A stretch of 64,000 nucleotides of DNA from Eubacteriales bacterium (GTDB lineage Bacteria > Bacillota > Clostridia > Oscillospirales > CAG-382), in contig JAZOCR010000143.1 in assembly GCA_045596605.1 (NCBI GenBank), positions 3,743 through 67,742 on the forward strand, in the 5' to 3' direction. The notes beneath the pieces were generated by a model. It did no database searches. It was not told the origin of the DNA and worked only from the letters and a program-made list of their open reading frames with translations. Made by a program: the position numbers and the translations under genes. Positions 1 to 64,000 of this stretch are shown here, in pieces. How positions within the stretch are numbered: position 1 is the first letter of the stretch; every line of letters begins with the position of its first letter.

Positions 1-223
1 ACGGATACTCCAAACCTTCATAAAGCTTCCAGTCAAGTCCTATAAATTCGGATATGTTGATTTCTTTGTTTTCGGTTTGGTCTTTTACATCATCCTTGAC
101 AGCATCAAGGGTTTCACTTGCGTTGTCTTTTCCCTTTTCGGCGTCATTTTCGCCGAAGGAGCAAGCTCCAAGAGATATGAGCATCAATAATGCCAATAGG
201 GCTGAAAGTGTTTTTTTAGTCAT
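1..223 (-). CDS. Lipoprotein, N-terminal part only (gene runs off the window start)
   Basis: Absent from the ORF track because it is truncated. On the reverse strand, GAGGAGG (231-237) lies 7 nt before the ATG (221-223). The N-terminus MTKKTLSALLALLMLISLGAC is a signal peptide with lipobox LGAC. The frame stays open to position 1. Confidence 0.6.
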   Translation of the reverse strand, partial: MTKKTLSALLALLMLISLGACSFGENDAEKGKDNASETLDAVKDDVKDQTENKEINISEFIGLDWKLYEGLEYP

Positions 224-603
224 AATAATGCCTCCTCGTGTGGATTGGGTTGACTCAAGAGCGTCCTGCCACTGCGATTGATATATTCCTTAAAATAATT
301 GTATCACATGCCAATGACAATTTCAAGATGTTTTGGAATTTTCTTAACCACAGATAAATGATTTGTAAATGTTGACAAAAATTCCAACAGCGATTATGGT
401 GCCGGCAGCTTTGAAAACACCGAAAATGTTAAAACGCCATTTTTATCACAAAAAAGAAAAAGCCGGGGTAAAATGGCGAAACCCAAGCCCCAACATATTC
501 AGTATAACATACTCGAACCAAGTTGTCAATATATGGTTGTGCATTACCTCTAAATTCTGCGTAATAAACAAAAATATTTTAGTAACTTTGTTTAAAATAC
601 ATA

Positions 604-632
604 TTGCAAAACCGGAAAATGTATGCTATAAT
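604..632 (+). promoter_or_regulatory. Sigma-A type promoter (TTGCAA, 17-nt spacer, TG-extended TATAAT)
   Basis: TTGCAA at 604-609, spacer of exactly 17 nt, TG at 624-625, TATAAT at 627-632. No ORF with an RBS follows it. Confidence 0.55.
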
Positions 633-639
633 ATAGACA

Positions 640-1118
640 CAAAGGAAAGAGAGGTACACTCCAATGAGAAAATAAACCTCAAAGCTTTTACGAAAGACAA
701 AAGAAGTTCAGAATCGATAACGGAGCTCTGACAGGGAAAAACGACGGAAAGAACAGGTCGTATTAAGGCTCGGATATGTATAGGCAAATACAGAAATAAA
801 ATATGTATCCGAAAAAAGAAAAACAAAGGTCTTTCAGTAAAAGCAGGACAAATCGCCCTTGCAGGAAAACAGAAAAATCAAACGGATTCCACGTATGGAA
901 AATGAAAAGAAAAAAAGGTTTAACTTTGAAAATCCGGGCAAGAGGCAGACAAAAGAAAGCGAGGATAAAAAAGATGTTAGATATCAAGGAGAGCCGGAAA
1001 TAGCTCCGAACTGTGCGTAAAGAAGCATAGATTCGGAGCTGTTTCCATTTTAAAAGACAATTAACAGAGAGTTTTGTCTGCACGGGAAAATATCCTCTTG
1101 CAGAATTTTTCTTTTTTT
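640..1118 (+). ncRNA. Candidate non-coding transcript or very long 5' leader (purine-rich, ORF-poor)
   Basis: It lies downstream of the 604-632 promoter. My hand count for 641-1000 is about 47% A and 70% purine. Hairpins sit at 771-811 and 887-900. Terminator-like stems at 1002-1040, 1055-1079 and 1078-1103 are followed by a T-run at 1106-1118. I recognised no known RNA family. Confidence 0.3.
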
Positions 1119-1280
1119 GGGGGGAGCTTCTCACGATTATCACATTGCGCACACTTTTAGGGGTGCAATAATTTTGCGCATGTTCAAATCAAGTTAACAA
1201 ATAGGTGATATTATGTTATGTGTGTTATTGTAAAATACCATAAATATGCGTATAAAAAATATAACAGGAGATAAAAAGCT

Positions 1281-2252
1281 ATGATCGAAATTAAAAATCT
1301 CGTCAAGCGTTACGGCGCAAATATAAAGGCCGTGGATAATATATCCTTCAGCGTTAACGACGGAGAAATCATGGGTTTTCTCGGACCTAACGGCGCAGGT
1401 AAAAGTACAGCCATGAACATTCTCACAGGATACCTTTCCGCAACCGATGGCGTGTGTCTTATCGACGGCGTGGATATCCTTGAGCACCCAATTGAAGCAA
1501 AGAAGAAAATAGGGTATCTTCCGGAGCAGCCCCCTCTTTACCTTGAAATGACGGTGCTTGAATACCTCAATTTTGTATATGACCTTAAAAAATGCACCCT
1601 TAACAGAAAAAAGCATATAGCAGAAATCTGTGAGGTTATAAAAATCACGGATATGGCACATAGACTTATCGGCAACCTTTCAAAGGGCTACAGACAGAGA
1701 GTCGGCATCGCCCAGGCGCTTATCGGAAACCCCGAGGTGCTTATCTTTGACGAGCCTACCGTAGGTCTTGACCCGATGCAGATTATAGAAATAAGAAACC
1801 TTATTCGCTCCCTCGGTAAAAACCACACCGTTATCCTCAGCACGCATATACTTCCTGAGGTACAGGCAGTGTGCGACAGAATCGTGGTTATAAACAAGGG
1901 TAAAATCGTTGCAAACGCAACTGCTCAGGAGCTTGATAAGCTTTCCGGTACAACCGGCAGATACAGACTTAAGGTCAGCGGAAATCCGCAGGACGTTCTT
2001 GCGATTCTCCGTAGTATTGACGGCATAACGAAGGCAGAAAAGCTTGTTGAGGAGCAAAACACACCGGACTGCTCCGCATTTATGATTGAATGTGCTTCCG
2101 GCGACGATATAAGAAAATCGGTGTTTTACGGACTTGCAAAAGGAAATATGGCAATACTTTCCTTTGAGCCGGTCAGCGCAAGCCTTGAAGATGTTTTCAT
2201 TTCGCTCGTAGAGCACGGCACGGGAAATGTAAAGGAGGGTAAAAAACGATGA
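1281..2252 (+). CDS. ABC transporter ATP-binding protein (ABC-2 / GldA-like)
   Basis: Walker A GPNGAGKST, signature LSKGYRQR, Walker B LIFDEPTVGLD. AGGAG RBS at 1266-1270. First gene of a 4-gene operon. Confidence 0.9.
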   Translation: MIEIKNLVKRYGANIKAVDNISFSVNDGEIMGFLGPNGAGKSTAMNILTGYLSATDGVCLIDGVDILEHPIEAKKKIGYLPEQPPLYLEMTVLEYLNFVYDLKKCTLNRKKHIAEICEVIKITDMAHRLIGNLSKGYRQRVGIAQALIGNPEVLIFDEPTVGLDPMQIIEIRNLIRSLGKNHTVILSTHILPEVQAVCDRIVVINKGKIVANATAQELDKLSGTTGRYRLKVSGNPQDVLAILRSIDGITKAEKLVEEQNTPDCSAFMIECASGDDIRKSVFYGLAKGNMAILSFEPVSASLEDVFISLVEHGTGNVKEGKKR

Positions 2253-2959
2253 ACGCAATATTTAAAAGAGAGATGCGCTCCTATTTTTCATCTCCTATAG
2301 GCTATATATTTATGGCGGTGTTCCTTGCAATGTCGGGATTTCTCTTTTCCATTATGACCTTTATGTCAAAGAGCTCGTCGGCAAGCGGATATTTCGTATC
2401 CCTTATATTCATTTTTATAATAGTAATTCCGCTTCTTACCATGAAGCTTATGGCGGAGGAAAGAAAGCTGAAAACAGAACAGATTCTTCTGACGTCACCG
2501 GTAAGCCTTTCAGGAATTGTAATAGCAAAATTTCTTGCAGCCTTTACAATGTTTGGGCTTACGTTTATCGTGTCGGTAATTATCAACTTTTTCGTGCTTG
2601 CAAGATTTACTGACACAATAAGCTACGCAGAGGTTCTTGGTAACGTTATAGGTATACTTCTTATAGGTGCTGCCTTTATCGCCATAGGACTGTTTTTGTC
2701 CTCGCTTACGGAAAGCCAGATAGTTGCCGCAATTACCACTATTGCCGTAATACTCGTCATGGTGCTCCTGGATGCAGTGTCCCAGTATATAGGAAACGAC
2801 GCAATTCGTGCAGGAGTAAAATGGCTGGCAATAGCAAGCAGATTTGCCCCCTTTTCAGCGGGAGTCTTTGATCTGTCCTCTATAATTTACTACATAAGCC
2901 TTGCGGTAATTTTCCTTTTCCTTACCATTCGTGTTTACGAAAAACGCAGATGGAGTTAA
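2249..2959 (+). CDS. ABC-2 family permease (GldF-like)
   Basis: ATGA overlap with the upstream ATPase gene. Polytopic hydrophobic protein of about 236 aa with about 6 TM segments. Confidence 0.8.
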   Translation: MNAIFKREMRSYFSSPIGYIFMAVFLAMSGFLFSIMTFMSKSSSASGYFVSLIFIFIIVIPLLTMKLMAEERKLKTEQILLTSPVSLSGIVIAKFLAAFTMFGLTFIVSVIINFFVLARFTDTISYAEVLGNVIGILLIGAAFIAIGLFLSSLTESQIVAAITTIAVILVMVLLDAVSQYIGNDAIRAGVKWLAIASRFAPFSAGVFDLSSIIYYISLAVIFLFLTIRVYEKRRWS

Positions 2960-4468
2960 ATGCAAAAAAGCATGCAGAAAGGAATGACGAAAATGAACAT
3001 TAAAAAAATTACAGGCTCAAAAGGCTTCAGATACGGCTCAGTAGCAGTGGCGTTTTCCTGCGTGTTCGTTGCGATAGTGCTGGTAATTAATATAATCATA
3101 ACGGCTCTTGGTACAAAATTTTCTCTTTACGTGGATATGACGAATCAGGAGTTTTATACAGTATCTCAGGCGAGCAAGGAGCAGCTTTCCGGGATAGATA
3201 CCGCCGTGGAAATAGTATTTTTCCAAAAGAGCGATAAAATTTCCGATAATAGCTATCTCGGCTACGTAAAGCTGCTTGCACAGGAGTACGAAAAGAGCTT
3301 TGACTTTGTGGAGGTAAAGTTCCTTGACCTTATGAGCCAGCCCACGGCATCTAATAAGTATAAGCTTTCAAGCTCTGACTATATTTATTCAACCACCGTC
3401 GTAGTGCATTGTCCTGAAACTCAAAAAAGCAAAATAATCCAGCAGGAAGGCTTTTATACCTTTACCACCGACAGCTCCGGTAATAAAACCGGCGTTTACG
3501 GCTTTAACGGAGAAAAACGCTTTACCGCAAATATACTTCAGGTTACAAGCGACAAAAAGCCGATAGCACTCTTTACAACGGGACACGACGAGACGTCTTC
3601 GGTAAGCCTTTACAATCTTCTCTCAGAGGAGGGCTACGAGGTAGGTCTTATTGATCTTACCACCCATGAAATTCCCGAGGATACACAGCTTCTTATAATA
3701 AGTAATCCTACCCGTGACTTTGCAGGTCTTGCTGCAGAAAACAACGGAGGAACCAATGAAATACGTGCGATAAACAATTACCTTGCCAATGGCTACGGAA
3801 ACGTTATGGTGTTCCTTTCGCCGGAAACTCCCGAGCTCCCCGAGCTTTCGGAGTATCTTTCGGAATGGGGAATCGGATACGACTCCGGCAAGGTGCTTAT
3901 GGACAGTGCATCAAACACCATTGACACAAGCAACCTTCAGATAATTGCAGGCTATTGCGGAGCGTCTGACAGCTACGAATATCAGCTGCATAAGACTGCT
4001 TCCTCAAAATCCGTAAAAATGATAAGCGCACGCAGCACAGTGCTGAAGGCTCTTGACAGCAGTGCCGTTCCGGTTCTCGCTGCATCGCCCTCCTGCGTAA
4101 GCGTTACGGGTGACAATAAGACCGAGCCCTGTGCAAGCTCACCGCTCGTACTGCTTTCAAGCAGATCCAGGTACGTGAACAACCAGGAAGTAAGATCCAA
4201 TATGCTTGTTTTCAGCTCGCCCTACTTCTTTAACAGCGAATATACAAGCACGTCGGTTTACGGTAACGCCGAAATGCTCTACGGAGCAATGAAGCTTTTC
4301 GGAAATAACGCAGTATCAGTGGATATTTCCACAAAGCCCTTTGGCGATACGTCCCTTGATATAACAAACTCTACTGCAACTGCAATGACGGTAGTTATAG
4401 TTGCCGTGTTGCCGGTGATTATACTCGTATTTGGAATCGTTGTGTGGCTCAGGAGAAAATCAAGATGA
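2960..4468 (+). CDS. GldG-like ABC transporter auxiliary protein
   Basis: Third gene of the operon. It has an N-terminal TM, a large extracytoplasmic region and a C-terminal TM (VVIVAVLPVIILVFGIVVWL), the usual GldG-family layout. The start may instead be the ATG at 2993, which follows AAAGGA. Confidence 0.7.
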   Translation: MQKSMQKGMTKMNIKKITGSKGFRYGSVAVAFSCVFVAIVLVINIIITALGTKFSLYVDMTNQEFYTVSQASKEQLSGIDTAVEIVFFQKSDKISDNSYLGYVKLLAQEYEKSFDFVEVKFLDLMSQPTASNKYKLSSSDYIYSTTVVVHCPETQKSKIIQQEGFYTFTTDSSGNKTGVYGFNGEKRFTANILQVTSDKKPIALFTTGHDETSSVSLYNLLSEEGYEVGLIDLTTHEIPEDTQLLIISNPTRDFAGLAAENNGGTNEIRAINNYLANGYGNVMVFLSPETPELPELSEYLSEWGIGYDSGKVLMDSASNTIDTSNLQIIAGYCGASDSYEYQLHKTASSKSVKMISARSTVLKALDSSAVPVLAASPSCVSVTGDNKTEPCASSPLVLLSSRSRYVNNQEVRSNMLVFSSPYFFNSEYTSTSVYGNAEMLYGAMKLFGNNAVSVDISTKPFGDTSLDITNSTATAMTVVIVAVLPVIILVFGIVVWLRRKSR

Positions 4469-5937
4469 TAAAAAAACGACTTAAAACCATAGTTATTCTG
4501 CTTGTGGCAGTTATCGTGCTGCTTGCGGCGTATTTAATTGCAAAACCCTTTGTCTTTGACGAGAGGGAAGCAGAGCAGGCTCTTTACGACGAGGACGGAG
4601 ATGCTCTCGGAAACGGCGGCAGACCCTATATATTCAACCCGATTGAATTTGAAAACGTGAAATCCATATATGTAAACAACTCCTTTGGAGAATATTGCTT
4701 TGTAATGGATTCCGTTTCAAAGAGTCTTGTTCTTGAGGGAAAGGAAATGCTTTCCTTTAACGTAGAGCTGCTGTCCTATCTTTACGTAAATGCATGCGAG
4801 CCTCTTGCAATGGCAAAGCTTGAGGACGCCTCTTCTGACCTTTCAGAATACGGACTTGCCGGCGGCGTTTCTAAGCAATACTATACCGTAACGGACACCG
4901 AGGGTAACCGGAATACCGTTTACATAGGAGACCTTATTCCAACCGGCGCAGGATATTACTGTAAAAATGCGGATAAGCCGCACGTTTATATTGTATCGAC
5001 GCTGATAGATACAAACGTACTTGCAAGCGTAAACGACTATATAGTTCCCATGATTGCGCCGCCTATATCCACAAATGACGTGTATAACGTTGAAAATCTG
5101 CAAATCGTGCATGACGGCGAGCTTCTTGTGAGCTTTGAAAAGGCAGAGGCAGAGATATACAATGCGCAGGATGGTACCGCAAGAACACACGTTATGACCT
5201 ATCCTGCGGGTTATAACGCTTCACAGGATACTCTGAATGCTATTCTTGAAAAGCTGTGTGGCTTGACGGGCTCTGCGGTTGTTGAGTCAGATATTCCCGA
5301 AGAAGAAATGAATGAAATTCTTGAACGTTACGGATTTTTGAATCCCTCACGGGAGCTTATATATACCCTTGGCGGCAAGGAAAACAGAGCGATTTTCGGC
5401 AACAAAACTGAGGACGGTACAGAATACTACGCTCTTAATTTGAGCCAGCAGACGATATGCACAGTTCCCACTGCAGACGTTGAGTTTATCGACTATGAGC
5501 TTATAGATTTTATTGATAGCTTCCTTTTCCGAATGAATATAGACAGCGTTGCAAGCGTTGAGCTGCGAACAAAGAAGCATTACGAAACCTTTGAGCTTAC
5601 CGGAGAGAAAAACGAGCTTTCAGTTATACGCAGCTCCAACAAAGAGAGCATTGATACCAATAATTTCAGACAGCTCTATATGGATATTCTTATGTTAGCC
5701 CTCGACGACTACGCCGATGCTCCGGAAACCCCCAACGAAATTTTAGCATTTACCGTTACAGACCGCAGCGGCACCGCTTATGAGTATCGCTTCTATGATT
5801 TGTCTACCCGTAAGGTGTTCTTTACCGTAAACGGAGTAGGACAGTTCTGCGCAAACCGTGATACCGTTGAGAGGGTAATAAACGACGTTGATAAGCTTAT
5901 AAAGGGAGAGAAAATAACCTCATCCGTGCTTGCCTGA
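4465..5937 (+). CDS. DUF4340-like protein (usual partner of GldG-like ABC operons)
   Basis: The ATG at 4465 overlaps the upstream TGA (ATGA). AGGAG at 4451-4455. Single N-terminal TM (TIVILLVAVIVLLAAYLIA) followed by a soluble domain. The track start at 4444 (GTG) is less likely. Confidence 0.65.
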   Translation: MIKKRLKTIVILLVAVIVLLAAYLIAKPFVFDEREAEQALYDEDGDALGNGGRPYIFNPIEFENVKSIYVNNSFGEYCFVMDSVSKSLVLEGKEMLSFNVELLSYLYVNACEPLAMAKLEDASSDLSEYGLAGGVSKQYYTVTDTEGNRNTVYIGDLIPTGAGYYCKNADKPHVYIVSTLIDTNVLASVNDYIVPMIAPPISTNDVYNVENLQIVHDGELLVSFEKAEAEIYNAQDGTARTHVMTYPAGYNASQDTLNAILEKLCGLTGSAVVESDIPEEEMNEILERYGFLNPSRELIYTLGGKENRAIFGNKTEDGTEYYALNLSQQTICTVPTADVEFIDYELIDFIDSFLFRMNIDSVASVELRTKKHYETFELTGEKNELSVIRSSNKESIDTNNFRQLYMDILMLALDDYADAPETPNEILAFTVTDRSGTAYEYRFYDLSTRKVFFTVNGVGQFCANRDTVERVINDVDKLIKGEKITSSVLA

Positions 5938-6062
5938 TTAGTCGGCAGATAAAACTAATATCAAATTTAAAGCCTTGGCAAAAGCGTAAGCTATGTCAAG
6001 GCTTGCGTTTTATACAATTCGGAATCCTGAATGCGGAGTTCGGAGTTAATAAAATTTATGTT

Positions 6063-6117
6063 TAGGGTGCGACGTCTCAGACGCAACGGATAAAATTGTC
6101 CTCTGAACGATTTTCAG
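6063..6117. repeat. Short intergenic hairpin motifs shared with distant spacers
   Basis: The 14-mer TAGGGTGCGACGTC (6063-6076) recurs at 10476-10489. The 12-mer TCCTCTGAACGA (6099-6110) recurs at 45273-45284. Confidence 0.7.
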
Positions 6118-6325
6118 GTTGCTTTTTTACAATAAAAAGGTAATACATACCCTTACCTGCTTGTGCACAATGAATTTTCAGCGAAAAAAATCTCAAAAAC
6201 CTTTGTATAATTCTCCAAAATTCATATTTTTCAATATTTTTTCAGAGAAATTGTTTAAATGTTCAAAATATCGTGGTATAATCTATAAAATTAAACTTAT
6301 AACGAAAAAGCAAAGGAGTACGAAA

Positions 6326-7828
6326 ATGGCTTACTATTACACCGAACCCTCACGTACATTCAGTGAATATCTTCTTATACCGGGATACTCTGACGCAAAC
6401 TGCATTCCCTCAAACGTATCGCTGAAAACGCCTCTTGTAAAATTCAAAAAAGGCGAAGAACCGGCAATTTCAATGAATATACCGCTCGTTTCTGCAATAA
6501 TGCAGTCTGTATCTGACGATAAAATGGCTATCGCACTTGCGAAAGAGGGTGGAGTATCATTTGTTTACGGCTCTCAGACAATTGAGCAGGAAGCCGAAAT
6601 GATAAGAAGAGTAAAGAACTATAAAGCAGGCTTCGTAACCTCCGATTCAAATATAAGTCCCGATGCAACACTTGCAGACGTTATTGCTCTCAAAGAAGAG
6701 CTCGGACATTCTACAATTGCAGTAACTGAGGACGGAACGGCAAACGGCAAGCTTCTCGGTATAGTTACCGGCAGAGATTACAGAGTAAGCCGTATGGCAA
6801 TGGACGAAAAGGTTCACACCTTTATGACCCCCCTTGAAAAGCTTATCACAGCACCCGAGGGAACAACTCTCAAGGAGTGCAATAATATAATCTGGGATAA
6901 TAAGCTCAACTCACTTCCCATCGTAGACGCAGAGGGCAGACTCCGCTACTTCGTATTCAGAAAGGACTACGACCAGCACAAGGAAAACCCCCACGAGCTT
7001 CTTGATAAGGATAAGAGATACGTCGTTGGCGCAGGTGTAAATACCCGTGACTACGCAGAGAGAATCCCCGCCCTTGTTGAAGCAGGTGCAGACGTTCTCT
7101 GTATCGACTCCAGCGAAGGCTTTACCGAATGGCAGTCAAGAACAATCGCTTTTGTTCGTGAAAAATACGGCGACAGCGTGAAGATCGGCGCAGGTAACGT
7201 GGTTGACGCAGAGGGCTTCAGATTCCTTGCCGAAGCAGGCGCAGACTTTATTAAAATAGGTATTGGCGGCGGCTCTATCTGTATTACCCGTGAAACAAAG
7301 GGTATAGGCAGAGGACAGGCAACTGCAGTAATTGAGGTTGCAAAGGCACGTGACGATTATTTCAAGGAAACAGGCGTATATATTCCGATATGCTCCGACG
7401 GCGGTATAGTTCACGACTACCATATCACCCTTGCACTTGCCATGGGCTGTGACTTCTGTATGCTTGGAAGATACTTCTCAAGATTTGACGAATCTCCCAC
7501 AAATAAGATTATGGTAAACGGAAGCTATATGAAGGAATACTGGGGCGAAGGCAGCGCAAGAGCACGTAACTGGCAGAGATACGATATGGGCGGCGCAGCA
7601 ACACAGTCCTTCGTTGAAGGCGTAGACTGCTACGTACCCTACGCAGGACCTCTCCACGATAACCTTGCAATAACACTTGCGAAAATCCGTTCCACAATGT
7701 GCAACTGCGGAGCACTCTCCATCGCAGAGCTTCAGGATAAGGCAAAGCTTACACTCGTAAGCTCCGTATCCATCGTCGAGGGCGGCGCACACGACGTTCT
7801 TGTTAAGGATTCAAACGTAAACAGATAA
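6326..7828 (+). CDS. guaB: IMP dehydrogenase
   Basis: Start at ATG 6326 after AAAGGAG (6312-6318). Tandem CBS region, and a catalytic loop [12 protein letters not shown] that resembles the IMPDH GSICTT motif. About 500 aa. The longer track ORF from 6119 covers AT-rich promoter sequence. Confidence 0.87.
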
Positions 7829-7845
7829 TTTTAAATAATAACAAA

Positions 7846-7881
7846 AATGCTTCTTGGGAAAAATCTCGGGAAGCATTTTTA
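7846..7881 (+). terminator. Intrinsic terminator after guaB
   Basis: AATGCTTC (7846-7853) pairs with GAAGCATT (7870-7877) and is followed by TTTTT. Confidence 0.6.
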
Positions 7882-7983
7882 TAGAATAGTGCATTTTTGG
7901 TGTGCTAGGGATATCTCACTTTAAATACTCACTTTGTAATGCGTTTTTGGTAGCCAATCAAGTAGCAGTAGCCAAGCCCTATG

Positions 7984-8158
7984 GAGAAATTTTTTCGCTT
8001 TGCGGAAAAATTTTCCCTCTGCTTGTGCGTGGCAGTTGTAATAAATTTCAATCAAGCTACCGTGCGTGCGGGGATAGAGTTGTTAGAGAAAGGGGGTATC
8101 CCCCTTTCTCTAACGGGCATTTTTGGATTACTTTTTGTTGCTCGTGACAAAAAGTAAT
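7984..8158. repeat. Cluster of three strong stem-loops in the guaB-rny spacer
   Basis: First, 7984-8017: imperfect GAAATTTTTTCG / CGGAAAAATTTTC. Second, 8083-8113: perfect 14-bp stem TTAGAGAAAGGGGG / CCCCCTTTCTCTAA with loop TAT. Third, 8127-8158: ATTACTTTTTGT / ACAAAAAGTAAT, which resembles the hairpin at 45295-45326. Confidence 0.65.
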
Positions 8159-8243
8159 ATATTTGCACGCAGATACGAAACTGTGTAAGCTTTTGCTTGT
8201 ATAGCATTACCAACATAAAATAAGAAAAATTAACATATAACAC

Positions 8244-8272
8244 TTGACATTTTCGCATCTTTAGGTTAAAAT
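8244..8272 (+). promoter_or_regulatory. Sigma-A type promoter (TTGACA-17-TAAAAT) about 460 nt upstream of rny
   Basis: TTGACA at 8244-8249, 17-nt spacer, TAAAAT at 8267-8272. Confidence 0.5.
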
Positions 8273-8732
8273 ATCATTATCGGATAGTGTTGCTAATGGG
8301 CAAACTCCCATTTGTTATAAATAACGTCTGCCGGAAACAGGATAGTACAGCAGCGTTAAACCCGATAAAGGACTAATTACTTGCATTGAAAAAGCAGTGC
8401 ATTTCTTATTAAAATATTTTTCTTTATTCTATCCGGCAACGCCGGCTTACATATCTTCGTAAAAACGAAGCTTTTGAAAAAAGCAAAGCACAGGAGCGTA
8501 AAATGCTTTGCAAAGGAAAATTGAATATTATTTTTGTAAGATGAGGGCAAAGAATCAGAACAGATTCAGGAGAAAAGGCCAAGATGTTCCTGCACGCTGC
8601 GAAACACACGTTAGTCGTGTGTATGCTCATCGCAGGTGTATTCGGAAAAAATCCTCGCTTTCTGAAGCTTGACTGACATTTTATGCCTTCGGTGCACCGG
8701 TTTTTCATTGCCGAAAAACTACGGAGGTGCGT

Positions 8733-10283
8733 ATGGACTACATTAAATGGATTGTGCTTGGCGCAGTTGCCATTGTCGCAGTAATTGTAGCTTATGTTAT
8801 AGGCTATAATATGCGTAAGAAATTTGGTGAAGCCAAGATAAAATCCGCTGAAGACGAAGCAAAACGAATCCTTGACGAAGCGCTGAAGGATTCGGAAACC
8901 AAGAAAAAAGAAGCGCTTATCGAAGCAAAAGAAGAAGCACTAAAGCTCAAGAACGAAGCAGAACGTGAAGCAAAGGAACGCAGAAACGAGGTTGCCCGCC
9001 TTGAACACCGTGCACAGCAGAAAGAAGAAACACTGGACAGAAAAATCGAACAGTGCGAACAGACAGAAGAAAAGTACAAATCAAAAATTGCCGAGTGCGA
9101 TAAGAAGTATGAGGAAATAAACCAGCTTTACGACAAGCAGATTGCAAAGCTAGAGGAAATCTCCGGACTTACCTCCGAGCAGGCAAAGGAATATCTCCTT
9201 GAGCAGCTCGAAGCGCAGATACGTCACGAAGCGGCAATGAAAATCAACGAAATCGAACAGAGAACCAAAGAGGAAGCCGACGAAAAGGCAAGAAATATTA
9301 TATCTCTTGCAATTCAGCGCCTTGCCTCCGAGCAGGTTGCCGAAGCTACAGTTTCTACGGTTGCCCTGCCCAACGATGATATGAAGGGCAGAATAATCGG
9401 GCGTGAAGGACGTAATATCAAGTCTATTGAAGCAATAACAGGCGTTGATATTATTATCGACGATACACCCGAAGCAATTACCGTTTCCTGCTTTGACCCT
9501 GTACGCCGTGAAATCGCACGTCTTGCTCTTGAAAGACTTATCAGCGACGGCAGAATTCACCCCTCCCGCATTGAAGAAATGGTTGAAAAATGCACTAAAG
9601 AGGTGGAAACCATTATCAAGCAGTCCGGTGAGCAGGCTACCTTTGAAACAGGTGTTAACGGTCTTAACCCCGAGCTTGTACGTATGCTTGGCAGACTTCG
9701 CTACAGAACAAGCTACGGTCAGAATGTGCTTATCCACTCTATCGAGGTTGCACATATAGCAGGTATTATGGCAGATGAGCTTGGCGTTGACTCAACTCTT
9801 GCAAAAAGAGCAGGTCTTCTCCACGATATCGGTAAGGCAGCGAGCCACGAAATCGAAGGCTCTCACGTTACTCTCGGCGTAGATATCGCACGCCGCTTCA
9901 ATGAAAGCCGTGACGTAATTCACGCAATTGAAGCCCATCACGGCGATGTTGAGCCCCAGACAGTTGTTGCAATGCTTGTTCAGGCGGCGGACGCAGTATC
10001 TGCGGCACGCCCCGGTGCAAGACGTGAAAATCTTGAATCCTATATCAAGAGACTTCAGAAGCTTGAAGAAATCGCAACAGGCTTTGAGGGTGTTGATAAG
10101 TGCTTTGCTATCCAGGCAGGTCGTGAGATTCGTGTTATGGTTAAGCCCGAAAAGGTTTCCGATGACGATATGACACTTCTCGCACGTGATATCGCAACCA
10201 AAATCGAGGACGAGCTTGAATATCCCGGACAGATTAAGGTTAACCTCATAAGAGAAAGCAGAAAAGCAGATTTTGCAAAATAA
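8733..10283 (+). CDS. rny: Ribonuclease Y
   Basis: N-terminal TM, a long coiled-coil rich in E/K, a KH domain ([11 protein letters not shown]) and an HD domain (LLHDIGK). ATG at 8733 lies 5 nt after GGAGG (8723-8727). The track GTG at 8727 is less likely. Confidence 0.93.
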
Positions 10284-10290
10284 TAATATG

Positions 10291-10330
10291 CGCTTCCGCA
10301 GGACTTCGCCGCGGAAGCGTTTTTCTTTTT
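10291..10330 (+). terminator. Intrinsic terminator after rny
   Basis: CGCTTCCGC (10291-10299) pairs with GCGGAAGCG (10311-10319), followed by TTTTTCTTTTT. Confidence 0.8.
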
Positions 10331-10475
10331 ATGCAAAGATTTTTGCACATTGTTTGCCAAACACACCCTTTTGTGTTTCAAAACTGTAAAATAAAATCCA
10401 TACGGGAGATAATTCATACTTTAATGTAGAAATGGTATAAAAAATAAATTATAATAAATACAATTGAAGTTATTG

Positions 10476-10500
10476 TAGGGTGCGACGTCCTCGGCGCACC
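10476..10500. repeat. Short GC hairpin motif (GGTGCG-N10-CGCACC), second copy of the 6063 motif
   Basis: TAGGGTGCGACGTC at 10476-10489 is identical to 6063-6076. The stem is GGTGCG (10479-10484) / CGCACC (10495-10500). Confidence 0.7.
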
Positions 10501-10532
10501 ATTATATAAAGTAAATAAGCAAAGGAGAAAAA

Positions 10533-11597
10533 ATGTCAGATAAAAAAACTTGCAACAGCCGCCTTGGCTCTACCGGCGGACAGGCAGTCCTTGAAGGCGT
10601 AATGATGAAGTCAAAGGATAAGGTGGCTTTGTCAGTCCGTGATACAAGCGGAAAAATACGTACCGAGGTAACGGATAGCAAACCGCTTACCTCTAAAAAT
10701 AAATTCTTCAGAATCCCCATTATCAGAGGCATAGTCGGCTTTGTTGACTCAATGATTCTCAGCTTCAGCACACTCTCAAGGTCTGCAGATATGCTCGGTA
10801 TCGAGGAAGAAGAAACCAAATTTGAAAAGTGGCTTAGCAAAACCTTTGGCAAAAGCATCGCAGCTATAGCTTCCGTTATTGGAACAGTGCTTGGCGTCGG
10901 ACTGTCACTTGTGCTCTTTATGTGGCTACCGAAGCTCATTTCAAACTTCCTTGTGCCCGCAGAGCTTGTAGATGCAAATTACGGCTTTGCAGTACTTAAA
11001 AGCTTTATTCAGGGTGTACTCAGAATTATTATTTTCCTTGCGTATATAGGACTTGTGTCCTTTATTCCCGATATAAAACGCACCTTTATGTATCACGGTG
11101 CAGAGCATAAGTCTATTTTCTGCCACGAAAGCTGTCTGGAGCTTACCGTTGAAAACGTAAAGAAAATGTCAAGATTCCACCCCAGATGCGGAACAAGCTT
11201 CCTTGTCGTAATGATGGTTATCGGAATACTCATAGGTATTCCCTTTGCAAATCTTAAAGACGGAATATATATGGTGCTAAAGCTCCTCACGCTGCCTCTT
11301 GTGGTAGGTGTAGGCTATGAGTTTATAAGATACGCAGGAAGACACGACAATACACTTGTACGTGTCCTGTCAGCACCGGGACTCTGGGTGCAAAGACTTA
11401 CCACCAAAGAGCCTACCGATGATATGATTGAGGTTGCAATACGCTCCCTCAAAGCATCGCTTCCCGAAACTTACCCTGAAATCCTCGTGGAGCTTTCGGA
11501 AAATGAAGCCGCAGAGGGCGCAGAAGTAGCAGAAGAAGCAGGAGAAACAGAAGAAAATGAACCGGACAACGCACAGAATATGTCCGAAGGTGAATAA
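10533..11597 (+). CDS. DUF1385 family membrane protein (YqhQ-like)
   Basis: The N-terminus GGQAVLEGVMMK is typical of DUF1385. HGAEHK motif. Located immediately upstream of prmC as in many Firmicutes. RBS AAAGGAG. Confidence 0.85.
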   Translation: MSDKKTCNSRLGSTGGQAVLEGVMMKSKDKVALSVRDTSGKIRTEVTDSKPLTSKNKFFRIPIIRGIVGFVDSMILSFSTLSRSADMLGIEEEETKFEKWLSKTFGKSIAAIASVIGTVLGVGLSLVLFMWLPKLISNFLVPAELVDANYGFAVLKSFIQGVLRIIIFLAYIGLVSFIPDIKRTFMYHGAEHKSIFCHESCLELTVENVKKMSRFHPRCGTSFLVVMMVIGILIGIPFANLKDGIYMVLKLLTLPLVVGVGYEFIRYAGRHDNTLVRVLSAPGLWVQRLTTKEPTDDMIEVAIRSLKASLPETYPEILVELSENEAAEGAEVAEEAGETEENEPDNAQNMSEGE

Positions 11598-12439
11598 TGA
11601 CTTATAACGAATTTAAAACCGAAGCAGTGGAATTGCTCTCTAAATGTCCCGACGTGGAAAATCCGGACTTTGAAATATCAACTATAATGTGCCATATAGC
11701 AGGCGTTGGCAAAGCAAGGCTTCTTGCGATGCGTACAGAGGAGCTTTCCGAGGACTTGCTCTATAAAATGAGAGACGCAGTAGAGAGAAGACTTCAATGC
11801 GAGCCTCTGCAGTATATAATCGGCGAATGGGAGTTTTTTGGTCTTCGTATGTTCTGTGGTGAGGGCTGCCTTATACCAAGACCCGAAACCGAGCTGCTTG
11901 TGGAAAAAGCCATAGAGCTATTGCCGCCCGGCGCACATTTCCTTGACCTTTGCAGTGGAAGCGGATGTATATCCGTGGCAATACTCAATAACCGCAAGGA
12001 CGTTACCGGAACGGCTGTGGATATTTCTGCTGCCGCACTTGGATATGCAAAAAAGAATGCAAAGTATCACAAGGTTGAAAACAGACTTGAAATAGTAAAT
12101 ATGCCGCTTGAGGATTATCTTCCCGTAAAAATTCCATACTGCATAATTTCAAACCCGCCTTACGTTAAAACCGAGGATGTGGAAGCCTTTCCACCGGTGA
12201 TGAAATACGAGCCGAGAATAGCCTTTGACGGCGGTCACGACGGACTTGAATACTATAAAACCATCGCAATGCGCTACTGCTCAAGATTTCTCGCAAACGG
12301 CGGTTATCTTATGCTTGAAGCAGGCTACGATACCGTTCGAGAGGTTGAAGCAATACTCAAATACCGCAAAATGCGCACGGAAATTCTGACGGATATGTTT
12401 GGAGTTGAGCGTGTGTGCATCGGAAAAAAGGTAGAATAA
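11597..12439 (+). CDS. prmC: Peptide chain release factor N5-glutamine methyltransferase
   Basis: NPPY motif (IISNPPYV), SAM-binding DLCSGSGCI, and a TAATG overlap with the upstream gene. Confidence 0.9.
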   Translation: MTYNEFKTEAVELLSKCPDVENPDFEISTIMCHIAGVGKARLLAMRTEELSEDLLYKMRDAVERRLQCEPLQYIIGEWEFFGLRMFCGEGCLIPRPETELLVEKAIELLPPGAHFLDLCSGSGCISVAILNNRKDVTGTAVDISAAALGYAKKNAKYHKVENRLEIVNMPLEDYLPVKIPYCIISNPPYVKTEDVEAFPPVMKYEPRIAFDGGHDGLEYYKTIAMRYCSRFLANGGYLMLEAGYDTVREVEAILKYRKMRTEILTDMFGVERVCIGKKVE

Positions 12440-12516
12440 AATATATTAAATGAGTAAATTCCTGTATTTTTGCGGTGATTTACTCATTTGTTATAATGTT
12501 TTGAGAGGTATTGAAA

Positions 12517-13779
12517 ATGGAAAGAAGCTATAAAAGTACGAAAATTGCCTGCTACATAGGGTATATGACCCAGGCAATAGTTATAAATCTTGCGCCGATA
12601 TTTTTCGTTATTTTCAGCGATGCATACGGCGTGGATAACGCAAGACTCGGAACTCTCGTGCTTGTAAATTTCCTTGTGCAGATACTTACAGACCTTGTTT
12701 CCGTAAAGCTTGTAAACAAAATAAACACCCGTCTCTGCGCCGTGCTTGCCCACGTGTTTTGCTTTGCGGGACTTATGCTTCTCGGAGTCTTGCCACTCCT
12801 TTTTGAAAATACCTACCTCGCACTTATGCTTTCCACCGTAATTTATTCGGTGGGCGGCGGACTTACCGAGGTTATTTTAAGTCCCATTATAGACGCTATC
12901 CCGATAAACGACGCCAATAACGGAAAAGCAAAAGCGGCAGCAATGAGCTTTCTTCATTCCTTCTACTGCTGGGGACAGGTGGCGGTTGTCCTTGTTTCCA
13001 CGCTTGCTCTGTACGTTATGGGCGATAATCTCTGGACGCTTATACCGATGTTCTGGTCGCTTGTGCCCCTTTGTAACGCAGTGAAATTTCTGTTTGTTCC
13101 GATACCTGCCTTTGTCAGCGAAAAGGAAAGAACACCCGTTAAAAAGGTTGTGTTTTCCCGCCTTTTTGCTTTGTCAGCGGTACTTATGATATGCGCAGGC
13201 GCATCTGAGCTTGCAGTGTCCCAGTGGGCGTCAATGCTTGCAGAAAAAGGACTCGGAGTTTCAAAGGTGGCAGGTGACCTGCTTGGTACCTGTGCTTTCG
13301 CTCTTTTTATGGGCGTAGGCAGAATACTTTACGGAATATTCGGTACAAGACTGCACCTTTCGAGAAGCCTGCTTTTTTGCGCAGGCACGTGCGTGCTGGG
13401 CTATCTTATGATAATACTGCCTAAAAATCCGGCACTTGCCCTTGCCGGATGCTCCGTATGTGGATTTTCCGTAAGCGTTATGTGGCCGGGAGTTCTCAGC
13501 CTTGCTTCAAGAGAGTTTCCGAGAAGCGGAGCTGTGCTCTTTAGCCTTCTTGCAGTGTGCGGAGATATAGGCTGCTCGCTTGGTCCTTGGCTTACCGGTA
13601 TAGCTTCCGGTGCTGCCGATACCAGGTGGCTTTCAGAAGCGGCAGTGTTTTCGGGGCTTGCCCCGGAGCAAATCGCACTCAAATGGGGACTTCTCGCAGC
13701 AGGCATTTTCCCACTTGTGATGATTTTTGCCGTGCTTGCGTTTATGAGAATGAGGAAAAAGAACAGATTAAAACAGTGA
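12517..13779 (+). CDS. MFS transporter
   Basis: About 12 predicted TM helices over 420 aa. ATG at 12517 lies 8 nt after GAGAGG. The track TTG at 12511 is less likely. Confidence 0.75.
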   Translation: MERSYKSTKIACYIGYMTQAIVINLAPIFFVIFSDAYGVDNARLGTLVLVNFLVQILTDLVSVKLVNKINTRLCAVLAHVFCFAGLMLLGVLPLLFENTYLALMLSTVIYSVGGGLTEVILSPIIDAIPINDANNGKAKAAAMSFLHSFYCWGQVAVVLVSTLALYVMGDNLWTLIPMFWSLVPLCNAVKFLFVPIPAFVSEKERTPVKKVVFSRLFALSAVLMICAGASELAVSQWASMLAEKGLGVSKVAGDLLGTCAFALFMGVGRILYGIFGTRLHLSRSLLFCAGTCVLGYLMIILPKNPALALAGCSVCGFSVSVMWPGVLSLASREFPRSGAVLFSLLAVCGDIGCSLGPWLTGIASGAADTRWLSEAAVFSGLAPEQIALKWGLLAAGIFPLVMIFAVLAFMRMRKKNRLKQ

Positions 13780-13799
13780 TAATGAAGTAAAAGTTTTAT

Positions 13800-14050
13800 A
13801 CGGCACGGAATATTTCCGTGCCGTATAATTTTTGATGGTATAAGGCTCTCCCTCTGGGAGAGCTGTCAGCGAAGCTGACTGAGAGGGGGGATTTCCCGAT
13901 GCCGAGAGCTGTCAACGAGACTTATTGAGAGGGGGTAATTCCCGATGCCAAGAGCTGTCAACGAGACTTATTGAGAGGGGGGGGATAACATTCAACTCCC
14001 TCTCCGACACGCCTCTCGGCGTGCCACCTCTCCCCAAGTGGAGAGGCGAA
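13800..14050 (+). repeat. Modular stem-loop repeat element, copy A (terminator + module A + 2x module B + module C)
   Basis: Terminator hairpin ACGGCACGGAA-TAT-TTCCGTGCCGT at 13800-13824. Module A has hairpins GCTCTCCC/GGGAGAGC (13845-13863) and GTCAGC/GCTGAC (13865-13879). A ~48-nt module B (..GAGAGCTGTCAACGAGACTTATTGAGAGGG) is tandemly duplicated, ending in a G8 run at 13977-13984. Module C has hairpins CACGCC/GGCGTG and CCTCTCC/GGAGAGG. Positions 13800-13889 are identical to 16733-16822. Confidence 0.85.
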
Positions 14051-14067
14051 TCCGCCACAACCGGTAG

Positions 14068-14568
14068 TCATGATTTGCCGAGGCTATTTGCAAGGTTGAT
14101 AATTTCTATCTTTTTTCTTTTGGCGTAGTCAAATGTTTTTGCCGCACCGCCGAATGAGTATTTTATGTAGCAGATTAAATAATCTGATTTATCAACCATA
14201 TATTGATTTGTCTTAATTATTTTTAGCCTTGGGGGAGTATTTAAAGGGATATTCGGTATAAATACTTCGTCAAACCATTTTAATTTTGAGTTGCCTATTT
14301 TGTTTTCCGCTTTGTTTAAATATGGAATTACAAGGTAAGCACGAAATTTATTACATTCTTCCTTTAATTCGTATATCGCTGTTGCTACTATGTTGTCAAA
14401 ATCTCCGTAATTGCCAACATAGCAATAAACTATATCGGCGGTCTGAGCAATGCTCCGAAGTGTTTCTTTGATTTGATTTTTTATTATATCGTTATCTTCT
14501 GAAATTTGAGAGTGTCCTGCGAAACAACAAGATTTTTTTGTAACTATATCTTTGCTTGAAATCATCAT
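14068..14568 (-). CDS. SLOG-superfamily DUF1273 protein (YpsA/YoqJ-like)
   Basis: The N-terminal CCFAGHS motif resembles the DUF1273 CFTGHR signature. About 166 aa. I place the start at the ATG-ATG at 14568 because a perfect TTGACA-17-TATAAT promoter (14597-14625) lies inside the longer track ORF. AGGAAAG RBS. Sampled lines are very AT-rich, about 20-35% GC. Confidence 0.7.
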   Translation of the reverse strand: MMISSKDIVTKKSCCFAGHSQISEDNDIIKNQIKETLRSIAQTADIVYCYVGNYGDFDNIVATAIYELKEECNKFRAYLVIPYLNKAENKIGNSKLKWFDEVFIPNIPLNTPPRLKIIKTNQYMVDKSDYLICYIKYSFGGAAKTFDYAKRKKIEIINLANSLGKS

Positions 14569-14596
14569 ACAATTGTTCTTTCCTGATTTTTTTACA

Positions 14597-14639
14597 ATTA
14601 TACTATACTTTTTGGCATATGTCAAGTGTTTAGAACACT
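14597..14639 (-). promoter_or_regulatory. Promoter of the SLOG gene with an overlapping palindromic operator candidate
   Basis: Reverse strand: TTGACA (14620-14625), 17-nt spacer, TATAAT (14597-14602). The palindrome AGTGTT-TAG-AACACT (14625-14639) abuts the -35. A third AACACT half-site (14677-14682) abuts the + strand -10 (TATAAT 14683-14688) of the XRE gene. Confidence 0.55.
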
Positions 14640-14719
14640 AATATAGAGATTAGCACCTATTATAATTTGTGATAAAAACACTTATAATAAGTTCAAATCA
14701 CAATAATAGTGAGGCAACT

Positions 14720-15079
14720 ATGAAACATAACGATGATTTTTATTACGCAATAGGTCAACGTATTAAAGAAGCGAGAATAAATAAGAAAATAACGCAGGAA
14801 GAGCTTGCCGTAATGGTTAACCTCGGAAGTGCACAGCAAATAAGCGTAATTGAAAGAGGACTTGGCGGTATGTCCCTTGAAAAATTTGCGCAGTTTTGTA
14901 AAGCACTCGACGTAGACGCAGAATATCTGCTGTTTGGCAATTCTTCAAGAGAAACGGCTACGCCTATCGGCAGATATCTTTCATCTATGACAAGCTCGCA
15001 GGCAAGGTGCGCAGAGGAGCTTATTGCTGTTTTTGCGAAGGCTCTCGATGAGGAAAATAAACTTCGGAGCGATAATTGA
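14720..15079 (+). CDS. XRE-family helix-turn-helix transcriptional regulator
   Basis: HTH_3 pattern IGQRIKEARINKKITQEELAVMVNLGSAQQISVIERG. ATG at 14720 after GTGAGG (14709-14714). Divergent from the SLOG gene. Confidence 0.8.
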   Translation: MKHNDDFYYAIGQRIKEARINKKITQEELAVMVNLGSAQQISVIERGLGGMSLEKFAQFCKALDVDAEYLLFGNSSRETATPIGRYLSSMTSSQARCAEELIAVFAKALDEENKLRSDN

Positions 15080-15104
15080 TATTACTTTAAAAACACGGAA
15101 AGCA

Positions 15105-15130
15105 AAAAGGGGCGAAATTCGCCCCTTTTT
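15105..15130 (+). terminator. Intrinsic terminator after the XRE gene
   Basis: AAAAGGGGCG (15105-15114) pairs with CGCCCCTTTT (15120-15129); T-run follows. Confidence 0.8.
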
Positions 15131-15166
15131 AATATATGCAGAATAATTGATTTGCATAAAAAAGTA

Positions 15167-15195
15167 TTGACACATAAATCTCCATATGCTAAAAT
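15167..15195 (+). promoter_or_regulatory. Sigma-A type promoter (TTGACA-17-TGcTAAAAT)
   Basis: TTGACA at 15167-15172, 17-nt spacer, TAAAAT at 15190-15195 preceded by TGC. Confidence 0.6.
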
Positions 15196-15239
15196 GAAAA
15201 TAGAAATAGCCCAAACGGCTATGAAGAAAGGAGACAATT

Positions 15240-16718
15240 ATGAAAAAACTCACATCAGTTATCCTCGCACTTGCACTTTTGCTCTCTGTCTTTTCCCTTA
15301 CCGCCACGGCAAAGAGTAGCAGCGTCAAGGTGCAGATTGCCCCCTTTTATACCCAGATAAACGACATCAGCATATATAATTCGGGGGTAAAATATCCGCT
15401 TATCCTGTATAAAGACGTGACGTATATCCCCGTGACATACTATCTTTCTATGGAATTGGGACTTGTTTCCGGATATGACAGTGATGAAGGCTTTTACATA
15501 GTGCGTGACCACTCTGGAGTTGATGAAACGCTTCTTCCCGAAAACCCCATTGACCTTTTCGGCGGATATGCCAAGAACAGCTACGGAAAGCAGTACGACG
15601 CAGTTATTCCCGACTATCCTGTGTACCTGAATGGCGTAAATCTTATGGAGAAAAACAGCCAGTATCCCGTTCTTAACTTCCGTAACGTTACCTATCTTCC
15701 GATGACCTATGAAATAGCAGTGGAGGAGTTGAATTTTAATCTGAAGTGGTCGGGCAAGGATTATTCCCTGTATATTGACAGCTACAACGGAATGAACGGC
15801 GGAATATACCTAACGGATATGTCAGAGGGACAGATGAATTTCCAGAAGCTCGTAACCGTTTACCGTGAATATCTGCACGATGAAAAGACCGGTGCAATGG
15901 GCTACGAAAGGCTTTACGACTATTACGCACAGTACACCTTTGACGCTGAAAAGGATGAGCTTTTGACTCTCGAAAACACAAGCGTGCCGCAGGAAATAAA
16001 ATATTATAACGCCACTGGTACTCTTGGAGCAACGGCGGTAAATATCGAAATCAGTGGCGGTAAGCTGTATTTTGACAAGCTTGAGCTATGCCCACTTCCC
16101 GACGGATATAATTCTGCTAAGGGTAAAAAATATACCGATGGCGAAAAGACTTTCGTTCTTGCAACTGCGTCAAATAATACTGTTCCATCACGGTATGTTC
16201 CCCGTAAAGAATTCCTTTTTGAGATAGATACCAATAAAGCAAAGCTCCTTTCACAGTTGGATAGTTCAAAAACTCTCTCCGGAATTTATAAAGGAGCAGA
16301 TGAAGCCTATTATATCAGCTTTAATTCTCTTTCGCCCTTTGGAAGTGCGAAATACGAAAACTATTTCTCGCTTGTTATGAAATATACCGCAGACGGCAGA
16401 CTTGTAAATATAGCTGAGGACTACGGCTTCGGAAGCCTCAGTGTTGTCGGCGCATATGACGGAAAGCTCTACGTTCGTGCTGTGAATTATTACAGCGCAA
16501 AAGATTCACTTGGACTTGAAAACTTTTCCTACGATCCGGTGCATAGTGGATATTACGTAATTGATACAAAGAATGGCGGAAAAATGTCGAGGCTTTATCC
16601 CTATATAAGCGGAGAACTGTTTGTAGGCTATGACGGCTCACTCTACTGCATTACCGACTACGCAAAAAATCAAAGGCTTGTAAACCTTAATACCGGAAAA
16701 ATGTACGAGTTTAAATAA
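15240..16718 (+). CDS. Secreted protein: N-terminal stalk-like repeats plus a C-terminal beta-propeller-like (DUF5050-like) region
   Basis: Signal peptide MKKLTSVILALALLLSVFSLTATA. A two-fold repeat of the YP(L/V)L..(K/R)(D/N)VTY(I/L)P(V/M)TY pattern recalls copper-amine-oxidase-N-like stalk domains. The C-terminus is rich in YY and GxLY strands. The family assignment is from memory. Confidence 0.6.
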   Translation: MKKLTSVILALALLLSVFSLTATAKSSSVKVQIAPFYTQINDISIYNSGVKYPLILYKDVTYIPVTYYLSMELGLVSGYDSDEGFYIVRDHSGVDETLLPENPIDLFGGYAKNSYGKQYDAVIPDYPVYLNGVNLMEKNSQYPVLNFRNVTYLPMTYEIAVEELNFNLKWSGKDYSLYIDSYNGMNGGIYLTDMSEGQMNFQKLVTVYREYLHDEKTGAMGYERLYDYYAQYTFDAEKDELLTLENTSVPQEIKYYNATGTLGATAVNIEISGGKLYFDKLELCPLPDGYNSAKGKKYTDGEKTFVLATASNNTVPSRYVPRKEFLFEIDTNKAKLLSQLDSSKTLSGIYKGADEAYYISFNSLSPFGSAKYENYFSLVMKYTADGRLVNIAEDYGFGSLSVVGAYDGKLYVRAVNYYSAKDSLGLENFSYDPVHSGYYVIDTKNGGKMSRLYPYISGELFVGYDGSLYCITDYAKNQRLVNLNTGKMYEFK

Positions 16719-16732
16719 GGCATAATAACGAC

Positions 16733-16866
16733 ACGGCACGGAATATTTCCGTGCCGTATAATTTTTGATGGTATAAGGCTCTCCCTCTGGGAGAGCTGTC
16801 AGCGAAGCTGACTGAGAGGGGGTAACTCCCGACGCCGATAGCTGTCAATGAGACTTATTGAGAGGG
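16733..16866 (+). repeat. Modular stem-loop repeat element, copy B (terminator + module A + 1x module B)
   Basis: Positions 16733-16822 match 13800-13889 at 90/90 nt. The next ~44 nt match module B of copy A with a few substitutions. Confidence 0.85.
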
Positions 16867-16957
16867 CAACAAATATACTGTATTACCTATTGATTTATTT
16901 TCAAAAACGTGCTATACTGTTTACAGGCATCTATTTTACGAAAGGAATCACAGATAA

Positions 16958-17170
16958 ATGATAAAAGAAAAAATAGACCGCATAAACCAGCTTGCAAAAA
17001 AATCAAAGACCCCCGAGGGACTTACAGATGCGGAGAGGGCAGAGCAAAAGGCACTCCGTGACGAGTATATCGCCGAATATCGTGCACAGTTTACCGGTAT
17101 CCTTGAAAACACCTATCTCCAAAGACCCGACGGCACCAAGGAAAAGATACAGAGAAAGGATAAAAAGTAA
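16958..17170 (+). CDS. DUF896 (UPF0291, YnzC-like) small protein
   Basis: The 70-aa sequence IDRINQLAKKSKTPEGLTDAERAEQKALRDEYI fits the DUF896 pattern. A TTGATT-17-TATACT promoter lies upstream. Confidence 0.8.
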   Translation: MIKEKIDRINQLAKKSKTPEGLTDAERAEQKALRDEYIAEYRAQFTGILENTYLQRPDGTKEKIQRKDKK

Positions 17171-17237
17171 TCTTTTTTTCTTTAAAGATGGCACTTTTTG
17201 GTGACAAGGGATTTGTTTCCAAATAATTAACGGTGGC

Positions 17238-17268
17238 AAAACAGAGGCTTAAAAGGCCTCTGTTTTTA
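17238..17268 (+). terminator. Intrinsic terminator after the DUF896 gene
   Basis: CAGAGGCT (17242-17249) pairs with GGCCTCTG (17255-17262), followed by TTTTT. Confidence 0.7.
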
Positions 17269-17460
17269 CTTTGCGCCGGATATGTGTTTCAGAATTGTGA
17301 ATTTTAAAGATTTTTATGTAATTTAAGGCTTAAAATCGCCTGATTCATTTGACTTTTTGCGGCACTTGTGATATAATAATGAAGATGGGTATATATTTTA
17401 ATATGTAGAATTTTTTGGAACTTTTTGCCCTGCCGCTATGCGACAGTATGGAGGACTATA

Positions 17461-18309
17461 ATGACGTACGACAACAGAGCAATAGGTGTTTTTGATTCGG
17501 GACTCGGCGGACTTACGTCGGTTCGTGAAATTGAAAGAGTGCTCCCGAATGAAAATATAATATATTTCGGTGATACCGGCAGAGTGCCCTACGGCACAAG
17601 GTCGGCAGAAACTATTCTGAAGTACTCCCGTGACGATTTGCGATTTCTTGAAGGCATGGGCGTGAAAGCGGTGCTTGTTGCCTGCGGTACGGTAAGCTCT
17701 ATTGCCCTTGACATTCTTGAAAAGGAATCCGCTGTGCCGATTGTGGGCGTCGTGAAGCCTGCTTCAAAAGAGGCGGTGCGTCTTTCAAGAGAAAGGAGCA
17801 GTGGCGTGTGTGGGAATATCGCCGTTCTCGGAACTCCCGCAACTGCAAAAAACGGTGCTTACGAAAGAGAAATACTTAAAACGCAGCCGGACGCAAGGGT
17901 TATGTCTGTAGGCTGCCCGATGTTCGTTCCGCTTGTGGAAAACGGCTATACCGAAAAGAATAACCCCGTAACGCTTCTTGTTGCAAAGGAGTATATCGGT
18001 AAGCTTTCGGATTTTGCACCATCTGCGATAATTCTCGGCTGTACCCATTATCCGCTCATAAGGGAAACTATTGAAGGTGCGTGCCTTGAGGTGCTCGGAT
18101 ATGTTCCGAAAATAGTTGACGCAGGAGCCTGTGCTGCAAAGGAGCTTTCAGTGCTTCTTTCGGGAAAAGGCATTTGTGCAGACGGAAAGCAGTCAGGCAG
18201 CTCGGAATTTTTCGTCAGTGACGAAACCCATAATTTCAGTGAAACGGCGTCGGCTTTTCTCGGACGGCGTATCGACAAGGTAAGTAAGATAAACGTAGAA
18301 AAGGAATAA
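17461..18309 (+). CDS. murI: Glutamate racemase
   Basis: IGVFDSGLGGLT, both catalytic-Cys contexts (LVACGT and ILGCTHYP), ATG at 17461 after GGAGG (17450-17454). Confidence 0.9.
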   Translation: MTYDNRAIGVFDSGLGGLTSVREIERVLPNENIIYFGDTGRVPYGTRSAETILKYSRDDLRFLEGMGVKAVLVACGTVSSIALDILEKESAVPIVGVVKPASKEAVRLSRERSSGVCGNIAVLGTPATAKNGAYEREILKTQPDARVMSVGCPMFVPLVENGYTEKNNPVTLLVAKEYIGKLSDFAPSAIILGCTHYPLIRETIEGACLEVLGYVPKIVDAGACAAKELSVLLSGKGICADGKQSGSSEFFVSDETHNFSETASAFLGRRIDKVSKINVEKE

Positions 18310-18334
18310 GTATAACAAAGACGGAAAATTAAAT

Positions 18335-19027
18335 ATGGCTACTAAATACTATGGCAGAACACAGTACGACTTTGAGCCCAACGTGAGAATACTTCTTAAA
18401 AGGCAAAGCGTTTTTGTGAAAATGCCGGAGCCTGACGTTACAAGTCCTCTGTACGGAAAAATCGACAACGGAACAGATGACAGTGCGGGCTATGATGAGA
18501 GAAAATACAACAATTCAATAATGCGCTTCAGCCCTCTGTTTCACAGAATGAGAACGCTTCGGAAAAATATTGAGAGAACGGACTCATTTCTGGAGAAGGA
18601 CGAGCTGTATAGCGAAACCGCCCCGGCGCTTCCGGGTGAAAGCGAATTTTACTGCGACGGCAGACTTGATATAACTTGTGACGGCAAAATCATCCGCATC
18701 GCAGACGGCGAGGAAATAGAAATAACAAATGACGGTACGGTGTACTGGAAGAAAAACGACCCCTTTACGCCGGTACTTACCTTGGAAAAAGGACAAAGAA
18801 TCTCTCACGCAGATTATCCCTATCTTGATTTTCTCCTGAAGCTTGGCGTAGAGCCGGAGCTTGTTTCAAGAACCTGCGTGACTCTTGATTTTTCCGACGG
18901 TATTTCCGAGTACGGTGGAACTCTTGAGCTTTCATACGTGGTTGAGCTTTGCGGAGCGGAGCTTGAAAGCACGAGGCTGACACTTACGCTTTATCCGATT
19001 CTCGGTGAAAAGCAGTGCCTTGATTAA
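18335..19027 (+). CDS. Hypothetical protein (C-terminal half possibly DUF1934-like)
   Basis: 230-aa ORF tightly spaced after murI. The weak resemblance of the C-terminal beta-rich region to the YwiB/DUF1934 pattern is from memory only. Confidence 0.5.
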   Translation: MATKYYGRTQYDFEPNVRILLKRQSVFVKMPEPDVTSPLYGKIDNGTDDSAGYDERKYNNSIMRFSPLFHRMRTLRKNIERTDSFLEKDELYSETAPALPGESEFYCDGRLDITCDGKIIRIADGEEIEITNDGTVYWKKNDPFTPVLTLEKGQRISHADYPYLDFLLKLGVEPELVSRTCVTLDFSDGISEYGGTLELSYVVELCGAELESTRLTLTLYPILGEKQCLD

Positions 19028-19065
19028 AGCTACAGAAAAGGTAAAAGGATTTTTGAAAGGAAAAG

Positions 19066-20787
19066 GTGTTAAAATTGAAATTTGCAAAAAGATTGTGTGC
19101 TGTGATGCTGTGCATTTCGGTATGTCTGTCAAGCCTTGTTTTTGCACAAGGCGGCGAGGGATATTATGCAGGCAGCACACCTGATTATAAAGAAGAATAC
19201 AGCAGCTATCAGTATGATTTATTTATGGAAATATTCAAAATGTATTCGGAAACCCATTTATATGAGTTTACCGAAGAGGAGCTTACAGAAGCCTTTGTTA
19301 TGAAGCTTCTGCATGACTACCCTGAGCTGTTTAAGCTGTTTGTAAATACTATGCTCGGAACTATGGATGGGTACAGCTCCTATTATGAAACCGGCACAGG
19401 CATTGCGGCGGGCAAGAGCACTATTGGATACGGAATAGCCCTTGGAGATGAAACAAGCTACGAGGCTCGCAAGATGGGACTCACAGAGCCGGGAATCTAC
19501 GTAACGCAGGTGCTTTATAACTCCAACGCACTAAAAGCAGGAATAAAGGTAGGCGACAGGCTTGTGAGCGTTGAGGGGATATCCACCGAGGGAATAACTC
19601 CTGATGCAGCACTGGGGCTTGTCAGAATGCTTCCATATGTAAAGGAAGAAGCTTTTGATGAAAATGGTAACAGCCTTGGTATTCCGGATGAGCCGGAATT
19701 TATCGTAGACGAGACTACAGGAAAAAAATCCTATCCTTTGCATCTTACCCTTGAAAGAAACGGCAAGACCTATGACGTTTCGCTTACTAAGGGAGAAATG
19801 CTTGCGTCGAATATTACCTACGATGCACAGGAGGATAAAAGCTACGCCTATATAGGAATATCCTCCTTCCAGGGCGACACCGTCGTTCAGGATTTCAAAG
19901 CTGCACTTCAAAGCGCAGAAAGTGACGGGCGTAAAAACCTTATAATAGACCTTCGTGGAAACGGTGGCGGCGTTCTTGACTACGCAAAGGAAATGGCTGA
20001 TATGCTGGTAACGGGCAAGGACAAGGTTCTGTTTTACATAAACTCCAGAGGCGTGGAGGAGCCGGAGGCGGTGCTTTCCGATGACGAAGGCTACGAGTTT
20101 GATAAAATAACACTTATAGTGGATGAATATACCGCAAGTGCATCAGAGCTTTTTGCTATGATTTTGCAGTATTACTGCGATGCAAAGCTCGTAGGAAAAA
20201 CCACCTACGGAAAGGGCGTGGGACAGTCTGCATATGAATTTGCTACCGGAGATATGTTCACTATTACAACCTTTGAAATGCTGACACCGGACCTTGAGTC
20301 CTACAACGGTGTGGGACTTATCCCTGATGCTGAAATAAAGACTTGCCTTAAAAAATACACCTTCCCCGAAAGCCTTGAAATTTTCAACTATATAAATTAC
20401 AAGGAAATTTCAGAGGGAACGCAGAGTGACACTGTGCTGGGACTTGAAAAAAGACTGTATATGCTTGGATATCTACGCTTGGAAAAGGTAGACGGCATAT
20501 ATGACAAGAGTACTACCTCTGCGATAAACTCAATGAAGCTGTACCGCACGAAGGAGCCGACAGGACTTCTTGACGACGAGGACGTAGAGCGTATAACCCT
20601 TGAAATAAACAACCTCAAAAATTATTACTACGAGTACGATTCACAGATTGAAGTTGCTGAAATGTCCTTCAGCTCTCTGTCGCAGGCGAAGCGCCGTGCA
20701 AAAGAGCTTGAAAATGCATCAAAGAAGGTAGAGCAGCATAAGGCGGAATACCTTGAAGAAGCCCGTAAGGAAGCAATGGGGGAATGA
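19066..20787 (+). CDS. S41 family C-terminal processing peptidase with PDZ and peptidoglycan-binding-like domains
   Basis: Signal peptide, PDZ (GIKVGDRLVSVEG), DLRGNGGG, catalytic-Ser context TASASE, and a PG_binding_1-like C-terminal segment (LGLEKRLYMLGY). The start is GTG 19066 or TTG 19075. Confidence 0.85.
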   Translation: MLKLKFAKRLCAVMLCISVCLSSLVFAQGGEGYYAGSTPDYKEEYSSYQYDLFMEIFKMYSETHLYEFTEEELTEAFVMKLLHDYPELFKLFVNTMLGTMDGYSSYYETGTGIAAGKSTIGYGIALGDETSYEARKMGLTEPGIYVTQVLYNSNALKAGIKVGDRLVSVEGISTEGITPDAALGLVRMLPYVKEEAFDENGNSLGIPDEPEFIVDETTGKKSYPLHLTLERNGKTYDVSLTKGEMLASNITYDAQEDKSYAYIGISSFQGDTVVQDFKAALQSAESDGRKNLIIDLRGNGGGVLDYAKEMADMLVTGKDKVLFYINSRGVEEPEAVLSDDEGYEFDKITLIVDEYTASASELFAMILQYYCDAKLVGKTTYGKGVGQSAYEFATGDMFTITTFEMLTPDLESYNGVGLIPDAEIKTCLKKYTFPESLEIFNYINYKEISEGTQSDTVLGLEKRLYMLGYLRLEKVDGIYDKSTTSAINSMKLYRTKEPTGLLDDEDVERITLEINNLKNYYYEYDSQIEVAEMSFSSLSQAKRRAKELENASKKVEQHKAEYLEEARKEAMGE

Positions 20788-20870
20788 CGGGGGCGCAGCG
20801 AGTTAAGAGCAGCGCAGTGCTGAAAAATCATAATTATATATGGCTATTATAAAAAAGGACGGTATAAACA

Positions 20871-23435
20871 ATGAGTGACAACAACAATATTATGGACGGA
20901 ACCTTCAGCGAGTATCATAAGAATGACAAAATCGTGGACGTAGAGATTTCCAGAGAAGTAAGAACCTCATTTATGGACTATGCAATGTCGGTAATCGTGG
21001 ACAGAGCACTTCCCGACGTTCGTGACGGATTAAAGCCCGTACATAGAAGAATACTCTATTCAATGTACGAGGACGGACTTACCTATAATAAACCCTTTAG
21101 AAAATCCGCTACCACCGTAGGTAACGTGCTTGGTCATTATCATCCTCACGGTGACGCATCGGTATACGACGCAATGGTAAGACTTGCACAGCCCTTCTCT
21201 ATGCGTTACCCCCTTGTTGAAGGACACGGTAACTTCGGTAACATAGACGGCGACGGCGCTGCTGCATACCGTTATACTGAGGCAAGACTTGCAAAAATGT
21301 CCGAGGAAATGGTAACAGACCTTGATAAAGACGTCGTTGACTTTATGCCGAACTTCGACAACAAGCAGAAGGAGCCGACGGTGCTTCCCTCAAGATTCCC
21401 AAATCTCCTTGTAAACGGCTCCGTTGGTATTGCCGTAGGTATGGCTACCAATATTCCTCCTCATAATCTCTGTGAGGTAATAGACGGCGTTATCCACCTT
21501 ATAGATAACCCGGATGCGGAAATTACCGAGCTTATGAACTTCATAAAGGGTCCGGACTTCCCCACAGGCGGTACTATTTACGGTATGAACGGCATATACG
21601 AGGCGTATATGACCGGCAGAGGTAAAATTCCCGTTCGTGCAAAATGCGATTTTGAGGAGAAAAAAGGAAAAACCTCCATTATTGTTACGGAAATACCCTA
21701 TATGCAGAGAAAGGGAGCTCTTGTTGAAGCGATAGCTGACCTTGTTAAGAACAAGAGAATAGAGGGCATTACTGCGATAAACGACGTTTCGGATATGAGA
21801 AACGGTACAAGAGTTGTTATTGAGCTTCGCCGTGACGCAAATCCCAATCTTATACTTAATCAGCTTTATAAGTACAGTCCGCTCCAGGATACCTTTGCGG
21901 TTAATATGCTTGCGCTTGTTGGCGGTGAGCCTAAAACCCTCAATCTCAAAGAGATGCTTCGCCACTATCTTGACCACCAGATAAATGTCGTAACAAGACG
22001 CCTTCAGTACGACCTTGAAAAAGCGCAGAGAAGAATGCATATTTTGGAAGGCCTTAAAATCGCAATTGACAATATCGACGAGGTTATAAAGATAATCAGA
22101 GCTTCAAAGACCATTCCGGACGCAAGAGAAGCACTTATTGCCCGCTTTGCACTTTCGGAAATTCAGGCGCAGGAAATCGTTCAGATGCCTCTTGGACGTC
22201 TGTCGGGACTTGAAATTGATAAGCTCCTTGAAGAAATTGAAGCACTTCGCAAGAAGATAGAAAACCTTGTTGAAATCCTTGCAGATATTACCAAGATTGA
22301 AAATATCGTTCGTGAGGACCTTCTTGAAATCAAGAGAAAGTATGGCGACGAAAGAAAAACAAGAATCGAGCAGGTTGAAAACGAAATTCTTATGGAAGAC
22401 CTTATCGAGCGCCGTGACTGCGTTCTGACAATCAGCCACGCAGGCTACATCAAGAGAATGGATGCAGATACCTATAACGCACAGCGTAGAGGCGGCAGAG
22501 GTGTTATCGGTATGCAGACCAAGGAGGAGGACTTCGTTCAGGACGTTATTATCGCCCATAGCCACGATTATCTTCTTATGTTTACAAGCTACGGCAGAAT
22601 GTACGTTAAGAAGGGCTACGAAATCCCTGAGTCCGGCAAGGCGTCAAAGGGTACGAATATCATAAATATCATTGACGTTGATAAGGACGAAAAGCTTACT
22701 GCAAGCGTTTCTGTGACCGAGTTTGACAGCGAAACTTACCTTACTATGATAACAAAGAACGGCATCATAAAGAGAACAGAGCTTTCGGCGTACAAGAACT
22801 ACCGTAGAGGCGGTCTTAACGCAATAAATCTCGACGAGGGTGACGAGCTTCTCTACGTCCTTAAAACCACCGGCGACTGCGATATTCTCGTTGCAACCCA
22901 TAACGGTCTTGTCGTACGCTTCTCTGAAGAAAGAGCAAGAAGCATCGGCAGAACTGCAAGAGGCGTTAAGGCTATTGAGCTTGCAGAGGACGACTTTGTT
23001 GTAGGCGCAGTTGCAATTACTCCTAATGATGAAAGAAATATTATAACTATTACCGAAAAGGGACTTGGTAAGCGTGCAAGCACAGACGAATTCCCGGTAC
23101 ACAACAGAGGCGGTAAGGGCGTTATAGGTCATAAGCTTACGGATAAGTCCGGCAAGCTCTGCGGCATTGCTGCAGTAGGTGCTGACGACGATATTATGCT
23201 TATTACCAACGAGGGCGTAATTATCAGAATCCATACAGAGGACATTTCGCTTCTCGGCAGAAACACCCAGGGCGTTAAGGTGATGAGAGTTGATGAAAAC
23301 GTATTTATTTACGGCATAACGGTTGTTAAGAAGGAAGAGGAAAAGGAAGAGGAAGAAGCAGACGAAGGCGTAGAAAATAGCGAAAATATTCCGACTGCAG
23401 ACCTTGCAGAAGCCGCAGAAAAGACGGAAGAATAA
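20871..23435 (+). CDS. gyrA: DNA gyrase subunit A
   Basis: DGLKPVHRR, the AAAYRYTE active-site Tyr region, a QRDR-like [14 protein letters not shown]-terminal beta-pinwheel repeats and an acidic tail. No gyrB is adjacent. Confidence 0.97.
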
Positions 23436-23947
23436 TGAAAATATATTCCTTTGAGTACGAAAAGCACTCGGAAAACGCAACCGATGATATAATAATCAGC
23501 GCAGTAAAGCTTTATCTTGAAGATAAGGGCAGGGATTCCGACGAGCTCCGAATAAGCGTCATCCGTGACGAATATGGAAAACCTCACATCACGGGCACAG
23601 ACGAAATTTTCGTCAGCGTTACCCACGCAGAAGCTCTCCTGCTTGTTGCGGTAGCACCATATGAAATTGGAATTGACGCTGAAAAAAGAGGAAGACGGGT
23701 GAAGCATCCCGCTTCTCTTTCAAAAAGATATTTTTGCGAAGATGAAATAGAATGTCTCGGAGAAACCCCCGATATAGATGAATTTGTTGATATGTGGGTA
23801 AAAAAGGAAGCTCTTTCAAAGCTTATCGGCAAAGGAATTCCCTGTATGCGCGAAATGAGCGTTTTTTCAGATAAAGTAATTTTTGAGCGTATTTCCGATT
23901 ACGACGGTTTTACCGTGTATACCGTGAAATACAGTGAAAGTAAATAA
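23435..23947 (+). CDS. 4'-phosphopantetheinyl transferase (Sfp-type)
   Basis: GKP...SVTH, GIDAE and W.KKEALSK motifs. The ATG overlaps the gyrA stop (TAATG at 23433-23437). Confidence 0.8.
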   Translation: MKIYSFEYEKHSENATDDIIISAVKLYLEDKGRDSDELRISVIRDEYGKPHITGTDEIFVSVTHAEALLLVAVAPYEIGIDAEKRGRRVKHPASLSKRYFCEDEIECLGETPDIDEFVDMWVKKEALSKLIGKGIPCMREMSVFSDKVIFERISDYDGFTVYTVKYSESK

Positions 23948-23977
23948 AAGCAAATATCAGTTTAAGGAGAAAGAAAA

Positions 23978-24634
23978 ATGAGCAAATCAAACGCAAAAAG
24001 AATGGATAAAAAAACTATTTTAAAAATGACACATCTCGCAATACTTGCGGCAATAATTGTTGTACTGCAAATTTTCTGTACAGTATTAACTTCTATGACG
24101 GGATTTGTGCCGATAACACTTGCACTTGTGCCAATTCTTGTAGGTGCTGCACTTTACGGAAAAGCAGCAGGAGCATTTTTGGGAACTGTGTTTGGTATCA
24201 TAGTTTTATGTATTGACCCGACTGCACATTTTCTCATCGGTCTTGATAAAGGAAGCACATTTTTGAACATAGTGCTCACAATAATTCTATGTATAGGCAA
24301 GGGTGCTGCAGCAGGCTTTGTTTCAGGGCTTATGTACGAAATATTTTCTAAAAAGAGTAAACTTGCAGGAGTTATTTCTGCGGGAGTGCTTTCTCCCATT
24401 GTAAACACAGGTATATTTGTTTCCGGTATGCTGATATTTTTCAACAGCACTATCAATGAATGGCAGGTAGGCTTTGCGCTGAATAATCCGGATAAACCCG
24501 CTACAATGATAGCTTACATAATATTTGGACTTTGCGGTATAAATTTCTTGATTGAGCTTCTGGTTAATTCAATTCTTGTACCTGCAATCGTAAGAATAAT
24601 TAATGTTTCGACAAACAAGAAAGGCAAAGATTAA
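23978..24634 (+). CDS. ECF transporter S component (substrate possibly pantothenate, judged from context)
   Basis: About 6 TM helices over 218 aa. AAGGAG RBS. Lies directly upstream of a type II pantothenate kinase. The substrate is inferred from context only. Confidence 0.65.
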   Translation: MSKSNAKRMDKKTILKMTHLAILAAIIVVLQIFCTVLTSMTGFVPITLALVPILVGAALYGKAAGAFLGTVFGIIVLCIDPTAHFLIGLDKGSTFLNIVLTIILCIGKGAAAGFVSGLMYEIFSKKSKLAGVISAGVLSPIVNTGIFVSGMLIFFNSTINEWQVGFALNNPDKPATMIAYIIFGLCGINFLIELLVNSILVPAIVRIINVSTNKKGKD

Positions 24635-24668
24635 AAGCTATTATTCTTAAAAGTAAAGGAAAGTAGTT

Positions 24669-25505
24669 ATGAGTAAAATAATAATTGGTATTGACGTCGG
24701 TGGAAGCACCACTAAAATTGTGGGGTTTCAGGGCGAAAAAATGATAAACCCCACATTTGTTAAGGCAGGAGACCCGGTGGCTTCCGTTTACGGAGCCTTC
24801 GGAAAATTCACATCGGAAAACAAAATAAAGCTTTCCGACATTGAAAAGGTAATGATGACGGGAGTTGGCTCGTCCTTTATAGATAGCGACCTTTACGGCA
24901 TACCCGCAGTACATAAAACCGAATTTGACTGCGTTGGACTTGGCGGTCTTTATCTCTCCGGACTTCGTGAGGCGATAATTGCAAGCCTTGGCACAGGTAC
25001 GGCTCTTGTGCACGCAGAGAGGGATGGTGCTATCGAGTATCTCGGCGGTACGGGCGTTGGCGGCGGTACGCTTATCGGACTTTCAAAGAAAATGCTCGGC
25101 GTACAGAATGTTGACAATATAGTTGAGCTTGCTTCTGACGGTGACCTTGATAACGTAGACCTTCGCATAAAGGATATCACCAATAAGGATATGCACCCCG
25201 GACTTCCGGACTTTATGACAGCTGCAAATTTCGGTAAGCTTTCCGACGTTGCAAGTAAAAGCGACGTAGCTCTCGGAATTATAAACCTGGTTTTCGAGTC
25301 GGTCGGTGTGCTCGGCGTTTTTGCAACAAAGAGATTTGGTATACAGGATATAGTGCTGACGGGAAACCTTACGACTATTCCCTATGCAAAACCGATATTT
25401 GATAATCTTTCAAATATGTTCGGAGTGAATATCCTGATACCTGAGAACGCTCAGTACGGAACGGTTATAGGTGCGGCACTTTCCGGAGTGCGTGAAAGCC
25501 TGTAA
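24669..25505 (+). CDS. coaW: Type II pantothenate kinase
   Basis: ASKHA-fold N-terminus IGIDVGGSTTKIVGF, GGTGVGGGTLIGLS, about 278 aa, as in Staphylococcus-type CoaW. Confidence 0.8.
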   Translation: MSKIIIGIDVGGSTTKIVGFQGEKMINPTFVKAGDPVASVYGAFGKFTSENKIKLSDIEKVMMTGVGSSFIDSDLYGIPAVHKTEFDCVGLGGLYLSGLREAIIASLGTGTALVHAERDGAIEYLGGTGVGGGTLIGLSKKMLGVQNVDNIVELASDGDLDNVDLRIKDITNKDMHPGLPDFMTAANFGKLSDVASKSDVALGIINLVFESVGVLGVFATKRFGIQDIVLTGNLTTIPYAKPIFDNLSNMFGVNILIPENAQYGTVIGAALSGVRESL

Positions 25506-25539
25506 GCACGCTTTTTCACGAAAATTTGGAGGAACGGCT

Positions 25540-26337
25540 TTGAAAATAGGTGCAAGCACAAAATCCTTCGGTGGAAAAACTGTAAAAGAAGTGGCAGAGA
25601 TTTTTGCAAAATGCGGTCTTACAGCTGCAGAGCTTTGCTTTTGCCAGAGTGACCTTTTGGGCTTCCGGTATAACCTTTGCGGAAATTCTGATTTGCCAAG
25701 CCTTGAAAATGTAAGAAATGCTACTGAAACCTTCAGGGACTTCGGCATAGACGTATGTGCTCTCGGAGTATACCTTAACTTCTGGAGCGGAACGGACGGC
25801 GAAATCTTTGATACTCTACGCCTTTTTACCGAGTACTGTGATATAGCGTACAGCCTTGACATCAGAGCTCTTTGCACCCATACGGGCAATACAAGTCAGA
25901 TACCAATGTCAAAAAGCTTTGGAAATGGGCTTTGTGAAAAAATGTACGAAGGCTTTACTTGTGCCTGCATTGAGGCGAAAAAGCGTGGGCTTACTGTTGC
26001 GGTAGAGTGCGGTGAAACGGATGCGGTGCAGGATTATAAGGGCTTTACAAAGCTTTGCGAGTACGTAAGAGAAAGCATCGGCAGCAGTGATATGCTGAAA
26101 TATATTTATACTCCCGTATTTTCAAAAAAAGTCTCGGACTCTGAAATTGCAATGATTCACCTGCGGGACAGAAAAAAAGACGGTAAATACTTTGAACGCT
26201 TCGGAGAGGGAGATGTGGATTTTTCTCCGTTCATCCCGGAGCTTGGACAAATGAAGGAGCTGCCGGTTATTCTTGAGTACGTCAACAGCGAAAACCTTTC
26301 GGATACGGTTAAAAAATTCCGTGAAATGACATTTTGA
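25540..26337 (+). CDS. Sugar phosphate isomerase/epimerase-like TIM-barrel protein
   Basis: Probable TTG start at 25540, 7 nt after GGAGG (25528-25532), giving LKIGASTKSF. The xylose-isomerase-like TIM pattern is a low-specificity call. Confidence 0.55.
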   Translation: MKIGASTKSFGGKTVKEVAEIFAKCGLTAAELCFCQSDLLGFRYNLCGNSDLPSLENVRNATETFRDFGIDVCALGVYLNFWSGTDGEIFDTLRLFTEYCDIAYSLDIRALCTHTGNTSQIPMSKSFGNGLCEKMYEGFTCACIEAKKRGLTVAVECGETDAVQDYKGFTKLCEYVRESIGSSDMLKYIYTPVFSKKVSDSEIAMIHLRDRKKDGKYFERFGEGDVDFSPFIPELGQMKELPVILEYVNSENLSDTVKKFREMTF

Positions 26338-26405
26338 AGCATATTGGCTTTTTATCTGCACGGTAAAATACTTGGATTTTTACGAAACATAAAGGGGATA
26401 ATGGA

Positions 26406-27365
26406 TTGAATAAAGAAAATATAATGAAAATTTCTTTGGAAATATTCTCCTTGCTTCTTATAGCGGCAGCCTTTTTCTTCGCCGTATCAGGCAGCATGGG
26501 CGACATGAATGCCGGACAATCGGAGCAGGATGGCACTGAAAGTAAGGACGAATTGCAGTCGTCGTTTGCAGAAGATACGGATAAAGAAGAGGAAAACGCT
26601 TCGCAAAGCGGTGAAAGGGGCGAAAACAACGAAAGTGTTGAGCTGTCGCAGGATGCCACGGAAGCAACCGTCGGTGTTTTTGAAATAAACAGATATAAAA
26701 ATGAACGGACGGCAGTCTGGGACAAGGGCAGGCTGATTGACGCTCCGTACATAAATCAGAAAGAGGATTTTCCCAACGGCTGCGAAAGCGTTTCAGCAGT
26801 TATGGCACTTCAGTATCTGGGTGTTGATATAGACGCACATACCTTTATTGAGGAGTATCTCGACATGGGAAGCTCACCCTACTATGTAGGTGGCGTGTGC
26901 TATGCCTGTGACCCGAGAGAGCAGTTTCCCGGAGACCCAAGACAAAAAAGCGGCTGGGGCTGTTATCCCGAGGTTATAAAAAAGGCGATAGACAAAATGG
27001 AGCTGTCAGATATGGAGGCGTTTGTAGTAAAGGGCGCAGAAATCCCCGAGCTTTGTGCAGAATATATCGATAAGGGAATCCCCGTTGTTATCTGGGCTAC
27101 CATTAATATGGCAGTACCCTCACAGTACGTTACCTGGAATATCGAGGGCACAGACGAAAAGCACACCTGGATAACTCCCTTCCACTGCGTGCTTTTTGTG
27201 GGCTACGACGAGGAATACTACTATTTCAACGACCCTATGGCGCAGAAAAATATGCGGTATTCTAAGGAAAGGGTAGAGCGTGCTTACAAGGGAATCGGCA
27301 GTGAAGCGCTTGTAATACTGGAAAAAGGACAAAAAATCCAAAATACGGCACAAAATCTTGAATAA
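26406..27365 (+). CDS. Membrane-anchored C39-like cysteine peptidase family protein
   Basis: N-terminal TM, acidic low-complexity linker, a Cys motif (FPNGCESVSAVMALQY) and a His motif (HCVLFVGYD). An alternative start is ATG 26424. Confidence 0.65.
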   Translation: MNKENIMKISLEIFSLLLIAAAFFFAVSGSMGDMNAGQSEQDGTESKDELQSSFAEDTDKEEENASQSGERGENNESVELSQDATEATVGVFEINRYKNERTAVWDKGRLIDAPYINQKEDFPNGCESVSAVMALQYLGVDIDAHTFIEEYLDMGSSPYYVGGVCYACDPREQFPGDPRQKSGWGCYPEVIKKAIDKMELSDMEAFVVKGAEIPELCAEYIDKGIPVVIWATINMAVPSQYVTWNIEGTDEKHTWITPFHCVLFVGYDEEYYYFNDPMAQKNMRYSKERVERAYKGIGSEALVILEKGQKIQNTAQNLE

Positions 27366-27450
27366 ACCCCTTGAAATATTGGGATTTATGTGTTATTATA
27401 TAGTTTAAGATATTTTATTATGTAAATTTATAGAAAAGGAATTGATAAAA

Positions 27451-28842
27451 ATGCAGAACAGCGAAAAGACAATGGAAAAAATCGTTGCCTACTGTAAAGG
27501 CAGAGGCTTCGTTTACGCAGGCAGTGAAATTTACGGCGGTCTTGCAAACTCATGGGACTACGGTCCCCTCGGCGTTGAACTCAAGAACAACGTAAAAAAA
27601 GCTTGGTGGAAAAAGTTCGTTCAGGAGTCAAAGTACAACGTAGGTCTTGACAGCGCAATCATTATGAACCCTGAAACATGGGTAGCTTCAGGACACCTTG
27701 GCGGCTTCTCAGACCCGCTTATGGACTGTAAGCAGTGTAAGACCCGTCACAGAGCAGATAAGCTTATCGAAGATTACGTAGCAAAGAACGGTCTTTCAGA
27801 TAACCCTGCAGGCATGTCTGACGCTGAGATGATGGACTATATAAAGGCTCACGGCATTGTTTGCCCGGACTGCGGCTCCGGTGACTTCACAGATATCCGT
27901 AAGTTCAACCTCATGTTTAAGACCTTCCAGGGCGTAACCGAGGACAAGAGCTCTACTCTTTATCTCCGTCCTGAAACAGCACAGGGTATCTTTGTAAACT
28001 TCAAAAATATCCAGAGAACAACGAGAAAGAAAATACCCTTCGGCGTTTGCCAGATAGGTAAGTCCTTCAGAAACGAAATCACTCCCGGTAACTTCACCTT
28101 CAGAACCCGTGAGTTTGAGCAGATGGAGCTTGAATTCTTCTGTGAGCCGGATACCGACCTTGAATGGTTTGCATATTGGAGAGGCTTCTGCAAACAGTGG
28201 CTTCTTGACCTTAATATGAGAGAAGAAAACCTCAGACTTCGTGACCACGACCCCGAGGGGCTTTCCTTCTACTCCAAGGCTACCACAGACTTTGAATTCC
28301 TCTTCCCCTTCGGCTGGGGCGAGCTCTGGGGTATTGCCGACAGAACAGACTACGACCTTACACAGCATACAAAGCACTCCGGCGAAGCTCTTGAATACTT
28401 CGACCAGGAAGCAAACAAGAAGTACATTCCTTACGTTGTTGAGCCTTCCCTTGGTGCTGACAGAGTTACACTCGCATTCCTTATCGACGCATACGACGAG
28501 GAAGAGCTCGAAGGCGGCGACACAAGAACAGTCCTCAGACTTCACGGTGCTCTTGCTCCCTTCAAGGCAGCAGTTCTTCCCCTTTCAAAGAAGCTTTCCG
28601 AAAAGGCAACCGAGGTTTACGACGAGCTTCGTAAATACTTTATGGTTGACTACGACGAAGCAGGCTCTATCGGTAAGAGATACAGACGTGAGGACGAAAT
28701 TGGTACTCCCGTATGTATTACCTACGACTTTGACTCTGAAAATGACGGCTGCGTAACCGTTCGTGACAGAGATACAATGCAGCAGGAAAGAATCAAGATA
28801 GAAGACCTCAGAAAGTATATCGAGGACAAAATTGCATTCTGA
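27451..28842 (+). CDS. glyQS: Glycine--tRNA ligase (dimeric GlyQS type)
   Basis: Class II motifs ([29 protein letters not shown]) and an anticodon-binding C-terminus. ATG at 27451. Confidence 0.95.
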
Positions 28843-28857
28843 TTTTAGATAAAGCTT

Positions 28858-28890
28858 TCCCCGAATGGATAAAACCGTTCGGGGATTTTT
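28858..28890 (+). terminator. Intrinsic terminator after glyQS
   Basis: TCCCCGAA (28858-28865) pairs with TTCGGGGA (28878-28885), followed by TTTTT. Confidence 0.8.
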
Positions 28891-28963
28891 ATGTTGTATA
28901 ATGAAAGCTGCCGGCATCGTAGGGGTAGCTTCCAAAAGCTTTAGCTTTGCACAGTGTCGCCAA

Positions 28964-29115
28964 GGCTCTCCCTCGGGGAGAGCTGTCAGCGAAGCTGACT
29001 GAGAGGGAATGACTCCCTCTGACGAGAGCTGCAAACGAGGCTGACTGAGAGGGGCGAAGCTCAACACCCTCTCCGACACGCCTTTTGGCGTGCCACCTCT
29101 CCCGTAGGGAGAGGC
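28964..29115 (+). repeat. Modular stem-loop repeat element, copy C (module A + variant module B + module C)
   Basis: GGCTCTCCCTCGGGGAGAGCTGTCAGCGAAGCTGACTGAGAGGG matches module A of copies A and B with one substitution. Module C (CCCTCTCCGACACGCC..GGCGTGCCACCTCTCC..GGAGAGGC) matches 13998-14047. Confidence 0.8.
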
Positions 29116-29276
29116 ATATATGGCTATCCATATAGGGAGGCTACAGATGGTGCTACATATGTTGTGGCAGGGAATTGACGCTGTGAAATTTTTTACAACT
29201 TTTTTGCAATATGTATGAGAAATATTTTGTACCTTGTATTAAAATAAGAGTATAAGAAACGTGGGGAGGTGCAGAA

Positions 29277-30248
29277 ATGGATAATTCTTTTAAGGTTTAT
29301 AAAAAGCACAGAATAAAAAACTATATTTCTGTTTCGTCAATTGTTACCATACATTATTTTGAATTTGCCAAGGACTACCACTTCGACGGAGAAAGCCACG
29401 ATTTCTGGGAGCTCGTGTACGTAGACAAGGGTGAGATTATCGCAACTGCCGACACAAGTGATATAACGCTCCGTCAGGGTGAGGCTCTTTTCCATAAGCC
29501 CTACGAGTTTCACAGACTGCGCTCAAACGGAGTGTCTGCGCCAAACGTGTTTATTATAAGCTTCGTTTGCAGTGACGCCTGTATGAAGTACTTTGAAGGT
29601 AAGCATATAAATGTTCCCGCAAAGCTCAGAAGGCTCATATCGGATATTATAACGGAAAGCCAGGACACCTATAACCTTCCGGTTTTTGACAGAAACCTTA
29701 AGGATTTAAAGCTTTCAAGGGGCGCACGCTTCGGAGGCTCACAGATAATAAAAATGCGTCTTGAGGAGCTTCTTATAAAGCTTTATCGTGACGGCGAAAG
29801 CAGACGTGAGGCACCTGTTTTGCATACGCACATGGGAAAGGGAGAAAAAGGCACCTTCGGCAGTACCAAAGCAAGGTACGGAAACTCCGTACCCGATGAG
29901 GGAGAAGAAAATATTTCCGCACGCATTATAGAGATAATTAAAAAAGAGGGAATATACGGAGATATCGACCTTGACAGGATTTGTCTTCTTGTAAATTACA
30001 GAAAAACATATATTTGCACTCAGTTTAAAAAAGCCTGCGGCTACAGCGTAATGGAATACGTAAATATACTGAAAATTGATGAAGCAAAAAGGCTAATACG
30101 TGAGAAAAACCATAATTTTATGCAAATCTCAAATATGCTCTGCTTCAATAACCCCCACTATTTTTCAAAGGTGTTCAAGAAGGTTACGGGACTTTCACCC
30201 AGAGAATATCTCAATACGGTGAATAAGTATACCGCAGAAAGCAAATAA
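29277..30248 (+). CDS. AraC family transcriptional regulator (cupin + HTH)
   Basis: N-terminal cupin-like region and a C-terminal AraC HTH (FNNPHYFSKVFKKVTGLSPREY). Confidence 0.85.
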   Translation: MDNSFKVYKKHRIKNYISVSSIVTIHYFEFAKDYHFDGESHDFWELVYVDKGEIIATADTSDITLRQGEALFHKPYEFHRLRSNGVSAPNVFIISFVCSDACMKYFEGKHINVPAKLRRLISDIITESQDTYNLPVFDRNLKDLKLSRGARFGGSQIIKMRLEELLIKLYRDGESRREAPVLHTHMGKGEKGTFGSTKARYGNSVPDEGEENISARIIEIIKKEGIYGDIDLDRICLLVNYRKTYICTQFKKACGYSVMEYVNILKIDEAKRLIREKNHNFMQISNMLCFNNPHYFSKVFKKVTGLSPREYLNTVNKYTAESK

Positions 30249-30364
30249 GCCTTGGGTATTTTTTGTAATAATTGTTAATTTTTATTTATAGTGTTTTCTT
30301 TTTGACTTATTTGTGGTATAATTAACTTTACATGATAATTTATATATAATATGGAGAACTTTAA

Positions 30365-30622
30365 ATGAAGAAAATCTCATATAATCCCTCTGGCGTGTGC
30401 TCAAAGCAGATGAATATAGAAATAGACGACGAGGGAATAATCAGAAAGGTTCAGATAGTCGGAGGCTGTGCGGGAAATACCCAGGGCGTGTCAAGACTTG
30501 TTGAGGGAATGAACGCAAAAGAGGCGGCAGAGAGAATAAGAGGAATAAAATGCGGCTTCAAATCTACTTCCTGCCCAAATGAGCTTGCAAAGGCTATACT
30601 TAAATGCATTGAAAACGAATAG
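30365..30622 (+). CDS. TIGR03905-type small 4-Cys (TSCPD-like) protein
   Basis: 85 aa, with GGCAGNTQG and CG.KSTSCP motifs typical of that family (from memory). Confidence 0.7.
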   Translation: MKKISYNPSGVCSKQMNIEIDDEGIIRKVQIVGGCAGNTQGVSRLVEGMNAKEAAERIRGIKCGFKSTSCPNELAKAILKCIENE

Positions 30623-30657
30623 TAACAGATAGTGTAAAGTTTTGAAAGGAGAAAATT

Positions 30658-32373
30658 ATGTGTTACAAAGCAGAGTATGAGAAGTGGATTAACAATTCGG
30701 CTCTTGAGGAGGAAATACGCAAGGAGCTCGAAGCAATAAAGGATAGTGACGATGAAATAAAGGCAAGATTTGCTATGCCGCTTTCCTTTGGTACGGCAGG
30801 ACTTCGTGGAATTATGCAGGCAGGCATAAACGGTATGAATAAGTATACAGTAGCCCAGGCAACAAAGGGACTTGCAACGCTTGTTGCGCAGAGCGGCGGT
30901 GAAAAGCGTGGCATTACCATTGCCTGCGATACGAGAAATAATTCTGTTTATTTTGCAAAAATATGTGCACAGGTACTCGCTGCGTGCGGTATTAAGGTTT
31001 ACCTTTTTGACGGTCCAAGACCTACCCCCGAGCTTTCCTTTGCACTTCGTGAGCTTTCTGCTATTGCCGGTATAAACATCACCGCTTCCCACAATCCAAG
31101 ACAGTACAACGGCTATAAGGTTTACTGGGAGGACGGAGCGCAGATTTCTCCGGACCATGCAAAGGTTGTTTCCGACGAAATCGCAAGAACCGATATTTTC
31201 TCGGTTGAGCTTGCAGATTTTGATGAGGCGGTAAAAGACGGAACTATCGAAATTATCGGCGAGGAAATTGACAATAAATTTATAGAAAAGATACTTGAAC
31301 AGAGAATATGCCCTGAGGCGGTAGCCGAGGTTGCAGATAAATTTAAGGTTGTTTACACTGCTATTCACGGCACAGGTGCAGTGCTTGTTCCAAGAGCACT
31401 TGAGAGAGCAGGACTTCGTCATCTCATAGCAGTTCCCGAACAGATGAAGCCCGACGGAAACTTCCCTACAGTCAGAGTGCCCAACCCCGAGGAAAAGGAC
31501 TGCTTTGATATGGCAAAGCGACTTGCCGAGGAAAACGGTGCTGAGCTTATAATTGGCACTGACCCCGATGCTGACAGAGTGGGCGTGCTTGTTAAAAAAG
31601 CAGACGGAGAATACTATTCCTTTAACGGAAACCAGATAGGTGCACTTCTTTGTAACTACATTATTTCCGAAAGAAGAAAGAAAGGCACACTCCCGGAAAA
31701 TGCCTGCGTTATAAAGTCTATCGTTTCCTCCGAGCTTGCAAGAAGCATTTGTGAAAAGAACGGAGTTACAATGGTTGACGTTCTCACGGGCTTCAAGTTT
31801 ATCGGTGAAAAGATAAAGGAATACGAAACGACACTCGAGCATACCTTCATTTTTGGCTTTGAGGAAAGCTACGGCTACCTTGCAGGAACCTATGCAAGAG
31901 ATAAGGACGCAGTTCTTGCAACGCTTCTTATTACAGAAATGGCGGCGGTATACTCAAGAGAGGGAAAGAACCTCTACGACGTGCTTATGGATATTTTCGC
32001 AGAGTATGGAACCTATCTTGAAAAGATTGATAACATCGCAATGGCAGGTCTTGACGGCCTTGAAAAAACAAGAAGGCTTATGAGTGACCTTAGAGCTGCC
32101 ACAGTATCCGAAATCGGCGGTGTAAAGGTAAGCTACTATGCAGACTACCTTGAGGATAAAAAGGTGTCTGACGGTAAGATTTCATCAACGGGACTTCCAA
32201 AGTCCGATGCGGTTTATTTCTCACTTGTTGACGGCTCGGCAGTTGTTGTACGTCCCTCCGGAACAGAACCAAAGGTTAAGGTTTATTACCTTGTAAACGG
32301 CAAGGACAGTGGCGATGCAGAGAATAAGCTTGAAAAGGTAAGAGCTGACTTTACAAAAATACTCGGTCTTTAA
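30658..32373 (+). CDS. Phosphoglucomutase/phosphomannomutase family protein
   Basis: Active-site TASHNP, metal loop GTDPDADR, and the four-domain length of 571 aa. Confidence 0.9.
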   Translation: MCYKAEYEKWINNSALEEEIRKELEAIKDSDDEIKARFAMPLSFGTAGLRGIMQAGINGMNKYTVAQATKGLATLVAQSGGEKRGITIACDTRNNSVYFAKICAQVLAACGIKVYLFDGPRPTPELSFALRELSAIAGINITASHNPRQYNGYKVYWEDGAQISPDHAKVVSDEIARTDIFSVELADFDEAVKDGTIEIIGEEIDNKFIEKILEQRICPEAVAEVADKFKVVYTAIHGTGAVLVPRALERAGLRHLIAVPEQMKPDGNFPTVRVPNPEEKDCFDMAKRLAEENGAELIIGTDPDADRVGVLVKKADGEYYSFNGNQIGALLCNYIISERRKKGTLPENACVIKSIVSSELARSICEKNGVTMVDVLTGFKFIGEKIKEYETTLEHTFIFGFEESYGYLAGTYARDKDAVLATLLITEMAAVYSREGKNLYDVLMDIFAEYGTYLEKIDNIAMAGLDGLEKTRRLMSDLRAATVSEIGGVKVSYYADYLEDKKVSDGKISSTGLPKSDAVYFSLVDGSAVVVRPSGTEPKVKVYYLVNGKDSGDAENKLEKVRADFTKILGL

Positions 32374-32414
32374 GAAAAATTAAATAAAACTTCCGAAAGG
32401 ATTGAAAAATAAAA

Positions 32415-33863
32415 ATGGCAGATAAGAAAAAAGTAGAAAAAATAACCTCCCGTGACGTTGATTTTGCGCAGTGGTATACCGACATCGTAAAAAATGCAGA
32501 CCTTGTTGACTATTCAGGCGTAAAGGGCTGTATGATTATCCGCCCCTACGGCTGGGCAATCTGGGAGAATATTCAGAGCATTCTCAATAAGATGTTCAAG
32601 GAAACAGGACATTGCAATATATCAATGCCGATGTTTATCCCTGAATCACTTCTCAACAAGGAAAAGGACCACGTTGAAGGCTTTGCCCCCGAGGTTGCCT
32701 GGGTAACTCACGGCGGTAGCGAAAAGCTTACTGAAAGACTTTGCGTAAGACCTACCTCTGAAACCCTTTTCTGCGAGCACTATGCGCAGATTATAAAGTC
32801 ATACAGAGACCTTCCAAAGCTCTATAATCAGTGGTGTAGCGTTGTAAGATGGGAAAAGACCACAAGACCATTCCTTCGTAGCCGTGAATTTCACTGGCAG
32901 GAAGGTCACACAATGCACGCAACAGCGGCTGATGCACAGGAAGAAACACTCCGTATGCTGAATGTGTACGCAGACTTCTGCGAAAAGTATCTTGCTATTC
33001 CCGTTGTAAAGGGCAGAAAGACAGATAAGGAAAAGTTTGCAGGCGCAGAGGATACATATACAATTGAAGCACTCATGCACGACGGACGTGCGCTTCAGTC
33101 CGGTACCTCCCATTACTTCGGTGACGGCTTCGCAAAGGCATTCGATATTCAGTATCTTGACAAGGATAACACACTTAAATATTGCTTCCAGACCTCTTGG
33201 GGTATGTCCACAAGAATCATTGGTGGTATCATTATGACACACGGCGATGATAACGGTCTGGTTCTTCCGCCGGCAATTGCACCTACACAGATAGTTGTTG
33301 TACCCGTACAGCAGCATAAAGAGGGCGTTCTTGAGAAGGCGAACGAGGTTTACGAATCTCTCAAGGATAGCTTCAGGGTTGAAATTGACGACCGTGACCA
33401 GAGCCCCGGCTGGAAGTTCGCAGAGCACGAAATGCGTGGCGTTCCGGTAAGACTTGAGCTTGGACCCCGTGATATTGAAGCAGGCGTGTGCGTTCTCGCA
33501 CGCCGTGATAACGGTGAAAAGATTACTGCAAATCTTTCCGAACTTCCCGAAGTTCTCACAAAGCTTCTTGACGATATTACAAAGAATATGTACGAGAGTG
33601 CAAAGGCACGCCGCAACAGTATGACCTATACTGCGGAAAATCTCGACGAGCTGAAAACGATTGCCGCTACAAAGCCCGGCTTTATCAAGACCAAGTGGTG
33701 CGGTAGCCTTGAATGTGAAATGGCACTCAAGGAGCAGGCAGACGTTACCTCAAGATGTATGCCCTTTGACGAGGCAGAGGTAGGCGAAGAGCTTCACACA
33801 GACGTATGCGTTTGCTGTGGCAAGAAAGCCGAAAAGACTATCCTCTGGGGTAAAGCATATTAA
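32415..33863 (+). CDS. proS: Proline--tRNA ligase (archaeal/eukaryote-like type, no INS editing domain)
   Basis: Class II motifs ([25 protein letters not shown]), 482 aa, C-terminal zinc-binding-like domain. Confidence 0.95.
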
Positions 33864-33877
33864 TAAATAAGCAGTAA

Positions 33878-33915
33878 AGCGTTCCTTTGATTTTGCTTCA
33901 GAGGAACGCTTTTTG
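33878..33915 (+). terminator. Intrinsic terminator after proS
   Basis: AGCGTTCCT (33878-33886) pairs with AGGAACGCT (33902-33910), followed by TTTT. Confidence 0.8.
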
Positions 33916-34059
33916 TCGCAAATTGCAGAAAACTGTTTTGTTTTGCAAAAGGAAAGATTTTCAAAAGGGAAATCGGAATATAAATTTATATAATGTTAAT
34001 TGACAAGGGTGCTTATTTCTGCTATCATATTTATATAGAGAAAAAAGAAAGGACGAAAA

Positions 34060-35022
34060 ATGTTGAAGAAGATAAAATTTTTAACGGTAGTCTTTATCGT
34101 TTCCGCCCTTTTTGTAAGCTCCTGCGTAAAACCGTCCGAGCATTCTACAGATAATGAAGTAAAGGATAAGGAAGTCCTTAAAGTGCAGAGCGAAAAGGAA
34201 AATGAGAATGATGATACAGAGCAAGAAGAAAATAGCTCTGAAAATGCTCCCGATGACCAAAACAGAATAGACGAAGAAGCCTTCGAAAAAGAGGAAAGTG
34301 CCGAAGTTATTTCTGCCGACAGGTGGAAAATAAAGCCCAATTATACTTATGACTTTATAGAAACCTTCGGAAATTCGCAGTATTCAATATATAAACAGGG
34401 CGACGCCTACGGTGTTATGGATATTGACGGATATTATATCGGCGAAAAAACCTACTCCGAGCTTATATATTGCTCCACTCACGGGCTTTCAAGCAAGGAC
34501 GTAAAGGATACACCGGAGAAGCTTTCCGAAGACCTTGCCGTTTCTCCCGACTGTGGCTACAGAAAGGACGAAACAAGTGACGCCATATACGTTTTTGACA
34601 GCACCCGTGACAGAGTTTACGTAGCAGGCTACAAGGACGGAGTATTCAGAATAGCTGATATCACCGATACGGAATTTTTTGCGCAGAATGAAAGATATAT
34701 AGTTGTGCTGTACGACTGCGATGCGGATATTATGATGTACGAGGGAATAGGAATGAATAGCCTTTCCGAGGTCTTTAAGGCGGAGAATACCGAAATGCAT
34801 TACGGCGTCATTGATACCGATATGGACTACGTAATTGCCTGCATATACGATGAAGTACGTGACGGGAACGACTGCTATATCGTAAAGCAGAACGGCAAAT
34901 ACGGCTACCGTGCAATAAGCGGAAAAGAGTATTACCCCTGCGTGTTTGATGCGGCAAACACAGCCTATGGCGGCAGAGCATGGGTTAAATTTGACGGCAA
35001 GTGGGGGACAATCAAGTTTTAA
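34060..35022 (+). CDS. Lipoprotein with WG/KWG-type repeats
   Basis: Signal peptide with lipobox (LFVSSC), an acidic linker, and repeated G.YG / GKWG segments (GKYGYRAISG, DGKWGTIKF). Confidence 0.7.
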   Translation: MLKKIKFLTVVFIVSALFVSSCVKPSEHSTDNEVKDKEVLKVQSEKENENDDTEQEENSSENAPDDQNRIDEEAFEKEESAEVISADRWKIKPNYTYDFIETFGNSQYSIYKQGDAYGVMDIDGYYIGEKTYSELIYCSTHGLSSKDVKDTPEKLSEDLAVSPDCGYRKDETSDAIYVFDSTRDRVYVAGYKDGVFRIADITDTEFFAQNERYIVVLYDCDADIMMYEGIGMNSLSEVFKAENTEMHYGVIDTDMDYVIACIYDEVRDGNDCYIVKQNGKYGYRAISGKEYYPCVFDAANTAYGGRAWVKFDGKWGTIKF

Positions 35023-35081
35023 AGAGAATAAAAAATAAGGCTGTTTCAGAGTTTTTCTGAAGCGGCCTTGATTATTCAACC

Positions 35082-35110
35082 TTGACAACAAGTGAAATTC
35101 ATATTATAAT
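35082..35110 (+). promoter_or_regulatory. Perfect consensus sigma-A promoter (TTGACA-17-TATAAT)
   Basis: TTGACA at 35082-35087, 17-nt spacer, TATAAT at 35105-35110. Serves the frameshifted gene that starts at 35164. Confidence 0.65.
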
Positions 35111-35163
35111 GTAAGTGTAACAGATTTCAGGCAAACTATAATTGTTTTAAAGGATACACACAT

Positions 35164-35644
35164 ATGAAAAAAACTTGTTCTGTTTATAATTGCCGTTGCG
35201 GCAATAATTGCAACTGTTATAATTATAGACTCTATTCCCAAGCACGACGAGGGAGAAATCGAGCTTTTCGAAATATACCGGGATGATTTTGAGCTTATAA
35301 CGGAGTATATAATTCAAAATTTTGATTCCGAAGCTCGTAACAGTATGCATATTGAGTTTACAGAAGATGGAAAAGTAGGATTGTATGAAAACGGTAATAT
35401 ATATCCGGAGCAAGAAATCCAAAATGCATTTAACAACATTTTAAATGCTTTTCAGCATTATGAATTCAGTTTTGTTGAAATAACTCCCGAGCGTGTTTCA
35501 TACGGTGGTCTGGGATATAGAATGTATGTGTACTCAAGAAATGGAAAGGTTCCGGATTATTTCTACCACAAGGGTGACCGTATGGATGAAGACTGTTACT
35601 ATCTTGGTGATAATTGGTATTTACTGAAAGTTAACTTTATATAA
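35164..35644 (+). pseudogene. Small membrane-anchored protein gene interrupted by a +1 frameshift in an A7 tract
   Basis: AAAGGA RBS, then ATG 35164-35166, then A7 at 35167-35173. With A6 the frame would read MKKLVLFIIAVAAIIATVIIIDS... continuously into the track ORF 35345-35644 (35174 is in frame with 35345). With A7 the ATG frame stops after 40 codons. Confidence 0.6.
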
Positions 35645-35707
35645 AAGCACTCCAAAGGCGGCGCCGAAGCCGCTGCAAATGCTGATGCTTAAAACACCTT
35701 CAAATAA

Positions 35708-35751
35708 ACAAAAATCGGAAACGCACTTGCGTTTCCGATTAATCTTTTTTT
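35708..35751. terminator. Bidirectional intrinsic terminator (aspS on minus, frameshifted gene on plus)
   Basis: ATCGGAAACGCA (35714-35725) pairs with TGCGTTTCCGAT (35728-35739), flanked by an A-run upstream and a T-run downstream. Confidence 0.75.
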
Positions 35752-35758
35752 AGAGTTA

Positions 35759-37540
35759 TTATTCCTTAACGTCAATCTTAATGTGCAAATCTTCAAGAGC
35801 TTTTGCATCAACGCTTGCCGGCGCCATGGTCATAAGCTCAACTGCCGCCTGATTTTTCGGGAACGCAATAACGTCACGAAGGCTTTCAGCACCGAGAAGC
35901 TGCATACAAAGTCTGTCAAGACCGATGCCCATACCACCGTGAGGCGGTGCGCCATACTGGAACGCATCTGTAAGGAAGCCGAACTTTTCATAGGCTTCTT
36001 CATCGCTAAAGCCCAGAAGTGAGAACATTCTCTTCTGAAGGTCGGGATTTGTAATTCTTATAGAGCCTGAAGAAAGCTCAATACCGCCAAGCACAAGGTC
36101 GTATGCCTTTGCACGAACGTTTGCCTTGTCAGTTTCAAGATAGTCAAGACACTCGTCGAGAGGAGAGGTGAAGGGGTGATGCATTGCGTCCCAGTTGCCT
36201 GTCTCTTCGTTGTATTCAAAGAACGGGAACTCTGTAATCCAGAGAAGTCCAAGTCCCTTTTTCTCAATCTGAAGCTTGTTTGCAGTTTCAATACGGAGAA
36301 GACCAAGCTGCGAGAGAACGTGTCCCTTGTTTTTGTCAGCGATAATCATAACTACGTCGCCGACTTTAGCACCGGTCTTTGCAATAATTGCCGCCATTTC
36401 TTCTTCTGTCATAAACTTTGCAAAGGATGAGGAAACGCCTTCCTCTGTCATTCTTATCCACGCAAGTCCCTTTGCACCACAGCTCTTTGCGTATTCCGTA
36501 AGCTTGTCAATTTCTTTTCTGGTAAGTGTCTTTACACAGTTTTCAGCCTTGATAGCTCTTACAGTACCGCCTGCCTCAAGTGCAGACTTGAATACTACAA
36601 ACTCACTGTTCTTCACTTCTTCGGAAAGGTCAATAATTTCCATACCGTATCTTACGTCAGGCTTGTCAGAACCGAAACGCTCCATAGCTTCACTATAGGT
36701 AAGTCGGGGGAGAGGTGTTTCAATGTCAATTCCAAGACATTCCTTGTAAACACGCTTCATATATCCCTCGCCAATGGAGAGTACGTCTTCCATATCAACA
36801 AAGGACATTTCAAGGTCGATCTGAGTAAATTCCGGCTGTCTGTCAGCACGCAGGTCCTCGTCTCTGAAGCAGCGTGCAATCTGCATATATCTGTCAAAGC
36901 CTGCAACCATAGAAAGCTGCTTGTAAAGCTGAGGCGACTGGGGAAGCGCATAGAAAGAGCCCGGATGAACACGGCTCGGAACAAGATAGTCTCTCGCTCC
37001 CTCGGGAGTGGACTTTATCATCATAGGAGTTTCAATTTCGATAAATCCGTTCTCGTCAAAGTAGTCACGTGTTACCTTTGCAACCTTGTGTCTGAAAAGA
37101 ATATTCTTCTGAAGATCAGGACGACGAAGGTCAAGATATCTGTATTTAAGTCTTATTTCGTCCTTAACGTTAGAGTTTTCCGAAATTTCAAAGGGCGGAG
37201 TTTTGCTCTCGCCGAGAATTTTAATTTCAGTTGCAAAAATTTCAACGTTACCGGTGGGGATGTTGGGGTTCTTGCTTGAACGCTCACGAACAGTACCTGT
37301 TACCGCAAGCACGTATTCAGAGCGTGCCGCTGCCGCCTTTGCGAATACATCCTTGTCGCTTGTTTCGTCAAGAGCTATCTGAACGATACCGCTTCTGTCA
37401 CGAAGGTCTATAAATATGATGCTTCCGAGGTCTCTCTGCTTCTGCACCCAGCCCATTACCGTTACGACTTCGCCGATTTTTGCCTCGGTTACCGTACCGC
37501 AGTAGTCACTGCGTTTTGTGTTTCCCAGAAATTCTGCCAT
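35759..37540 (-). CDS. aspS: Aspartate--tRNA ligase
   Basis: OB-fold N-terminus, class II motifs (FRDEDLRADRQPEFTQ, GGMGIGLDR), bacterial insertion domain, 593 aa. Confidence 0.97.
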   Translation of the reverse strand: MAEFLGNTKRSDYCGTVTEAKIGEVVTVMGWVQKQRDLGSIIFIDLRDRSGIVQIALDETSDKDVFAKAAAARSEYVLAVTGTVRERSSKNPNIPTGNVEIFATEIKILGESKTPPFEISENSNVKDEIRLKYRYLDLRRPDLQKNILFRHKVAKVTRDYFDENGFIEIETPMMIKSTPEGARDYLVPSRVHPGSFYALPQSPQLYKQLSMVAGFDRYMQIARCFRDEDLRADRQPEFTQIDLEMSFVDMEDVLSIGEGYMKRVYKECLGIDIETPLPRLTYSEAMERFGSDKPDVRYGMEIIDLSEEVKNSEFVVFKSALEAGGTVRAIKAENCVKTLTRKEIDKLTEYAKSCGAKGLAWIRMTEEGVSSSFAKFMTEEEMAAIIAKTGAKVGDVVMIIADKNKGHVLSQLGLLRIETANKLQIEKKGLGLLWITEFPFFEYNEETGNWDAMHHPFTSPLDECLDYLETDKANVRAKAYDLVLGGIELSSGSIRITNPDLQKRMFSLLGFSDEEAYEKFGFLTDAFQYGAPPHGGMGIGLDRLCMQLLGAESLRDVIAFPKNQAAVELMTMAPASVDAKALEDLHIKIDVKE

Positions 37541-37608
37541 TTTTGTTTATCCTTTCAAAGCTTGTTGTATTTGTTGTTCCGTGCATTATTGTTTCGACTA
37601 AGCTGCGC

Positions 37609-38871
37609 TTAAAGCTTCGCAATCACATCTGCGGCACAAGATAGGTCGATATCCAGTTTTTCGCCGTCACGAAGATTTTTAAGCTGTGCCTTTCCCGCCT
37701 CAAGCTCACTGTCGCCTATAACAAGTGCGTACTGTGCACCGATTTTATCAGCATACTTCATCTGTGCCTTAAGGCTTCTGCCAACGATATCGCAATCTGC
37801 AATTATTCCCATAAGGCGAAGCTTATGTACAAGCCCTGCCGCATACTGCGCTGCCGCATCTCCCATGGGAGCAACGTATATTTTCGGAAGCTTCTTTTCA
37901 GGAAGCACTATCTTGCCCTTTTCTGCATTTGCACGCATTGCAAGAATAAGTCTTGTAAGTCCCAAACCAAAGCCGATACCGCAAAGTGCAGGACCGTCAA
38001 GCTCCTTTACAAGTCCGTCGTATCTTCCGCCACCGCATACAGTGCTCTGCGCACCGATGTCATCGGAAATAAACTCAAATACCGTTCTCACATAGTAGTC
38101 AAGCCCACGCACGATTTTCGGGTTGACAGTATATTCTATTCCCATTGTGTCAAGAGTCGTCTTGAGGGCGCTGAAGTGACTGTCGCACTCCTCGCAGAGA
38201 TAATCAATTGTTTTGGGACAGTCTGCGGCAATTTTTGAGCATACGGGGCTCTTGCAGTCGAGAATACGTAAGGGGTTTGTCTTAAGTCTTTCACGGCAGG
38301 TGTCGCAGAGCTCCTCCTCGTGTGCCGAGAAATATTCCACAAGCGCCTGTCTGTACTTCGGACGGCATTCGGGACAACCGATAGAATTTATGTTAAGGGT
38401 GTTTGTAATTCCGATTTTTGAAAGCACAGTGTCCGCAATGGAAATAACCGTTGCATCGGCAATTGCAGTAGGAGCACCGAACATCTCAACACCAAACTGA
38501 TAGAACTCACGTGAGCGTCCTGCCTGAGGCTTTTCGTAACGGAAGAAGTTGGAAATGTAGTAAAGGCGAAGGGGCATAGGCTCGCCTACAAGTCCGTTTT
38601 CTATTATGCTTCTTACAACGCACGCCGTACCCTCGGGACGAAGACAAAGCTCGTTTCCGTCACGGTCTGGCATAGTGAACATTTCCTTCTGAACTATATC
38701 CGTAGTGCTTCCGACGCCACGTCTGAAGAGCGCACTGTTTTCAAAAGTGGGGAAGCGGGTTTCAAAAAATCCGTATTTTTCAGCGGTTTCACGCATTATT
38801 CCCTCGGCATATTGCCACAGCAGAGCCTCATCGGGAAGAATGTCGAGAGTACCTTTTGGCTTCTGTATCAT
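37609..38871 (-). CDS. hisS: Histidine--tRNA ligase
   Basis: Class II motifs (RYEKPQAGRSREFYQ, GGGRYDGL), 420 aa, upstream of aspS in the same orientation. Confidence 0.97.
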   Translation of the reverse strand: MIQKPKGTLDILPDEALLWQYAEGIMRETAEKYGFFETRFPTFENSALFRRGVGSTTDIVQKEMFTMPDRDGNELCLRPEGTACVVRSIIENGLVGEPMPLRLYYISNFFRYEKPQAGRSREFYQFGVEMFGAPTAIADATVISIADTVLSKIGITNTLNINSIGCPECRPKYRQALVEYFSAHEEELCDTCRERLKTNPLRILDCKSPVCSKIAADCPKTIDYLCEECDSHFSALKTTLDTMGIEYTVNPKIVRGLDYYVRTVFEFISDDIGAQSTVCGGGRYDGLVKELDGPALCGIGFGLGLTRLILAMRANAEKGKIVLPEKKLPKIYVAPMGDAAAQYAAGLVHKLRLMGIIADCDIVGRSLKAQMKYADKIGAQYALVIGDSELEAGKAQLKNLRDGEKLDIDLSCAADVIAKL

Positions 38872-38921
38872 TTATTTCATCCTTTCAAGCTTGGTTTTTT
38901 TACATACTTCTACAAATAAAT

Positions 38922-38950
38922 ATTATACTCCAAACAGCGCACTTTGTCAA
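38922..38950 (-). promoter_or_regulatory. Perfect consensus promoter of hisS-aspS
   Basis: Reverse strand: TTGACA (38945-38950), 17-nt spacer, TATAAT (38922-38927). The leader is only about 45 nt, which leaves no room for a T-box. Confidence 0.65.
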
Positions 38951-39049
38951 GAAGGAATAAAGCCAAAGGGTAAAATAATTTGCCGGAAAGCCCCTCAAAA
39001 AGAAAAATCTTATGCTTACCGGGAATTTGATAAGCATAAGATTAATTTT

Positions 39050-40063
39050 TTAATTTATTGGTTTGAGATTATATTCGCTTTCGCCGGCATATTCGTCCCA
39101 GCCATCTGTAGCAGGGTCGTAGTAAATGGTCGGCTCTCCGAAATAATTGCTTTCTTCAGTAAACTCGGGACAGTCACCTATAAAGCGAAGCTCGATTTGC
39201 CACGCAGGAGAAGCGCTCTTTACTGTAAACGGCAACGGAGAAAATTTGGTTACACCCTCCGGAATAACTATTTCAACGTCTGATGTTATACCAAAGAAAG
39301 CATAGCCGTCTATTTCTTCTCTGCCTTTGTCAAATATGATTTTTTCAAGGCTTGGATTGTCATAAAATCTCGCCTCATCAACCGCCATAAGATTAAGTGT
39401 GGCAGGAATGTTTACGGTTTTAAGAGAAGTACATAAGCCGAAAGCACCTGCGCCGATTTCTGTAAGGTTTTTCGGCAAAGTAATCTCCGAAAGCACTGAG
39501 CACTCATAAAAGGCTTTTTCTCCTATCTCGTTTAGAGTTTCCGGCAGTTTTATTTCTTCGAGAGTTGAACACTTTGTAAAGGCAAGACCGTCAATCTGTT
39601 CGATTTGTGTCGTTGAAATATCAAGCTCCCGGAGTTTTTCGCAGTCCTCAAAAGCACAACCGCCAATAATTGTCAAATTTGAATTTTCAGGAATTGTCAC
39701 GTCTTCAAGTTCTTTACAGCCTTTAAAAGCACAATAACCGATTGACTTTACCGAATCCGGAATTACGATACTTTTTATATTGCAGTTTTCAAATGCGCCC
39801 TCGTTTACTGCATCGGGTGAGCTTTCGTCTTTAGCCCCTTTTATTGCAGTTACGGGAATACCGTCAATTTTTGCCGGAATAACCACGTTTTCTGATGTAC
39901 CTACGTACTTGTTTATATAAATAAATTTTCCGCTTTCAGATACTTCGTATTGAAAATCGCTTGCAGGATTTTCTGCAAGTGTTTTGTCAGACTGAGTGTC
40001 ACACCCCACAAAAGACGAAATAGTCATTATAAGAGTCAAAAGTAAAGAAATAGCAGTTTTCAT
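39050..40063 (-). CDS. BspA-type leucine-rich-repeat lipoprotein (paralogue 1)
   Basis: Start at MKTAISLLLTLIMTISSFVGC (lipobox) after AAAGGAG. Repeats follow the pattern IP.SV..IG..AF..C..L. A 13-bp-stem terminator lies at 39006-39043. Confidence 0.8.
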   Translation of the reverse strand: MKTAISLLLTLIMTISSFVGCDTQSDKTLAENPASDFQYEVSESGKFIYINKYVGTSENVVIPAKIDGIPVTAIKGAKDESSPDAVNEGAFENCNIKSIVIPDSVKSIGYCAFKGCKELEDVTIPENSNLTIIGGCAFEDCEKLRELDISTTQIEQIDGLAFTKCSTLEEIKLPETLNEIGEKAFYECSVLSEITLPKNLTEIGAGAFGLCTSLKTVNIPATLNLMAVDEARFYDNPSLEKIIFDKGREEIDGYAFFGITSDVEIVIPEGVTKFSPLPFTVKSASPAWQIELRFIGDCPEFTEESNYFGEPTIYYDPATDGWDEYAGESEYNLKPIN

Positions 40064-40095
40064 AAATATGCTCCTTTCAGGTGAAGTGAATTTGC

Positions 40096-41019
40096 TTACC
40101 AAATCTCAGCCGGGAATCCGTTCCAAGTTGGCGAAGTAAAGCCCTCAGCGCCCTTGTGAAAATACACAGTGAAATCTGAGGTGTATTCTTTGGAGCTATC
40201 TCTAAATGCATCGTCTATGGTTTCCTTTCCAAAAAGAAATTCTTCCGGCGCATTTCCTTCAAATTTTACGGTCTTTAAACCGCAGTTTATAAATGAATAC
40301 TTGGATAGTGATTCTACTGTTTTTGGAATAACAATTTCTGACAACCTAAGATTATGTGCAAAAGCTGCGTGCTGAATGGTTTTCAAGCCTTCGTTTAGTA
40401 TTACTTTTTCTAAATCATAACATCCACAAAAAGCTTGCATTCCAATTTCTTCTACTGTACTGGGCAATACAACCTTTTTAAGATTTGTTTCATAAAAAGC
40501 CTCTGCCGGAATACACTTAACTCCCTCTTTTAGCTCAACAGTTTCAAGCCCTGAACAGGAAAAAACTGCCCAACTATCAGTATTTAAACAATCCGAAGGA
40601 ATGGTGACATGCTTCAATGAAGTACAATAAGAAAACGCTTCTGCACCTATTTCTGTCAGCGACTTCGGCAAAACTACCTTTTCAAGACTTGTGCAAGATT
40701 CAAATGCACTTCCGCCGATGGTTTTTAATGTTTCCGGCAAAGTTACAGAAACAGTAACGGAATCCGGAGTGTCAAGTATTCGAAAATCAGACAGCTCCGT
40801 TACCGGCTTTCCGTCAATTTCAGCAGGCACAACTACGTGCTCAAAATCACCGGAGTAGTGAGTTATTGTGATTCCACCGTCTTCATTTTCTGTGTATCCA
40901 AAGTATTCAAGCGGAGTTTCGGGTAAGTCTTTTATGTTGCCGGATGTTTTATCACCACAGCCAACAAAGGATGAAATAGTCATTATTAATGTCAAAAGTG
41001 AAGAAATAGTAGTTTTCAT
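40096..41019 (-). CDS. BspA-type leucine-rich-repeat lipoprotein (paralogue 2)
   Basis: The signal peptide MKTTISSLLTLIMTISSFVGC and the 5' UTR are almost identical to those of the downstream paralogue. Same LRR pattern. Confidence 0.8.
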   Translation of the reverse strand: MKTTISSLLTLIMTISSFVGCGDKTSGNIKDLPETPLEYFGYTENEDGGITITHYSGDFEHVVVPAEIDGKPVTELSDFRILDTPDSVTVSVTLPETLKTIGGSAFESCTSLEKVVLPKSLTEIGAEAFSYCTSLKHVTIPSDCLNTDSWAVFSCSGLETVELKEGVKCIPAEAFYETNLKKVVLPSTVEEIGMQAFCGCYDLEKVILNEGLKTIQHAAFAHNLRLSEIVIPKTVESLSKYSFINCGLKTVKFEGNAPEEFLFGKETIDDAFRDSSKEYTSDFTVYFHKGAEGFTSPTWNGFPAEIW

Positions 41020-41127
41020 AAATATACTCCTTCCAGGGGAAAAATATGGTTATCTCTTTGAAAAAAATTATCCTTATTATAATAATACAGAATTGCTTCC
41101 GGGAAATCCACATATAAAAGCTACGCG

Positions 41128-42048
41128 CTAATTCTTGAAAGCCGCCTTTCGCCCGTCTACCGCCGTTTTTCTGAAAACCGTCGGCGTAGTGCCGGTGTAT
41201 TCTTCAAACTTGCGGCTGAAATGCTGATTGGTCTTAAAGCCGCATCGCATTGAGATGTCTTTTATCGGAAGGCTGGTAAACTCCAGATGCTTCTTGGCGA
41301 CGGTAATTCTGTATTGCCATAAAAATTCTATCGGAGTTACGTACAGCTCACTTTTAAAAAGCTGTGTCAGAGTAGAATGATTCATCGCCGATGCCTTGGC
41401 TATATTCTGCAAGGTAAGATTCTCGTGATAATGGCTTTCAATATAAATTACTGCATTTCTGAGGTGAGAATTTTTGATTTTGTTTGTAGGTGCCTCTGAA
41501 TTGTCTTGACCGATTATTCCGTACGCTCTTTCAAGAAGCAATATCATCTCCAGGAAATAGGAGCGGCTTCTGCAGGACCAATACCAGTCGTGCTGATTGT
41601 GAAGCTCGTTTTCAAGCTTCAGGAACAGCCTGTTCAGATTGTCGGTATATTCCTCAAATAGCGGAAAAACGAATCTGTTTTCATCTGTAAAGGGCCTGAG
41701 TAAAAACATATCGTGACTTGAAGCCACCTGCTCGTAATTATCACTATGTACCCTTTCAAAGGTCATATTTATATTAAGGAAAATCGGATGAAAATATATA
41801 GAATCGCATTTCAGATCAGATTTTCTGACAAGCTTTGGCTGCTCTCTTTCATCAAAGCAGACAAAGCAAGGTCCGATAGCCTCAAATACGAAATCTCCGA
41901 CCTGGAAATATGCACTTCCTTCATAAATGATCAACATTAAAAAACAATGCCCTTTTATATCAAGATCCCCAAGGTTATCATTTTTAACACACTGAACCGA
42001 TGCAATTTTTCCAATGTCAAATTCTCGTCCTACGGTTTGTGGTATCAT
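41128..42048 (-). CDS. AraC family transcriptional regulator
   Basis: C-terminal AraC HTH (CGFKTNQHFSRKFEEYTGTTP). I place the start at MIPQTV (42048) because a TTGAAC-17-TATAAT promoter and a GTGAGG RBS lie inside the longer track ORF. Confidence 0.8.
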   Translation of the reverse strand: MIPQTVGREFDIGKIASVQCVKNDNLGDLDIKGHCFLMLIIYEGSAYFQVGDFVFEAIGPCFVCFDEREQPKLVRKSDLKCDSIYFHPIFLNINMTFERVHSDNYEQVASSHDMFLLRPFTDENRFVFPLFEEYTDNLNRLFLKLENELHNQHDWYWSCRSRSYFLEMILLLERAYGIIGQDNSEAPTNKIKNSHLRNAVIYIESHYHENLTLQNIAKASAMNHSTLTQLFKSELYVTPIEFLWQYRITVAKKHLEFTSLPIKDISMRCGFKTNQHFSRKFEEYTGTTPTVFRKTAVDGRKAAFKN

Positions 42049-42256
42049 TTTATCGACCTCACTGTCTGTATTTTGATTTCTGAATACTATTATAGTGTAA
42101 ATTGTCTTTTTGTTCAATCTGATTTAAACATAATTTTAACAGCAGATAAAAACTTTTTATGGATAGATAATCCAAAGCGGAATATTTTTGATGCGCAAAG
42201 GGGAAACAGACTAATACTTATTGTGCTTACAAATAAGCGTAGATTTTTGTGAAAGT

Positions 42257-42382
42257 TTACATTTTGCGCTTTTTTTCCTTTTCCGGAAAACTTATTTCAA
42301 GCCCCAGCATTGACGCATAATCCGGATTACTTTTTATTTTGTTATATAGTTTAATTGCAAGTATTCTTGATTTTACGTTCAC
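42257..42382 (-). CDS. Candidate 41-aa small protein (below the ORF-track cutoff)
   Basis: On the reverse strand, GAGGTG lies 6 nt before the GTG at 42382. It encodes VNVKSRILAIKLYNKIKSNPDYASMLGLEISFPEKEKKRKM. A TATAAT-containing sequence lies upstream. No homology is known to me. Confidence 0.3.
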   Translation of the reverse strand: MNVKSRILAIKLYNKIKSNPDYASMLGLEISFPEKEKKRKM

Positions 42383-42547
42383 TTAAGGCACCTCTTTCTT
42401 AAAGTGCTTTTGTTTTTGGTGTCTGTATTATACAGTATCGCAAATAAAAAGTCTATAGCAAAAGGTGCAAAATTGACAGTTAAAATTTGACAAAAAGTGC
42501 AAAATAAGGATGATACAAGTAGCGTAAGGCGTTTTTCGGAATTAAGC

Positions 42548-43060
42548 TTAAGTGTTCCTAAAGGTATTGTATTTTTCAATGTTGATTTTTTCCGTAGCAA
42601 TCATTTGCTCCGTCCAGAGCTGAAGTGATTCAACCGTTACAGAGATGCGTTCAAGCTCTTTCTGAATATGTATGAAATCCCGAAGCTCGTCATCGTCAAT
42701 TACACCGTCTGCCGTAATTTCTATTAATCTCTCCTGACTTTTCTTCATAGAGTTAAGAGATGCAACCATAGATAAAATGATTTTTTCCAGATCGTTGATT
42801 TTTACTTCCGGAACATAGCTCTTTCCTATCTCACATTCCTTTGAGCAGAAGTGATTGCAAAGAGAGGGCATTTTGTATGCTTTTGAAAGAATCAAAACCT
42901 CTTCCGGATGTATTGGAAATTTGCCGTTTTCTATTCTTTCAAGACGCTCTGCTGTAAGAACGCCAAGCTTGTTTTCGGCTATGATATCGCAGACCTCATC
43001 CCGTGACAGCCCCAATTCGTTTCTTATTGTCTTATATGTGTTTTCCTTGCTTGTATTCAT
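42548..43060 (-). CDS. XRE-family HTH protein with a Cys-containing middle region and helical C-terminal domain
   Basis: HTH (IRNELGLSRDEVCDIIAENKLGVLTAERLERIENG). The start is probably the ATG at 43060 (MNTSKEN), 13 nt after GGAGG. The track TTG at 43099 has no RBS. Confidence 0.7.
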   Translation of the reverse strand: MNTSKENTYKTIRNELGLSRDEVCDIIAENKLGVLTAERLERIENGKFPIHPEEVLILSKAYKMPSLCNHFCSKECEIGKSYVPEVKINDLEKIILSMVASLNSMKKSQERLIEITADGVIDDDELRDFIHIQKELERISVTVESLQLWTEQMIATEKINIEKYNTFRNT

Positions 43061-43202
43061 ATTGTCTGCGTTGCCTCCAAAAATTACAAATTTATTCAAT
43101 ATTATTTAGTATTATATCATATATTCATACATATGTAAATAGCAAAGTCAATATTTTTATAGCTCCCAATTGCTTTTTGATATGTAACGTAATAACAAAA
43201 AT

Positions 43203-43231
43203 AAAGACGGCACCCTGTGATGCCGTCTTTT
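43203..43231 (-). terminator. Intrinsic terminator after rnpB
   Basis: Reverse strand: AAAGACGGCA-TCACAGGG-TGCCGTCTTT followed by a T-rich tail. Confidence 0.75.
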
Positions 43232-43232
43232 G

Positions 43233-43616
43233 TCTTGACCTGCCAGTAAGCCGTGTTCTGTATCTGGCAATCATCTATCTTGTCCTTACGTTACCGTAAG
43301 GCTCTGTGCCACTTGCGGCGAGCCGAGCAAGCTTTGCACCGGAACCGGTGCGTGCCACCTCGTGTTGCTTCGGATAGGGTTTACAGGAGTCCTGTGTTAC
43401 CATAGGACCCGGTGAGCTCTTACCTCGCCTTTCCACCCTTGGCTCTGCGAATGCTCGCTTTCATACCTCCATAAAGAAGTAGTAGCCGGTATATCTCTGT
43501 TGCACTCTCCCTGGGGTCACCCCCGGCGGACGTTATCCGTTATCCTGCTCTGTGAAGCACGGACTTTCCTCACTCAGACCAAAAAGGTCCTTTGCGCGAT
43601 TGCCTTGACAGGTCAG
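43233..43616 (-). ncRNA. rnpB: RNase P RNA
   Basis: The reverse strand contains GAGGAAAGTCCG, AGGGTGGAAAGGCGAGGTAAGAGCTCACCG, GTAAACCC, AGATAGATGATTGCC and ACAGAACACGGCTTAC in the canonical order. P1 pairs TGACCTGTCA (5' end) with TGGCAGGTCA (3' end). It has its own promoter and terminator. Confidence 0.92.
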
Positions 43617-43621
43617 AAAGT

Positions 43622-43650
43622 AGTATACCACGATTTTTTTAATATTTCAA
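43622..43650 (-). promoter_or_regulatory. Promoter of rnpB (TTGAAA-17-TATACT)
   Basis: Reverse strand: TTGAAA (43645-43650), 17-nt spacer, TATACT (43622-43627). The predicted start near 43615 matches the 5' end of P1. Confidence 0.65.
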
Positions 43651-43738
43651 GTACGCAGAGATTTTTTTTGATAATAAAGAAAAACTCCCGGAAAACCCTG
43701 TTTCCGGGAATAGTTTTTCAATATTCTCTTATGTAAAA

Positions 43739-44200
43739 TTACTTAAGGAAGGGAAGGCTTCTGATGATAACGGGTTCAACCGCCTTGCCCATACAAGCCT
43801 GAACGAGAGTGATGATCTGTACTACTCCGAGTACGCCCATTGCAATAACGCCAACTATCGGAACGATAATTGTCCAGCAAAGAATTGCTATAACAAGTCC
43901 GAGAGCCCAGCTTGTAACGAAGAACTTCATAGCCTGTCTTGCGTGGAAGTCAACGAAAGCGGAATTGGGTGCACAGATTTTTGCAACGAGTATACCGAGT
44001 ATGCTTGCAATGTAGGGAAGAAGTGCCCACACCTTGTTGTCGGAAATGTCCTTTGCGTCAAATTCTGCTGTGCGGTCGTGGGGGTTGTACTTGGGTGCGT
44101 AAGGCTGCTGCTGATAGCCGTTCGGCGCATAGCCCTGATTGGGGTTGGGGTTCTGGTAGTACTGCTGATTCTGCTGATTCTGGTTCTGCTGATTGTCCAT
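43739..44200 (-). CDS. DUF4870-like membrane protein with a Q/N-rich N-terminus
   Basis: The N-terminus MDNQQNQNQQNQQYYQNPNPNQGY is followed by 3-4 TM helices and the FHARQA motif typical of DUF4870 (from memory). Confidence 0.7.
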   Translation of the reverse strand: MDNQQNQNQQNQQYYQNPNPNQGYAPNGYQQQPYAPKYNPHDRTAEFDAKDISDNKVWALLPYIASILGILVAKICAPNSAFVDFHARQAMKFFVTSWALGLVIAILCWTIIVPIVGVIAMGVLGVVQIITLVQACMGKAVEPVIIRSLPFLK

Positions 44201-44294
44201 AGTTTCTCCTCCTGTGTTTTGCGAGTGCTGTTTTTATAGCAACGCATATTTGTTTTATATAATTTTCCCATCCGGGAATAATTACCCTTTCAAG

Positions 44295-44921
44295 TCAGAC
44301 TCCTTTTGTTGAAAGTCCTTTTTCAAAGTTATCTTTTGTTATTTCATAAACGTGTATAGTCTTGTATTCGCCCTTGACAAACATTGAATTGCGGTAAATT
44401 CCCTCAAGAGTCATACCAAGCTTTGCCATCACACGCATAGAGGCGTTGTTGCCCTCCATGAACTTTGCGCATATTTTTTCCGCACCAAAGCTTTCAAAAC
44501 AGAACTTCATCACAGTCTGAGCTGCCTCTGTTGCATATCCCTTTCCCCAGAATGAAGGTGAAAGAACATAGCCTATTTCAATGGAATTATCCTTTTCGTC
44601 AAAGGAGGTTATACCGCACGTGCCTATAAATTTTCCACTTTCCCTGTGGGTAAGTCCGAAGTCCCAGAAGGCACCGCTGTCGTATTTTTTCTGAAGAAGC
44701 TTTATGTACCGCTCTGTTTGCGTAATGCTTACGTGGGGTGTCCATAAAAGATATCGTGTTACCTCGGGAAGCCTTGAATACTCGTACATATCAGCCGAGT
44801 TTTCCGGGAGGATTTTTTTGTAAATCAGCCTCGTGCTTGAAAGCTCCGGAGGGGCCTTAAACACCTTTCGTATTTTTTCACCGAGAGTGTAGGGCATTTC
44901 TGTGCGGTGTCTTAAAAACAT
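44295..44921 (-). CDS. GNAT family N-acetyltransferase (RimJ/RimL-like)
   Basis: Acetyl-CoA-binding pattern WGKGYATEA, about 208 aa. A TTGCAT-17-TATAAT promoter lies about 80 nt upstream. Confidence 0.85.
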   Translation of the reverse strand: MFLRHRTEMPYTLGEKIRKVFKAPPELSSTRLIYKKILPENSADMYEYSRLPEVTRYLLWTPHVSITQTERYIKLLQKKYDSGAFWDFGLTHRESGKFIGTCGITSFDEKDNSIEIGYVLSPSFWGKGYATEAAQTVMKFCFESFGAEKICAKFMEGNNASMRVMAKLGMTLEGIYRNSMFVKGEYKTIHVYEITKDNFEKGLSTKGV

Positions 44922-45261
44922 AAATTAAATCTACTCCTTCGCAGAGTGCTTTGCCCTGCAAGGTATCGCAAGTGATGATCGCTCTCTGTTCTTTGTAATA
45001 TTATATCATATGTTCCACAAAAATGCAAGAGAAATATAACTAATTTAATAAATTAATCAAAGGAGCAAGTTTTTAAAACCACAGATTTATTACATAATTG
45101 CACATACCGTCTTTGAATGTATGTGCAGTATTGTAATCTTGATATGGTATTAAATTTTCACTTTGTACATGATAGAATTGTGTGGTTAAAAATTTAATCT
45201 CTATTGTTTCGGGAACTAAAGGGCGGTTATGCAAATCTTTGTGCGAGTTAAAGGGAGTTTT

Positions 45262-45326
45262 CAGAGGACTTGTCCTCTGAACGACTTCTTTTTGAATACT
45301 TTTTCTTTTCGCAAAGAAAAAGTATT
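45262..45326. repeat. Two stem-loops of the short intergenic motif set
   Basis: CAGAGGA-CTTG-TCCTCTG at 45262-45279, whose TCCTCTGAACGA is shared with 6099-6110. AATACTTTTTCTTT-TCGC-AAAGAAAAAGTATT at 45295-45326 is a 14-bp stem resembling 8127-8158. Confidence 0.6.
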
Positions 45327-45432
45327 ATTCTGATAAGTTTCGGCAGAACATAGCCTCCGTCAGGTCGGTCTGCATATAAAAAAGAGTGGTGCCCCAAAGG
45401 GCACCACACCACTCTACTTCAAAATATCAAAT

Positions 45433-46056
45433 TCACATCTCACGTCTGCCCTCAATAGCTTTAAAGAGGGTAAATTCATCAGCATATTCAAGGTCGCCGC
45501 CAACGGGAATGCCGTAGGCAAGACGGGTAACCTTGACTCCAAGAGGCTTTGCAAGCCTTGAAATGTACATAGCTGTCGCATCGCCTTCAACGGTGGGATT
45601 TGTCGCAAGTATAAGCTCGATTTCATCATCGCTTTCATTCTGAAGCTTTTCTATCCTTGAAAGCAACTCCCCGACGGTGATATCATCAGGACCTATTCCA
45701 TTCAGAGGCGATATAACGCCGTGAAGAACGTGGAAAGAACCCTTGTAGTCGTTTATGCGCTCAACCGCCGCAACGTCACGGGGGTCCTCAAGAACACATA
45801 TCTGACGCTTGTCACGTTCAGGGCTCGCACACACCGAGCATACTTCACTGTCGCATATGTTCTGGCAAACCGAGCATCTGCGTGTCTGTGCTTTTGCCGC
45901 CAGAAGTGCGTCGGAAAAAGCCTTAACCTCGGCATCACTCAGCGTCAGAACGTGAAAAGCGAGCCGGTATGCAGACTTTCTGCCCACTCCGGGAAGACTT
46001 CTGAACTTATCCGCAAGATTTTCCAGTGCGGGAACGTATTCTTTACCGCCCTGCAT
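45433..46056 (-). CDS. recR: Recombination protein RecR
   Basis: HhH (LPGVGRKSAYRLAF), a C4 zinc finger (CSVCQNICDSEVCSVC) and a Toprim domain. A terminator lies at about 45375-45416. Confidence 0.95.
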   Translation of the reverse strand: MQGGKEYVPALENLADKFRSLPGVGRKSAYRLAFHVLTLSDAEVKAFSDALLAAKAQTRRCSVCQNICDSEVCSVCASPERDKRQICVLEDPRDVAAVERINDYKGSFHVLHGVISPLNGIGPDDITVGELLSRIEKLQNESDDEIELILATNPTVEGDATAMYISRLAKPLGVKVTRLAYGIPVGGDLEYADEFTLFKAIEGRREM

Positions 46057-46059
46057 AGC

Positions 46060-46407
46060 TTAGAAAATTCCGGGCATTGAAATGCTGCCGGTAATCTTGT
46101 TCATTTCTTCGCTGTTGGTGTCTTCAACCGTCTTTATTGCTTCATTCACCGCCGCAACGATGGTGTCCTCAAGAGTTTCAATATCGTCAGGGTCAACTAT
46201 TTCTTCGGAAAGCTTAATAGAGAGAACCTCCTTCTTTCCGTTTATCTTAACGTTTACAGCACCGCCGCCCGCAGCAATGTCGTATTCTCTTGCGTCAAGC
46301 TCCGTCTGAAGCTGCTCCATATCCTGCTGCATCTTCTGTGCCTGCTTTATCATTGACTGCATATTCTGGGGGCCGCCGCCCATACCTTTTGGTAATCTTG
46401 CTTTCAT
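46060..46407 (-). CDS. ybaB: YbaB/EbfC family nucleoid-associated protein
   Basis: 115 aa with the typical MQ-rich N-terminus and AGGGAV..KI.G core. Lies 3 nt upstream of recR. Its own perfect TTGACA-17-TATAAT promoter is on the reverse strand at 46455-46483. Confidence 0.92.
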   Translation of the reverse strand: MKARLPKGMGGGPQNMQSMIKQAQKMQQDMEQLQTELDAREYDIAAGGGAVNVKINGKKEVLSIKLSEEIVDPDDIETLEDTIVAAVNEAIKTVEDTNSEEMNKITGSISMPGIF

Positions 46408-46526
46408 TTTCTTTATGTCCTTTCGAGTTTTGTTTTATTTTAATAAGCATTGTAATTATATCACAACCCATAAAACTTGTCAAGCGTTTGAACGTATAGG
46501 ATTTTGAGTAAATTTTCCCGAAAGAC

Positions 46527-46555
46527 TTGAAATATCAAAAGGAATATGCTATAAT
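46527..46555 (+). promoter_or_regulatory. Promoter of pnuC (TTGAAA-17-TGcTATAAT)
   Basis: TTGAAA at 46527-46532, 17-nt spacer, TATAAT at 46550-46555 preceded by TGC. Confidence 0.65.
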
Positions 46556-46561
46556 AAAGTC

Positions 46562-46711
46562 AAACCGTAGTGTTGCAGTGTTATTGATATTATGCCGCAC
46601 ACACTTATATCTCTGCCACCGGGTAGAAAAAATGCCAAGGCATTCGGCGTACATCGTTAGGTCTTAGAAGATGTGCGTGCGAATGCTTATTTTTTTAGAC
46701 AGGAGAAGATT
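46562..46711 (+). promoter_or_regulatory. pnuC leader with terminator/antiterminator alternative (candidate riboswitch or attenuator, class unknown)
   Basis: The terminator at 46640-46696 has a 16-bp stem with one bulge (GCATTCGGCGTACATC / GATGTGCGTGCGAATGC) followed by TTATTTTTTT. AATGCC (46631-46636) can instead pair with GGCATT (46639-46644), sequestering the terminator 5' arm. Confidence 0.5.
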
Positions 46712-47428
46712 ATGAAAAGAATAAAATCCCATATCGGCTATTTTACAAAAGGAGAGCTTATGCTATGGTGCTCTTCGGTGCTGCTTATACTTGCTGCATT
46801 TTTATTGTTTGACAGAGAAAATCACCTCACACTTGCAGCATCGCTTATAGGCGTAACTTCACTTATTTTCTGCGCTAAAGGAAATCCGATAGGGCAGGTG
46901 CTTATGCTGATGTTCAGTGTCATATATGGCATAATTTCTTATTCCTTTACATATTACGGAGAGATGATAACCTACCTTGGAATGACGGCGCCGATGGCAG
47001 TATTTTCTCTTGTAAGCTGGCTTCGTCACCCCTTTAAAGGAAAAAGGTCAGAGGTTGAGGTGAATAAGATTTCCGTAAAGGAAATGGTTTTCGCTCTCGT
47101 ACTTACAGCTCTTGTTACCGTAGCTTTTTATTTTATTCTCCGCTACTTCAATACCGCAAACCTTTTCCCAAGCACTGTTTCCGTAACAACAAGCTTTTTT
47201 GCCGTTTATCTGACGTTCAGACGCAGTGAATATTATGCTCTTGCCTATGCTGCAAACGACGTCGTGCTGATAATTTTATGGATACTTGCCACCGCTGAAA
47301 ATATATCCTATCTGTCGGTAATTATTTGTTTTATCGTTTTTCTTGTAAATGACCTTTACGGATATTATAATTGGCACAGAATGAGAAGAAAGCAAGCAGA
47401 AAAAGTCTCGTATATGGATGTAAAATAA
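46712..47428 (+). CDS. pnuC: Nicotinamide riboside transporter PnuC family protein
   Basis: About 7 TM helices and PnuC-like segments (LIGVTSLIFCAKGN, WLRHPF). AGGAG lies 6 nt before the ATG at 46712. Confidence 0.85.
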   Translation: MKRIKSHIGYFTKGELMLWCSSVLLILAAFLLFDRENHLTLAASLIGVTSLIFCAKGNPIGQVLMLMFSVIYGIISYSFTYYGEMITYLGMTAPMAVFSLVSWLRHPFKGKRSEVEVNKISVKEMVFALVLTALVTVAFYFILRYFNTANLFPSTVSVTTSFFAVYLTFRRSEYYALAYAANDVVLIILWILATAENISYLSVIICFIVFLVNDLYGYYNWHRMRRKQAEKVSYMDVK

Positions 47429-47613
47429 CACTTCTTTCAAATTTTATGCCGAAAGTGTATGATAATTGTAAATTATTGTAAATAATGCAAAAATTGTTAT
47501 ATACAAAACGGAAAAAGTATGTTATAATGAATCGGGATAATGTGCATAAGATTTTGCGAGCATGACAGCGTACTTAATTATGCACCATATTTTCGGAAAG
47601 GAATGATGTCTTC

Positions 47614-48492
47614 GTGGCAGAAAAATATAAAGATAAAAAGCCATACGGTAAAAAGGGAGCACCCTACGGCAAACCCTTTGGCGCAAAGGATTCAAAGCCT
47701 TATGGCAGACGAAAACCCTCATCAAAACCTGAGAGGGAAGAAAGAGAAAACAGTGAAGAGCTTTCCAACGGCTCAGTACCCGGCAGAAATGCAGTCCGTG
47801 AGCTTCTGAAGTCCGGTCGTGATATTGAGAAGATATTCGTAAGAGAGGGCGACAGAGAGGGCTCCATAACAGTCCTTGTTGCACAGGCACTTGAACGGGG
47901 CATACCTGTCATAGAGGTAGATAAAAACAAGCTTGATGCACTCTGCGGATACGAACAGCATCAGGGAATAGTCGCAATAGCCTCCGAAAAGGAGTACGTT
48001 ACTCTTGACGAGGTGGTAAGGATAGCCGAGGAAAGAGGAGAAAAACCGCTCATCGTAATATGTGACGGAATTTCCGACCCCCATAACCTCGGAGCAATAA
48101 TCAGATGTGCCGAGGGCGCAGGGGCACACGGAATAGTGCTTCCCAAAAGACGTGCCGCAGGAATTACACCGGCGGTGGTTAAGGCGTCAGCCGGCGCAAC
48201 CGAGCACATAGCGGCGGTCAAGTGCTCAAATATCAGCGATACCATACGTAAGCTTAAGGATATGGGCTTCTGGATATTTGCGGCAGAGGCAGACGGAACA
48301 AGCTATACCGAGGCAGATTATAATTGCCCGTGCGCACTTGTTCTTGGAAGCGAGGAGCACGGCGTGTCGGATATAGTCAAGAAAAATTCCGATTTTATAG
48401 TTTCAATACCTATGAAGGGGAAGGTCAATTCCCTTAACGTCTCAACTGCGGCGGCGGTGCTGCTTTATGAGGCAATAAAGCAGAGAAGCTGA
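47614..48492 (+). CDS. rlmB: TrmH-family 23S rRNA 2'-O-methyltransferase (RlmB-like)
   Basis: SpoU substrate-binding and methylase domains (DPHNLGAIIRCAEGAG, LVLGSEEHG, SLNVSTAAAVLLYE). GTG start. A K/P/G-rich N-terminal extension carries KPYG-like repeats. Confidence 0.85.
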   Translation: MAEKYKDKKPYGKKGAPYGKPFGAKDSKPYGRRKPSSKPEREERENSEELSNGSVPGRNAVRELLKSGRDIEKIFVREGDREGSITVLVAQALERGIPVIEVDKNKLDALCGYEQHQGIVAIASEKEYVTLDEVVRIAEERGEKPLIVICDGISDPHNLGAIIRCAEGAGAHGIVLPKRRAAGITPAVVKASAGATEHIAAVKCSNISDTIRKLKDMGFWIFAAEADGTSYTEADYNCPCALVLGSEEHGVSDIVKKNSDFIVSIPMKGKVNSLNVSTAAAVLLYEAIKQRS

Positions 48493-48536
48493 GAAGGCTG
48501 CGATGCAGTAAAAGTTTAAGAAAGGAAGTAATCTTT

Positions 48537-50912
48537 ATGCAGACAAACGGAAACACCTCACCGGAGGGCGCAAAGAACCAAATTTCTCTCGACAGCATCA
48601 TAAACGAATTTGAAAATAACGGCACTGCGGACGATTCTCAGAAAAAAATAAATCCTATGGATAAGCTGAACGAAATGTTCAGAAAGCAGGAAGAGGATCT
48701 GGATTGGCTCAACGATTTCGTGCTTGAAGCGGAAGAAGGAGAAGAATCCGATGCAGAGGAAGAGCAGGAAAGTGTCAGTGAGATAATTGCTGAAAATGCC
48801 GAAGTCGAAGAAATACACCAGGCAACGGACGAGGAAATATCCGAGGATATTACTCAGGCAATAGCCGAAGCAATAGCAGGAGAGGAGCTGCCGCCGGAGG
48901 AATACCCGGATAACGACGGGGCTACAAGACAGTTCAATGCTGTAAAAGAAGCATCAGATGAAGAAATAGGCTTTGAGATGTTTGAAAATGATACGTCAGA
49001 GCCCGAAGAAGAAACAGAAGTGGCTAATGAAATAGAAGATGACGTTTCGGACGTACAAGAGCCGGATGAGGTAGACGGCTATCTTACCAAGCTTTTCGGA
49101 GGCTCAGACGATGATTTTTCCGAGGACGAAAACGTCGCCGTGGCAGAAAAAAAGCCGGAAAAGAAAAAGTCCGAGCATAAAAAAATAGCCAAAGAGCTCG
49201 GAGTGTACGAGGAAATAGATATGTCGGATCCGGGCGCCGTGAACGCCGGAAAAAACCGATACTATACAAAGAAGCGCAATGCTCTTGTTTCTCTTTTCTG
49301 CGTAACCCTTTGTATGCTTGTCGGATTATATGTAGAGCTTGCACCCATAGCATCGCTTCCGCATTTTGAAATTCTTTCACCGGCAAATCCTGCCGTATAT
49401 GCGCTTGTGGCTCTTCAGGTTCTTTGCTTTGGTGCAATATGCATGCTCGAAAGCCTTGAAAGAGGTCTTTTCGCAATTGTTGACAAGAGATTTTCGCCGG
49501 CGTCATGTGCGCTTGTAATTGCTGCTGTGAGTGCGCTTCAGGCAGTGCTTACCGCAATTTTCAGCACTGGCTCAGATGGAGTAAGACTTTTCTGCTCGGT
49601 AGGACTTCTTGCACTGTTTATGCTTTCCGCATCTGATTATCTGCGTGCATCTGCAGATTACAAAGCCTATAAAATTGCAAGCTCCACCTCAAATAAATTC
49701 GGTGCCTTTGAAATAGCAACAGATTCTGCGGAATGTGAGCCCTTTTCTTCACACATTGACCTTGAAGAAGCAAAGGCGATAACTGTAAAAAAGGGCGCAG
49801 TTTACGAGGGATTCGTTGAAAGAAACGAGAGAAGACCTGAGGGCGAGAAAAAGCTTGGAAGACTTGCAGGCATTGTGGCTATAGTGGCACTTGTTGTAGG
49901 CGTGTTTATGGCTGTTGCCACCAAGAGCGTTTACGATGGCTATACCAGCGCAGCAATTGTGCTTATTTCCTCACTCCCCATAAACATATTCTTTGTGTCT
50001 GCACTTCCAAAGTACATAGCGGCAAAGCAGGGTAAGCAAATAGGCGCCGCACTTATAGGTCAGAACGCAAGCGAGGAGTACAAAGGACTGTCAGTGGTTA
50101 CCTTTGAAGATACCGAAGTGTTCTTGCCTAAGGACGTGCGTATTTCAAGCATAAAAACCTATAGTGGAATGGCACTTGACGAAGCCGTGGTTCTTATGTC
50201 AAAGATTTACGGTAAAATAGGCGGACCACTTTCAAAAATATTCGCAAAAATGGTGGATACTGAAACCGGAAAATCCGAGGTTGAGCTTGAAAAGGTTTAT
50301 CCCGACGCTCTTTGGGTAAAGGTGGACGGAAAGAACGTATGTCTTGCAACCTCCTCGTATCTTTCTGCAAACGGAATAAAAATAATATCCGACAGCGTTG
50401 ACACAGCCTTCGAGCAGTCTCACGGAAGTATTCTTTATTTGGTTTCGCTAAATAGAGTAATGGCAAAATTCTACATAAAGTACTCTGTAAATCCTAACTT
50501 TGAGAGAACTCTCAGAGAGCTTCACGAAGCGAACCTCTGCGTTGGTATAAAAACACTTGACCCTTGCATAAACAACGACCTTGTATTCGGTTGCCTTGAA
50601 AGAGCAAACTATGCACTCAGCGTTGTGAAAGGCTCAGGCGAGGAGGATATCCCGGGCGTATGTGAAACTGTAAGCTCCGGAGTAATTGCTCTCGGAAGCG
50701 TTCATAACTTCCTTGAAATGCTGCTTCTGTGCGAGCGCACCGGAAGAAACGTCAAGATAAATAACGTAATAAAGCTTATAAGCACCTTGCTTTGCCTTGT
50801 GCTTTCAACGGCTTTCGTTTTGTCAAACAGCGCACTTAACGTAGTATTCTGTCTGATAATTCAGATTTTCTGGCTGCTTCCTGTAGCGGTTATTTCCTAT
50901 TTCAATAAATAA
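48537..50912 (+). CDS. Degenerate P1B-type ATPase homologue with a long acidic N-terminal region
   Basis: A ~240-aa D/E-rich N-terminus precedes the TM helices. The segment SSLPINIFFVSALPKYIAAKQGKQIGAALIGQNASEEYKGLSVVTFEDTEVF is colinear with CopA CPC..ATP..GILIK..FDKTGTLT. TGDN is replaced by TLDP, and the actuator region is very short. Confidence 0.6.
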   Translation: MQTNGNTSPEGAKNQISLDSIINEFENNGTADDSQKKINPMDKLNEMFRKQEEDLDWLNDFVLEAEEGEESDAEEEQESVSEIIAENAEVEEIHQATDEEISEDITQAIAEAIAGEELPPEEYPDNDGATRQFNAVKEASDEEIGFEMFENDTSEPEEETEVANEIEDDVSDVQEPDEVDGYLTKLFGGSDDDFSEDENVAVAEKKPEKKKSEHKKIAKELGVYEEIDMSDPGAVNAGKNRYYTKKRNALVSLFCVTLCMLVGLYVELAPIASLPHFEILSPANPAVYALVALQVLCFGAICMLESLERGLFAIVDKRFSPASCALVIAAVSALQAVLTAIFSTGSDGVRLFCSVGLLALFMLSASDYLRASADYKAYKIASSTSNKFGAFEIATDSAECEPFSSHIDLEEAKAITVKKGAVYEGFVERNERRPEGEKKLGRLAGIVAIVALVVGVFMAVATKSVYDGYTSAAIVLISSLPINIFFVSALPKYIAAKQGKQIGAALIGQNASEEYKGLSVVTFEDTEVFLPKDVRISSIKTYSGMALDEAVVLMSKIYGKIGGPLSKIFAKMVDTETGKSEVELEKVYPDALWVKVDGKNVCLATSSYLSANGIKIISDSVDTAFEQSHGSILYLVSLNRVMAKFYIKYSVNPNFERTLRELHEANLCVGIKTLDPCINNDLVFGCLERANYALSVVKGSGEEDIPGVCETVSSGVIALGSVHNFLEMLLLCERTGRNVKINNVIKLISTLLCLVLSTAFVLSNSALNVVFCLIIQIFWLLPVAVISYFNK

Positions 50913-50946
50913 GCAAATCAGAGGATAGTTTTCAGGAGAAATCATA

Positions 50947-51762
50947 ATGGTTGAAAAAATTAAAGAAATACTTTCAAATCTTGCTTCTATAGCAATGACC
51001 GCAGGCGTGCGTCTTGTCGGTGCAGTGCTTATCGTAGTTATAGGCTTTGTCGTTATAGGCAAGCTTACCAAATATTTTAAAAATCACAGACGAATATCAA
51101 AGGTTGAAAAAAGTGTAGTAGACTTTCTCTCAAGCTTTGTTTCGGTAGCACTTAAGATTGTAGTCGTACTTACCGCAGCAAATTACCTCGGTGTTCCTAT
51201 GACCAACCTTGTGGCAATACTCGGCTCATGCGGACTTGCAATAGGTCTTGCACTTCAGGGAAGCCTTGCAAACCTTGCGGGCGGAATTATGATACTTATA
51301 TTCAAGCCCTTCAAGGACGGAGATTATGTTTCAGTAAACGGACTTGACGGAACAGTTACAGGAATAACCATTCTTTATACTTATCTTAAAACCCCCGACG
51401 GCAAAACAATAGTTATTCCCAACTCAACCACGTCAAACTCCTCTGTTATAAATTACTCAACAGAAAAGTACCGCAGAGTTGATATCCCCGTGTCTGTGTC
51501 ATATAAGAGTGACGTAGAACAGGTTAAAAAGATACTTCTCGATTTTGCAAAGTCGGTACCTTACGTTGAAAAAGACCCGGAATGTGCGGTGGTTATCTCT
51601 GCATATGCAGACAGCTCTATTGATTTTACAATAAGAGCCTGGACAGAAAGCTCCCATTACTGGGATGTAGCAGGTGCAATTAACTACGGACTTCAGAAAA
51701 CGCTTGCAGATAACGGAATTGAAGTGCCTTATCCTCAGCTTGACGTTCATTTTGATAAATAA
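50947..51762 (+). CDS. Small-conductance mechanosensitive channel (MscS family)
   Basis: 3 TM helices plus the MscS beta domain (GDYVSVNGLDGTVTGITILYTYLKTPDGKTIVIPNS). Confidence 0.88.
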   Translation: MVEKIKEILSNLASIAMTAGVRLVGAVLIVVIGFVVIGKLTKYFKNHRRISKVEKSVVDFLSSFVSVALKIVVVLTAANYLGVPMTNLVAILGSCGLAIGLALQGSLANLAGGIMILIFKPFKDGDYVSVNGLDGTVTGITILYTYLKTPDGKTIVIPNSTTSNSSVINYSTEKYRRVDIPVSVSYKSDVEQVKKILLDFAKSVPYVEKDPECAVVISAYADSSIDFTIRAWTESSHYWDVAGAINYGLQKTLADNGIEVPYPQLDVHFDK

Positions 51763-51874
51763 ACATGGAATAAAACACTTGACAAATCGTATTGTCTGTA
51801 TTATGAATACACAAATATAGCAATTCAGTAACGTTTTAATATGCATTTCCAATACAAGTGTAAATGCAAAAATC

Positions 51875-51926
51875 AAAGAGAGAACAAAGCGGATAATTTT
51901 CGCAAAGTTCTCTCTTTTTATTTTTG
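51875..51926 (+). terminator. Intrinsic terminator downstream of the MscS gene
   Basis: AAGAGAGAAC (51876-51885) pairs with GTTCTCTCTT (51907-51916), followed by TTTATTTTT. Confidence 0.75.
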
Positions 51927-51980
51927 TATCATTATATAAGCATACGCAAGAGTTCAGAAAATGATACTATGCTGTTTGCA

Positions 51981-52469
51981 TTACAGATAGGAAAAAAGTA
52001 GTCTGTTACTGTGTGAGTCCATGTTTTGCACATCAGGTATCTCGTATCTGTTATCGTTTGAATCTCTGATCATAACCCTGTTACCGCGCAGATGCTTGAT
52101 GTCACTGTGCCTGTTACGAATATCAAAGGTTATCTCACCGCGATCTGTTTCAACAGTCCACTTGAGAACCCCGAATTTATCAACACATTTGAGAACCTTT
52201 TTTATTCTGGGTATCATATAATACTCATTAAAGCATCCCTCAATTGCACGGCGTGATTCTTCGTCCATTTCTTCGAGGTCACGGATATATCCTACCTCTT
52301 TCTCGTGGCGATCAAGCAAGGTTATATACATCGTGTGGTTTGTGATAGGAAAAAGCTTTCTTGGCTCAAGGTCCTCATACACCGTTCCGTCTTTTAGTAT
52401 AAGACGAATTGAATAAAGGCTCGTGCGTTCTATCTTTCCCATGTATTTATCAATATATATTCTTCCCAT
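51981..52469 (-). CDS. DUF1854 domain protein
   Basis: 162 aa directly downstream of an ABC exporter gene, the usual DUF1854 context. The family call is from memory of the pattern (LFPIT...YI...D...E). Confidence 0.75.
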   Translation of the reverse strand: MGRIYIDKYMGKIERTSLYSIRLILKDGTVYEDLEPRKLFPITNHTMYITLLDRHEKEVGYIRDLEEMDEESRRAIEGCFNEYYMIPRIKKVLKCVDKFGVLKWTVETDRGEITFDIRNRHSDIKHLRGNRVMIRDSNDNRYEIPDVQNMDSHSNRLLFSYL

Positions 52470-52478
52470 TATTTTACC

Positions 52479-54746
52479 TCACTCAAAGTTCTCTGTACGC
52501 TTTGACTCGGCTATTTTATCAGCCATAGACTGTATCTCAACGAGCTTGTAATATTTACCCTTAAGCGCCATAAGCTCTTCCGGAGTACCGCATTCAATAA
52601 TGGAACCGTTGTCTATTACAACTATCTTATTTGCCTTTGAAAGAGTTGAGAGTCTGTGCGCTATCATTATAGTAGTTCTTCCGGCAATAAGCTTTTCAAT
52701 TGCCTCCTGAATAAGGTGCTCTGTTTCTGAGTCTACAGACGCCGTAGCCTCATCAAAAACAAGCATTGTAGGGTCGCGGAGCATGGCACGCGCAATAGAT
52801 ATACGCTGGCGCTCACCGCCTGAAAGGCCCACGCCTCTCTCGCCAAGCACCGAATCGTATCCATCGGGCTGGCGGATGATAAATTCATGTGCGTTAGCGA
52901 TATCTGCGGCATTTATTACCTGTTCTACCGAAAAGCTGGTATCACCATACGCAATATTATTGTATATCGTGTCATGGAACATCTGCGGCTCCTGCTGAAC
53001 ATAACCAATTCGCTCTCTGTAATAGTGCATATCTATATCTTTGATATCTACACCACCAATAGTGATAGTACCTTCATAATGATCATAGTAACGCAAAAGA
53101 AGATTTATCAAAGTTGATTTTCCAGAGCCGGTTGTTCCTACTATTCCTACTATATCACCAGGCTCAATGGTGAGATTTATATTTTTAAGTACCTTTTTAG
53201 TCCTGTCAAAAGAAAAGCTGACGTTTTTGAACTCTATTCTTCCACCCATATCCGCATCAGTATTACCACGGCCAAAATCGTGTTCAGGCTCAGCATCAAG
53301 TATATCCATTATACGCTCTACGGAAGCTATTGCTCCTTGAACAGAGTCGGAAAGATTTGCAAAGAAGTTTACAGGCTCATAAAACATTGTTGCATAGGAA
53401 ATAAATGATACCAGAAGGCCAACCGAAATCGTACCGGAGTTTCCAAGTTCAATGCCGTTTATTACAAGAGTACCACCAAGCGCCCATATTATAACGCTTC
53501 CGCAGCTCATAAGGCAGTTTACGATAGCAGGATACGCATTAAGTATCTTACCTGCCTTGGTATTGATAATACGCCACTCTTCTACTGTGCTTTCAAATTT
53601 TTCTGCCGACCTTTTCTCGTTGGCAAAAGATTTTACAACTCGTATTCCGGGAATAGTATCCGTGAGCACAGAGGTGACAGCAGAAGACCTTTTCCAGATG
53701 CGTCGGTAAAAAGGAGCGATCTTCTTTCGGAACAATCGTGAACCGATAACTACTATCGGAACCGGAACAAGCGAAAAAAGAGTCAATTTCCAGTTTATGA
53801 AAAGCATAACTACGATGATGCCGATAAGCTTGAAAAACTGCACGACAACTTCCTGTGTCATTCTGAGCATAAACGCCTGAATTGTAGCTGTGTCACTGCT
53901 TATGCGGTTTATTACCGAACCCGTAGAGGTTTTATCGTAAAAACGCATAGGTAAGTACTGCGCTTTTTCATAAACGTCAATTTTCAGTCTGGAAATTATT
54001 TTATTTCCCGAAACACGAAGCATATATCCTCGCACACCGGCAAGAAGCCAGTGTAACACATGTGTTGAAACAAGCAGAATTACAACAACAGAAAGTGCGT
54101 ATTTGTCTTTGTTTGGCAAAATTTCATCCACCATAGATTTTGTAAGAAGTGGAGGAAGCATTGCCATTGCTGTGGTAAGAACTGAAATAATTACAGAAAT
54201 AACCAGTATCAGTGTTTCCGGCTTTATATACTTCACAAGACGACTGAAAAGCTTTCCTTTTTTCATGCAGTACACACAGGGAGCACCGGGAGAAGAAAGC
54301 GTTCTTCCGCATTTAGGACACACAGAAAGCATCTTATCATAGACCGAACTAATCATATCAAGTGCCACTTCTTGGTGAACACCGTCGCGAATATCCTTAA
54401 CGTAAGTAACGAATGCATCGCAAAGTGATGTAACCGTGAAAGTAAATCTGAAAATATCCACATAATTTTTTCCGTCGAAGGAAATACGCATAACCGCATT
54501 TCCGTACATACGTTTATTATATATTTCTTTAACATCTGAAAATGTGTATTTTTCAGAGCATTCATTATCGGTAAAGCTGTAGGTAAAAAAATGGGTTGAT
54601 GTAGCAAGAAGTATGTTCTGACCATACTTTGCGTTCTTTGACACTTCGCCCACTATCCCAAAAAGTATCGGCTCGTCAGATAAAGTAAGCAATTTATCAA
54701 TCTGTTGGTCGGTTAGATTTTTATTGATCAAAAAAATTTTTTCCAT
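52479..54746 (-). CDS. ABC exporter (fused permease-ATPase) with an extra N-terminal domain and zinc ribbon
   Basis: Walker A GTTGSGKST, signature LSGGERQR, Walker B LVFDEATS and a 6-TM exporter domain. It is preceded by about 150 aa of soluble domain and CPKCG..(12)..CVYC. Confidence 0.92.
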   Translation of the reverse strand: MEKIFLINKNLTDQQIDKLLTLSDEPILFGIVGEVSKNAKYGQNILLATSTHFFTYSFTDNECSEKYTFSDVKEIYNKRMYGNAVMRISFDGKNYVDIFRFTFTVTSLCDAFVTYVKDIRDGVHQEVALDMISSVYDKMLSVCPKCGRTLSSPGAPCVYCMKKGKLFSRLVKYIKPETLILVISVIISVLTTAMAMLPPLLTKSMVDEILPNKDKYALSVVVILLVSTHVLHWLLAGVRGYMLRVSGNKIISRLKIDVYEKAQYLPMRFYDKTSTGSVINRISSDTATIQAFMLRMTQEVVVQFFKLIGIIVVMLFINWKLTLFSLVPVPIVVIGSRLFRKKIAPFYRRIWKRSSAVTSVLTDTIPGIRVVKSFANEKRSAEKFESTVEEWRIINTKAGKILNAYPAIVNCLMSCGSVIIWALGGTLVINGIELGNSGTISVGLLVSFISYATMFYEPVNFFANLSDSVQGAIASVERIMDILDAEPEHDFGRGNTDADMGGRIEFKNVSFSFDRTKKVLKNINLTIEPGDIVGIVGTTGSGKSTLINLLLRYYDHYEGTITIGGVDIKDIDMHYYRERIGYVQQEPQMFHDTIYNNIAYGDTSFSVEQVINAADIANAHEFIIRQPDGYDSVLGERGVGLSGGERQRISIARAMLRDPTMLVFDEATASVDSETEHLIQEAIEKLIAGRTTIMIAHRLSTLSKANKIVVIDNGSIIECGTPEELMALKGKYYKLVEIQSMADKIAESKRTENFE

Positions 54747-54850
54747 ATTTGTACAGTCCTTGTTATGTTCCTCTTTTTTGTTTTTTTATTGTATCATTAT
54801 CTGACAAAAAAGTCAACTGATTCCGGTAATATTTTACCTTTATGGTCGTA

Positions 54851-54889
54851 TAAAAAATCACACCCTGTATGTCGGGTGTGATTTTTTTC
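54851..54889. terminator. Bidirectional terminator after the DUF4830-like gene
   Basis: ATCACACCC (54857-54865) pairs with GGGTGTGAT (54874-54882), flanked by an A-run and a T-run. Confidence 0.75.
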
Positions 54890-54899
54890 CGGACGTATT

Positions 54900-55424
54900 T
54901 CAACACTTAGAGTTGTCACTCTCTCCAAAGTCAATAAAGGTGCGGACAAATCCACCGTAGTCACGGGAGGAAATGTCACCGCCTACAACCTTGTTTTTGT
55001 GTACGAATAACGTAAGATATACCTTGCCTGACTGACTTGGGTCGGGGGAAGGATAGTTTGTAATTTCAAAGGTGTAACGGTGCAGAGTTTTACCTCTGTA
55101 TTTTGAAAGGTCAAAGCCCTGCTGCCTCTGAATGTCGTTGTACTTTTTGTATACCGCATCAAAAACCTTGGGCAAATCAACGTCGGTGGAGTTGTATGCA
55201 GGAGTTTTCACCTGGATACCAAGAGAAGAAATGAAATTCTGCAGATCCTCCTCCGTCTTTATACCGTCAAACTTAATGCTTTTTTCCGATGCCGCAACAG
55301 TCAGAGCGTTTGCGGAGGCATCCCTTTCCGGAAGAAATCCTATAACTGCAGCTACCGCTATGGCGGATAAAAGCAGCAGCCCCACAAGCTTTATTTTTGA
55401 TGCCTTCAGTGAATAAACGAACAT
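54900..55424 (-). CDS. DUF4830-like membrane-anchored protein
   Basis: N-terminal TM (LVGLLLLSAIAVAAVIGF) plus about 140 aa of soluble domain. The family call is from memory. Confidence 0.65.
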   Translation of the reverse strand: MFVYSLKASKIKLVGLLLLSAIAVAAVIGFLPERDASANALTVAASEKSIKFDGIKTEEDLQNFISSLGIQVKTPAYNSTDVDLPKVFDAVYKKYNDIQRQQGFDLSKYRGKTLHRYTFEITNYPSPDPSQSGKVYLTLFVHKNKVVGGDISSRDYGGFVRTFIDFGESDNSKC

Positions 55425-55537
55425 AATATATAACCTCCCGCAAAAGTATCTTAAATACTTGATTTGTCGTAGTAATATTTATATTAACGGCGACAGCTTC
55501 TTATGACGGGAGATCTGAAAATTTTATTTGATTTTTT

Positions 55538-56029
55538 TTAAGACTTGCTTTTTTTAGCTCTGAGACTTGCAAAAAAATCCCTTAGCAAATCCGAGCATTC
55601 TTTTTCAAGTATGCCAAATTCCACCTTTGGCCTATGATTAAAAGGAAAGTCATTCATGTTCACGACGCCACCGAAGCAGCCTGCCTTGCTGTCGGGAGCA
55701 CCAATATACAGGTTTCTTATACGGGAATTTATTATCGCCCCCGCACACATAGGACAAGGCTCAAGGGTAACGTAAAGGTCACAGTCAAAAAGTCTCCAGC
55801 CACCAAGTCTTTTGCATGCCTTGTTTATCGCTTCAAGCTCTGCGTGGTAAAGAGCGTTTTTACCCCTTTCACGCCTGTTTCTGCCACTTGCGACTATGTG
55901 CCCTGCGTAAACCACAACAGCTCCGACGGGAACTTCACCCTCAAGGGCCGCCTTTTCTGCCGCACGAAGTGCTGCTCTCATATAGTAGTTTTTGGATTTT
56001 TCCTTTATCGGTATTATATCTTTTTTCAT
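55538..56029 (-). CDS. tadA: tRNA adenosine(34) deaminase
   Basis: CDA zinc motifs HAELEAI and PCPMCAGA, 163 aa. Confidence 0.93.
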   Translation of the reverse strand: MKKDIIPIKEKSKNYYMRAALRAAEKAALEGEVPVGAVVVYAGHIVASGRNRRERGKNALYHAELEAINKACKRLGGWRLFDCDLYVTLEPCPMCAGAIINSRIRNLYIGAPDSKAGCFGGVVNMNDFPFNHRPKVEFGILEKECSDLLRDFFASLRAKKSKS

Positions 56030-56030
56030 A

Positions 56031-57068
56031 TCATCTGAAATATGTGCTCATCGTTTCAAGGAAAACAAGGATAAAGTAAATTATCATTACAGGAGAGGCA
56101 AAGGCAGAGAAGGTCTCTCGCACTGTAAGCTTTCCGAAAACGGGGGCACAGTCATTCCTTTCGGATAGTTGTATTTTGTTCTTTCCCACAAGATAGACGG
56201 CGCAGATAAGCCCTGCGGCGAGAAGCACCACATAGCTAAGAGAGCTGTAAAGGTTAAAAATTTCAGGAGAAACCAGCACCTCGATGTAGTCAAGGGAGCA
56301 GGAGTATGCGTTGTTAAGAAAATGAATAACAACGCAGGTAAGTATCGAGCCTGTTTTTACAGCAATAAATGCAAGAAGCAAGCCGTAAACAAAGCTGTAC
56401 ATCATCTGCTCAATGCTTCCGTGAACGGAGGCAAAAAACACTGCACTTCCCACAATTGCAAAGGATTTACCGTAAGGCATGAGCTCTGATAGAATTATCC
56501 CTCTGAAAACAAATTCCTCAAGAAGCGGGGGAAGAAGAGCGATGGAAATGAAATCAATAATAAATTCAGTGGTGTTCTGCGCTACCGGCATATCGTAAAC
56601 TGAGCTGTCAAAGCCGAGAAGTCCGGTAAAAATCGAACTAAGCCCCGACATAGTGTAGGCAAAGGCAAAACAGCATGCCGCAAAGCATAAAACCGACATA
56701 GGACCAAGCTTTTGTTTTTCCTCGTCAGACTTTATTTTAAGGCACCGGGAAAAATGCTTTTTCCTCAGAACTATATAAACAATGCCGGGCACGGCAAGCT
56801 GAGCTACGTACAGGAAAACGTCAATAATACGGCTTACGAAATCCAGTGCATTATCTGTAAGCTGAACGTAAATTTGCAAATATTCAATTACTGCATAATA
56901 AATTATCAGAAATACAAATACAGTAAGGTACGTTCCGAGAAGCATACAGCAAATGCAGGACAAGGTCTTTCTAAGCTCTTTTTTTCTTCTGCTTTTTTCT
57001 ATCGCTTCACGGTAGTAAAGCTCATCCGGAATATCGTTTTGAAAATTTGTGCTATTCAAATGCTTCAC
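56031..57068 (-). CDS. CPBP family intramembrane glutamic endopeptidase
   Basis: Polytopic membrane protein with EEFVFRG and FASVHG motifs. Confidence 0.8.
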   Translation of the reverse strand: MKHLNSTNFQNDIPDELYYREAIEKSRRKKELRKTLSCICCMLLGTYLTVFVFLIIYYAVIEYLQIYVQLTDNALDFVSRIIDVFLYVAQLAVPGIVYIVLRKKHFSRCLKIKSDEEKQKLGPMSVLCFAACCFAFAYTMSGLSSIFTGLLGFDSSVYDMPVAQNTTEFIIDFISIALLPPLLEEFVFRGIILSELMPYGKSFAIVGSAVFFASVHGSIEQMMYSFVYGLLLAFIAVKTGSILTCVVIHFLNNAYSCSLDYIEVLVSPEIFNLYSSLSYVVLLAAGLICAVYLVGKNKIQLSERNDCAPVFGKLTVRETFSAFASPVMIIYFILVFLETMSTYFR

Positions 57069-57217
57069 CTTCTTTTGTAGTGGGCTAAGGCTTATACTTT
57101 TTATATAATATCATACTTTTGTTATTTATTCAAGAGTTATATTGTAAAGTAGGGAAATAAAAATACCGCCAAAGCAGACAAAGTCTTGCTTTGACGGTTT
57201 ATGTAAGCCTATATACC

Positions 57218-58534
57218 TTATGACATTACCTTGGATTTAAGATACCCCTGAAGACTCGCCGCTCCCTGTACGTTGTTTATAATAAGAGCGTCGGTAATGC
57301 CGTATTCTGAAATAATGCTGCTAACGGAGTCAGTGTCCTTGCGAATGTCAATAACTATAATTTCATCGTAGTAGTCAACCATATAGGGCACAAACGCATT
57401 ACCGTAGGACTCCTTGAAAACGATAAGCTTTTTGCCTGTGGTGTTTGACGTCTTAATGTGGGTAAAGGGCTGGTCACCGCATATAAACATTACGGAATAG
57501 TTGTTGGTGTTTGTGTTCAGCACCTGACCCTTATATGTAATGCCACCGCTTGTGTATGTCATTGTTGCTTCGGCTTTAGGAAGATGTGCAACCGTGTAGT
57601 CCGGATTTGTTTTAAGAGAAGCAGCACCGCCGGAGAAGCCGTAAAGAGAACCGGTGTAGCCGGTATTTATAACCGTCGTGTAATCAGAAAGCTCACGGGG
57701 AGTTATGCCGTTTGCTTCACAGTAAGCACGGGAGGCGTAGTATGCACCAAGACTTGTCCAGTGATGGTCCGTTCTGTAGTATGTGTATTCACCCTTGTGT
57801 GCGGAAAGCTCACCCATACAGTCTGCCTTTTTTACAGACTCCGACATCATAGCATATGTAGCACTTATGTGCTTGGTCTGATTTTCCTCGCCGTCTGCAT
57901 ACCCCTCCGGAGAAAGAAAAGCACACGCCTTGGGAATAAGCAGGCTTGTTACGTTAAGAGAGGGATACTTTGCCGCAAAGTCGTTTACAATCTGTGCATA
58001 TGACTCGTTGCCGCTTTCTCTGAGTCTGAAGTATTCAAGCCCGTAGTCACCGCAGACAAGAACGCTGTTTGCGTAGTATGCGGATATGCTGTTTGAAAAG
58101 TGACCGGTATTCTGGGTTTCCGGAATATACTGGGTTACTCCGTTTTTGTAGTTTACAGTGTTGTCGCAGGTCGCACATTTTGCGCTCTTTCCGTCGGCGG
58201 AAGTAACGTAGTTGTGTTCTATAACGTCTGCCAGAGTAATGCCGCATTCTGTGCAGGTTTCCTCTATTCTGCAGGTTGCCGCTCCCGAGGACTTGTGTCC
58301 GTGAGCCTTTTCTATTAGGGCAGAGCATACGGTACATACCGAGTCGTTTGTACAGTCAGCCGCTTTATCAGGAGTATGCTCTGTTGCGGCAGTTACTACC
58401 TTACCGCAGGAATCACATACCTTGTCAAGAGTGCAGTCCACAGTTGTTACCGTGTGGGTGTGAGCGCACCCGGTGAGAAAAGCAGTAATAATGATAGCCG
58501 TAATTAATGAAGTATGAAGCATTTTGTTTTTCAT
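57218..58534 (-). CDS. DHHW family lipoprotein with an N-terminal Cys-rich repeat region
   Basis: Lipobox (FLTGC) and the eponymous YYRTDHHWT motif. The N-terminus carries three C..(5-6)..C..CG-like repeats. Confidence 0.8.
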   Translation of the reverse strand: MKNKMLHTSLITAIIITAFLTGCAHTHTVTTVDCTLDKVCDSCGKVVTAATEHTPDKAADCTNDSVCTVCSALIEKAHGHKSSGAATCRIEETCTECGITLADVIEHNYVTSADGKSAKCATCDNTVNYKNGVTQYIPETQNTGHFSNSISAYYANSVLVCGDYGLEYFRLRESGNESYAQIVNDFAAKYPSLNVTSLLIPKACAFLSPEGYADGEENQTKHISATYAMMSESVKKADCMGELSAHKGEYTYYRTDHHWTSLGAYYASRAYCEANGITPRELSDYTTVINTGYTGSLYGFSGGAASLKTNPDYTVAHLPKAEATMTYTSGGITYKGQVLNTNTNNYSVMFICGDQPFTHIKTSNTTGKKLIVFKESYGNAFVPYMVDYYDEIIVIDIRKDTDSVSSIISEYGITDALIINNVQGAASLQGYLKSKVMS

Positions 58535-58650
58535 TACCTTTGTCCTTTACTGAAATAGGTTTAATATATTCATATTTATTATCCGGTTTTGATATTTTAC
58601 CACAAGAAAAAAGAGAATTTATAAACGCAGTATAAAATAATGTCGAATTT

Positions 58651-59262
58651 TTACTTATTTCCTTTCGACGTTTTACTGCGCTTTTTTGAATTTTTCTTTG
58701 TGGAAAATCCAAAATATCCGATTTTTCGTCCAAGCTCAAAATATTCTCCGTGAGCAAAAGCCATAAGACCGGCATTATCAAGATGAAGCTTTCCGCCGCT
58801 GTCAATAAGAGCCTCGTCAACATTTGTGCAAAGAATATCCGCCACAAACATATCATGACTTCCAAGCTCCACAATATCCGTCACACGACACTCAAGGGAA
58901 AGAGGACATTCTTTTATGGCTGGTGCCGAAACAGTATTTGATTTTTCTTCGGTAAAATCACACTTTTTAAATTTGTCAACCTTTTTGCCGGTGTAAATAC
59001 CGCAGTAGTCAACCTTTTTTGCAAGTGCCTTTGTCGGAAGATTTATAACAAATTCACCGCTGTTTTTTATTATATCGTAGGAGCATCTGCTCTTTCTTAT
59101 GGAAACGTAGGTCTTTGCAGGCACCGTATTTATTATTCCGGTCCAGGCGACCGTTATAATATTTGACTTCTCGTTTCCCTCCTTGTCCTTTCCCTTGCAG
59201 GATACAAGAACCGCAGGAAGCGGAGCAAGAAGCGCACCTCCACGCCAGCTTGTTTTTGCCAT
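58651..59262 (-). CDS. Flavin reductase-like (FMN-binding split-barrel) protein
   Basis: The pattern LLAPLPAVLVSC...ITVAWTG is typical of flavin reductase domain proteins. A basic C-terminal tail is present. Confidence 0.7.
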   Translation of the reverse strand: MAKTSWRGGALLAPLPAVLVSCKGKDKEGNEKSNIITVAWTGIINTVPAKTYVSIRKSRCSYDIIKNSGEFVINLPTKALAKKVDYCGIYTGKKVDKFKKCDFTEEKSNTVSAPAIKECPLSLECRVTDIVELGSHDMFVADILCTNVDEALIDSGGKLHLDNAGLMAFAHGEYFELGRKIGYFGFSTKKNSKKRSKTSKGNK

Positions 59263-59363
59263 AGCCTTTATACCTCAACTGTTTTAAAATTTACATATAA
59301 ATGTTTTAAAATAAATAAAAATGCTGTAAAATAACTCTATCACTAAAGAAAAGAGAACTTATA

Positions 59364-60263
59364 ATGAAAGTAAATACCGGAAAATTTGTCGGACATATAC
59401 TTGCATTTATCGTTGAAGCCATATGGGCGGTAACCTACGTTGCCACAGAGCTTCTTATAAAATCCGGCTTCACCGAGCTTCAGATACTCGTAATGCGCTT
59501 TGTCCTTGCACTTTTGGTGCTGTATATAATAAATCCGAAAATCTATAAGCCGCAAAGCTTAAAGCAGGAGCTGTCTTTCTTTCTTCTTTCGGTTTTCGGA
59601 ATGACCTGCTATTACCTTTTTGAAAACCTTGCAATAGGAAAAACCGACGGCACAAACGTGTCAATCATCATAAGCTTTGCCCCAATCCTTACACTTATCG
59701 GCAGCGTTTTGCTGCGCAAAAAAGATAAGGTTACGTTTTTTGAGGTTTTCGGCTTTATCCTTGCAATAACCGGGGTTATAATGGTGGTGTTCAACGGCAC
59801 CGTCGTACTGTCCTTTAATATGCTCGGATATATCCTTGCCTTTGGCGCAGCGCTTTCCTGGGCAATATATTCAGTAATGCTGGAAGGATATCTTCAGAAA
59901 TACGACAGCATAATTATCACAAGACGAATGCTTATATATTCATTACTTCTTCTTGTCCCCGCAATGCTTGCAAAGGACGGCGTGCCGAGTCTTCCCCTTG
60001 TTTTCACACCGGGCGCACTCCTGTCGCTTTCACTTCTCGGAATTTTCGGCGGAAGCCTTTGCTATATATGGTGGAACAGCGCAGTAAAAAGAATAGGCGT
60101 TGTTACCACAACCAACTACATATACCTTAGTCCCTTTATAACTATGATTTTTGCATATTTCGTAGCGGATACAAGAATAACCCCTATGGGCGCACTTGGC
60201 GCAGTTCTGATAATCGGTGGGGTAGTCCTTTCCGACCTGAAGCCGGCAAAGGCAAAAGAATAA
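59364..60263 (+). CDS. DMT superfamily (EamA-type) transporter
   Basis: 10 TM helices in two EamA-like halves, 299 aa. Confidence 0.85.
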   Translation: MKVNTGKFVGHILAFIVEAIWAVTYVATELLIKSGFTELQILVMRFVLALLVLYIINPKIYKPQSLKQELSFFLLSVFGMTCYYLFENLAIGKTDGTNVSIIISFAPILTLIGSVLLRKKDKVTFFEVFGFILAITGVIMVVFNGTVVLSFNMLGYILAFGAALSWAIYSVMLEGYLQKYDSIIITRRMLIYSLLLLVPAMLAKDGVPSLPLVFTPGALLSLSLLGIFGGSLCYIWWNSAVKRIGVVTTTNYIYLSPFITMIFAYFVADTRITPMGALGAVLIIGGVVLSDLKPAKAKE

Positions 60264-60285
60264 CCCTTTTAGATAAAATACTCTA

Positions 60286-61017
60286 TTAAAGGGGCTTCTT
60301 GACTATCTGAGCGTATCTTCTCGGATACTGCATCGGTGTGGATTTTACTTTCTTTATTACCACAAGAGAATGATGAAGCACCTCGCCGTCTGTGCTTTGC
60401 GGAAGCTCTACCTCATATGTCTTCACGTATTTTCCACCAAGCTTTGCAATTGCTCCCTTTGATATTTCAAGTTCCTCACTTGCACCGGTTGCCTTGTAGG
60501 CAATAAAGGCTCCTCCCACCTTTACAAAGGGAAGACAAAGCTCAAGCAGCACCGGCAGTGATGCTACCGCTCTTGAAACAGCAACATCAAAATTCTCACG
60601 GTACTTCTTGTCTGAGGATACCTCCTCTGCACGAACCGGAAGAAATTCGGCGTCTATTCCAAGCTTTTCGCAGGCACTCTGTGTGAATTTCAGCTTTTTA
60701 GCCGTGCTGTCAAGGAACGTGGTCTTTATGTCACGTCTTACGTGGGACAGCGGAAGTCCCGGAAAGCCGGCACCGCAGCCAACGTCTATTACCGATGCAC
60801 CACCCGGAATAAGGTAAAAAATCAGTGACGCAAGTGAGTCCGCAAAATGCTTTATCGCAACACCCTCATGCGTCTTTATTGCGGTAAGATTTGTGTGGGA
60901 GTTAAATTCCAGAAGAAGTTCACACAGCACACCAAAATCCGAAAGTGCACTCTCTGTAATACTTATGTTGTTTTTTTTGCAGAAATCCTGTAAAATAGTT
61001 ATAACCTCAGAGTTCAT
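60286..61017 (-). CDS. rsmG: 16S rRNA (guanine527-N7)-methyltransferase
   Basis: GidB pattern: NLTAI...HF.DSL and DVGCGAGFPGLPL. Confidence 0.92.
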   Translation of the reverse strand: MNSEVITILQDFCKKNNISITESALSDFGVLCELLLEFNSHTNLTAIKTHEGVAIKHFADSLASLIFYLIPGGASVIDVGCGAGFPGLPLSHVRRDIKTTFLDSTAKKLKFTQSACEKLGIDAEFLPVRAEEVSSDKKYRENFDVAVSRAVASLPVLLELCLPFVKVGGAFIAYKATGASEELEISKGAIAKLGGKYVKTYEVELPQSTDGEVLHHSLVVIKKVKSTPMQYPRRYAQIVKKPL

Positions 61018-61859
61018 TGTTTGCTCCGTTCTGCCACAGTGGCGAAAAATTTATAAAGGCGGTGGTTTACATTTTTGAAAGCTTACTTTGCGAATTTTTC
61101 AGTACCGAAAAAATAAAATATTATTCCTGCCTTGAGCTTTCCGACTGTGAGCTTATTTACCCAAGAAAGCTCCCGGACTTTACAAAAAGCGTCTGCTTTT
61201 TTCTTATTCCGTACTATGTGAAAGATGAGAAAAAAAGAAACGTTTCACTGTACGCCGTGCCCCGTGATTATCACCTTTACGTAAAAGAGCTTGAAAAGCG
61301 CCTTTTGAAGCTTATAAGTGATAAAAACGAAGGTGTTACAGTGCGTGTGTTTGCCGATAATTCCCCTTTTTCCGAACGCATCTGCGCAGAAAAAGCAGGG
61401 CTTGGTAAAATAGGCAAAAACAGACTTCTCATAAATTCCGAGTACGGAAGCTACGTGTTTATAGGGAGTATTTGCATTTCACATAATATCAGCATATCAC
61501 ACCTGGCGGAAAATTTCAAGTGTGACATATGTGGAAATTGTGAAAAGTGTAAGACAGCTTGCCCATATATGTCAGGAAAAAGCGAAATCTGCCTTTCCGA
61601 GCTTACACAGAAAAAGAAGTTTTCGGAAGATGAAACAAAAATTATTTCTTCTCTCGGCGTGCGCTGGGGCTGTGATATATGTCAACAGGTTTGCCCGCAA
61701 AACAACAATGTCAGCGAAACACCTATAGATTTTTTCAAAAATCACAGAATGCCTTTTGTGACAAAGGAGCTTATAGAGCAGATGTCCGATGATGATTTTT
61801 CACAGCGTGCATATGCGTGGCGTGGAAAAAACGTAATACTTAGAAATTTAAAGCTCTGA
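61017..61859 (+). CDS. QueG-like 4Fe-4S protein (epoxyqueuosine reductase family, short form)
   Basis: Two ferredoxin-type cluster motifs (CDICGNCEKCKTACP and CDICQQVCP). The true start is probably downstream of 61017 (for example GTG near 61062), because 61017 abuts the divergent rsmG start codon. Confidence 0.6.
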   Translation: MFAPFCHSGEKFIKAVVYIFESLLCEFFSTEKIKYYSCLELSDCELIYPRKLPDFTKSVCFFLIPYYVKDEKKRNVSLYAVPRDYHLYVKELEKRLLKLISDKNEGVTVRVFADNSPFSERICAEKAGLGKIGKNRLLINSEYGSYVFIGSICISHNISISHLAENFKCDICGNCEKCKTACPYMSGKSEICLSELTQKKKFSEDETKIISSLGVRWGCDICQQVCPQNNNVSETPIDFFKNHRMPFVTKELIEQMSDDDFSQRAYAWRGKNVILRNLKL

Positions 61860-61941
61860 TTTTCAATATTCGGCTCTTTTCGAGCGTGCAGATATGTTAT
61901 ACTCTCTTTTGAATTGTAATTTTTCAAAGGGGAGTATTTTT

Positions 61942-62871
61942 ATGGGGATAAACAGTAAATTCAAAATCAAATCAGGGCAAAAAAAGGACACACAAAAAAA
62001 CTGCACGGGAGAAATTTTTAATATTCCACCCTATCTTATCTGCCCAAGTCCGCTTCTTCCCAGAACGGATTTCTCTGATACCTCGCTTTGCAGTCTTGCA
62101 GACAGTATACGCAGATACGGCATGCTTCAACCTCTGTGTGTGTGTCTTTCAAAGGACGGAAAATACGAGCTTGTCGCAGGCGAAAGAAGACTTCGTGCGG
62201 CGCTTCTTCTGAAGCTTCCCACTGTCCCTTGTGTGCTTGTGGGAAGCTATGGAAAAGACGCAGAATATCTTTCTGTCATTGAAAATATTCAGCGTGAGGG
62301 GCTTAATATGTTTGACGAGGCAAAAGCCATAAAAAGACTGATGGAGAGAGATAAGATTTCCCAGGAACAGCTTGCGCTTATTTTGTCAAGCAGCACTGCG
62401 CAGATTGAAAAAAAGCTAAGGCTCACACAGTTTTCAAGAGCGGAAATGCAGGAGATTCTGCACCTTGGAATATCACCTGACATCGCTTCACTTTTTCTTG
62501 ACGTGCCCTGTTCTGTCCGTTATTATACCATAAAGCTTTGTACCGAAAAGGAACTGAACGAAAGCAGTATAAGAACTGTCTGCAAGAGGCTTTCAGAAAT
62601 AAAAAATCCTTCTCCCGATGACCTTGAAGAAATACTTTCAAAGGTTATCATAAAAAAGGAAGAGTCTTCTATAGAAGATACAGAGCAAAGTGAGAAAGCA
62701 GATATAAAAGAAAAAAGAACGCAGAAAATAGTGCTTCACGACCTTCGCTCCTTTGAGATTTCGCTGGAAAAATCCTGTGACGTGCTTCGCAGAGCAGGAC
62801 TCTATGCAGGCTTTGATAAGCAGGAGAATAACAGCGAAACGGTTTATACCGTCAGAGTCAAAAAAGAATAA
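61942..62871 (+). CDS. ParB/Noc-like protein (ParB N-terminal CTPase-fold domain + HTH)
   Basis: LQPLCV..YELVAGERRLRAA arginine-patch motif and ENIQREGLNMFDEA. ATG at 61942 lies 7 nt after AAGGGGAG. No ParA is adjacent. Confidence 0.8.
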   Translation: MGINSKFKIKSGQKKDTQKNCTGEIFNIPPYLICPSPLLPRTDFSDTSLCSLADSIRRYGMLQPLCVCLSKDGKYELVAGERRLRAALLLKLPTVPCVLVGSYGKDAEYLSVIENIQREGLNMFDEAKAIKRLMERDKISQEQLALILSSSTAQIEKKLRLTQFSRAEMQEILHLGISPDIASLFLDVPCSVRYYTIKLCTEKELNESSIRTVCKRLSEIKNPSPDDLEEILSKVIIKKEESSIEDTEQSEKADIKEKRTQKIVLHDLRSFEISLEKSCDVLRRAGLYAGFDKQENNSETVYTVRVKKE

Positions 62872-62968
62872 GCGCCGCATTAAAATTTACAAATTCTTAT
62901 TTATGCTTGCCCCTATATGTGATAAAATAATCCACGAACAAAAAGAAATACGGAGAATATAATAAGAA

Positions 62969-63628
62969 ATGAAAATAAAACACGCAATATTCGATCTTGA
63001 CGGAACACTTCTCGACTCAAACGGCGTATGGATGGACGCAATTTTCAACTATATAGATAAAATGTGCAGCTTCAAAAGAGAGGATATCCCGCAGGAGTTT
63101 GAAAGTGAAGTGGTTTACGGCGGCTCAAAAAAGGTTTTCGCTTATCTTGAAAGTGTAATGGGGGACAAAAATCCTCTTATTATGAAAAGAAAAGCATTGA
63201 TGGATTTTGCAGAAAACGCCTATAAAACCCCAAAGGAGAAAAAAGGCGGCGCACGGGAATTTCTTTCAAAGCTCAAAGGTGCAGGTGCAGACGTTTGCGT
63301 CGTTACTGCAACGCCAACCTACCTCGCTACACAGGCACTGGAGCTTTCCGGGCTTCTCGGCTACGTTGATTTTATTATATCTGCCGCTGAGAGAAAAAGC
63401 GGCAAGGATAAACCCTATATACTTATCGAGGCGGCGGCAAGAATGAACGCAGAGCTGTGTGAATGCGTAATTTTTGAAGACGCAATATACGGAATAAGAA
63501 CCGGAAAAGAGCTCGGAATGACAGCAGTAGGTATAAAGGACAGATACTGTACCGAAAATACGGCAAAGGATATAAAGAATACCTGCGACGTGTATATCAC
63601 CGACTTTACCGAAATACACCTTGACTAA
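62969..63628 (+). CDS. HAD-superfamily hydrolase (subfamily IA)
   Basis: Motif I FDLDGTLLDS, motif II VVTAT, motif IV FEDAIYG. Confidence 0.85.
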   Translation: MKIKHAIFDLDGTLLDSNGVWMDAIFNYIDKMCSFKREDIPQEFESEVVYGGSKKVFAYLESVMGDKNPLIMKRKALMDFAENAYKTPKEKKGGAREFLSKLKGAGADVCVVTATPTYLATQALELSGLLGYVDFIISAAERKSGKDKPYILIEAAARMNAELCECVIFEDAIYGIRTGKELGMTAVGIKDRYCTENTAKDIKNTCDVYITDFTEIHLD

Positions 63629-63663
63629 CTAATTATATCATATTTTTATTATCGGAGGAATGT

Positions 63664-64000
63664 ATGGTTTCCTGTACAATAAGTGAATGCGCAAAAATAC
63701 TTCTTTCCAAAAACAGAATAATGATTCTTGTCCACTCAAATCCGGACGGCGACTGTATAGGCTCGGGTGCGGCACTTGCAAAGGCTTTGACTAATCTTGG
63801 GAAGGATGTGCGCCTTGTGTGTGCACACGCACTTCCAAAAAGACTTGCGTTTATATGTAAGGGCTTGAAAGAAGAAGTTCTTTGCTTCGCAGGTGAGCCG
63901 GAGCAGGATTTTGACGCAGAGCTTGTCGTTACGGTTGATACCGCATCACCGGAGCTACTTTCAAATCTTCGTGAAAAATATCAGGATAGAATAAATCTCT
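63664..64000 (+). CDS. DHH family phosphoesterase (NrnA-like), N-terminal part; continues beyond the window
   Basis: GGAGG lies 5 nt before the ATG at 63664. DHH motifs I/II are present (ILVHSNPDGDCIGS). Open to the window end. Confidence 0.8.
   Translation, partial: MVSCTISECAKILLSKNRIMILVHSNPDGDCIGSGAALAKALTNLGKDVRLVCAHALPKRLAFICKGLKEEVLCFAGEPEQDFDAELVVTVDTASPELLSNLREKYQDRINL

Follow-up and report, generated by a model that had tools for sequence, protein, structure and literature searches.

A putative stand-alone gene for a structured, purine-rich non-coding RNA in Oscillospiraceae

In the window (the whole 64,000-nucleotide stretch of DNA that was analysed) a purine-rich stretch headed by a promoter lies upstream of an ABC operon, raising the question of whether it is a long regulated leader of that operon or an independent RNA of 0.4-0.5 kb. 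A preliminary description, made from the sequence of the window, had left both options standing; the comparison of homologues argues for the second and against the first, since the promoter-to-hairpin module occurs in differing gene contexts. The reading favoured here, with a probability of roughly 0.55, is that positions ~639-1051 (plus strand) constitute a stand-alone gene for a structured, purine-rich non-coding RNA of ~415 nt, presumably acting in trans, which would belong to a previously undescribed family found in Oscillospiraceae. Few structured RNAs of several hundred nucleotides and without an assigned function are known from bacteria, and OLE, ROOL, GOLLD and raiA each opened new biology. 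The candidate has an unusual modular build (a variable core between invariant ends, each with a conserved minigene, and a conserved partner promoter in divergent orientation), and its hosts are abundant, poorly studied gut Oscillospiraceae. One member is found in Vescimonas fastidiosa MM35 (NZ_AP023416.1, ~65.15-65.65 kb, minus strand), a cultured and sequenced strain, making transcript mapping, knock-down and pull-downs feasible.

Composition, promoters and coding potential

The purine maximum of the 64-kb window was located at position 641 (360-nt sliding window). Base counts gave 46.9% A and 69.7% purine for 641-1000, and 80% purine for 941-1000, exactly reproducing earlier counts made by hand, and the AT skew reached 0.43-0.51 in the purine-rich stretch. 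Nine loci were compared: eight from uncultured Oscillospiraceae-like relatives, the window included, and one (L116) from cultured Vescimonas fastidiosa. The close homologues were all on MAG or metagenome contigs, and the purine content of the seven full-length homologues measured (Vescimonas not among them) was 63-67%.

The consensus promoter proposed at 604-632 was confirmed (Table 1), with a predicted RNA start at ~639. Its hexamers, spacing and TG were kept in L081, L084, L105, L110, L112 and L115, and the Vescimonas version reads TTGCTT-17-TGcTATGCT; a near-consensus extended -10 promoter belonging to the unit itself and kept among homologues is therefore strongly supported. A second promoter-like site, suggested at 372-400, fared worse: at this point the spacer is at its least conserved, with 44% identity to as close a relative as L081, and the site lies outside the RNA unit. 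The hairpin reported at 446-478, also outside the unit, was not conserved as such but overlaps a conserved terminator-like hairpin of the minus strand.

Table 1. Features of the RNA locus and its divergent neighbour (positions in the window).
Feature	Position	Strand	Remarks
Candidate short divergent RNA: ~8-nt leader, hairpin GUUGGGG/CCCCGGC (~494-462), U-run (461-450)	450-497	-	
Divergent promoter TTGACA (529-524), 17 nt, TGtTATACT (509-501)	501-529	-	11/12 matches, TG
Conserved A/T-rich region directly upstream of RNA promoter	~540-603	+	
RNA promoter TTGCAA (604-609), 17-nt spacer, TG-extended TATAAT (627-632)	604-632	+	10/12 consensus matches
Conserved, essentially unstructured 5' block	636-676	+	Nearly invariant in 8 loci
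Extended SD-like AAAGGAAAGAGAGGT	642-655	+	+4 to +17 of predicted transcript
5' mini-ORF ATG AGA AAA TAA	664-675	+	8 nt past SD-like site
Domain I, junction closed by long-range helix P1	684-844	+	P1: 684-698/829-844
P2, loop GAUAACG	708-712/727-731	+	
P3, loop GGAAAGAACAG	741-745/757-761	+	
P4, 12 bp, loop AGGCAAAUACAGAAAUAAA	770-781/801-812	+	
Conserved single-stranded AGGACAAAUCGCC	845-857	+	
Variable domain II, closed by P5 (single-stranded segment included)	845-946	+	P5: 855-862/938-946
P6, inside domain II	887-891/896-900	+	UUCCA/UGGAA to UUCCC/GGGAA among homologues
Conserved 3' block	944-1051	+	Nearly invariant; contains GGCAGAC
SD-like AGAAAGCGAGGA in 3' block	954-965	+	
P7 hairpin	973-977/981-985	+	
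9-codon mini-ORF ATG TTA GAT ATC AAG GAG AGC CGG AAA TAG	974-1003	+	
P8 terminal hairpin, 21 bp, loop GUAAAGAA	996-1016/1025-1046	+	dG -35.6, z -10.3
AUUUU after P8	1047-1051	+	Predicted terminator and 3' end
Lineage-specific tail: weak hairpins 1055-1079 and 1078-1103, 13-nt T-run 1106-1118	1052-1118	+	Common only to window and L081

The divergent promoter on the minus strand was kept in L081, L084, L105, L110, L112, L115 and Vescimonas. A hairpin and U-run were found at the same place behind it in all loci, with differing stem sequences; taken in the window alone, the hairpin was not exceptional (z -1.1). Promoter, hairpin and U-run may together encode a second small RNA. Inspection of this RNA against the long one revealed complementarity between the U-run and purines, regarded as compositional, and none that was conserved. 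A type I toxin-antitoxin system was rejected, the sense ORFs being K/R/E-rich and not conserved and no conserved complementarity to the divergent RNA being visible by inspection.

The lack of a conserved protein-length ORF is likewise strongly supported by the alignments. Sense ORFs 803-1003 and 859-1020 were not conserved, the longest sense ORFs differed in every homologue, and a 1-nt deletion at 872 in L081 breaks ORF 803-1003, in agreement with the preliminary description, which had judged it not credible. Indels were not multiples of three in 7 of 8 cases in L084 and 9 of 10 in L112, and substitutions were distributed over the codon phases as 38/28/31 and 34/25/30, with no 3-nt periodicity. 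A small protein-coding gene was thus rejected (frame not conserved, indels not in threes, no third-position bias). The tail of ORF 803-1003 overlaps the conserved 9-codon mini-ORF, which has a good SD. In at least one assembly (L081) a spurious 41-aa gene has been annotated inside the RNA, and in another (L115) a 146-aa antisense ORF (P0121); both annotations are corrected by the present assignment.

Predicted structure and conservation of the RNA

The predicted secondary structure runs from a single-stranded block at the 5' end through a junction domain and a variable domain to a 3' block, and is strongly supported by covariation. Compared with dinucleotide shuffles, the fold of 640-1125 gave z = -7.4, the other two of three homologous sequences scoring -5.9 and -5.0. 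The architecture of domain I recurred in independent MFE folds of six homologues. Its 40 pairs were 88.7% paired in alignment A9 (30-46% when slid), with 14 compensatory pairs vs. 5.8 +/- 1.8 in shuffles, none of the 500 shuffles reaching 14. For the 3' block (alignment A6), the 26 pairs were 100% paired, with 4 compensatory and 3 one-sided changes. Overall, compensatory changes were spread across five helices in the alignments of domain I and the terminal hairpin, and core stems covaried while the purine-rich loops were conserved; the statistics come from nine loci of a narrow clade and are consequently weak and influenced by phylogeny. Full-length MAFFT/RNAalifold misaligned P1, whose bulge position differs between sequences, and for this reason independent folds and a hand-checked structure were used. 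Three hairpins of the preliminary description, 771-811 (P4), 887-900 (P6) and 1002-1040 (the core of P8), were kept among homologues, with compensatory changes. Its check by comparison with relatives came out in favour of an RNA: the region was conserved and its stems covaried.

Length varied mostly in the middle: the family spans ~290-750 nt, with a core of ~100 to 500 nt between invariant ends, and domain II measures ~90 nt in the window, is a single hairpin in L115 and is larger in L105 and L110. The 3' block includes the core sequence GATGTTAGATATCAAG and an invariant segment, AGAAAGCGAGGAUAAAAAAGAUGUUAGAUAUCAAG. The unit had been described as ending in stacked hairpins and a T-run at 1118; these elements exist, but the conserved RNA ends before them, at ~1046-1051. 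The hairpins of the tail were no better than shuffles (z -1.6), and the downstream terminators of other homologues were unrelated to it, so 1052-1118 lies outside the conserved RNA and may provide the window genome with a back-up terminator. Since P8 is followed in the window by only a short U-tract (AUUUU), the exact 3' end is uncertain. The suggestion that GGAGAGC (988-994) competes for the 5' arm of the first stem was not borne out: it reads GAATAGC in L084, L105, L109 and L112, where the target stem has changed too, and no conserved terminator/anti-terminator alternative pairing was seen among the homologues.

Conservation also bears on whether the locus has any function of its own, or is instead a pseudogene in decay, what remains of a mobile element, or noise arising from base composition behind a fortuitous promoter. 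Its extreme composition, the variable flanking genes (as around mobile DNA) and the insertions accumulated beside the RNA would fit such an origin. Nevertheless, the RNA was more conserved than adjacent coding genes in the comparisons with L081 (94.8% identity vs. 87.6% over 6 kb) and L084 (76% vs. 71.7% for the ABC genes), compensatory changes are present in five helices, the promoter is conserved across genera, and the RNA is single-copy in the window (CM). No phage or viral match was obtained: blast against phages gave no relative, pattern scans of viral contigs returned no match or chance matches only, and the only match in the plasmid collection was the Vescimonas chromid, a true homologue. 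Terminal repeats and transposases were not found at the RNA. A locus devoid of function is accordingly considered extremely improbable.

A CsrB/RsmZ-type sponge, which would sequester CsrA or some other global RNA-binding protein through its many GGA or A(N)GGA motifs, would share with the RNA a strong promoter, a terminal terminator hairpin and hairpins split by single-stranded purine-rich linkers, and the window RNA contains 13 GGA motifs, several of them beside hairpins. However, GGA and A.GGA counts were within the dinucleotide-shuffle expectation in all six homologues (p 0.13-0.91), GGA was not kept in conserved loops (the P3 loop of L105, for instance, is AGAAAGAACAA), and there was no repeated binding unit. 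The CsrA-sponge idea was rejected because GGA is not enriched, and is regarded as very unlikely.

Gene contexts and relation to known RNAs

For the 3' block, CM R2 scored 126-132 bits in seven loci and 103 bits in L109, where a contig end cuts the RNA; Vescimonas scored 51.8 bits (E 4e-11). A match of 25.7 bits in L036 was discarded as a non-homologue, being the terminator of a MATE-transporter gene. The RNA is directly upstream of the co-oriented ABC operon in five of the nine loci (the window, L081, L109, L110 and L112). An oppositely oriented gene separates RNA and operon in L084 and L105, the RNA precedes prfB in L115, and in Vescimonas it lies upstream of spoVAC, with EF-G nearby and two further terminators before the downstream genes. 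Homologues do not, then, always precede the ABC operon, as the preliminary description had proposed to check. The ABC operon's own proximal upstream block was conserved in relatives with no RNA (L002, L003). These contexts strongly support a promoter-to-hairpin module that moves between gene surroundings and, since the flanking genes differ between loci, an independent gene instead of a leader of the ABC operon. The gene neighbourhoods of the nine loci gave no clue to function and no conserved neighbouring protein gene. A scan of the genome collection with the ABC ATPase yielded 80 loci, none with the RNA (blastn, CM), indicating that the element is absent near the ABC operon outside a narrow clade.

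A cis-regulatory leader of the riboswitch or T-box kind was rejected on the intervening genes, the other contexts and the lack of a conserved alternative pairing. In a pyrBI-type attenuator, the 5' arm of the terminator hairpin contains the end of a short ORF. By analogy, a ribosome on the 9-codon ORF, following close behind RNA polymerase, would prevent P8 from forming, so that transcription could continue into the downstream operon. The 9-codon ORF does enter the 5' arm of P8, its UAG (1001-1003) lying within the stem; SD, AUG and in-frame UAG were kept in all loci, the Vescimonas ORF being one codon shorter. The five co-oriented loci would suit this arrangement, and promoter calling returned no consensus sigma-70 site for the plus strand at 1119-1280. 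Against it, the downstream genes are unrelated in L115 and Vescimonas (in the latter past two more terminators) or oppositely oriented in L084 and L105, the proximal block of the operon is conserved without the RNA, and a 400-750-nt leader with a large, covarying multi-domain core far exceeds what an attenuator needs. Attenuation of this type is therefore judged unlikely, and a stand-alone RNA is preferred, although some regulation by read-through may occur in the five co-oriented loci.

Rfam 15 at gathering thresholds returned only RNase P (43232-43615) for the whole window, and no family, including 6S, tmRNA, SRP, T-box and r-protein leaders, reached its threshold for the RNA. This agrees with the preliminary description, which could match the RNA to no riboswitch, T-box or large-RNA consensus, and covers the ROOL, GOLLD, raiA, OLE and riboswitch models named there for cmscan. 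In a permissive scan (E<=10, positions 1-3000) the best match was SpF19, at 21.3 bits vs. a gathering score of 60, and only to the terminal hairpin. The L081, L084, L087 and Vescimonas sequences gave no Rfam 15 match, ARAGORN found no tmRNA in the window, and the conserved loop and block sequences, searched as strings, were not found in the literature. A type III toxin-antitoxin RNA (ToxI-like) was rejected because of the lack of tandem repeats and of an adjacent ToxN-like gene.

The closest general resemblance is to the OLE, ROOL, GOLLD and raiA motif RNAs (PMC12286853, PMC5737381, PMC12968392), which are also stand-alone genes of several hundred nucleotides in anaerobic Firmicutes and gut bacteria, with strong promoters, multi-helix junctions, long-range closing helices, covarying stems and conserved purine-rich loops, and whose gene context likewise does not reveal their function. 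The new RNA differs from them in being smaller and less ornate, with a highly variable middle length and a narrow phylogenetic range; the Rfam 15 scans matched it to none of them in sequence or structure, and it carries conserved SD/start-stop minigenes at both ends. OLE has oapA as a neighbour, whereas no protein gene is conserved beside the new RNA.

Start-stop minigenes and proposed mode of action

The 5' block folds weakly (-5.6 kcal/mol, z -1.0) and, being unstructured, should leave its SD accessible. The SD-like sequence was invariant in the clade, with GAAAGGGTGA as its SD-like counterpart in Vescimonas. The interior of the 5' mini-ORF varied (AGAAAA, AGAAAG, GAAAAG; ACC in Vescimonas, 3 nt shorter), whereas the ATG and the in-frame TAA were retained. 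At the 3' end, the mini-ORF has an SD spacing of 8-9 nt and encodes MLDIK(E/N)SRK, or MLDIKSEG in Vescimonas, exactly one codon shorter, so that both minigenes stay in frame despite a 3-nt length change in that species. The interval between the 5' SD and AUG, GUACASUCCA, was also conserved, for which ribosome loading alone offers no explanation.

A dual-function RNA or micropeptide mRNA, with the 9-aa peptide and possibly the tripeptide as the product and the rest as UTR, would account for the SD spacing, the conserved AUG, the in-frame stop, the frame-preserving indel and the five first codons, identical in all loci. Yet there was no synonymous variation at all, although neighbouring genes are ~72% identical, and the only change within the clade was non-synonymous (GAG to AAT), indicating conservation of the 9-codon ORF at the RNA level and providing no proof of its translation. 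The peptide tail was not conserved in Vescimonas, a 3-9 aa peptide has no signal or modification context, and most of the conserved, covarying sequence lies outside the ORFs. A peptide product is thus considered rather improbable, and the minigenes are interpreted here as parts of a non-coding RNA.

In Bacillus subtilis, a strong SD at which ribosomes initiate forms a block to RNase J1 (PMC5737220). The STAB-SD of B. thuringiensis cryIIIA (Agaisse & Lereclus 1996, as cited in PMC5737220) and the hbs mRNA of B. subtilis bind 30S subunits or initiating ribosomes and block RNase J1 in this way. The new RNA likewise has a strong, accessible and conserved SD-like sequence, extended, near its 5' end and in an unstructured context, and might work like these elements. 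They stabilise protein-coding mRNAs, whereas here the SD and a 2-3-codon start-stop ORF are on a non-coding RNA, with a second such site at the 3' end. Known minigenes (lambda bar; axe-txe) share the SD, the ORF of two to few codons, the stop and the A-rich context, and work via peptidyl-tRNA drop-off or local translational control (PMC2490762, PMC8708949); in the new RNA, neither toxicity nor a coupled downstream ORF is indicated.

The preferred guess is that the RNA acts in trans, alone or in an RNP, with ribosome-loading minigenes guarding both ends. Its loops GGAAAGAACAG, AGGCAAAUACAGAAAUAAA and GUAAAGAA, together with the 3' segment AGAAAGCGAGGAUAAAAAAGAUGUUAGAUAUCAAG, could offer binding surfaces for a protein or a pyrimidine-rich RNA. 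The two end minigenes (SD, AUG and early stop) would load ribosomes or 30S subunits which, by analogy with the STAB-SD/hbs-type stabilisers of Bacillus, may protect the RNA against RNase J acting 5' to 3'; alternatively, they may couple the state of the RNA to translation. C-poor, A-rich linkers would keep binding and loading sites unpaired, and P8 would both end transcription and block 3' exonucleases. The SD-like motifs and AUGs could, on the other hand, be by-products of the purine-rich composition. In four of six homologues AGAAAG, the complement of CUUUCU in the 3' tail of Firmicute 16S rRNA, was seen 3-6 times, where ~1 would be expected.

A further possibility, rated as unlikely, is that the minigenes themselves are the functional core (5' AUG, one or two codons and UAA; 3' 8-9 codons with the UAG in the terminal stem) of a ribosome-engaging RNA, which would act by sequestering 30S subunits or by sensing or modulating the capacity for initiation, termination or recycling, possibly with the divergent short RNA. 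An 18-mer of the 5' block, used to scan metagenome data, gave only chance matches and the unrelated RNAs L087 and L088. L087 is an A-rich RNA with a tandem SD-start-stop array and, if the RNA of the window does engage ribosomes through its minigenes, would be another case of this principle.

Composition and coding potential of the predicted transcription unit

The purine-rich unit at about 639-1051 (+), upstream of the ABC operon (ATPase ATG 1281), is strongly supported as an independent, selectively maintained and structured RNA gene (probability about 0.85 for an independent structured ncRNA gene). The promoter scan returned the same promoter as the preliminary description, and its hexamers, spacing and TG were kept in all homologous loci. 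The A and purine bias, previously counted by hand, was reproduced on recomputation (46.9% A and 69.7% purine in 641-1000; 80% purine in 941-1000): a 360-nt window slid over the whole 64 kb reached its purine maximum exactly at 641, and AT skew rose to 0.51. The seven full-length homologues measured, a set without the Vescimonas fastidiosa MM35 locus, share the purine bias (63-67% purine) and a low C content (15-20%).

The proposed lack of a credible ORF over more than 1 kb was also borne out, only short or low-complexity ORFs being found from the lipoprotein gene to the ABC ATPase (223-1281). A protein-coding reading was rejected: a 1-nt deletion in homologue L081 disrupts ORF 803-1003, most indels were not multiples of three, the longest sense ORF differed in each homologue, and substitutions among the compared homologues showed no phase, 3-nt periodicity being what the preliminary description had named as the mark of a missed gene. 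In public assemblies, two spurious protein genes have been called within the RNA: a 41-aa sense ORF (L081 1713-1838, GCA_052846195) and a 146-aa antisense ORF (P0121, L115 563-1003, ENA assembly).

Features of the RNA locus, in window coordinates unless another record is named
Feature	Position	Strand	Remarks
Lipoprotein gene	start 223	-	protein begins MTKKTLSALLALLMLISLGAC...
Divergent promoter	529-501	-	TTGACA-17-TGtTATACT
Promoter of the RNA	604-632	+	TTGCAA-17-TATAAT, TG upstream of -10
5' block	636-676	+	almost unvarying across the clade; has practically no structure (dG -5.6, z -1.0)
P1	684-698/829-844	+	long-range helix of domain I; encloses P2, P3 and P4
P2	708-731	+	loop GAUAACG
P3	741-761	+	loop GGAAAGAACAG
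P4	770-812	+	loop AGGCAAAUACAGAAAUAAA
Domain II	closed by P5, 855-862/938-946	+	includes P6
3' block	944-1051	+	SD-like site, mini-ORF, P8
P8	996-1046	+	21-bp hairpin (dG -35.6, z -10.3)
ABC operon upstream block	1150-1215		GCAATAATTTTGC..ATGTTCAAATC..GTTAACAAATA and small palindrome; also in L002, L003, L110, L112
Distant homologue	L116 2311-2600; NZ_AP023416.1 about 65.15-65.45 kb	-	pMM35_01, Vescimonas fastidiosa MM35

Conserved structure and mini-ORFs

The fold of 640-1125 reached -128 kcal/mol, against -90 +/- 5 in dinucleotide shuffles (z -7.4), and the same helix set appeared in six independent MFE predictions. In domain I the three hairpin loops were conserved and their stems varied. 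Using a hand-checked structure and five sequences, 88.7% of cells were paired, vs. 30-46% with the partner slid, and 14 of 40 pairs showed compensatory change (5.8 +/- 1.8 in shuffles, none of 500 as high), figures which are indicative only, the sequences being few and related. Domain II, preceded by the conserved single strand AGGACAAAUCGCC, was reduced to one hairpin in L115 and enlarged in L105 and L110, giving total RNA lengths of about 510 and 750 nt, respectively. In the 3' block all 26 pairs were paired in every sequence (4 compensatory and 3 one-sided changes); the Vescimonas P8 stem was almost wholly different in sequence and kept its pairing. Conservation and covariation together refute the reading of the region as non-functional DNA.

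The hairpins of the preliminary description were present, and those at 771-811, 887-900 and 1002-1040 correspond to conserved helices; the hairpins and T-run at 1055-1118 folded no better than chance (z -1.6). Homology stopped a few bases 3' of P8, at a point where a T-rich run is present in most homologues. GGAGAGC, suggested as a competitor for the stem, was not conserved together with it.

Both ends carry an extended Shine-Dalgarno-like site (SD), proper spacing, AUG and an early in-frame stop: AAAGGAAAGAGAGGT, 8 nt and ATG AGA AAA TAA (664-675) in the 5' block; AGAAAGCGAGGA, 8-9 nt and ATG TTA GAT ATC AAG GAG AGC CGG AAA TAG (974-1003) in the 3' block. Both SDs complement the 3' tail of Firmicute 16S rRNA. 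The interior of the 5' mini-ORF was variable (AGAAAG, GAAAAG), with ATG and in-frame TAA retained throughout; in Vescimonas it was 3 nt shorter (ATG ACC TAA), and the 3' mini-ORF shorter by exactly one codon. Such 3-nt, frame-keeping indels would suit a micropeptide mRNA or dual-function RNA, but synonymous variation was completely absent and the peptide tail was not conserved.

Homologues and gene contexts

Scanning a genome collection with the ABC ATPase gave 80 loci (Oscillospiraceae, Eubacteriales and Lachnospiraceae MAGs), all lacking similarity to 604-1118; closer relatives were found through a protein index. The region was 94.8% identical in L081 (ATPase 96% aa), vs. 87.6% over 6 kb, with the arrangement of the window, and 76% in L084 (ATPase 85%). 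Between RNA terminator and ABC operon, L084 has a 162-aa ORF without Pfam match in opposite orientation (878-1366, -) and L105 an inserted 429-aa SLFN/AlbA_2 + HATPase_c_4 gene (977-2266, -), which suggests a putative insertion hot spot directly 3' of the RNA. The operon lies directly 3' of the element in L109, L110 (also downstream of thrS) and L112. No element was found near the operon in L001, L002, L082, L083 and L111 (ATPase 77-85% identity).

Homologues do not always precede the ABC operon. L115 was recovered when the spurious antisense ORF from the RNA region was used to search a protein database; here the RNA is flanked by an Fe-S protein gene and prfB. Blastn against a plasmid collection matched pMM35_01, an 860-kb replicon of cultured Vescimonas (3' block covariance model 51.8 bits, E 4e-11); there the RNA is in a stretch without annotation, flanked by a TetR gene on one side and by spoVAC and an EF-G gene on the other. 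A Blast search with this locus gave a further match within the same record. In total nine loci were collected, eight in one narrow clade.

Of the two options in the preliminary description, these varied contexts favour the independent RNA. The ABC operon leader was rejected, the operon's proximal upstream block (about 1165-1214) also being kept in L002 and L003, both without the RNA; this block probably serves the operon as promoter or operator of its own. A translation-coupled attenuator would account for an ORF extending into the terminator arm, but downstream genes are variable or antisense and additional terminators are present.

Proposed identity, mechanism and neighbouring RNAs

The RNA is best classed as a new family within a known kind, the stand-alone structured bacterial ncRNAs. 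Covariance-model search placed it in no Rfam 15 family, the sole family above threshold in the window being RNase P class A RNA (43232-43615, -, 228.7 bits); ARAGORN found no tmRNA, a literature string search did not match the conserved sequences, and a phage or mobile DNA identity was rejected. It resembles OLE, ROOL, GOLLD and raiA in being an orphan structured RNA (PMC12286853, PMC5737381, PMC12968392) but matches none, is smaller, has a highly variable core length and lacks a conserved protein-gene neighbour.

The near-consensus extended -10 promoter and A/T-rich upstream region suggest high expression. C-poor, A-rich linkers would leave AGAAAGCGAGGAUAAAAAAGAUGUUAGAUAUCAAG, an invariant stretch of 36 nt, exposed together with the conserved purine loops; both are predicted binding surfaces for a protein or a pyrimidine-rich RNA. 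AGAAAG was modestly enriched in four of six homologues (3-6 copies, about 1 expected). A CsrB-like protein sponge is disfavoured, GGA and A.GGA counts equalling shuffle expectation in six homologues. The 5' end is similar to stabilisers of the STAB-SD and hbs types, and the mini-ORFs resemble minigenes (PMC2490762, PMC8708949). Because RNase J1 is blocked in B. subtilis by ribosomes that initiate at a strong SD (PMC5737220, citing the STAB-SD work), the 5' minigene may by analogy act as a ribosome-loading stabiliser; the 3' minigene, with its stop inside the P8 stem, might tie the terminal hairpin state to translation. These ribosome-loading and trans-acting details are tentative and rather doubtful; gene identity and mechanism taken jointly stand slightly better than even.

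The divergent promoter, kept in all loci with Vescimonas among them, was followed by about 8 nt, a covarying hairpin and a U-run (450-529, -), an arrangement found in the same place in L081, L084, L105, L110, L112, L115 and L116. It points towards a convergent gene in L110, L115 and Vescimonas and thus belongs to no gene's 5' UTR at these loci; for this reason it probably yields a candidate 50-95-nt RNA, back-to-back with the long one, so that two RNAs may be encoded here.

A metagenome match (L087 4430-4905, -, JGI Ga0129315_1000032; also L088 1490-1540) contains a different RNA-like unit, A-rich, about 430 nt long and unrelated to the window RNA. A TTGACA/TAATAT promoter and a terminator of its own bound this unit, in which a sequence of about 51 nt (AAAGAAAGAGGTACNNTCCAWTGR) is repeated in tandem 4-5 times; every repeat has AAAGAAAGAGGTACNNTCCAWTG and a start-stop ORF (SD-like site, start codon, stop after 1-3 codons). 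The unit and the window RNA's 5' block have 20-29 nt in common.

Follow-up and report, generated by a model that had tools for sequence, protein, structure and literature searches.

Descriptions of BoxC/PIT/TM repeats go back to the 1990s, and to our knowledge neither their origin nor their function is agreed upon; the earlier work on BoxC/PIT is reportedly that of Bachellier in the 1990s and of Hoyne et al. in 2000. We likewise know of no role assigned to DUF559, a very large protein family.

Besides E. coli, over 260 other genomes contain intrastrand-triplex motifs of the BoxC/PIT/TM_ECO kind (Holder et al. 2015, PMC4666352), and the ITxF definition sets both of their loops at 1-6 nt (PMC4666352). 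The same study saw no triplex of the E. coli motif in double-stranded DNA or in vivo, and linked TM motifs to genomic instability and to no known mobile element (PMC4666352). As summarised in that paper, tests by the Maher laboratory gave neither promoter nor terminator activity for PIT/BoxC. Among nucleases, I-Bth0305I is a Vsr-like (EDxHD) homing endonuclease (PDB 3r3p) whose family includes free-standing selfish genes (PMC3239194).

In the 64-kb window analysed here (the whole stretch of 64,000 nt), three gene-less loci belong to a widespread family of structured inverted-repeat elements. As in BoxC/PIT/TM, a pyrimidine tract, a purine tract and a mirror purine tract follow one another: an E. 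coli example reads CCCTCTCCC-TGT-GGGAGAGGG-TTA-GGGTGAGGG, and the window reads CTCTCCC-TCT-GGGAGAG-[hairpin]-GAGAGGG. Both families are intergenic and multi-copy, lack strand bias and sit at rearrangement-prone loci, and both form inverted pairs of two sequence types, A+B in BoxC/PIT/TM and S+W here. Unlike BoxC/PIT/TM, with a second loop of 1-6 nt, the window family has a covarying hairpin of 16-30 nt at that place, and published triplex finders would thus miss it. Its tracts of 7-8 nt also differ, as do its hosts, which are mainly Clostridia, plus Alphaproteobacteria, Negativicutes and Actinomycetota.

The family shares with REP/BIME/REPIN sequences short extragenic palindromes, many copies and mosaic clusters, and with REPINs the inverted doublet as apparent unit and the absence of target duplication. 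A REPtron and the DUF559 cassette described below both hold a small nuclease-type gene between inverted repeat copies, but RAYT is a Y1 (IS200/IS605-like) transposase, whereas the cassette gene encodes a Vsr-like PD-(D/E)XK protein (PF04480). Unlike REP, the arms have no GTAG-type guide tetranucleotide and combine two hairpins with a triplex-type tail, and the family is common to several phyla whereas REP families are species-specific. The gene-less elements resemble MITEs (Correia, RUP, BOX) in being small and non-coding with terminal inverted repeats, in outnumbering a longer gene-bearing form with the same ends, and in often creating spurious ORFs. Unlike in MITEs, no target-site duplication (TSD) was detected, the gene-bearing form encodes no known transposase, and only one or two gene-less elements appear, anecdotally, to be deletion derivatives. 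The I-Bth0305I family and the DUF559 cassette both place a nuclease gene in a compact, sharply bounded insert. However, DUF559 is a separate subfamily with 3hrl as its closest structure, and the cassette, unlike I-Bth0305I, does not sit in an intron or intein, came with no empty target allele that could be defined, and encodes a protein that lacks the extra N-terminal DNA-binding region.

Three gene-less repeat elements in the window

The three copies and the neighbouring T hairpins are laid out as follows (scores are those of covariance model R1).

13796..13838, + strand: T1, a perfect 15-bp hairpin with a T-run, found by the terminator scan; intrinsic terminator of the MFS gene
13842..13889, + strand: S arm (module A) of copy 1; 64.7 bits, E=2e-19
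13890..13984, + strand: two tandem degenerate S arms (modules B) of copy 1; from repeat search family D2 and the sequence
13996..14049, - strand: W arm (module C) of copy 1, inverted relative to the S arm; 44.6 bits, E=1e-12
16733..16767, + strand: T2, second copy of the T hairpin, 3' of the 492-aa gene
16775..16822, + strand: S arm of copy 2, identical to that of copy 1; 64.7 bits
16823..16866, + strand: degenerate S arm (module B) of copy 2; core 16837-16866
28962..29009, + strand: S arm of copy 3; 63.3 bits
29010..29053, + strand: degenerate S arm (module B') of copy 3; core 29024-29053
29065..29117, - strand: W arm (module C) of copy 3; 51.4 bits, E=6e-15

The S arm of copy 1 consists of hairpin 1 (GCTCTCCC/GGGAGAGC), hairpin 2 (GTCAGC-GAA-GCTGAC) and the G-rich tail TGAGAGGG. 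Its two module B cores (13904-13933 and 13950-13979) have a period of 46 nt, a G8 run at 13977-13984 closes the tandem block, and the W arm tail (CCCTCTC) and the S-type tail (GAGAGGG) are base-paired in the fold. Copy 2 is without a W arm and is thus a truncated element. In copy 3, a small hairpin, AGAGGG-AATGACT-CCCTCT (29002-29020), lies 5' of the module B' core.

The repeat search of the window recovered a 134-nt block of 96% identity (13800-13933 and 16733-16866), four copies of the A/B modules and two of the C module, the latter against 0 expected; the 30-mer GAGAGCTGTCAGCGAAGCTGACTGAGAGGG occurs three times exactly, against 0 in 100 shuffles. The covariance model finds five arms in the window. 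Its minus-strand matches at 13996-14049 and 29065-29117 identify module C as an inverted homologue of module A, that is, a "W" variant of the same arm type on the opposite strand, while module B is a degenerate version of module A, the S arm. All three modules, the T hairpin and the G8 run lie where a sequence-only reading of the window had placed them; its module grammar stands as to which modules are present and reduces to a simpler rule, (S)n and then an inverted W arm. That reading did not include the inverted relation of A and C, the triplex-type mirror symmetry or the link to DUF559. Both strands of the elements fold very stably and equally well (z -5.4 to -7.5). The 64-kb window holds no DUF559 gene.

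No Rfam family matched at its gathering threshold, either on the window elements or on 10 related loci. The consensus of the serC leader of alpha-proteobacteria (RF00517), CgGuGGGACACCCCUCCCCAA..GAGGGGCga, resembles the outer half of an inverted W arm. It is the described leader of one gene, whereas the window family is a dispersed repeat, and we rejected identity of the two: this only sub-threshold match of the e-value scan scored 22.9 bits, below the gathering score of 35.

Architecture and covariation of the arms

Four parts make up the arm, which is about 48 nt long. A pyrimidine tract and a purine tract pair as hairpin 1; hairpin 2 comes next, and the last part is a tail of purines that is the mirror image of the purine tract. 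Loop 1 measures 3-7 nt, and loop 2 is replaced by the conserved hairpin of 16-30 nt. The S and W tails of one element pair with each other. Both hairpins covary strongly, with 96-98% stem pairing and compensatory changes at 11-12 of 14 pairs; none of 500 shuffles reached these values, and slid controls were about 50% paired. Substitutions across the family thus preserve the stems. G-U pairs make up less than 1% of cells, which fits a constraint on both strands.

Mirror symmetry was scored as allowed class II triads (G*G.C / A*A.T / T*A.T) between the tail and the purine strand of hairpin 1. The family reaches 6.88 of 8, against 5.63 +/- 0.08 in 1000 shuffles (maximum 5.88); in the window, the S arms reach 7/7 (GGGAGAG / GAGAGGG) and the W arms 8/8. 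The marker bases that distinguish S from W are coupled in 374 of 374 arms. In hairpin 1 and the tail, the two arms within an element agree far more often than do arms taken from different loci. Hairpin 2 differs between the two arms of an element, and each arm keeps its own local hairpin.

Distribution and dynamics of the family

The covariance model detects more than 500 arms in about 200 loci across Clostridia, the main hosts, Negativicutes, Actinomycetota and Alphaproteobacteria; 259 arms lie in 100 genome or viral loci and 264 in 80 metagenome loci. Counts from nhmmer and from our purpose-written structural scanner are lower bounds, as both are less sensitive than the covariance model. The inverted S+W pair is the commonest doublet (40 of 45), and tandem S-arm arrays with periods of 46-50 nt also occur outside the window. 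The modules are thus found well beyond this stretch, tandem module duplication is a family trait, and the proposal of a dispersed, mosaic hairpin-repeat family of REP/BIME kind, not a single duplicated segment, is borne out. Phage and plasmid collections gave partial matches in 11 unannotated gut phage contigs and one plasmid, and these few matches point to a mainly chromosomal element.

Several observations bear on the dynamics of the family. Copy 3 is absent from a syntenic relative, module number varies between sister species, window copies 1 and 2 are homogenised, one locus (L004) carries a single doublet three times, at different sites and each time with the same spacer, and some elements lie at rearrangement boundaries. 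The flanks of 60 isolated elements had no excess identity indicative of a TSD (k=2-8, offsets 0-5), no element yielded a precise empty/filled pair, and a 26-mer from an element flank, used to look for an empty site among viral contigs, returned only the self-match.

The pseudo-ORFs across the window elements, 13925-14128(+) and 28889-29131(-), exist as described. That such proteins litter annotations finds little support: only eight relatives, all weak, were found among 1.84 billion representative proteins.

Hairpin T and the transcriptional context

The terminator scan scored T as intrinsic-terminator-like at 13796-13828 and 16733-16757, in agreement with the sequence-only reading. T is a local feature outside the repeat family: T-type hairpins occur only at these two neighbouring window sites and at the same two sites in the sister species (locus L127), and about 210 further family-bearing loci lack them. 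T was thus rejected as a family module. The glyQS gene has a terminator of its own (28858-28885), and copy 3 lies beyond it. A GC-rich hairpin with a direct U-tract is present in T and in the glyQS terminator but in no window arm, and the scan called no window arm as a terminator. Because all three elements are downstream of real terminators, they lie mostly outside the upstream mRNAs. Crude ORF calls around 40 asymmetric gene-less elements gave no orientation bias family-wide: 7 elements had co-directional flanking genes, 4 anti-directional, 5 convergent and 10 divergent ones. Outside the window, about half of the elements end in a hairpin plus TTT.

DUF559 cassettes

In many genomes, two arms enclose or directly abut a gene of about 120 aa for a DUF559 (Vsr-like PD-(D/E)XK) endonuclease. 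In L015, L073, L106, L109, L026 and L054, the arms lie 353-355 nt apart around a PF04480 protein (E=3.6e-30). This cassette is a discrete unit of about 470 bp in unrelated genomic contexts: homology between cassettes starts at AAAGCCTCCC and ends at GGGAGCCTTT, the flanks are unrelated, and the arms are nearly identical around a diverged CDS. The Shine-Dalgarno (SD) sequence GGAGG belongs to the W arm and precedes the ATG by about 7 nt; the stop codon falls within the inverted S arm. In the fold of the full cassette transcript, the whole 5' arm pairs with the whole 3' arm and buries GGAGGG (-161 kcal/mol, z=-8).

Arms are present at 76 of 80 DUF559 loci chosen by protein alone, a sample that comprises only the 80 closest relatives of proteins themselves found beside arms. 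By hand tally of the 80 loci, an inward arm lies within 100 nt 5' of the ATG in about 58, and an arm lies at or just after the stop in about 42; the stricter purpose-written scanner gives lower bounds of 30/77 and 27/76, respectively. By that scanner, 25 W and 6 S arms lie on the 5' side of the gene, and 24 S and 3 W arms on the 3' side. At L145-147, L158 and L058, the DUF559 gene lies beside the element, not inside it.

The gene-less elements (100-200 bp) share their arms with the 470-bp cassettes and, among S arms, outnumber gene-bearing ones by about 10 to 1; they have perfect stems, form tandem arrays and occupy many unrelated sites. A remnant of the DUF559 CDS is recognisable in only one of 32 spacers, a C-terminal one at L067 (blastn 0/32; blastx 2/32 against 1 in the shuffled control, only L067 being convincing). 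In one sister-species element, SD-ATG is fused to the last codons, ..PLSQLR*. A conserved mini-ORF in gene-less elements was also considered and rejected, as the ATG is kept in only 2 of 56.

The association of arms and DUF559 recurs in Clostridia, in an alphaproteobacterial MAG (L033) and, in relic form, at E. coli ycjD. The latter DUF559 gene ends inside a BoxC-like sequence, with TM_ECO no. 9 about 165 nt downstream. The covariance model finds nothing in the ycjD flanks (best 6.5 bits), where the resemblance is to the hairpin-less BoxC form. Neither 'ycjD' nor 'endonuclease' occurs in PMC4666352, the DUF559 link is not mentioned there, and our literature search found no paper describing DUF559-flanking repeats.

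Residues D51, E62, D64 and H68, of catalytic type, are invariant among the cassette proteins. The closest solved structures are 3hrl (the best match, of unknown function) and the homing endonuclease I-Bth0305I (3r3p; profile E=2.8e-4). Matches in PHROGs are weak, and defence-system libraries gave only weak nuclease-domain matches. The cassette partner encodes a Vsr-like nuclease domain only and no known transposase.

Discussion

Together, the findings suggest that the window repeats are of a selfish, nuclease-associated kind and not portable terminators. The explanation that we favour, and judge somewhat probable, is that the gene-less window copies are non-autonomous, MITE/REPIN-like partners or derivatives of DUF559 cassettes, spreading at the DNA level; that the nuclease drives this spread we infer. 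In such a mechanism, the DUF559 nuclease would break or nick the non-B-DNA arms, and recombinational copying after these breaks would multiply and homogenise the elements, to which slippage and gene conversion may add. The elements would have no dedicated role for flanking genes, and the T terminator would have been co-duplicated locally with one arm. A bolder proposal, which we put forward tentatively and rate as less than probable, is that the DUF559 mini-gene and its triplex/hairpin arms constitute a previously unrecognised autonomous selfish element across phyla, whose nuclease would nick or cut the arms while host recombination copies the cassette or doublets into other arm-bearing sites.

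The arms could also be passive or self-propagating non-B-DNA repeats of BoxC/PIT type, multiplied by slippage and recombination alone as instability hot spots, with DUF559 as a frequent lodger that inserts into such repeats or is kept there and has no causal part. This picture fits the mirror symmetry of triplex type, the 46-50 nt periodicity of the arrays, the position of elements at rearrangement boundaries and the lack of a TSD, as well as the link of TM motifs to instability but not to mobile elements (Holder et al., PMC4666352), and most gene-less elements bear no trace of a DUF559 CDS. We nevertheless think it unlikely: the gene exactly fills the gap between the tails, with the W tail as ribosome-binding site and the S arm as stop; the arrangement is strongly asymmetric (25:6 in favour of W on the 5' side, 24:3 in favour of S on the 3' side); arms accompany 76 of 80 protein-selected genes and are better conserved than the CDS; and the association recurs in Clostridia, the alphaproteobacterium and E. 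coli.

Two RNA-level explanations fare worse. One takes the arms as cis-acting RNA of the DUF559 mRNA, a 5'-UTR/3'-UTR panhandle hiding the ribosome-binding site of a potentially toxic nuclease, with the window copies as relics of DUF559 genes that decayed where they stood. The buried GGAGGG, the SD and stop codon within the arms, the fused SD-ATG of the sister species and the L067 remnant speak for such a panhandle. Relics would decay, however, and the excess of gene-less elements, with perfect stems, tandem arrays and many unrelated sites, makes it improbable; the locally kept hairpin 2, different in each arm, and the scarcity of G-U pairs, which fits a both-strand constraint, point the same way. 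The other is the model of the sequence-only reading, a portable terminator or 3'-UTR cassette acting as RNA-level stabiliser, processing site or protein platform for the upstream gene. In its favour are the common orientation of the three copies after + strand genes, the strong terminator T at two of them and the very stable folds of both strands, and about half of the elements elsewhere do end in a hairpin plus TTT. We consider it very improbable, since only two sites in this lineage have T, no arm in the window carries a U-tract, the elements come after terminators and not before them, the 40 elements have no orientation bias and both strands fold equally well. The absence of promoter and terminator activity in PIT/BoxC, in the Maher laboratory tests as summarised in PMC4666352, also stands against it.

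In practical terms, the elements generate spurious ORFs, mark rearrangement boundaries and break gut Clostridia assemblies, and a covariance model of the arms would improve annotation. More broadly, our data tie a BoxC/PIT/TM-type arm architecture, extended by a conserved hairpin, to DUF559 genes. They lead to a concrete hypothesis in which the target of a Vsr-like nuclease is a non-B-DNA repeat; a single purified protein and a handful of oligonucleotides would suffice to test it. If the DUF559 cassette is indeed an autonomous selfish element, this would also account for the BoxC/PIT repeats of E. coli and would give the DUF559 family a function.

Two arm types make up the hairpin repeats

Three hairpin-repeat loci of the window (copies 1, 2 and 3; 13800-14050, 16733-16866 and 28964-29115) were described in the sequence-only reading as a mosaic of three modules, A, B and C. 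The sequence is as described, with the modules, the G8 run (13977-13984) and both predicted pseudo-ORFs in place. A repeat search of the window recovered a 134-nt block shared at 96% identity by 13800-13933 and 16733-16866; a third, weaker copy lies at 28920-29053. The A/B unit occurs four times and module C twice (0 expected), and the 30-mer GAGAGCTGTCAGCGAAGCTGACTGAGAGGG has three exact occurrences in the window versus none in 100 shuffles.

The modules are thus real, but their grammar is simpler than proposed. The basic unit is an arm of ~48 nt, consisting of hairpin 1, hairpin 2 and a purine tail. Two types exist: the S arm (GGCTC..GAGC-TG-[hairpin 2]-C-TGAGrGG) and the W arm (GCCTC..GAGG-TG-[hairpin 2]-C-GGAGrGG). 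Module C is the reverse-complement analogue of A, and module B is a degenerate S arm with hairpin 1 gone and hairpin 2 eroded; an intermediate form of B lies at the matching site in a sister species (locus L127). An element thus has the form (S)n plus a trailing W arm in inverted orientation. An arm covariance model (R1), trained on 54 arms and run with filters off, detects five full arms and no others across the 64-kb window, the S arms at 63-65 bits and the W arms at 45-51 bits.

Full arms and composition of the window elements
13842-13889, +, S arm, copy 1
13996-14049, -, W arm, copy 1
16775-16822, +, S arm, copy 2
28962-29009, +, S arm, copy 3
29065-29117, -, W arm, copy 3
Copy 1: S + 2 degenerate S + W'
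Copy 2: S + 1 degenerate S, truncated
Copy 3: S + 1 degenerate S + W'

The tails of the two arm types pair with each other, that of S being G-rich and that of the inverted W C-rich. In predicted folds of copies 1 and 3, both strands form these hairpins equally well (z -5.4 to -7.5).

Two further features of the window are listed here. The second looks like the 5' ends (ribosome-binding site and ATG, minus strand) of two tandem paralogous genes.
43232-43615, -, RNase P RNA class A, bacterial (228.7 bits, full length)
40000-40085 and 40956-41041, 86-nt direct repeat (86% identical, 956 nt apart)

The family spreads across phyla and its stems covary

The S-arm 24-mer core occurs in at least 120 stretches of the genome collection. 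Among the matches listed, most are MAGs of Oscillospiraceae, Acutalibacteraceae and other Clostridia, together with isolates of Phenylobacterium, Bifidobacterium colobi and Megasphaera elsdenii and further MAGs of Caulobacteraceae, Hyphomonadaceae, Selenomonadaceae and Deinococcus; six viral contigs also match. No Rfam family reaches its gathering score on the elements. The outer half of the inverted W arm (14017-14060, +) matches the RF00517 serC leader consensus at 22.9 bits (threshold 35), and this alpha-proteobacterial "leader" may itself belong to the repeat family. Some elements of other genomes carry extra inverted modules outside the arms, such as GTCCCGCCGCAGCGAC ... GCCTGCGGGCGGGAC, and others have different palindromic modules within long spacers, such as GTAGGGGAGGGGTTCTACCCCTCCC (L001 4210-4850; L094; L066 2120-2650), and module types in the mosaic are more numerous than the window displays.

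R1 found 259 arms in the first 100 loci. Covariation, which the sequence-only reading had put forward as a check, demonstrates that both hairpins are preserved. In an alignment of 130 distinct arms, 98.3% of cells are paired, with both-sided changes at 11 of 14 pairs and 197 compensatory cells; none of 500 shuffles reached these values, and slid registers pair 38-52%. An independent arm set, from loci picked by protein only, gives 96.1% paired, 12 of 14 pairs compensatory and 252 compensatory cells. The W-arm hairpin 2 is hypervariable in sequence, yet always a hairpin. Elsewhere this hairpin (e.g., GGCACGGC..GCCGTGAC) often keeps a G.A mismatch at its second position (compare window 14001-14047, -), which makes up 30 of the unpaired cells at the second hairpin-2 pair in the protein-selected set. 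G-U pairs occupy less than 1% of cells, which fits a constraint on both strands. Hairpin 1 including its loop is common to both arms of one element in 35% of cases, versus 4% between loci, and tail complementarity is 91% within an element versus 70% for arms of different loci; thus, elements evolve as units.

The arm tail mirrors hairpin 1

The tail mirrors the purine strand of hairpin 1 rather than complementing it; strand and tail read GGGAGAG / GAGAGGG in the window S arms and GGGAGAGG / GGAGAGGG in the window W arms. Over 120 distinct arm variants, 6.88 of 8 positions form allowed purine-motif triads, versus 5.63 +/- 0.08 (maximum 5.88) in 1000 shuffles of the tails. One base at the foot of hairpin 1 tells S and W arms apart; in 374/374 arms it is coupled to the tail's first base (C with T, G with G), which Watson-Crick pairing cannot account for.

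The same design is found in the E. coli intrastrand-triplex repeats BoxC/PIT/TM_ECO, e.g., CCCTCTCCC-TGT-GGGAGAGGG-TTA-GGGTGAGGG. These occur 23 times in K-12, comprise two types that pair as inverted A+B doublets, and are linked to loci that have been rearranged (Holder et al. 2015, PMC4666352). Unlike in BoxC/PIT/TM_ECO, a conserved hairpin replaces the 3-nt second loop here. Since the published triplex-motif search permits loops of 1-6 nt (PMC4666352), it would miss the present family.

Arms enclose DUF559 nuclease genes

At several genome loci, an S arm and an inverted W arm lie 353-355 nt apart and enclose an ORF of ~120 aa on the strand opposite module A, which encodes a Vsr-like DUF559 protein (PF04480, E=3.6e-30). 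In gene orientation, the W arm of such a cassette ends directly before the start codon (..ACGGAGGGATTGTA-ATG), and thus its tail serves as the Shine-Dalgarno sequence. The stop codon lies in hairpin 2 of the inverted S arm, into which the ORF extends (..CAA TCC CTC AGT CAG CTT CGC TGA). The cassette is sharply bounded: in an eight-cassette alignment, homology starts at AAAGCCTCCC and ends at GGGAGCCTTT between unrelated flanks, and the arms are nearly identical whereas the coding region has diverged. Residues D51, E62, D64 and H68 are invariant, and the protein profile matches PDB 3hrl (8.6e-24) and the homing endonuclease I-Bth0305I (3r3p; 2.8e-4). In an alphaproteobacterial MAG (L033), too, a DUF559 gene is flanked by an S arm on one side and a W arm on the other.

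To avoid ascertainment through arms, 80 metagenome loci were chosen by DUF559 protein alignment only. R1 found 264 arms in their 217 kb, compared with 5 in the 64-kb window, and none above 16 bits in five loci of close relatives (~35 kb in total). By hand tally, 76/80 loci have at least one arm. In ~58/80 an arm faces inward and ends no more than 100 nt from the start codon, and in ~42/80 an arm covers the stop or follows it by up to 100 nt; a stricter scanner sets lower bounds of 30/77 (start side) and 27/76 (stop side). With this scanner the arrangement is polar, W being 5' by 25:6 and S 3' by 24:3. Some DUF559 genes adjoin complete elements instead of sitting inside one, and tandem arm arrays are common beside them. 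The arrays consist of S arms (period 50 nt) or whole doublets (period ~130 nt), as in L147 (1240-1340 and 1888-2090), L160, L173, L199 and L200, and neighbouring units carry compensatory hairpin 2 changes (GTCACC..GGTGAC versus GTCATC..GATGAC). No DUF559 gene was found in the window (best tblastn E-value 0.25). A non-exhaustive search of literature mentioning DUF559 found no description of flanking repeats.

The E. coli K-12 DUF559 gene ycjD terminates within a degenerate BoxC-like sequence (L213, NC_000913.3 1351030-1351840); next come a duplicated piece of the gene's C-terminal coding region and then a complete BoxC/TM_ECO motif. TM_ECO no. 9 (Holder et al. 2015, PMC4666352) lies ~165 nt downstream of ycjD, and a 56-nt segment at the locus has a median of 16 occurrences per E. 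coli genome. Holder et al. (PMC4666352) mention neither "ycjD" nor an endonuclease.

Elements change in number and content

The host is a Clostridia member of low GC (42.8%), whose GlyRS is 92-94% identical to MAG proteins, with Acutalibacteraceae or Oscillospiraceae as named relatives. The sister species (L127; flanking protein 87% identical) has an element at each of sites 1 and 2, preceded in both cases by a T-like hairpin, and thus these insertions are older than the species split. Its site 1 holds a single B-like arm + W', indicating that module number changes over time. Its two copies differ much more than window copies 1 and 2, whose high identity points to gene conversion in the window lineage.

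The syntenic relative L211 keeps the order Peptidase_C39-glyQS-TSCPD-PGM and lacks both copy 3 and the following AraC-family gene; copy 3 is lineage-specific. The ~1.25 kb extra in the window between glyQS and TSCPD/PGM (28848-30416) consists of copy 3 and the AraC-family regulator gene (29277-30248), placing the element at an indel edge. In L004, one doublet recurs at three separate sites of a 5-kb stretch, each time with the same 44-nt spacer.

A gene-less element of L127 (6215-6275, -) carries a Shine-Dalgarno sequence, 7 nt, and ATG TTA TAC CCT CTC AGT CAG CTT CGC TGA (MLYPLSQLR*), in which the start codon runs straight into the terminal codons usual for cassette DUF559 ORFs; the window counterpart (13968-13991, -) reads MLSPPSQ*. 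The ATG is kept in just 2/56 gene-less elements, and thus this fusion is not general. The metagenome contigs L129, L130 and L131 share the 5' flank of the same cassette, and in one of them a differing 3' flank begins exactly at the arm end, which suggests recombination at the element.

The window elements lie beyond terminators

The sequence-only reading took the hairpin opening copies 1 and 2 (T) as a module of a portable terminator and considered an RNA-level role in the 3' UTR. T scores as terminator-like at 13796-13828 and 16733-16757, and its stem shows a compensatory A-T to G-C change in L127. The other ~210 loci, outside the window and L127, have no T-type hairpin, so T is a local feature, co-duplicated with an arm, and was rejected as a family module. 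The gene upstream of copy 3 has a separate terminator (28858-28885) that precedes the element. All three window elements sit 3' of an intrinsic terminator, and none carries its own U-tract. Among 40 asymmetric gene-less elements, whose neighbouring genes were called with a crude ORF caller, no orientation relative to those genes is preferred; the genes are co-directional in 7 cases, anti-directional in 4, convergent in 5 and divergent in 10. PIT elements showed neither promoter nor terminator activity, according to the summary in PMC4666352. Together, these results leave both the portable-terminator and the 3'-UTR readings unsupported. In a cassette transcribed whole, a ~50-bp panhandle is predicted between the arms with the ribosome-binding site buried, and this could restrain nuclease expression.

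A model for element copying

The main rival to copying driven by the nuclease is passive amplification of non-B-DNA repeats, with DUF559 genes as mere residents. Nuclease-driven copying is weakened by three results: no target duplication was found at elements, no orthologous filled/empty pair was found, and CDS remnants are rare in gene-less elements. Set against these is the tight and polar association of arms with DUF559 genes. We propose a model in which the Vsr-like DUF559 nuclease would act on the arms, and this action would drive the copying of both cassettes and gene-less doublets.

Follow-up and report, generated by a model that had tools for sequence, protein, structure and literature searches.

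Organization of the repeat-bracketed locus

The locus lies in a 64-kb stretch of DNA, which as a whole we call the window, and comprises three genes enclosed by two copies of a directly repeated intergenic sequence (Table 1). As the sequence-only reading had described, these genes encode a SLOG (DUF1273) protein, a divergently oriented XRE-family regulator and a secreted protein of 492 residues. None is an integrase or transposase, also as described (Pfam gives a YpsA-like match below cut-off, a helix-turn-helix domain and no match, respectively), and no integrase, transposase, recombinase or Y1/HUH gene is present among the 59 open reading frames of the window. PF06908 appears in the precomputed annotation of the SLOG protein and of most of 239 relatives, two of which are named 'DUF1273 family protein'. 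The 492-aa protein matches no Pfam, NCBIfam or PADLOC family; PADLOC has no defense-system model for it or for the SLOG protein and returns only generic helix-turn-helix models for the XRE regulator. Near-perfect promoters, proposed for all three genes, were recovered upstream of the SLOG and 492-aa genes but not for the XRE gene, because the SLOG–XRE spacer contains no plus-strand site with at least 9 of 12 consensus matches.

Alignment of positions 13800–13889 with 16733–16822 confirms an identity of 90/90, in a perfect run of exactly 90 nt that does not extend leftward. The match continues to 13933 and 16866 with 38 of the 44 additional positions identical (128/134 in total), in agreement with the near-identical extension that had been reported. 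A repeat search found just five families of at least 30 nt in the whole window, so a chance origin of the 90-nt repeat is not expected. Both copies start exactly at the stem of an intrinsic terminator and include a spacer and the first unit of a REP-like array; the terminator hairpin of copy 1 has an 11-bp stem (DNA fold −13.6 kcal/mol, z −7.5). The repeat had been read as non-coding, and it does lie outside genes; it is not anonymous sequence, however, but a terminator hairpin joined to a unit of a dispersed repeat family, of which a third array lies at 28963–29117.

Table 1. Features of the locus and of the related array elsewhere in the window
Feature	Position	Strand	Details
MFS transporter gene	12517..13779	+	Pfam MFS_1, E 6.5e-20; last gene of the DUF1385-PrmC-MFS block
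Module copy 1	13800..13933	+	Terminator hairpin 13800-13824 and T-tract, 18-nt spacer, REP units 1 and 2
Forward REP array, site 1	13843..13982	+	Canonical double-hairpin unit 13843-13889; degenerate 46-nt units 13890-13935 and 13936-13982
Inverted REP unit, double hairpin	13996..14056	-	nhmmer E 2.4e-6; adjoins 3' end of SLOG gene
SLOG / YpsA-like (DUF1273) gene	14068..14568	-	Pfam YpsA 24.9 bits, cut-off 27.7
SLOG gene promoter, sigma-70-type consensus	14597..14625	-	TTGACA-17-TATAAT, 12/12
XRE-family HTH regulator gene	14720..15079	+	Pfam HTH_19 / HTH_3; divergent from SLOG gene
492-aa gene promoter	15167..15195	+	TTGACA-17-TAAAAT with TG, 11/12
492-aa secreted protein gene, function unassigned	15240..16718	+	Signal peptide MKKLTSVILALALLLSVFSLTATA
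Module copy 2	16733..16866	+	Terminator hairpin 16733-16757 and T-tract, spacer, canonical REP unit 16776-16822, degenerate unit 16823-16866
DUF896 gene	16958..17170	+	Pfam DUF896; first gene of the DUF896-MurI-hyp-S41-GyrA-like block
Third REP array	28963..29117	+	Two forward units and one inverted; 3' of class II aminoacyl-tRNA synthetase gene
REP unit layout			Variable hairpin 1, then TGTCAGCGAAGCTGAC, then TGAGAGGG

Composite REP arrays

The forward units at site 1, downstream of the MFS gene, were detected with nhmmer E values of 1e-12 to 4e-12, and TRF describes the array as a tandem of period 46 with 2.7 copies and 88% matches. In DNA folding, the canonical unit at this site forms two hairpins and the degenerate unit none of this kind. 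The inverted unit that follows (DNA fold −14.6 kcal/mol, z −3.9) is retained in the sister species GCA_052846195.1 at 110 of 122 positions, and together with the forward units it constitutes a BIME/REPIN-like inverted arrangement. Module copy 2 has no inverted unit. The third array sits after a terminator different from that of copies 1 and 2. The 64-kb window holds nine REP units in total, distributed over three intergenic arrays, of which two include an inverted partner; the arrays at sites 1 and 3 carry the inverted ends GGCTCTCCC... and ...GGAGAGGC, and the inverted end is absent at site 2. No target-site duplication flanking the composite arrays is evident in the sequence.

A widespread and structurally constrained repeat family

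Exact matches to the 28-nt unit core occur in more than 120 metagenome contigs, which span 44–72% GC and include Bifidobacterium longum, as well as in phage contigs; the units are found in Clostridia, B. longum, high-GC soil bacteria and phages. Among instances retrieved through the exact core, both stems show compensatory change: 37 cells are changed on both sides, compared with 10.7 ± 2.3 in shuffles (0/500), and cells are paired in 91.9% of cases, compared with 28–52% when the partner is slid. Variants of hairpin 2 in this core-retrieved set retain a stem of at least 5 bp in 70% of cases, compared with 0.5% of shuffles. The core center GTCAGCGAAGCTGAC includes GCGAAGC, and triloops of the G-N-A type closed by C-G are kept in most variant units.

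Of 45 unique instances at metagenome loci, 32 fall outside crudely called ORFs; the instances have no orientation bias, with upstream genes codirectional in 17 cases and opposite in 12. Rfam, at gathering or permissive thresholds, has no family for the repeat; in the window RNase P alone reaches its gathering score, and the best match in 13700–14150 is the serC leader (22.9 bits, gathering 35). Literature searches with the core in both orientations, and with sub-strings of it, returned nothing relevant and no paper matching the repeat, and BLAST searches of annotated plasmids and phages with the composite element yielded nothing beyond short matches that lack annotation.

We considered a role as an RNA-regulatory 3' UTR element, but the units follow terminators and lack an orientation preference, two features that favor a DNA-level element. 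Readings as attC sites or CRISPR were rejected: there is no GTTRRRY-type site, there are no unique spacers and the period-46 tandem consists of repeat units only. The REP units are a very widespread, non-coding and structure-constrained family that varies in copy number between strains and breaks short-read assemblies. We infer that the family may spread at the DNA level, through single-strand hairpins.

The three genes are shared with a sister species

The sequence-only reading had proposed that the SLOG–XRE–secreted-protein segment is a recent, non-autonomous cassette that moves in and out by homologous recombination between the repeats, with MFS–repeat–DUF896 as the ancestral order. The repeats would suit such exchange, being 134 nt long, 96% identical and oriented correctly for deletion, and gene order 3' of the MFS gene does vary among more distant relatives. 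In the sister species GCA_052846195.1, however, all three genes are found at this place and in this order. One of its contigs (L010) reads rny–DUF1385–PrmC–MFS–SLOG(−)–XRE–492-aa and ends inside the REP core; another (L002) begins with that terminal core and continues into DUF896–MurI, the right junction being this 23-nt overlap of two contig ends. Exact-sequence look-ups of the window MFS, 492-aa and SLOG proteins and of protein P0001 returned no contigs, so genomic context was taken from homologues, and full context comes from this one close relative. An exact DUF896 look-up returned two contigs only, both starting within the repeat, and contigs L011 and L001 end or begin within it.

The genes between the repeats have diverged from the sister species to the same degree as their flanks. 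Amino-acid identity is 88% for SLOG, 98% for XRE and 87% for the 492-aa protein, compared with 83% for MFS, 87% for PrmC, 90% for DUF1385 and 82% for MurI (left flank 83–98%, right flank 70–100%), and nucleotide identity is 88.0% across the three-gene block, 85.0% in the left flank and 79.2% in the right. The repeats themselves are not identical in the sister species. Shared genes between diverged spacers, which the sequence-only reading had named as the outcome contrary to its proposal, are what GCA_052846195.1, the sole full-context relative, contains.

The order DUF1385–PrmC–MFS is kept in seven contigs (L003–L007, L010 and L148), and the DUF896–MurI–hyp–S41–GyrA-like block is syntenic in L001, L002, L014 and L015. 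The predicted empty site, with MFS beside DUF896, was seen in none of the relatives, among which close ones are very few; in six other genomes with DUF1385–PrmC–MFS (L003–L007, L148), the genes 3' of MFS are unrelated, for example an ATP synthase operon, and a contig search with MFS returned only relatives of at most 64% identity with unrelated downstream genes. In L014 and L015 a 34%-identical homologue of the 492-aa protein lies two genes upstream of DUF896–MurI, a linkage in a distant relative which suggests that the 492-aa gene belongs to the right-hand block; orthology is only suggestive, as homologues of 38–40% identity stand in other contexts.

Base composition gives the cassette some support through one gene. 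SLOG, at 32.3% GC, is the lowest of the 59 open reading frames in the window (mean 43.2%, s.d. 3.8), and GCA_054284465.1 has a divergent SLOG–XRE pair in another setting. The reported GC drop is real for the SLOG gene and the divergent promoter region (~14100–14850, 29–32% GC) but does not extend to the XRE and 492-aa genes, whose 41.9% and 42.7% GC are ordinary for the window. Deviant composition of the whole element, as for genomic islands, was therefore not found, SLOG alone being deviant, and the sister SLOG gene is equally AT-rich (32.9% GC). An older acquisition is suggested only for SLOG, together with its XRE partner. Taken with the shared synteny, these data make a recent insertion of the three genes improbable. 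Loss of the segment through recombination between the two 134-nt copies would be mechanistically feasible, and an ancient insertion of Campbell type, before the split from the sister species, could have created the duplication and hence the paralogous modules.

Probable gene conversion between the modules

A module of terminator plus REP unit is present at both positions in the sister species, where the two copies match at 81 of 90 aligned columns with a further 17 indel positions; the corresponding value in the window is 90/90. Orthologous intergenic DNA of the two species is 74–95% identical (pooled 860/989, 87%), a level at which about 12 differences in 90 positions would be expected for paralogues predating the split (0.87^90 ~4e-6). 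Spacer variants are also exchanged between sites. Variant A (TTTTTGATGGTATAAGG) occupies both sites in the window, and a similar form occupies site 1 of the sister species; variant B (TTTTGCTTATATAAGGAGCAGAGCAAGG) is found at site 2 of the sister species, whereas a third lineage (L011) has it at site 1. Repeated conversion, now in one direction and now in the other, would be expected to give such a swap, although L011 may be a short-read contig chimeric at the shared terminator, which would remove one of the two putative conversion events. Unit number also differs between lineages, with three forward and one inverted unit at site 1 in the window compared with one and one in the sister species, and two units compared with one at site 2, so the arrays are dynamic.

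These comparisons uphold the earlier view that perfect identity reflects recent duplication or gene conversion, and of the two, gene conversion is the better supported. We consider it likely that the 90/90 identity is the product of a recent intrachromosomal conversion between two terminator–REP modules that are old paralogues, with the genes between them inherited vertically. In this model, the MFS and 492-aa genes would each have ended in an intrinsic terminator hairpin followed by a REP/BIME-like array before the split from the sister species, and in the window lineage one module would recently have overwritten the other by non-reciprocal homologous recombination. The putative tract of ~90 nt would begin with the first base of the terminator stem and close where the first REP unit ends, and the 44 nt beyond it would retain older differences. 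The three intervening genes would then be vertically inherited chromosomal genes rather than a recent cassette. Both conversion as the homogenizing mechanism and its direction are deduced from sequence comparison.

An assembly or polishing artifact, in which modules truly ~90% alike were homogenized over their first 90 nt by mis-mapped reads, deserves consideration because the source is a metagenome-type contig and related assemblies break exactly at these repeats, a sign that assemblers struggle here. We regard it as very improbable: identity stops sharply and is followed by six differences in 44 nt, which is unusual for mis-mapped reads of 100–150 nt, and on either side the unique flanking sequence is intact and has its orthologue in the sister species. 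Least credible is recent copying of the module to a second site by transposition of a MITE-like mobile terminator–REP element, which the dispersal of the family (three arrays in 64 kb, extremely widespread elsewhere) and the inverted ends of the composite arrays might suggest, but against which stand a homologous module already found at each site of the sister species, the lack of evident target-site duplication and of a transposase in the window, and the third array without this terminator, which implies that the terminator is not part of a mobile unit.

Relation to known systems

Concerted evolution by ectopic gene conversion is known for rRNA operons, tuf genes and REP-type repeats. As in those cases, the paralogues here are more alike within a genome than orthologues are between genomes, and variants form a mosaic between sites. 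The present case differs in that the homology is ~134 nt long, the copies are 2.9 kb apart, and the affected sequence is a terminator and repeat unit rather than a gene; it is deduced from three lineages. The locus also resembles att-flanked genomic islets and integrative elements in having a multi-gene segment between direct repeats with one gene of deviant GC. Unlike these, it lacks an integrase and a tRNA target and has normal composition in two genes out of three, and in the sister species the segment has co-diverged and the repeats have diverged.

The REP/BIME sequences of Enterobacteria and Pseudomonas form REPINs mobilized by RAYT transposases, and RAYT is typically single-copy per genome; the 64-kb window contains no RAYT (Y1 HUH transposase) gene. 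The units described here share with REP/BIME their short, hairpin-forming, extragenic nature, their dispersal mostly after gene 3' ends, their occurrence as single, tandem and inverted-pair units, and compensatory changes that keep the stems. They differ in being a ~45-nt double hairpin with a G-rich tail (TGAGAGGG), whereas a REP consists of one imperfect palindrome headed by a GTAG-type sequence; the units here start GGCTC..., and the 5' GT[AG]G (GTAG/GTGG) head is absent. Classical REP classes are lineage-specific (PMC3686654, PMC3116915), in contrast to the 28-nt core common to several phyla here. The extraordinarily stable DNA mini-hairpin d(GCGAAGC) is reviewed in PMC13037366; its treatment in the literature is physicochemical, and no link to the present repeat family was found. 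As a tentative proposal, which we think may well prove wrong, the double-hairpin unit could represent a formally undescribed family that spreads horizontally across phyla, its GCGAAGC core being read in single-stranded DNA by an HUH-type or other enzyme, with local gene conversion as one side effect.

Implications

Perfect direct repeats around a set of genes with one AT-rich member mimic a mobile insert, and here they probably reflect concerted evolution of terminator–repeat modules. Before an island is called, by software or by a reader, it should be established if the repeats on either side are members of a dispersed family and if the same arrangement is found in relatives. In this uncultured Clostridia lineage, ~130 nt of homology at a spacing of 2.9 kb would be enough for detectable ectopic conversion, and the REP family fragments short-read assemblies at exactly these modules. 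The wider value of the locus lies in the repeat family itself, whose core is kept to the base in phages as well as in organisms of 44–72% GC and whose two stems both show compensatory changes, unlike classical lineage-specific REPs.

Two repeat modules of shared architecture flank three genes

The sequence-only reading had reported a perfect 90-nt direct repeat followed by some 44 near-identical nucleotides, and alignment bears this out. Identity without mismatch spans exactly 90 nt, the bases immediately to its left differ, and the gapless match covers 128/134 positions, with all 6 differences in the final 44 nt. The repeat is real and far beyond chance. Its description as a non-coding repeat needs refinement: rather than anonymous sequence, it comprises a terminator and a local representative of a REP/BIME-like family of dispersed repeats. 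In both copies, the first position coincides with the start of an intrinsic-terminator hairpin (ACGGCACGGAA-TAT-TTCCGTGCCGT, 11-bp stem, then ATAATTTTT), 3′ of which lie an 18-nt spacer and an array of ~46-nt units. The first unit, AGGCTCTCCCTCTGGGAGAGCTGTCAGCGAAGCTGACTGAGAGGG, has a predicted fold of two adjacent hairpins (8 bp and 6 bp) and then a G-rich tail. RNA fold z-scores are −7.5 for the whole site-1 element, which is strongly structured, and −6.2 for site 2. Searching the 64-kb window with a profile of the units recovers the nine units of the three arrays and no others.

Features of the repeat modules, the intervening genes and other parts of the window
Feature	Position	Strand	Description
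MFS gene	12517–13779	+	precedes site 1
Perfect repeat, site 1	13800–13889		gapless match extends to 13933
Array, site 1			canonical unit, two degenerate tandem units (TRF period 46), inverted unit
Inverted unit, site 1	13996–14056		other strand, adjoining SLOG 3′ end
SLOG/YpsA-like gene	14068–14568	−	Pfam 24.9 bits, just below 27.7 cut-off; relatives annotated PF06908/DUF1273
Palindrome AGTGTT-TAG-AACACT	14625–14639		overlaps −35 of SLOG promoter
AACACT half-site	14677–14682		upstream of XRE start
XRE-type HTH regulator	14720–15079	+
492-aa protein gene	15240–16718	+	obvious signal peptide; no family match
Perfect repeat, site 2	16733–16822		gapless match extends to 16866
Array, site 2			canonical unit, one degenerate unit
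DUF896 gene	16958–17170	+	follows site 2
Third array	28963–29117		two forward units, one inverted; different terminator; between class II aminoacyl-tRNA synthetase gene (upstream) and AraC-type regulator
28-nt repeat core	13860–13887; 16793–16820; 28980–29007		one in each array
BspA-type leucine-rich-repeat genes	39050–40102; 40096–41019	−	adjacent paralogues
86-nt direct repeat	40000–40085; 40956–41041		86% identity
RNase P class A RNA gene, bacterial	43232–43615	−	228.7 bits
rsmG (GidB) and ParB-family gene	60286–62871		adjoining

The three genes share the divergence of their flanks

The decisive comparison for whether the three genes are an insert is with a sister species (GCA_052846195.1). 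One of its contigs (L010) carries rny, DUF1385, PrmC, MFS, SLOG (minus strand), XRE and the 492-aa gene in that order and ends 112 nt further on, inside a REP core; another contig of the same assembly (L002) starts with that core (23-nt overlap) and continues into DUF896 and MurI. Amino acid identities for SLOG, XRE and the 492-aa protein are 88%, 98% and 87% (block nucleotide identity 88.0%), compared with 98%, 90%, 87% and 83% for rny, DUF1385, PrmC and MFS on the left (85.0%) and 100%, 82% and 70% for DUF896, MurI and hyp230 on the right (79.2%). The same gene order and flank-like divergence indicate that the three genes and their flanks were already joined before the two lineages split and have descended as neighbors ever since. 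The SLOG gene of the sister species is likewise AT-rich (32.9% GC). In more distant genomes, DUF1385-PrmC-MFS is followed by unrelated genes (L003–L007) or by an ATP synthase operon (L148); because DUF896 follows MFS in none of these six, no empty site is known among the genomes examined.

The proposal that the three genes form a recently inserted or excisable cassette is not supported by these comparisons, given that the sister species has the same genes, co-diverged, between diverged modules, and that no empty site was found. Deletion of the segment by recombination between the two repeats is possible. The earlier reading had noted no integrase or transposase; the window contains none, and no HUH gene either.

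The intervening genes differ in composition and context

There is indeed a GC drop, but it is limited to 14100–14850 (29–32% GC). SLOG is the lowest-GC ORF in the window (32.3%; 59 ORFs, mean 43.2%, s.d. 3.8), and XRE at 41.9% and the 492-aa gene at 42.7% fall close to that mean, such that the drop previously ascribed to both SLOG and XRE holds for SLOG only. Similarly, of three promoters described as near-perfect, those of SLOG (12/12) and the 492-aa gene (11/12, with TG) stand, and that of XRE is not near-consensus.

Nor do the three genes hold together as a single block. The divergent SLOG–XRE pair also appears in GCA_054284465.1 (L149, 9619–10486), where its surroundings are unrelated, and a homologue with 34% identity to the 492-aa protein is encoded upstream of DUF896-MurI-hyp-S41-GyrA, at a distance of two genes, in L014/L015, from a distant relative. 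The latter position hints that the 492-aa gene belongs to the right-hand (DUF896) block, with orthology uncertain because 38–40%-identical homologues occupy other contexts. SLOG and XRE may together form a conserved module, its role unassigned. Relatives of the pair at ~30% identity occur on a small number of plasmids or chromids of Clostridia and in a single gut phage record. The AGTGTT-TAG-AACACT palindrome and the additional half-site may serve as an operator through which the XRE regulator controls both divergent genes.

Elsewhere in the window, the 86-nt direct repeat represents the 5′ ends of the adjacent BspA-type genes, which are a tandem gene duplication. The adjacency of rsmG and the ParB-family gene suggests that the window lies close to the chromosomal replication origin. 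Up to 35 kb, most genes are on the plus strand and the cumulative GC skew rises.

Identity of the two modules points to recent gene conversion

Homologous terminator and REP modules occupy both positions in the sister species, indicating that the module duplication predates the split. The two modules of the sister have drifted apart: they match at 81 of 90 aligned columns, 17 further positions are indels, and their terminator loops and spacers differ. Orthologous intergenic DNA is 74–95% identical between the window and the sister (pooled 860/989, 87%), from which paralogues independent since before the split are expected to show a dozen or so differences per 90 nt, with a probability of no difference of ~0.87^90 (~4 × 10−6). 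A recent homogenizing event is therefore required. Of the recent duplication or gene conversion offered by the sequence-only reading, the diverged sister copies and the 87% intergenic identity favor recent conversion. It is possible that the 90/90 identity is an artefact of assembly polishing.

Two forms of spacer separate the terminator from the first unit. Form A is present at both window sites and, slightly different, at sister site 1; form B occupies site 2 of the sister and, in a third lineage (L011, ERR15157061; 88% nucleotide identity to the window), site 1. Such a mosaic, drawn from three lineages only, would be expected if ectopic gene conversion acted repeatedly and in both directions. 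The L011 contig might itself be a chimera joined at the terminator common to both sites.

The best explanation, and in our judgment a probable one, is that gene conversion recently acted between two terminator and REP modules, old paralogues that flank vertically inherited genes. One module would have been homogenized with the other by ectopic conversion in the window lineage, with a tract that spans the homology from its start at the terminator stem through the first REP unit; the six differences past that point would be older. Gene conversion between modules is an ordinary process, and the locus adds a further instance to a known class of events.

The number of REP units differs between lineages at both sites. 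In a close strain (L001, 98.7% identical), the second unit of site 2 (L001 28–74, window 16823–16866) differs at 4/74 positions, more than the genome average, and matches the site-1 unit of the window instead. This pattern hints at exchange between sites or at fast array evolution; on these comparisons, the arrays at these sites do appear to evolve fast.

The repeat family extends well beyond this locus

The 28-nt core, GAGCTGTCAGC[A/G]AAGCTGACTGAGAGGG (GAGCTGTCAGCGAAGCTGACTGAGAGGG in the window), has exact matches in >120 metagenome contigs among the matches listed, which come from human gut, rumen, soil or rhizosphere and span 44–72% GC, and in 11 IMG/VR viral contigs. About 25 of the listed contigs represent one Bifidobacterium longum locus, assigned through a neighboring glucose-6-phosphate isomerase that exactly matches WP_053496030.1; the unit there is intergenic, downstream of pgi.

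Across 100 distinct upstream contexts, the hairpin before the core varies in sequence with its arms kept complementary; the arms GCTCCCCC...GGGGGAGC occur about as often as GCTCTCCC...GGGAGAGC. Among 75 distinct 45-nt units, 91.9% of cells are paired (28–52% with a slid partner), both-sided changes occur in 37 cells (10.7 ± 2.3 in shuffles, 0/500), and pair 7–17 occurs as C-G (40 sequences) and as U-A (23 sequences). Divergent second hairpins also keep their stem (GTCGCC-GCA-GGCGAC, GTCGGC-GAA-GCCGAC and GGCGGC-GTTCA-GCCGCC), which is at least 5 bp in 70% of variants versus 0.5% of shuffles. Both hairpins of the unit show compensatory changes. Most core instances lie outside ORFs, without orientation preference relative to neighboring genes, and the window units all sit after terminators; this arrangement favors a DNA-level element over an RNA regulator.

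In another genus (L005, 11260–11480), MFS is also followed by a repeat of like architecture and different sequence (GGCTTCCCC-TTGA-GGGGAAGC TGTCGAGCAAGGCGAGAC TGATGAGGTG, then an inverted partner), which suggests that the two are species-specific variants of one superfamily. Four independent short-read contigs from related strains (L010 end, L002 start, L001 start and L011 end) all break inside the repeat core. The family systematically fragments assemblies, and contig ends in these organisms therefore mark repeat positions.

The family shares the architecture of REP/BIME/REPIN elements (PMC3116915, PMC2817692) but lacks their GTAG-type head, and its identity spans phyla, whereas REP classes are lineage-specific. 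REPIN systems pair with a RAYT, but none was found in the window. The center of the core is GCGAAGC, a classic extraordinarily stable DNA mini-hairpin (PMC13037366), which suggests that the core may be recognized in single-stranded DNA. No Rfam family matches the repeat, and literature searches for the core sequence found no paper containing it. The family, which appears to be widespread and, as far as these searches reach, undescribed, is the most interesting by-product of the analysis.

Follow-up and report, generated by a model that had tools for sequence, protein, structure and literature searches.

A leader RNA upstream of a PnuC-family gene in a Eubacteriales bacterium is very probably a guanidine-IV riboswitch

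The window analyzed here is a 64,000-nt stretch of DNA from a Eubacteriales bacterium (contig JAZOCR010000143.1, positions 3,743 to 67,742 of the forward strand). It carries a pnuC gene with its own promoter and a structured leader, and the features of this locus, numbered from the first nucleotide of the window, are the following:

46527-46555, + strand: sigma-70-type promoter with -35 box TTGAAA (46527-46532), 17-nt spacer and -10 box TATAAT (46550-46555)
46562-46612, + strand: non-conserved 5' extension of the leader, outside the proposed riboswitch, containing AACCGTAGTG
46613-46626, + strand: P1 hairpin CUGCC-ACCG-GGUAG (arms 46613-46617 and 46622-46626, loop 46618-46621), 5' half of the proposed aptamer
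46618-46620, + strand: kissing strand ACC of the P1 loop, pairing with GGU 46660-46662 ("P2" of Salvail et al.)
46627-46638, + strand: linker, in which AAUGCC (46631-46636) pairs with GGCAUU (46639-46644) and sequesters the base of the terminator 5' arm
46639-46655, + strand: terminator 5' arm, paired in 98.2% (lower stem) and 97.7% (upper stem) of cells in the covariation analysis
46656-46669, + strand: conserved terminator loop GUUAGGUCUUAGAA, 14 nt, 3' half of the proposed aptamer
46670-46696, + strand: terminator 3' arm (46670-46687, with bulged G46679) and U-tract (UUAUUUUUUU, to 46696)
46702-47428, + strand: RBS (GGAG, 46702-46705) and PnuC-family coding sequence (ATG at 46712, stop at 47428, 238 aa)

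The pnuC product matched PF04973 (E=9.8e-34, 117.3 bits vs. a cut-off of 27.3), TIGR01528 (77.9 bits vs. a cut-off of 42.45) and the PDB entry 4QTN (E=1.1e-17). TIGR01528, an NCBIfam equivalog, labels the window protein a nicotinamide riboside transporter; taken at face value, this label suggests vitamin uptake rather than guanidine export. On the minus strand, a perfect consensus promoter (TTGACA-17-TATAAT plus TG, 12/12 positions) was found at 46455-46483, divergent from the pnuC promoter, and it presumably drives ybaB (46407-46060) and recR (46056-45433). Farther along the minus strand are a GNAT-type acetyltransferase gene (44295-44921), whose NCBIfam matches were weak and all far under the cut-offs, a 153-aa ORF (43739-44200) whose N-terminus is rich in Q/N/P (MDNQQNQNQQNQQYYQNPNPNQGY...) and precedes hydrophobic segments and which has no NCBIfam match, and a bacterial class A RNase P RNA (43232-43615; full-length match, 228.7 bits, E=5e-73).

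The pnuC promoter agrees with the consensus at 11 of 12 positions and carries an extended -10 TG at 46547-46548, which bears out the strong promoter proposed in the preliminary description of this DNA. Transcription is expected to start at ∼46562, leaving ∼50 nt between this start and P1; in the 55 aligned related leaders the -10 box usually lies 10–30 nt from P1. The stretch 46562-46612, including AACCGTAGTG, has no counterpart in the 55 related leaders compared and no significant structure (z = -0.72). The earlier proposal that the ∼70 nt upstream of the terminator could form a sensing domain is contradicted by these results. Two CCG(G)TAG-like elements had also been pointed out there: CCACCGGGTAG (46616-46626) is indeed conserved, whereas AACCGTAGTG is absent from the related leaders.

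The 3' half of the leader forms an intrinsic terminator in which 46639-46655 pairs with 46670-46687 (17 pairs, one bulged G46679, a 14-nt loop) and is followed by UUAUUUUUUU. The predicted energy was -23.3 kcal/mol with z = -4.69, and none of 200 shuffled sequences folded equally well. This confirms the stem-loop of the preliminary description with one correction in its placement: the terminator had been said to end 15 nt before the RBS, but 15 nt is the distance from the end of the U-tract to the ATG (46712), and the distance to the RBS is 5 nt. Minimum free energy folding indicated two states: for nascent RNA that stops at 46678 it gave P1, the linker hairpin and the upper terminator stem, and for the full-length RNA it gave P1 together with the complete terminator. 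A terminator and a competing hairpin are both present, and the view of the leader as a transcription attenuator of the riboswitch type was upheld. The A-run of the linker (46627-46632) is complementary to the U-tract (46690-46696) and extends the terminator helix in the full-length fold. A terminator-like match on the minus strand (46648-46634) is merely the reverse complement of the linker hairpin and A-run.

To compare leaders of pnuC homologues, as the preliminary description had suggested, we performed a protein-guided scan with one genome per species. It gave 71 loci with PnuC relatives at 50–70% identity, mostly in metagenome-assembled genomes of Clostridia/Oscillospiraceae. A motif of ∼85 nt is common to the window (46613-46696) and the leaders of 55 of the 71 loci. 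It consists of CUGCC-ACCG-GGUAG, a linker, GCAUUCG..ACAUC-GUUAGGUCUUAGAA-GAUGU..CGAAUGC and a U-run. A structure comprising P1, a 3-bp loop-loop helix and the lower and upper terminator stems was scored on an alignment of 56 sequences (A1). In this alignment 98.6% of 1232 cells were paired, vs. 27–42% for slid controls, and 14 of the 22 pairs had changes on both sides, including six of the seven pairs in the upper terminator stem.

About 10 pnuC homologues lack the guanidine-IV motif upstream (L012, L014, L016, L026, L031, L034, L036, L038, L061, and L065). Some of these leaders, e.g., L016 and L034, have a different hairpin and U-run. At another locus, L010 (∼930-1010, + strand), the pnuC leader retains the linker hairpin together with the terminator and the conserved loop (GCGUUAGGUCUUUGAAG), but no P1 can be recognized upstream; this leader may be a decayed riboswitch with constitutive termination.

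The conserved positions lie in two loops. In the 56-sequence alignment the P1 stem was paired in 99.6% of cells, with C-G to U-A exchanges at two pairs, and the columns of the terminator loop GUUAGGUCUUAGAA were invariant or nearly so. The kissing helix between the loops was paired in 100% of cells, with double changes at two of its three pairs. Across gene classes the kissing pair ACC/GGU alternates with GCC/GGC, GCU/AGC, and ACU/AGU, and the exchange of ACC/GGU for GCC/GGC was found within every gene class of the set. A sensor located upstream of the terminator, as envisaged before, does not fit this arrangement; the aptamer instead has one half in the P1 loop and the other in the terminator loop, and the two loops kiss via ACC:GGU.

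We next examined the linker. The preliminary description had noted that AATGCC (46631-46636) could capture the terminator 5' arm at GGCATT (46639-46644), and this pairing was recovered: RNAfold draws five inner pairs (AAUGC/GCAUU) with -4.4 kcal/mol in isolation, and the same hairpin is the one present in the fold of nascent RNA ending at 46678. Covariation was assessed on a separate alignment made for 106 distinct PnuC-linked linkers (the 56-sequence alignment is unsuitable here, the linker being badly aligned in it). The hairpin was paired in 89.6% of cells, vs. 20–42% for slid controls, and had 21 double-change cells vs. 6.6 ± 2.2 in shuffles, with none of 500 shuffles reaching 21. Variants include GAUGC/GCAUC, GGUGC/GCACC, GUAUGC/GCAUAC, and AAUGUU/AACAUU. 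RNAalifold applied to the alignment of the linker segment predicted no pairs. The window linker is 11–12 nt long, vs. a median of 10 nt over 177 instances. A linker hairpin of at least 5 bp was found in 78% of PnuC-linked instances, 33% of the nine NimA-linked instances, 10% of MATE-linked instances, and in none (0%) of the SMR-linked or B3/4-linked instances. We concluded that the linker hairpin is real, covarying and largely confined to PnuC-linked members.

A degenerate RNA-only pattern derived from the pnuC leaders was then scanned over metagenome and viral collections and gave 128 instances. The downstream gene encoded PnuC in 64 of them, a MATE pump (PF01554) in 23, an SMR/SugE protein (PF00893) in 11, a PNPOx/NimA-like protein (PF12900) in nine, a B3/4-domain protein (PF03483) in six, and an EamA protein in one. 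Since this pattern came from pnuC leaders, the proportions of the gene classes are biased, but the set of families recovered is unbiased. All gene classes of the set have an identical aptamer core consensus. Guanidine was suspected as the ligand from the combination of PnuC, MATE, SMR, NimA-like and B3/4 genes. It was reported previously that guanidine-IV riboswitches are associated with SugE (31%), PnuC (25.2%), MATE (22.6%), NimA (10.5%), B3/B4 (5%), and GNAT (2.5%) genes (Lenkeit 2020, PMC7736828), and the PnuC, MATE, SMR, NimA-like and B3/4 families recovered by our scan are these published partners. The GNAT gene of the window (44295-44921) lies 1.7 kb from the leader on the opposite strand and has no motif; GNATs are a minor partner of the class, and this gene is probably unrelated to the riboswitch. 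Eight contigs classed as viral (L192-L199, IMG/VR) carry the motif upstream of SMR, NimA-like or PnuC genes; these contigs may represent host DNA next to prophages or guanidine-resistance cargo carried by phages. At three loci (L144, L182, and L184) the motif precedes one and the same 75-aa ORF, which has no obvious family and may be a spurious call masking the real regulated gene.

Guanidine-IV (GGAM-1) was described as two hairpins and a pseudoknot, with conserved loop nucleotides and a Rho-independent terminator as the second hairpin, in 2,882 examples mostly from Firmicutes (Lenkeit 2020, NAR, PMC7736828). An independent study discovered this class under the name mepA motif (Salvail et al., 2020, bioRxiv 10.1101/2020.10.21.349134). 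The members 95 Lla and 92 Rti bind guanidine with a KD of ∼0.2 mM (Lenkeit 2020 supplement, PMC7736828), and guanidine binding and guanidine-induced read-through have been shown for members from L. lactis, R. timonensis, and C. botulinum (PMC7736828; bioRxiv 10.1101/2020.10.21.349134). In the literature available, the validated members precede sugE/emrE or mepA, not pnuC (PMC7736828; bioRxiv 10.1101/2020.10.21.349134).

We aligned the window with 95 Lla and 92 Rti (alignment A2). The alignment is gapless through the P1 loop and the terminator loop, which are of equal length and layout with few tolerated substitutions. The P1 loop core CCACCGGG (46616-46623) is identical in 95 Lla and has one covarying substitution (CCGCCGGG) in 92 Rti. 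The latter reads CUGCC-GCCG-GGUAG ... AUC-GUUAGGCCAUAGAA-GAU, with a covarying GCC/GGC kissing pair, and checked by eye it fits the exact IUPAC pattern derived from the pnuC leaders. In 95 Lla, mutating G66, U67 or G72 abolishes guanidine binding and reporter induction, and mutating G62 reduces binding (Lenkeit 2020, PMC7736828). The counterparts of G66, U67, and G72 in the window are G46661, U46662, and G46667, so that every nucleotide whose mutation abolished binding in 95 Lla is kept. In the G62 region the window has CGUUAGG, not CAGUAGG, and the validated 92 Rti likewise has CGUUAGG. The window thus has in common with guanidine-IV the P1 hairpin with its CCACCGGG loop, the terminator loop carrying GUUAGGUCUUAGAAG, the covarying kissing loop, the short linker, the nucleotides essential for binding, a PnuC-family partner (25.2% of published members) and a Firmicutes/Clostridia host. 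No differences were found in the aptamer; the window adds the ∼50-nt non-conserved 5' extension and the covarying linker hairpin. A pairing analogous to that hairpin (AAUCGU/ACGAUU) can be read from the sequence of 95 Lla. In the available texts of the discovery papers the segment appears as a "linking region" or as a variable, single-stranded linker, with no mention of such a hairpin (PMC7736828; bioRxiv 10.1101/2020.10.21.349134).

The Rfam cmscan proposed in the preliminary description was run. At gathering thresholds it returned only RNase P in the whole window, and no known class matched at the leader at E ≤ 10. Rfam 15 also assigned no family to eight SMR-, MATE-, NimA- or B3/4-linked instances (L133, L191, L114, L119, L143, L090, L091, and L117); because these other guanidine-IV instances are unmatched as well, the missing leader match reflects a gap in the Rfam 15 library. 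The preliminary description had found no aptamer that it could name, and here the answer differs: the element corresponds to guanidine-IV, described in 2020, for which Rfam 15 holds no model that detects it. Its remark that a TPP consensus is missing agrees with the Rfam result, in which no TPP match appeared even at E ≤ 10. The ligands that it had drawn from the PnuC annotation (NAD, nicotinamide riboside, thiamine) found no such agreement, as no NAD+-I, NAD+-II or TPP match was obtained at E ≤ 10 and the RNA fits guanidine-IV. A covariance model (R1) gave 46611-46695 a score of 87.5 bits (E about 8e-20). No second copy of the riboswitch turned up in the window by regex or covariance-model searches. 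Two candidates were rejected: 17211-17272, an 18-bit match, is an ordinary terminator without the conserved loop, and a loose match to a 17-mer, near 62609 on the minus strand, falls within coding-like sequence.

Other riboswitches share single traits with the leader. Gd4v is, according to the accessible text of Lenkeit 2022 (RNA Biol, PMC9788692), a guanidine-IV variant with a nucleotide other than G at D1 and an extra terminator-loop hairpin (D2), which precedes transaminase, GNAT and MATE genes and never sugE. It has in common with the window the two hairpins and pseudoknot, the terminator as 3' hairpin, the P1 loop CACCGG and GGU in the second loop. The 14-nt loop of the window contains no D2 hairpin, and Gd4v RNAs fit into alignment A2 only with an insertion of ∼12 nt. 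At D1, which we equate with the G72 position from the text and mutant tables, the window has G46667 (UUAGAAG) vs. UUACAAG in 95 Csp and UUGAAAG in 95 Dsu, both Gd4v RNAs. The exact pattern of the window also precedes SMR genes, unlike Gd4v. Of the four features that set Gd4v apart from guanidine-IV (D1 to D4), the comparison covered D1 and D2, and identity with Gd4v was rejected on these two grounds, the apparent G at D1 and the absence of D2. NAD+-II (the pnuC motif of Streptococcus) shares the position upstream of pnuC, but has an internal bulge between two stems, an RBS pseudoknot, translational OFF control and a different ligand (Panchapakesan et al., 2021; Brewer et al., 2021, PMC8632094). 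It was rejected for lack of an Rfam match at the gathering threshold or at E ≤ 10 and because its architecture is absent from the leader; TPP was rejected for lack of an Rfam match at E ≤ 10. The HMP-PP riboswitch (thiS motif) likewise has its aptamer embedded in an intrinsic terminator, an analogy drawn by Salvail et al. (bioRxiv 10.1101/2020.10.21.349134), but differs in sequence, ligand and gene set and has no Rfam match at the leader. Guanidine-II (mini-ykkC) also uses ligand-dependent kissing of two hairpins to control guanidine exporters; it has two ACGR tetraloops and acts on translation, whereas the window lacks the conserved ACG trimer.

We concluded with high confidence that 46613-46696 (+ strand) is a guanidine-IV riboswitch (mepA motif/GGAM-1) that controls the PnuC-family transporter gene by transcription antitermination. 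Class membership rests on sequence and structure, on covariation in P1, the kissing pairs, the terminator and the linker hairpin, and on gene associations. By analogy with the validated members, the window RNA itself would bind guanidine; the binding (KD ∼0.2 mM), the ON polarity and the steric, linker-length mechanism are carried over from the literature on those members.

Could the PnuC-linked elements be a specificity variant of guanidine-IV, as Gd4v is, for another cation such as a guanidino compound or a nicotinamide-type molecule matched to the PnuC substrate? Gd4v is a precedent for a near-identical scaffold with a different ligand, PnuC-family proteins are otherwise vitamin importers, and the extra covarying linker hairpin is largely limited to PnuC-linked members. 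However, the core consensus of the PnuC-linked elements equals that of the SMR-linked ones and matches validated binders at every conserved position, D1 appears to be G, D2 is absent, and the linker hairpin lies outside the conserved loops and has its analogous pairing in validated 95 Lla. We consider a specificity variant improbable. A related proposal holds that the PnuC-linked guanidine-IV-like RNAs are a functional subclass in which the linker hairpin adds a strand-sequestering anti-terminator to the steric kissing-loop mechanism, with an extreme version in which, as for Gd4v, the ligand would not be free guanidinium; we give it a small chance as well.

The chance is smaller still that the leader is an OFF riboswitch responding to NAD+/nicotinamide riboside or to thiamine, with a novel aptamer in 46562-46630. 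The PnuC annotation and the existence of NAD+-II riboswitches in Streptococcus speak for such a switch, but neither NAD+-I/II, TPP nor any other Rfam family matched at E ≤ 10, 46562-46612 is neither conserved nor significantly structured, the NAD+-II architecture differs (internal bulge, RBS pseudoknot), and the same RNA precedes MATE, SMR, NimA-like and B3/4 genes, which are unlinked to NAD or thiamine. We regard this reading as refuted because the conservation and gene-association data oppose it. Just as implausible is a plain intrinsic terminator, or a protein-dependent attenuator, without a small-molecule sensor. The terminator hairpin does dominate the consensus, which was the stated reason that the class was overlooked (Salvail et al., 2020, bioRxiv 10.1101/2020.10.21.349134). 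Yet a simple terminator needs neither a 14-nt near-invariant loop nor a covarying loop-loop pairing, other members of the class bind guanidine directly in vitro, and, because the flanking genes are divergent, there is no co-directional upstream gene to terminate.

Guanidine-IV was reported to be a genetic ON switch in which the ligand prevents termination via a kissing loop and a short linker, with sensing confined to a narrow co-transcriptional window (PMC7736828; bioRxiv 10.1101/2020.10.21.349134). Applied to the pnuC leader, the guanidine-IV model would work as follows. Transcription would start from the 46527-46555 promoter, and P1 (46613-46626) would fold first. In the PnuC-linked subgroup, linker nucleotides 46631-46636 would next pair with the start of the terminator 5' arm (46639-46644). 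Once the upper terminator stem has been transcribed together with its conserved loop, guanidinium could stabilize the kissing of the P1 loop and the terminator loop, with ACC 46618-46620 and flanking conserved G/C on one side and GGU 46660-46662 and the conserved UUAGAAG on the other. Because the loops would be locked and the linker is short (∼12 nt), the lower terminator stem could not close, and the polymerase would read into pnuC (ON). Without guanidine, the 3' strand 46680-46687 would displace the weak linker hairpin (-4.4 kcal/mol) and complete the -23 kcal/mol terminator, and transcription would stop at the U-tract. The linker hairpin would be an auxiliary anti-terminator, keeping the base of the terminator 5' arm occupied until the 3' strand displaces it. 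The expected behavior, by analogy with the characterized members, is that of an ON switch for a putative guanidine transporter.

PnuC- and MATE-class genes linked to this riboswitch have been proposed as new guanidine exporters (Lenkeit 2020, PMC7736828); in our literature search, no published test of whether PnuC-like proteins transport guanidine was found. Because the pnuC leader corresponds to a guanidine-IV riboswitch, the NCBIfam label of nicotinamide riboside transporter for the window gene is probably misleading, and the PnuC-like protein would move guanidine. The window element is an ordinary member of a class described in 2020, with a known gene association, and is in this respect already known. 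Of all that was found here, only the linker hairpin may extend published work, and it is a minor point.

The correct annotation for this part of the window is that the pnuC leader is a guanidine-IV riboswitch. With the present gap in Rfam 15, cmscan-based pipelines will go on flagging members of this abundant class as unknown. For the PnuC-linked members, the linker hairpin could refine the mechanistic model of the class and guide construct design.
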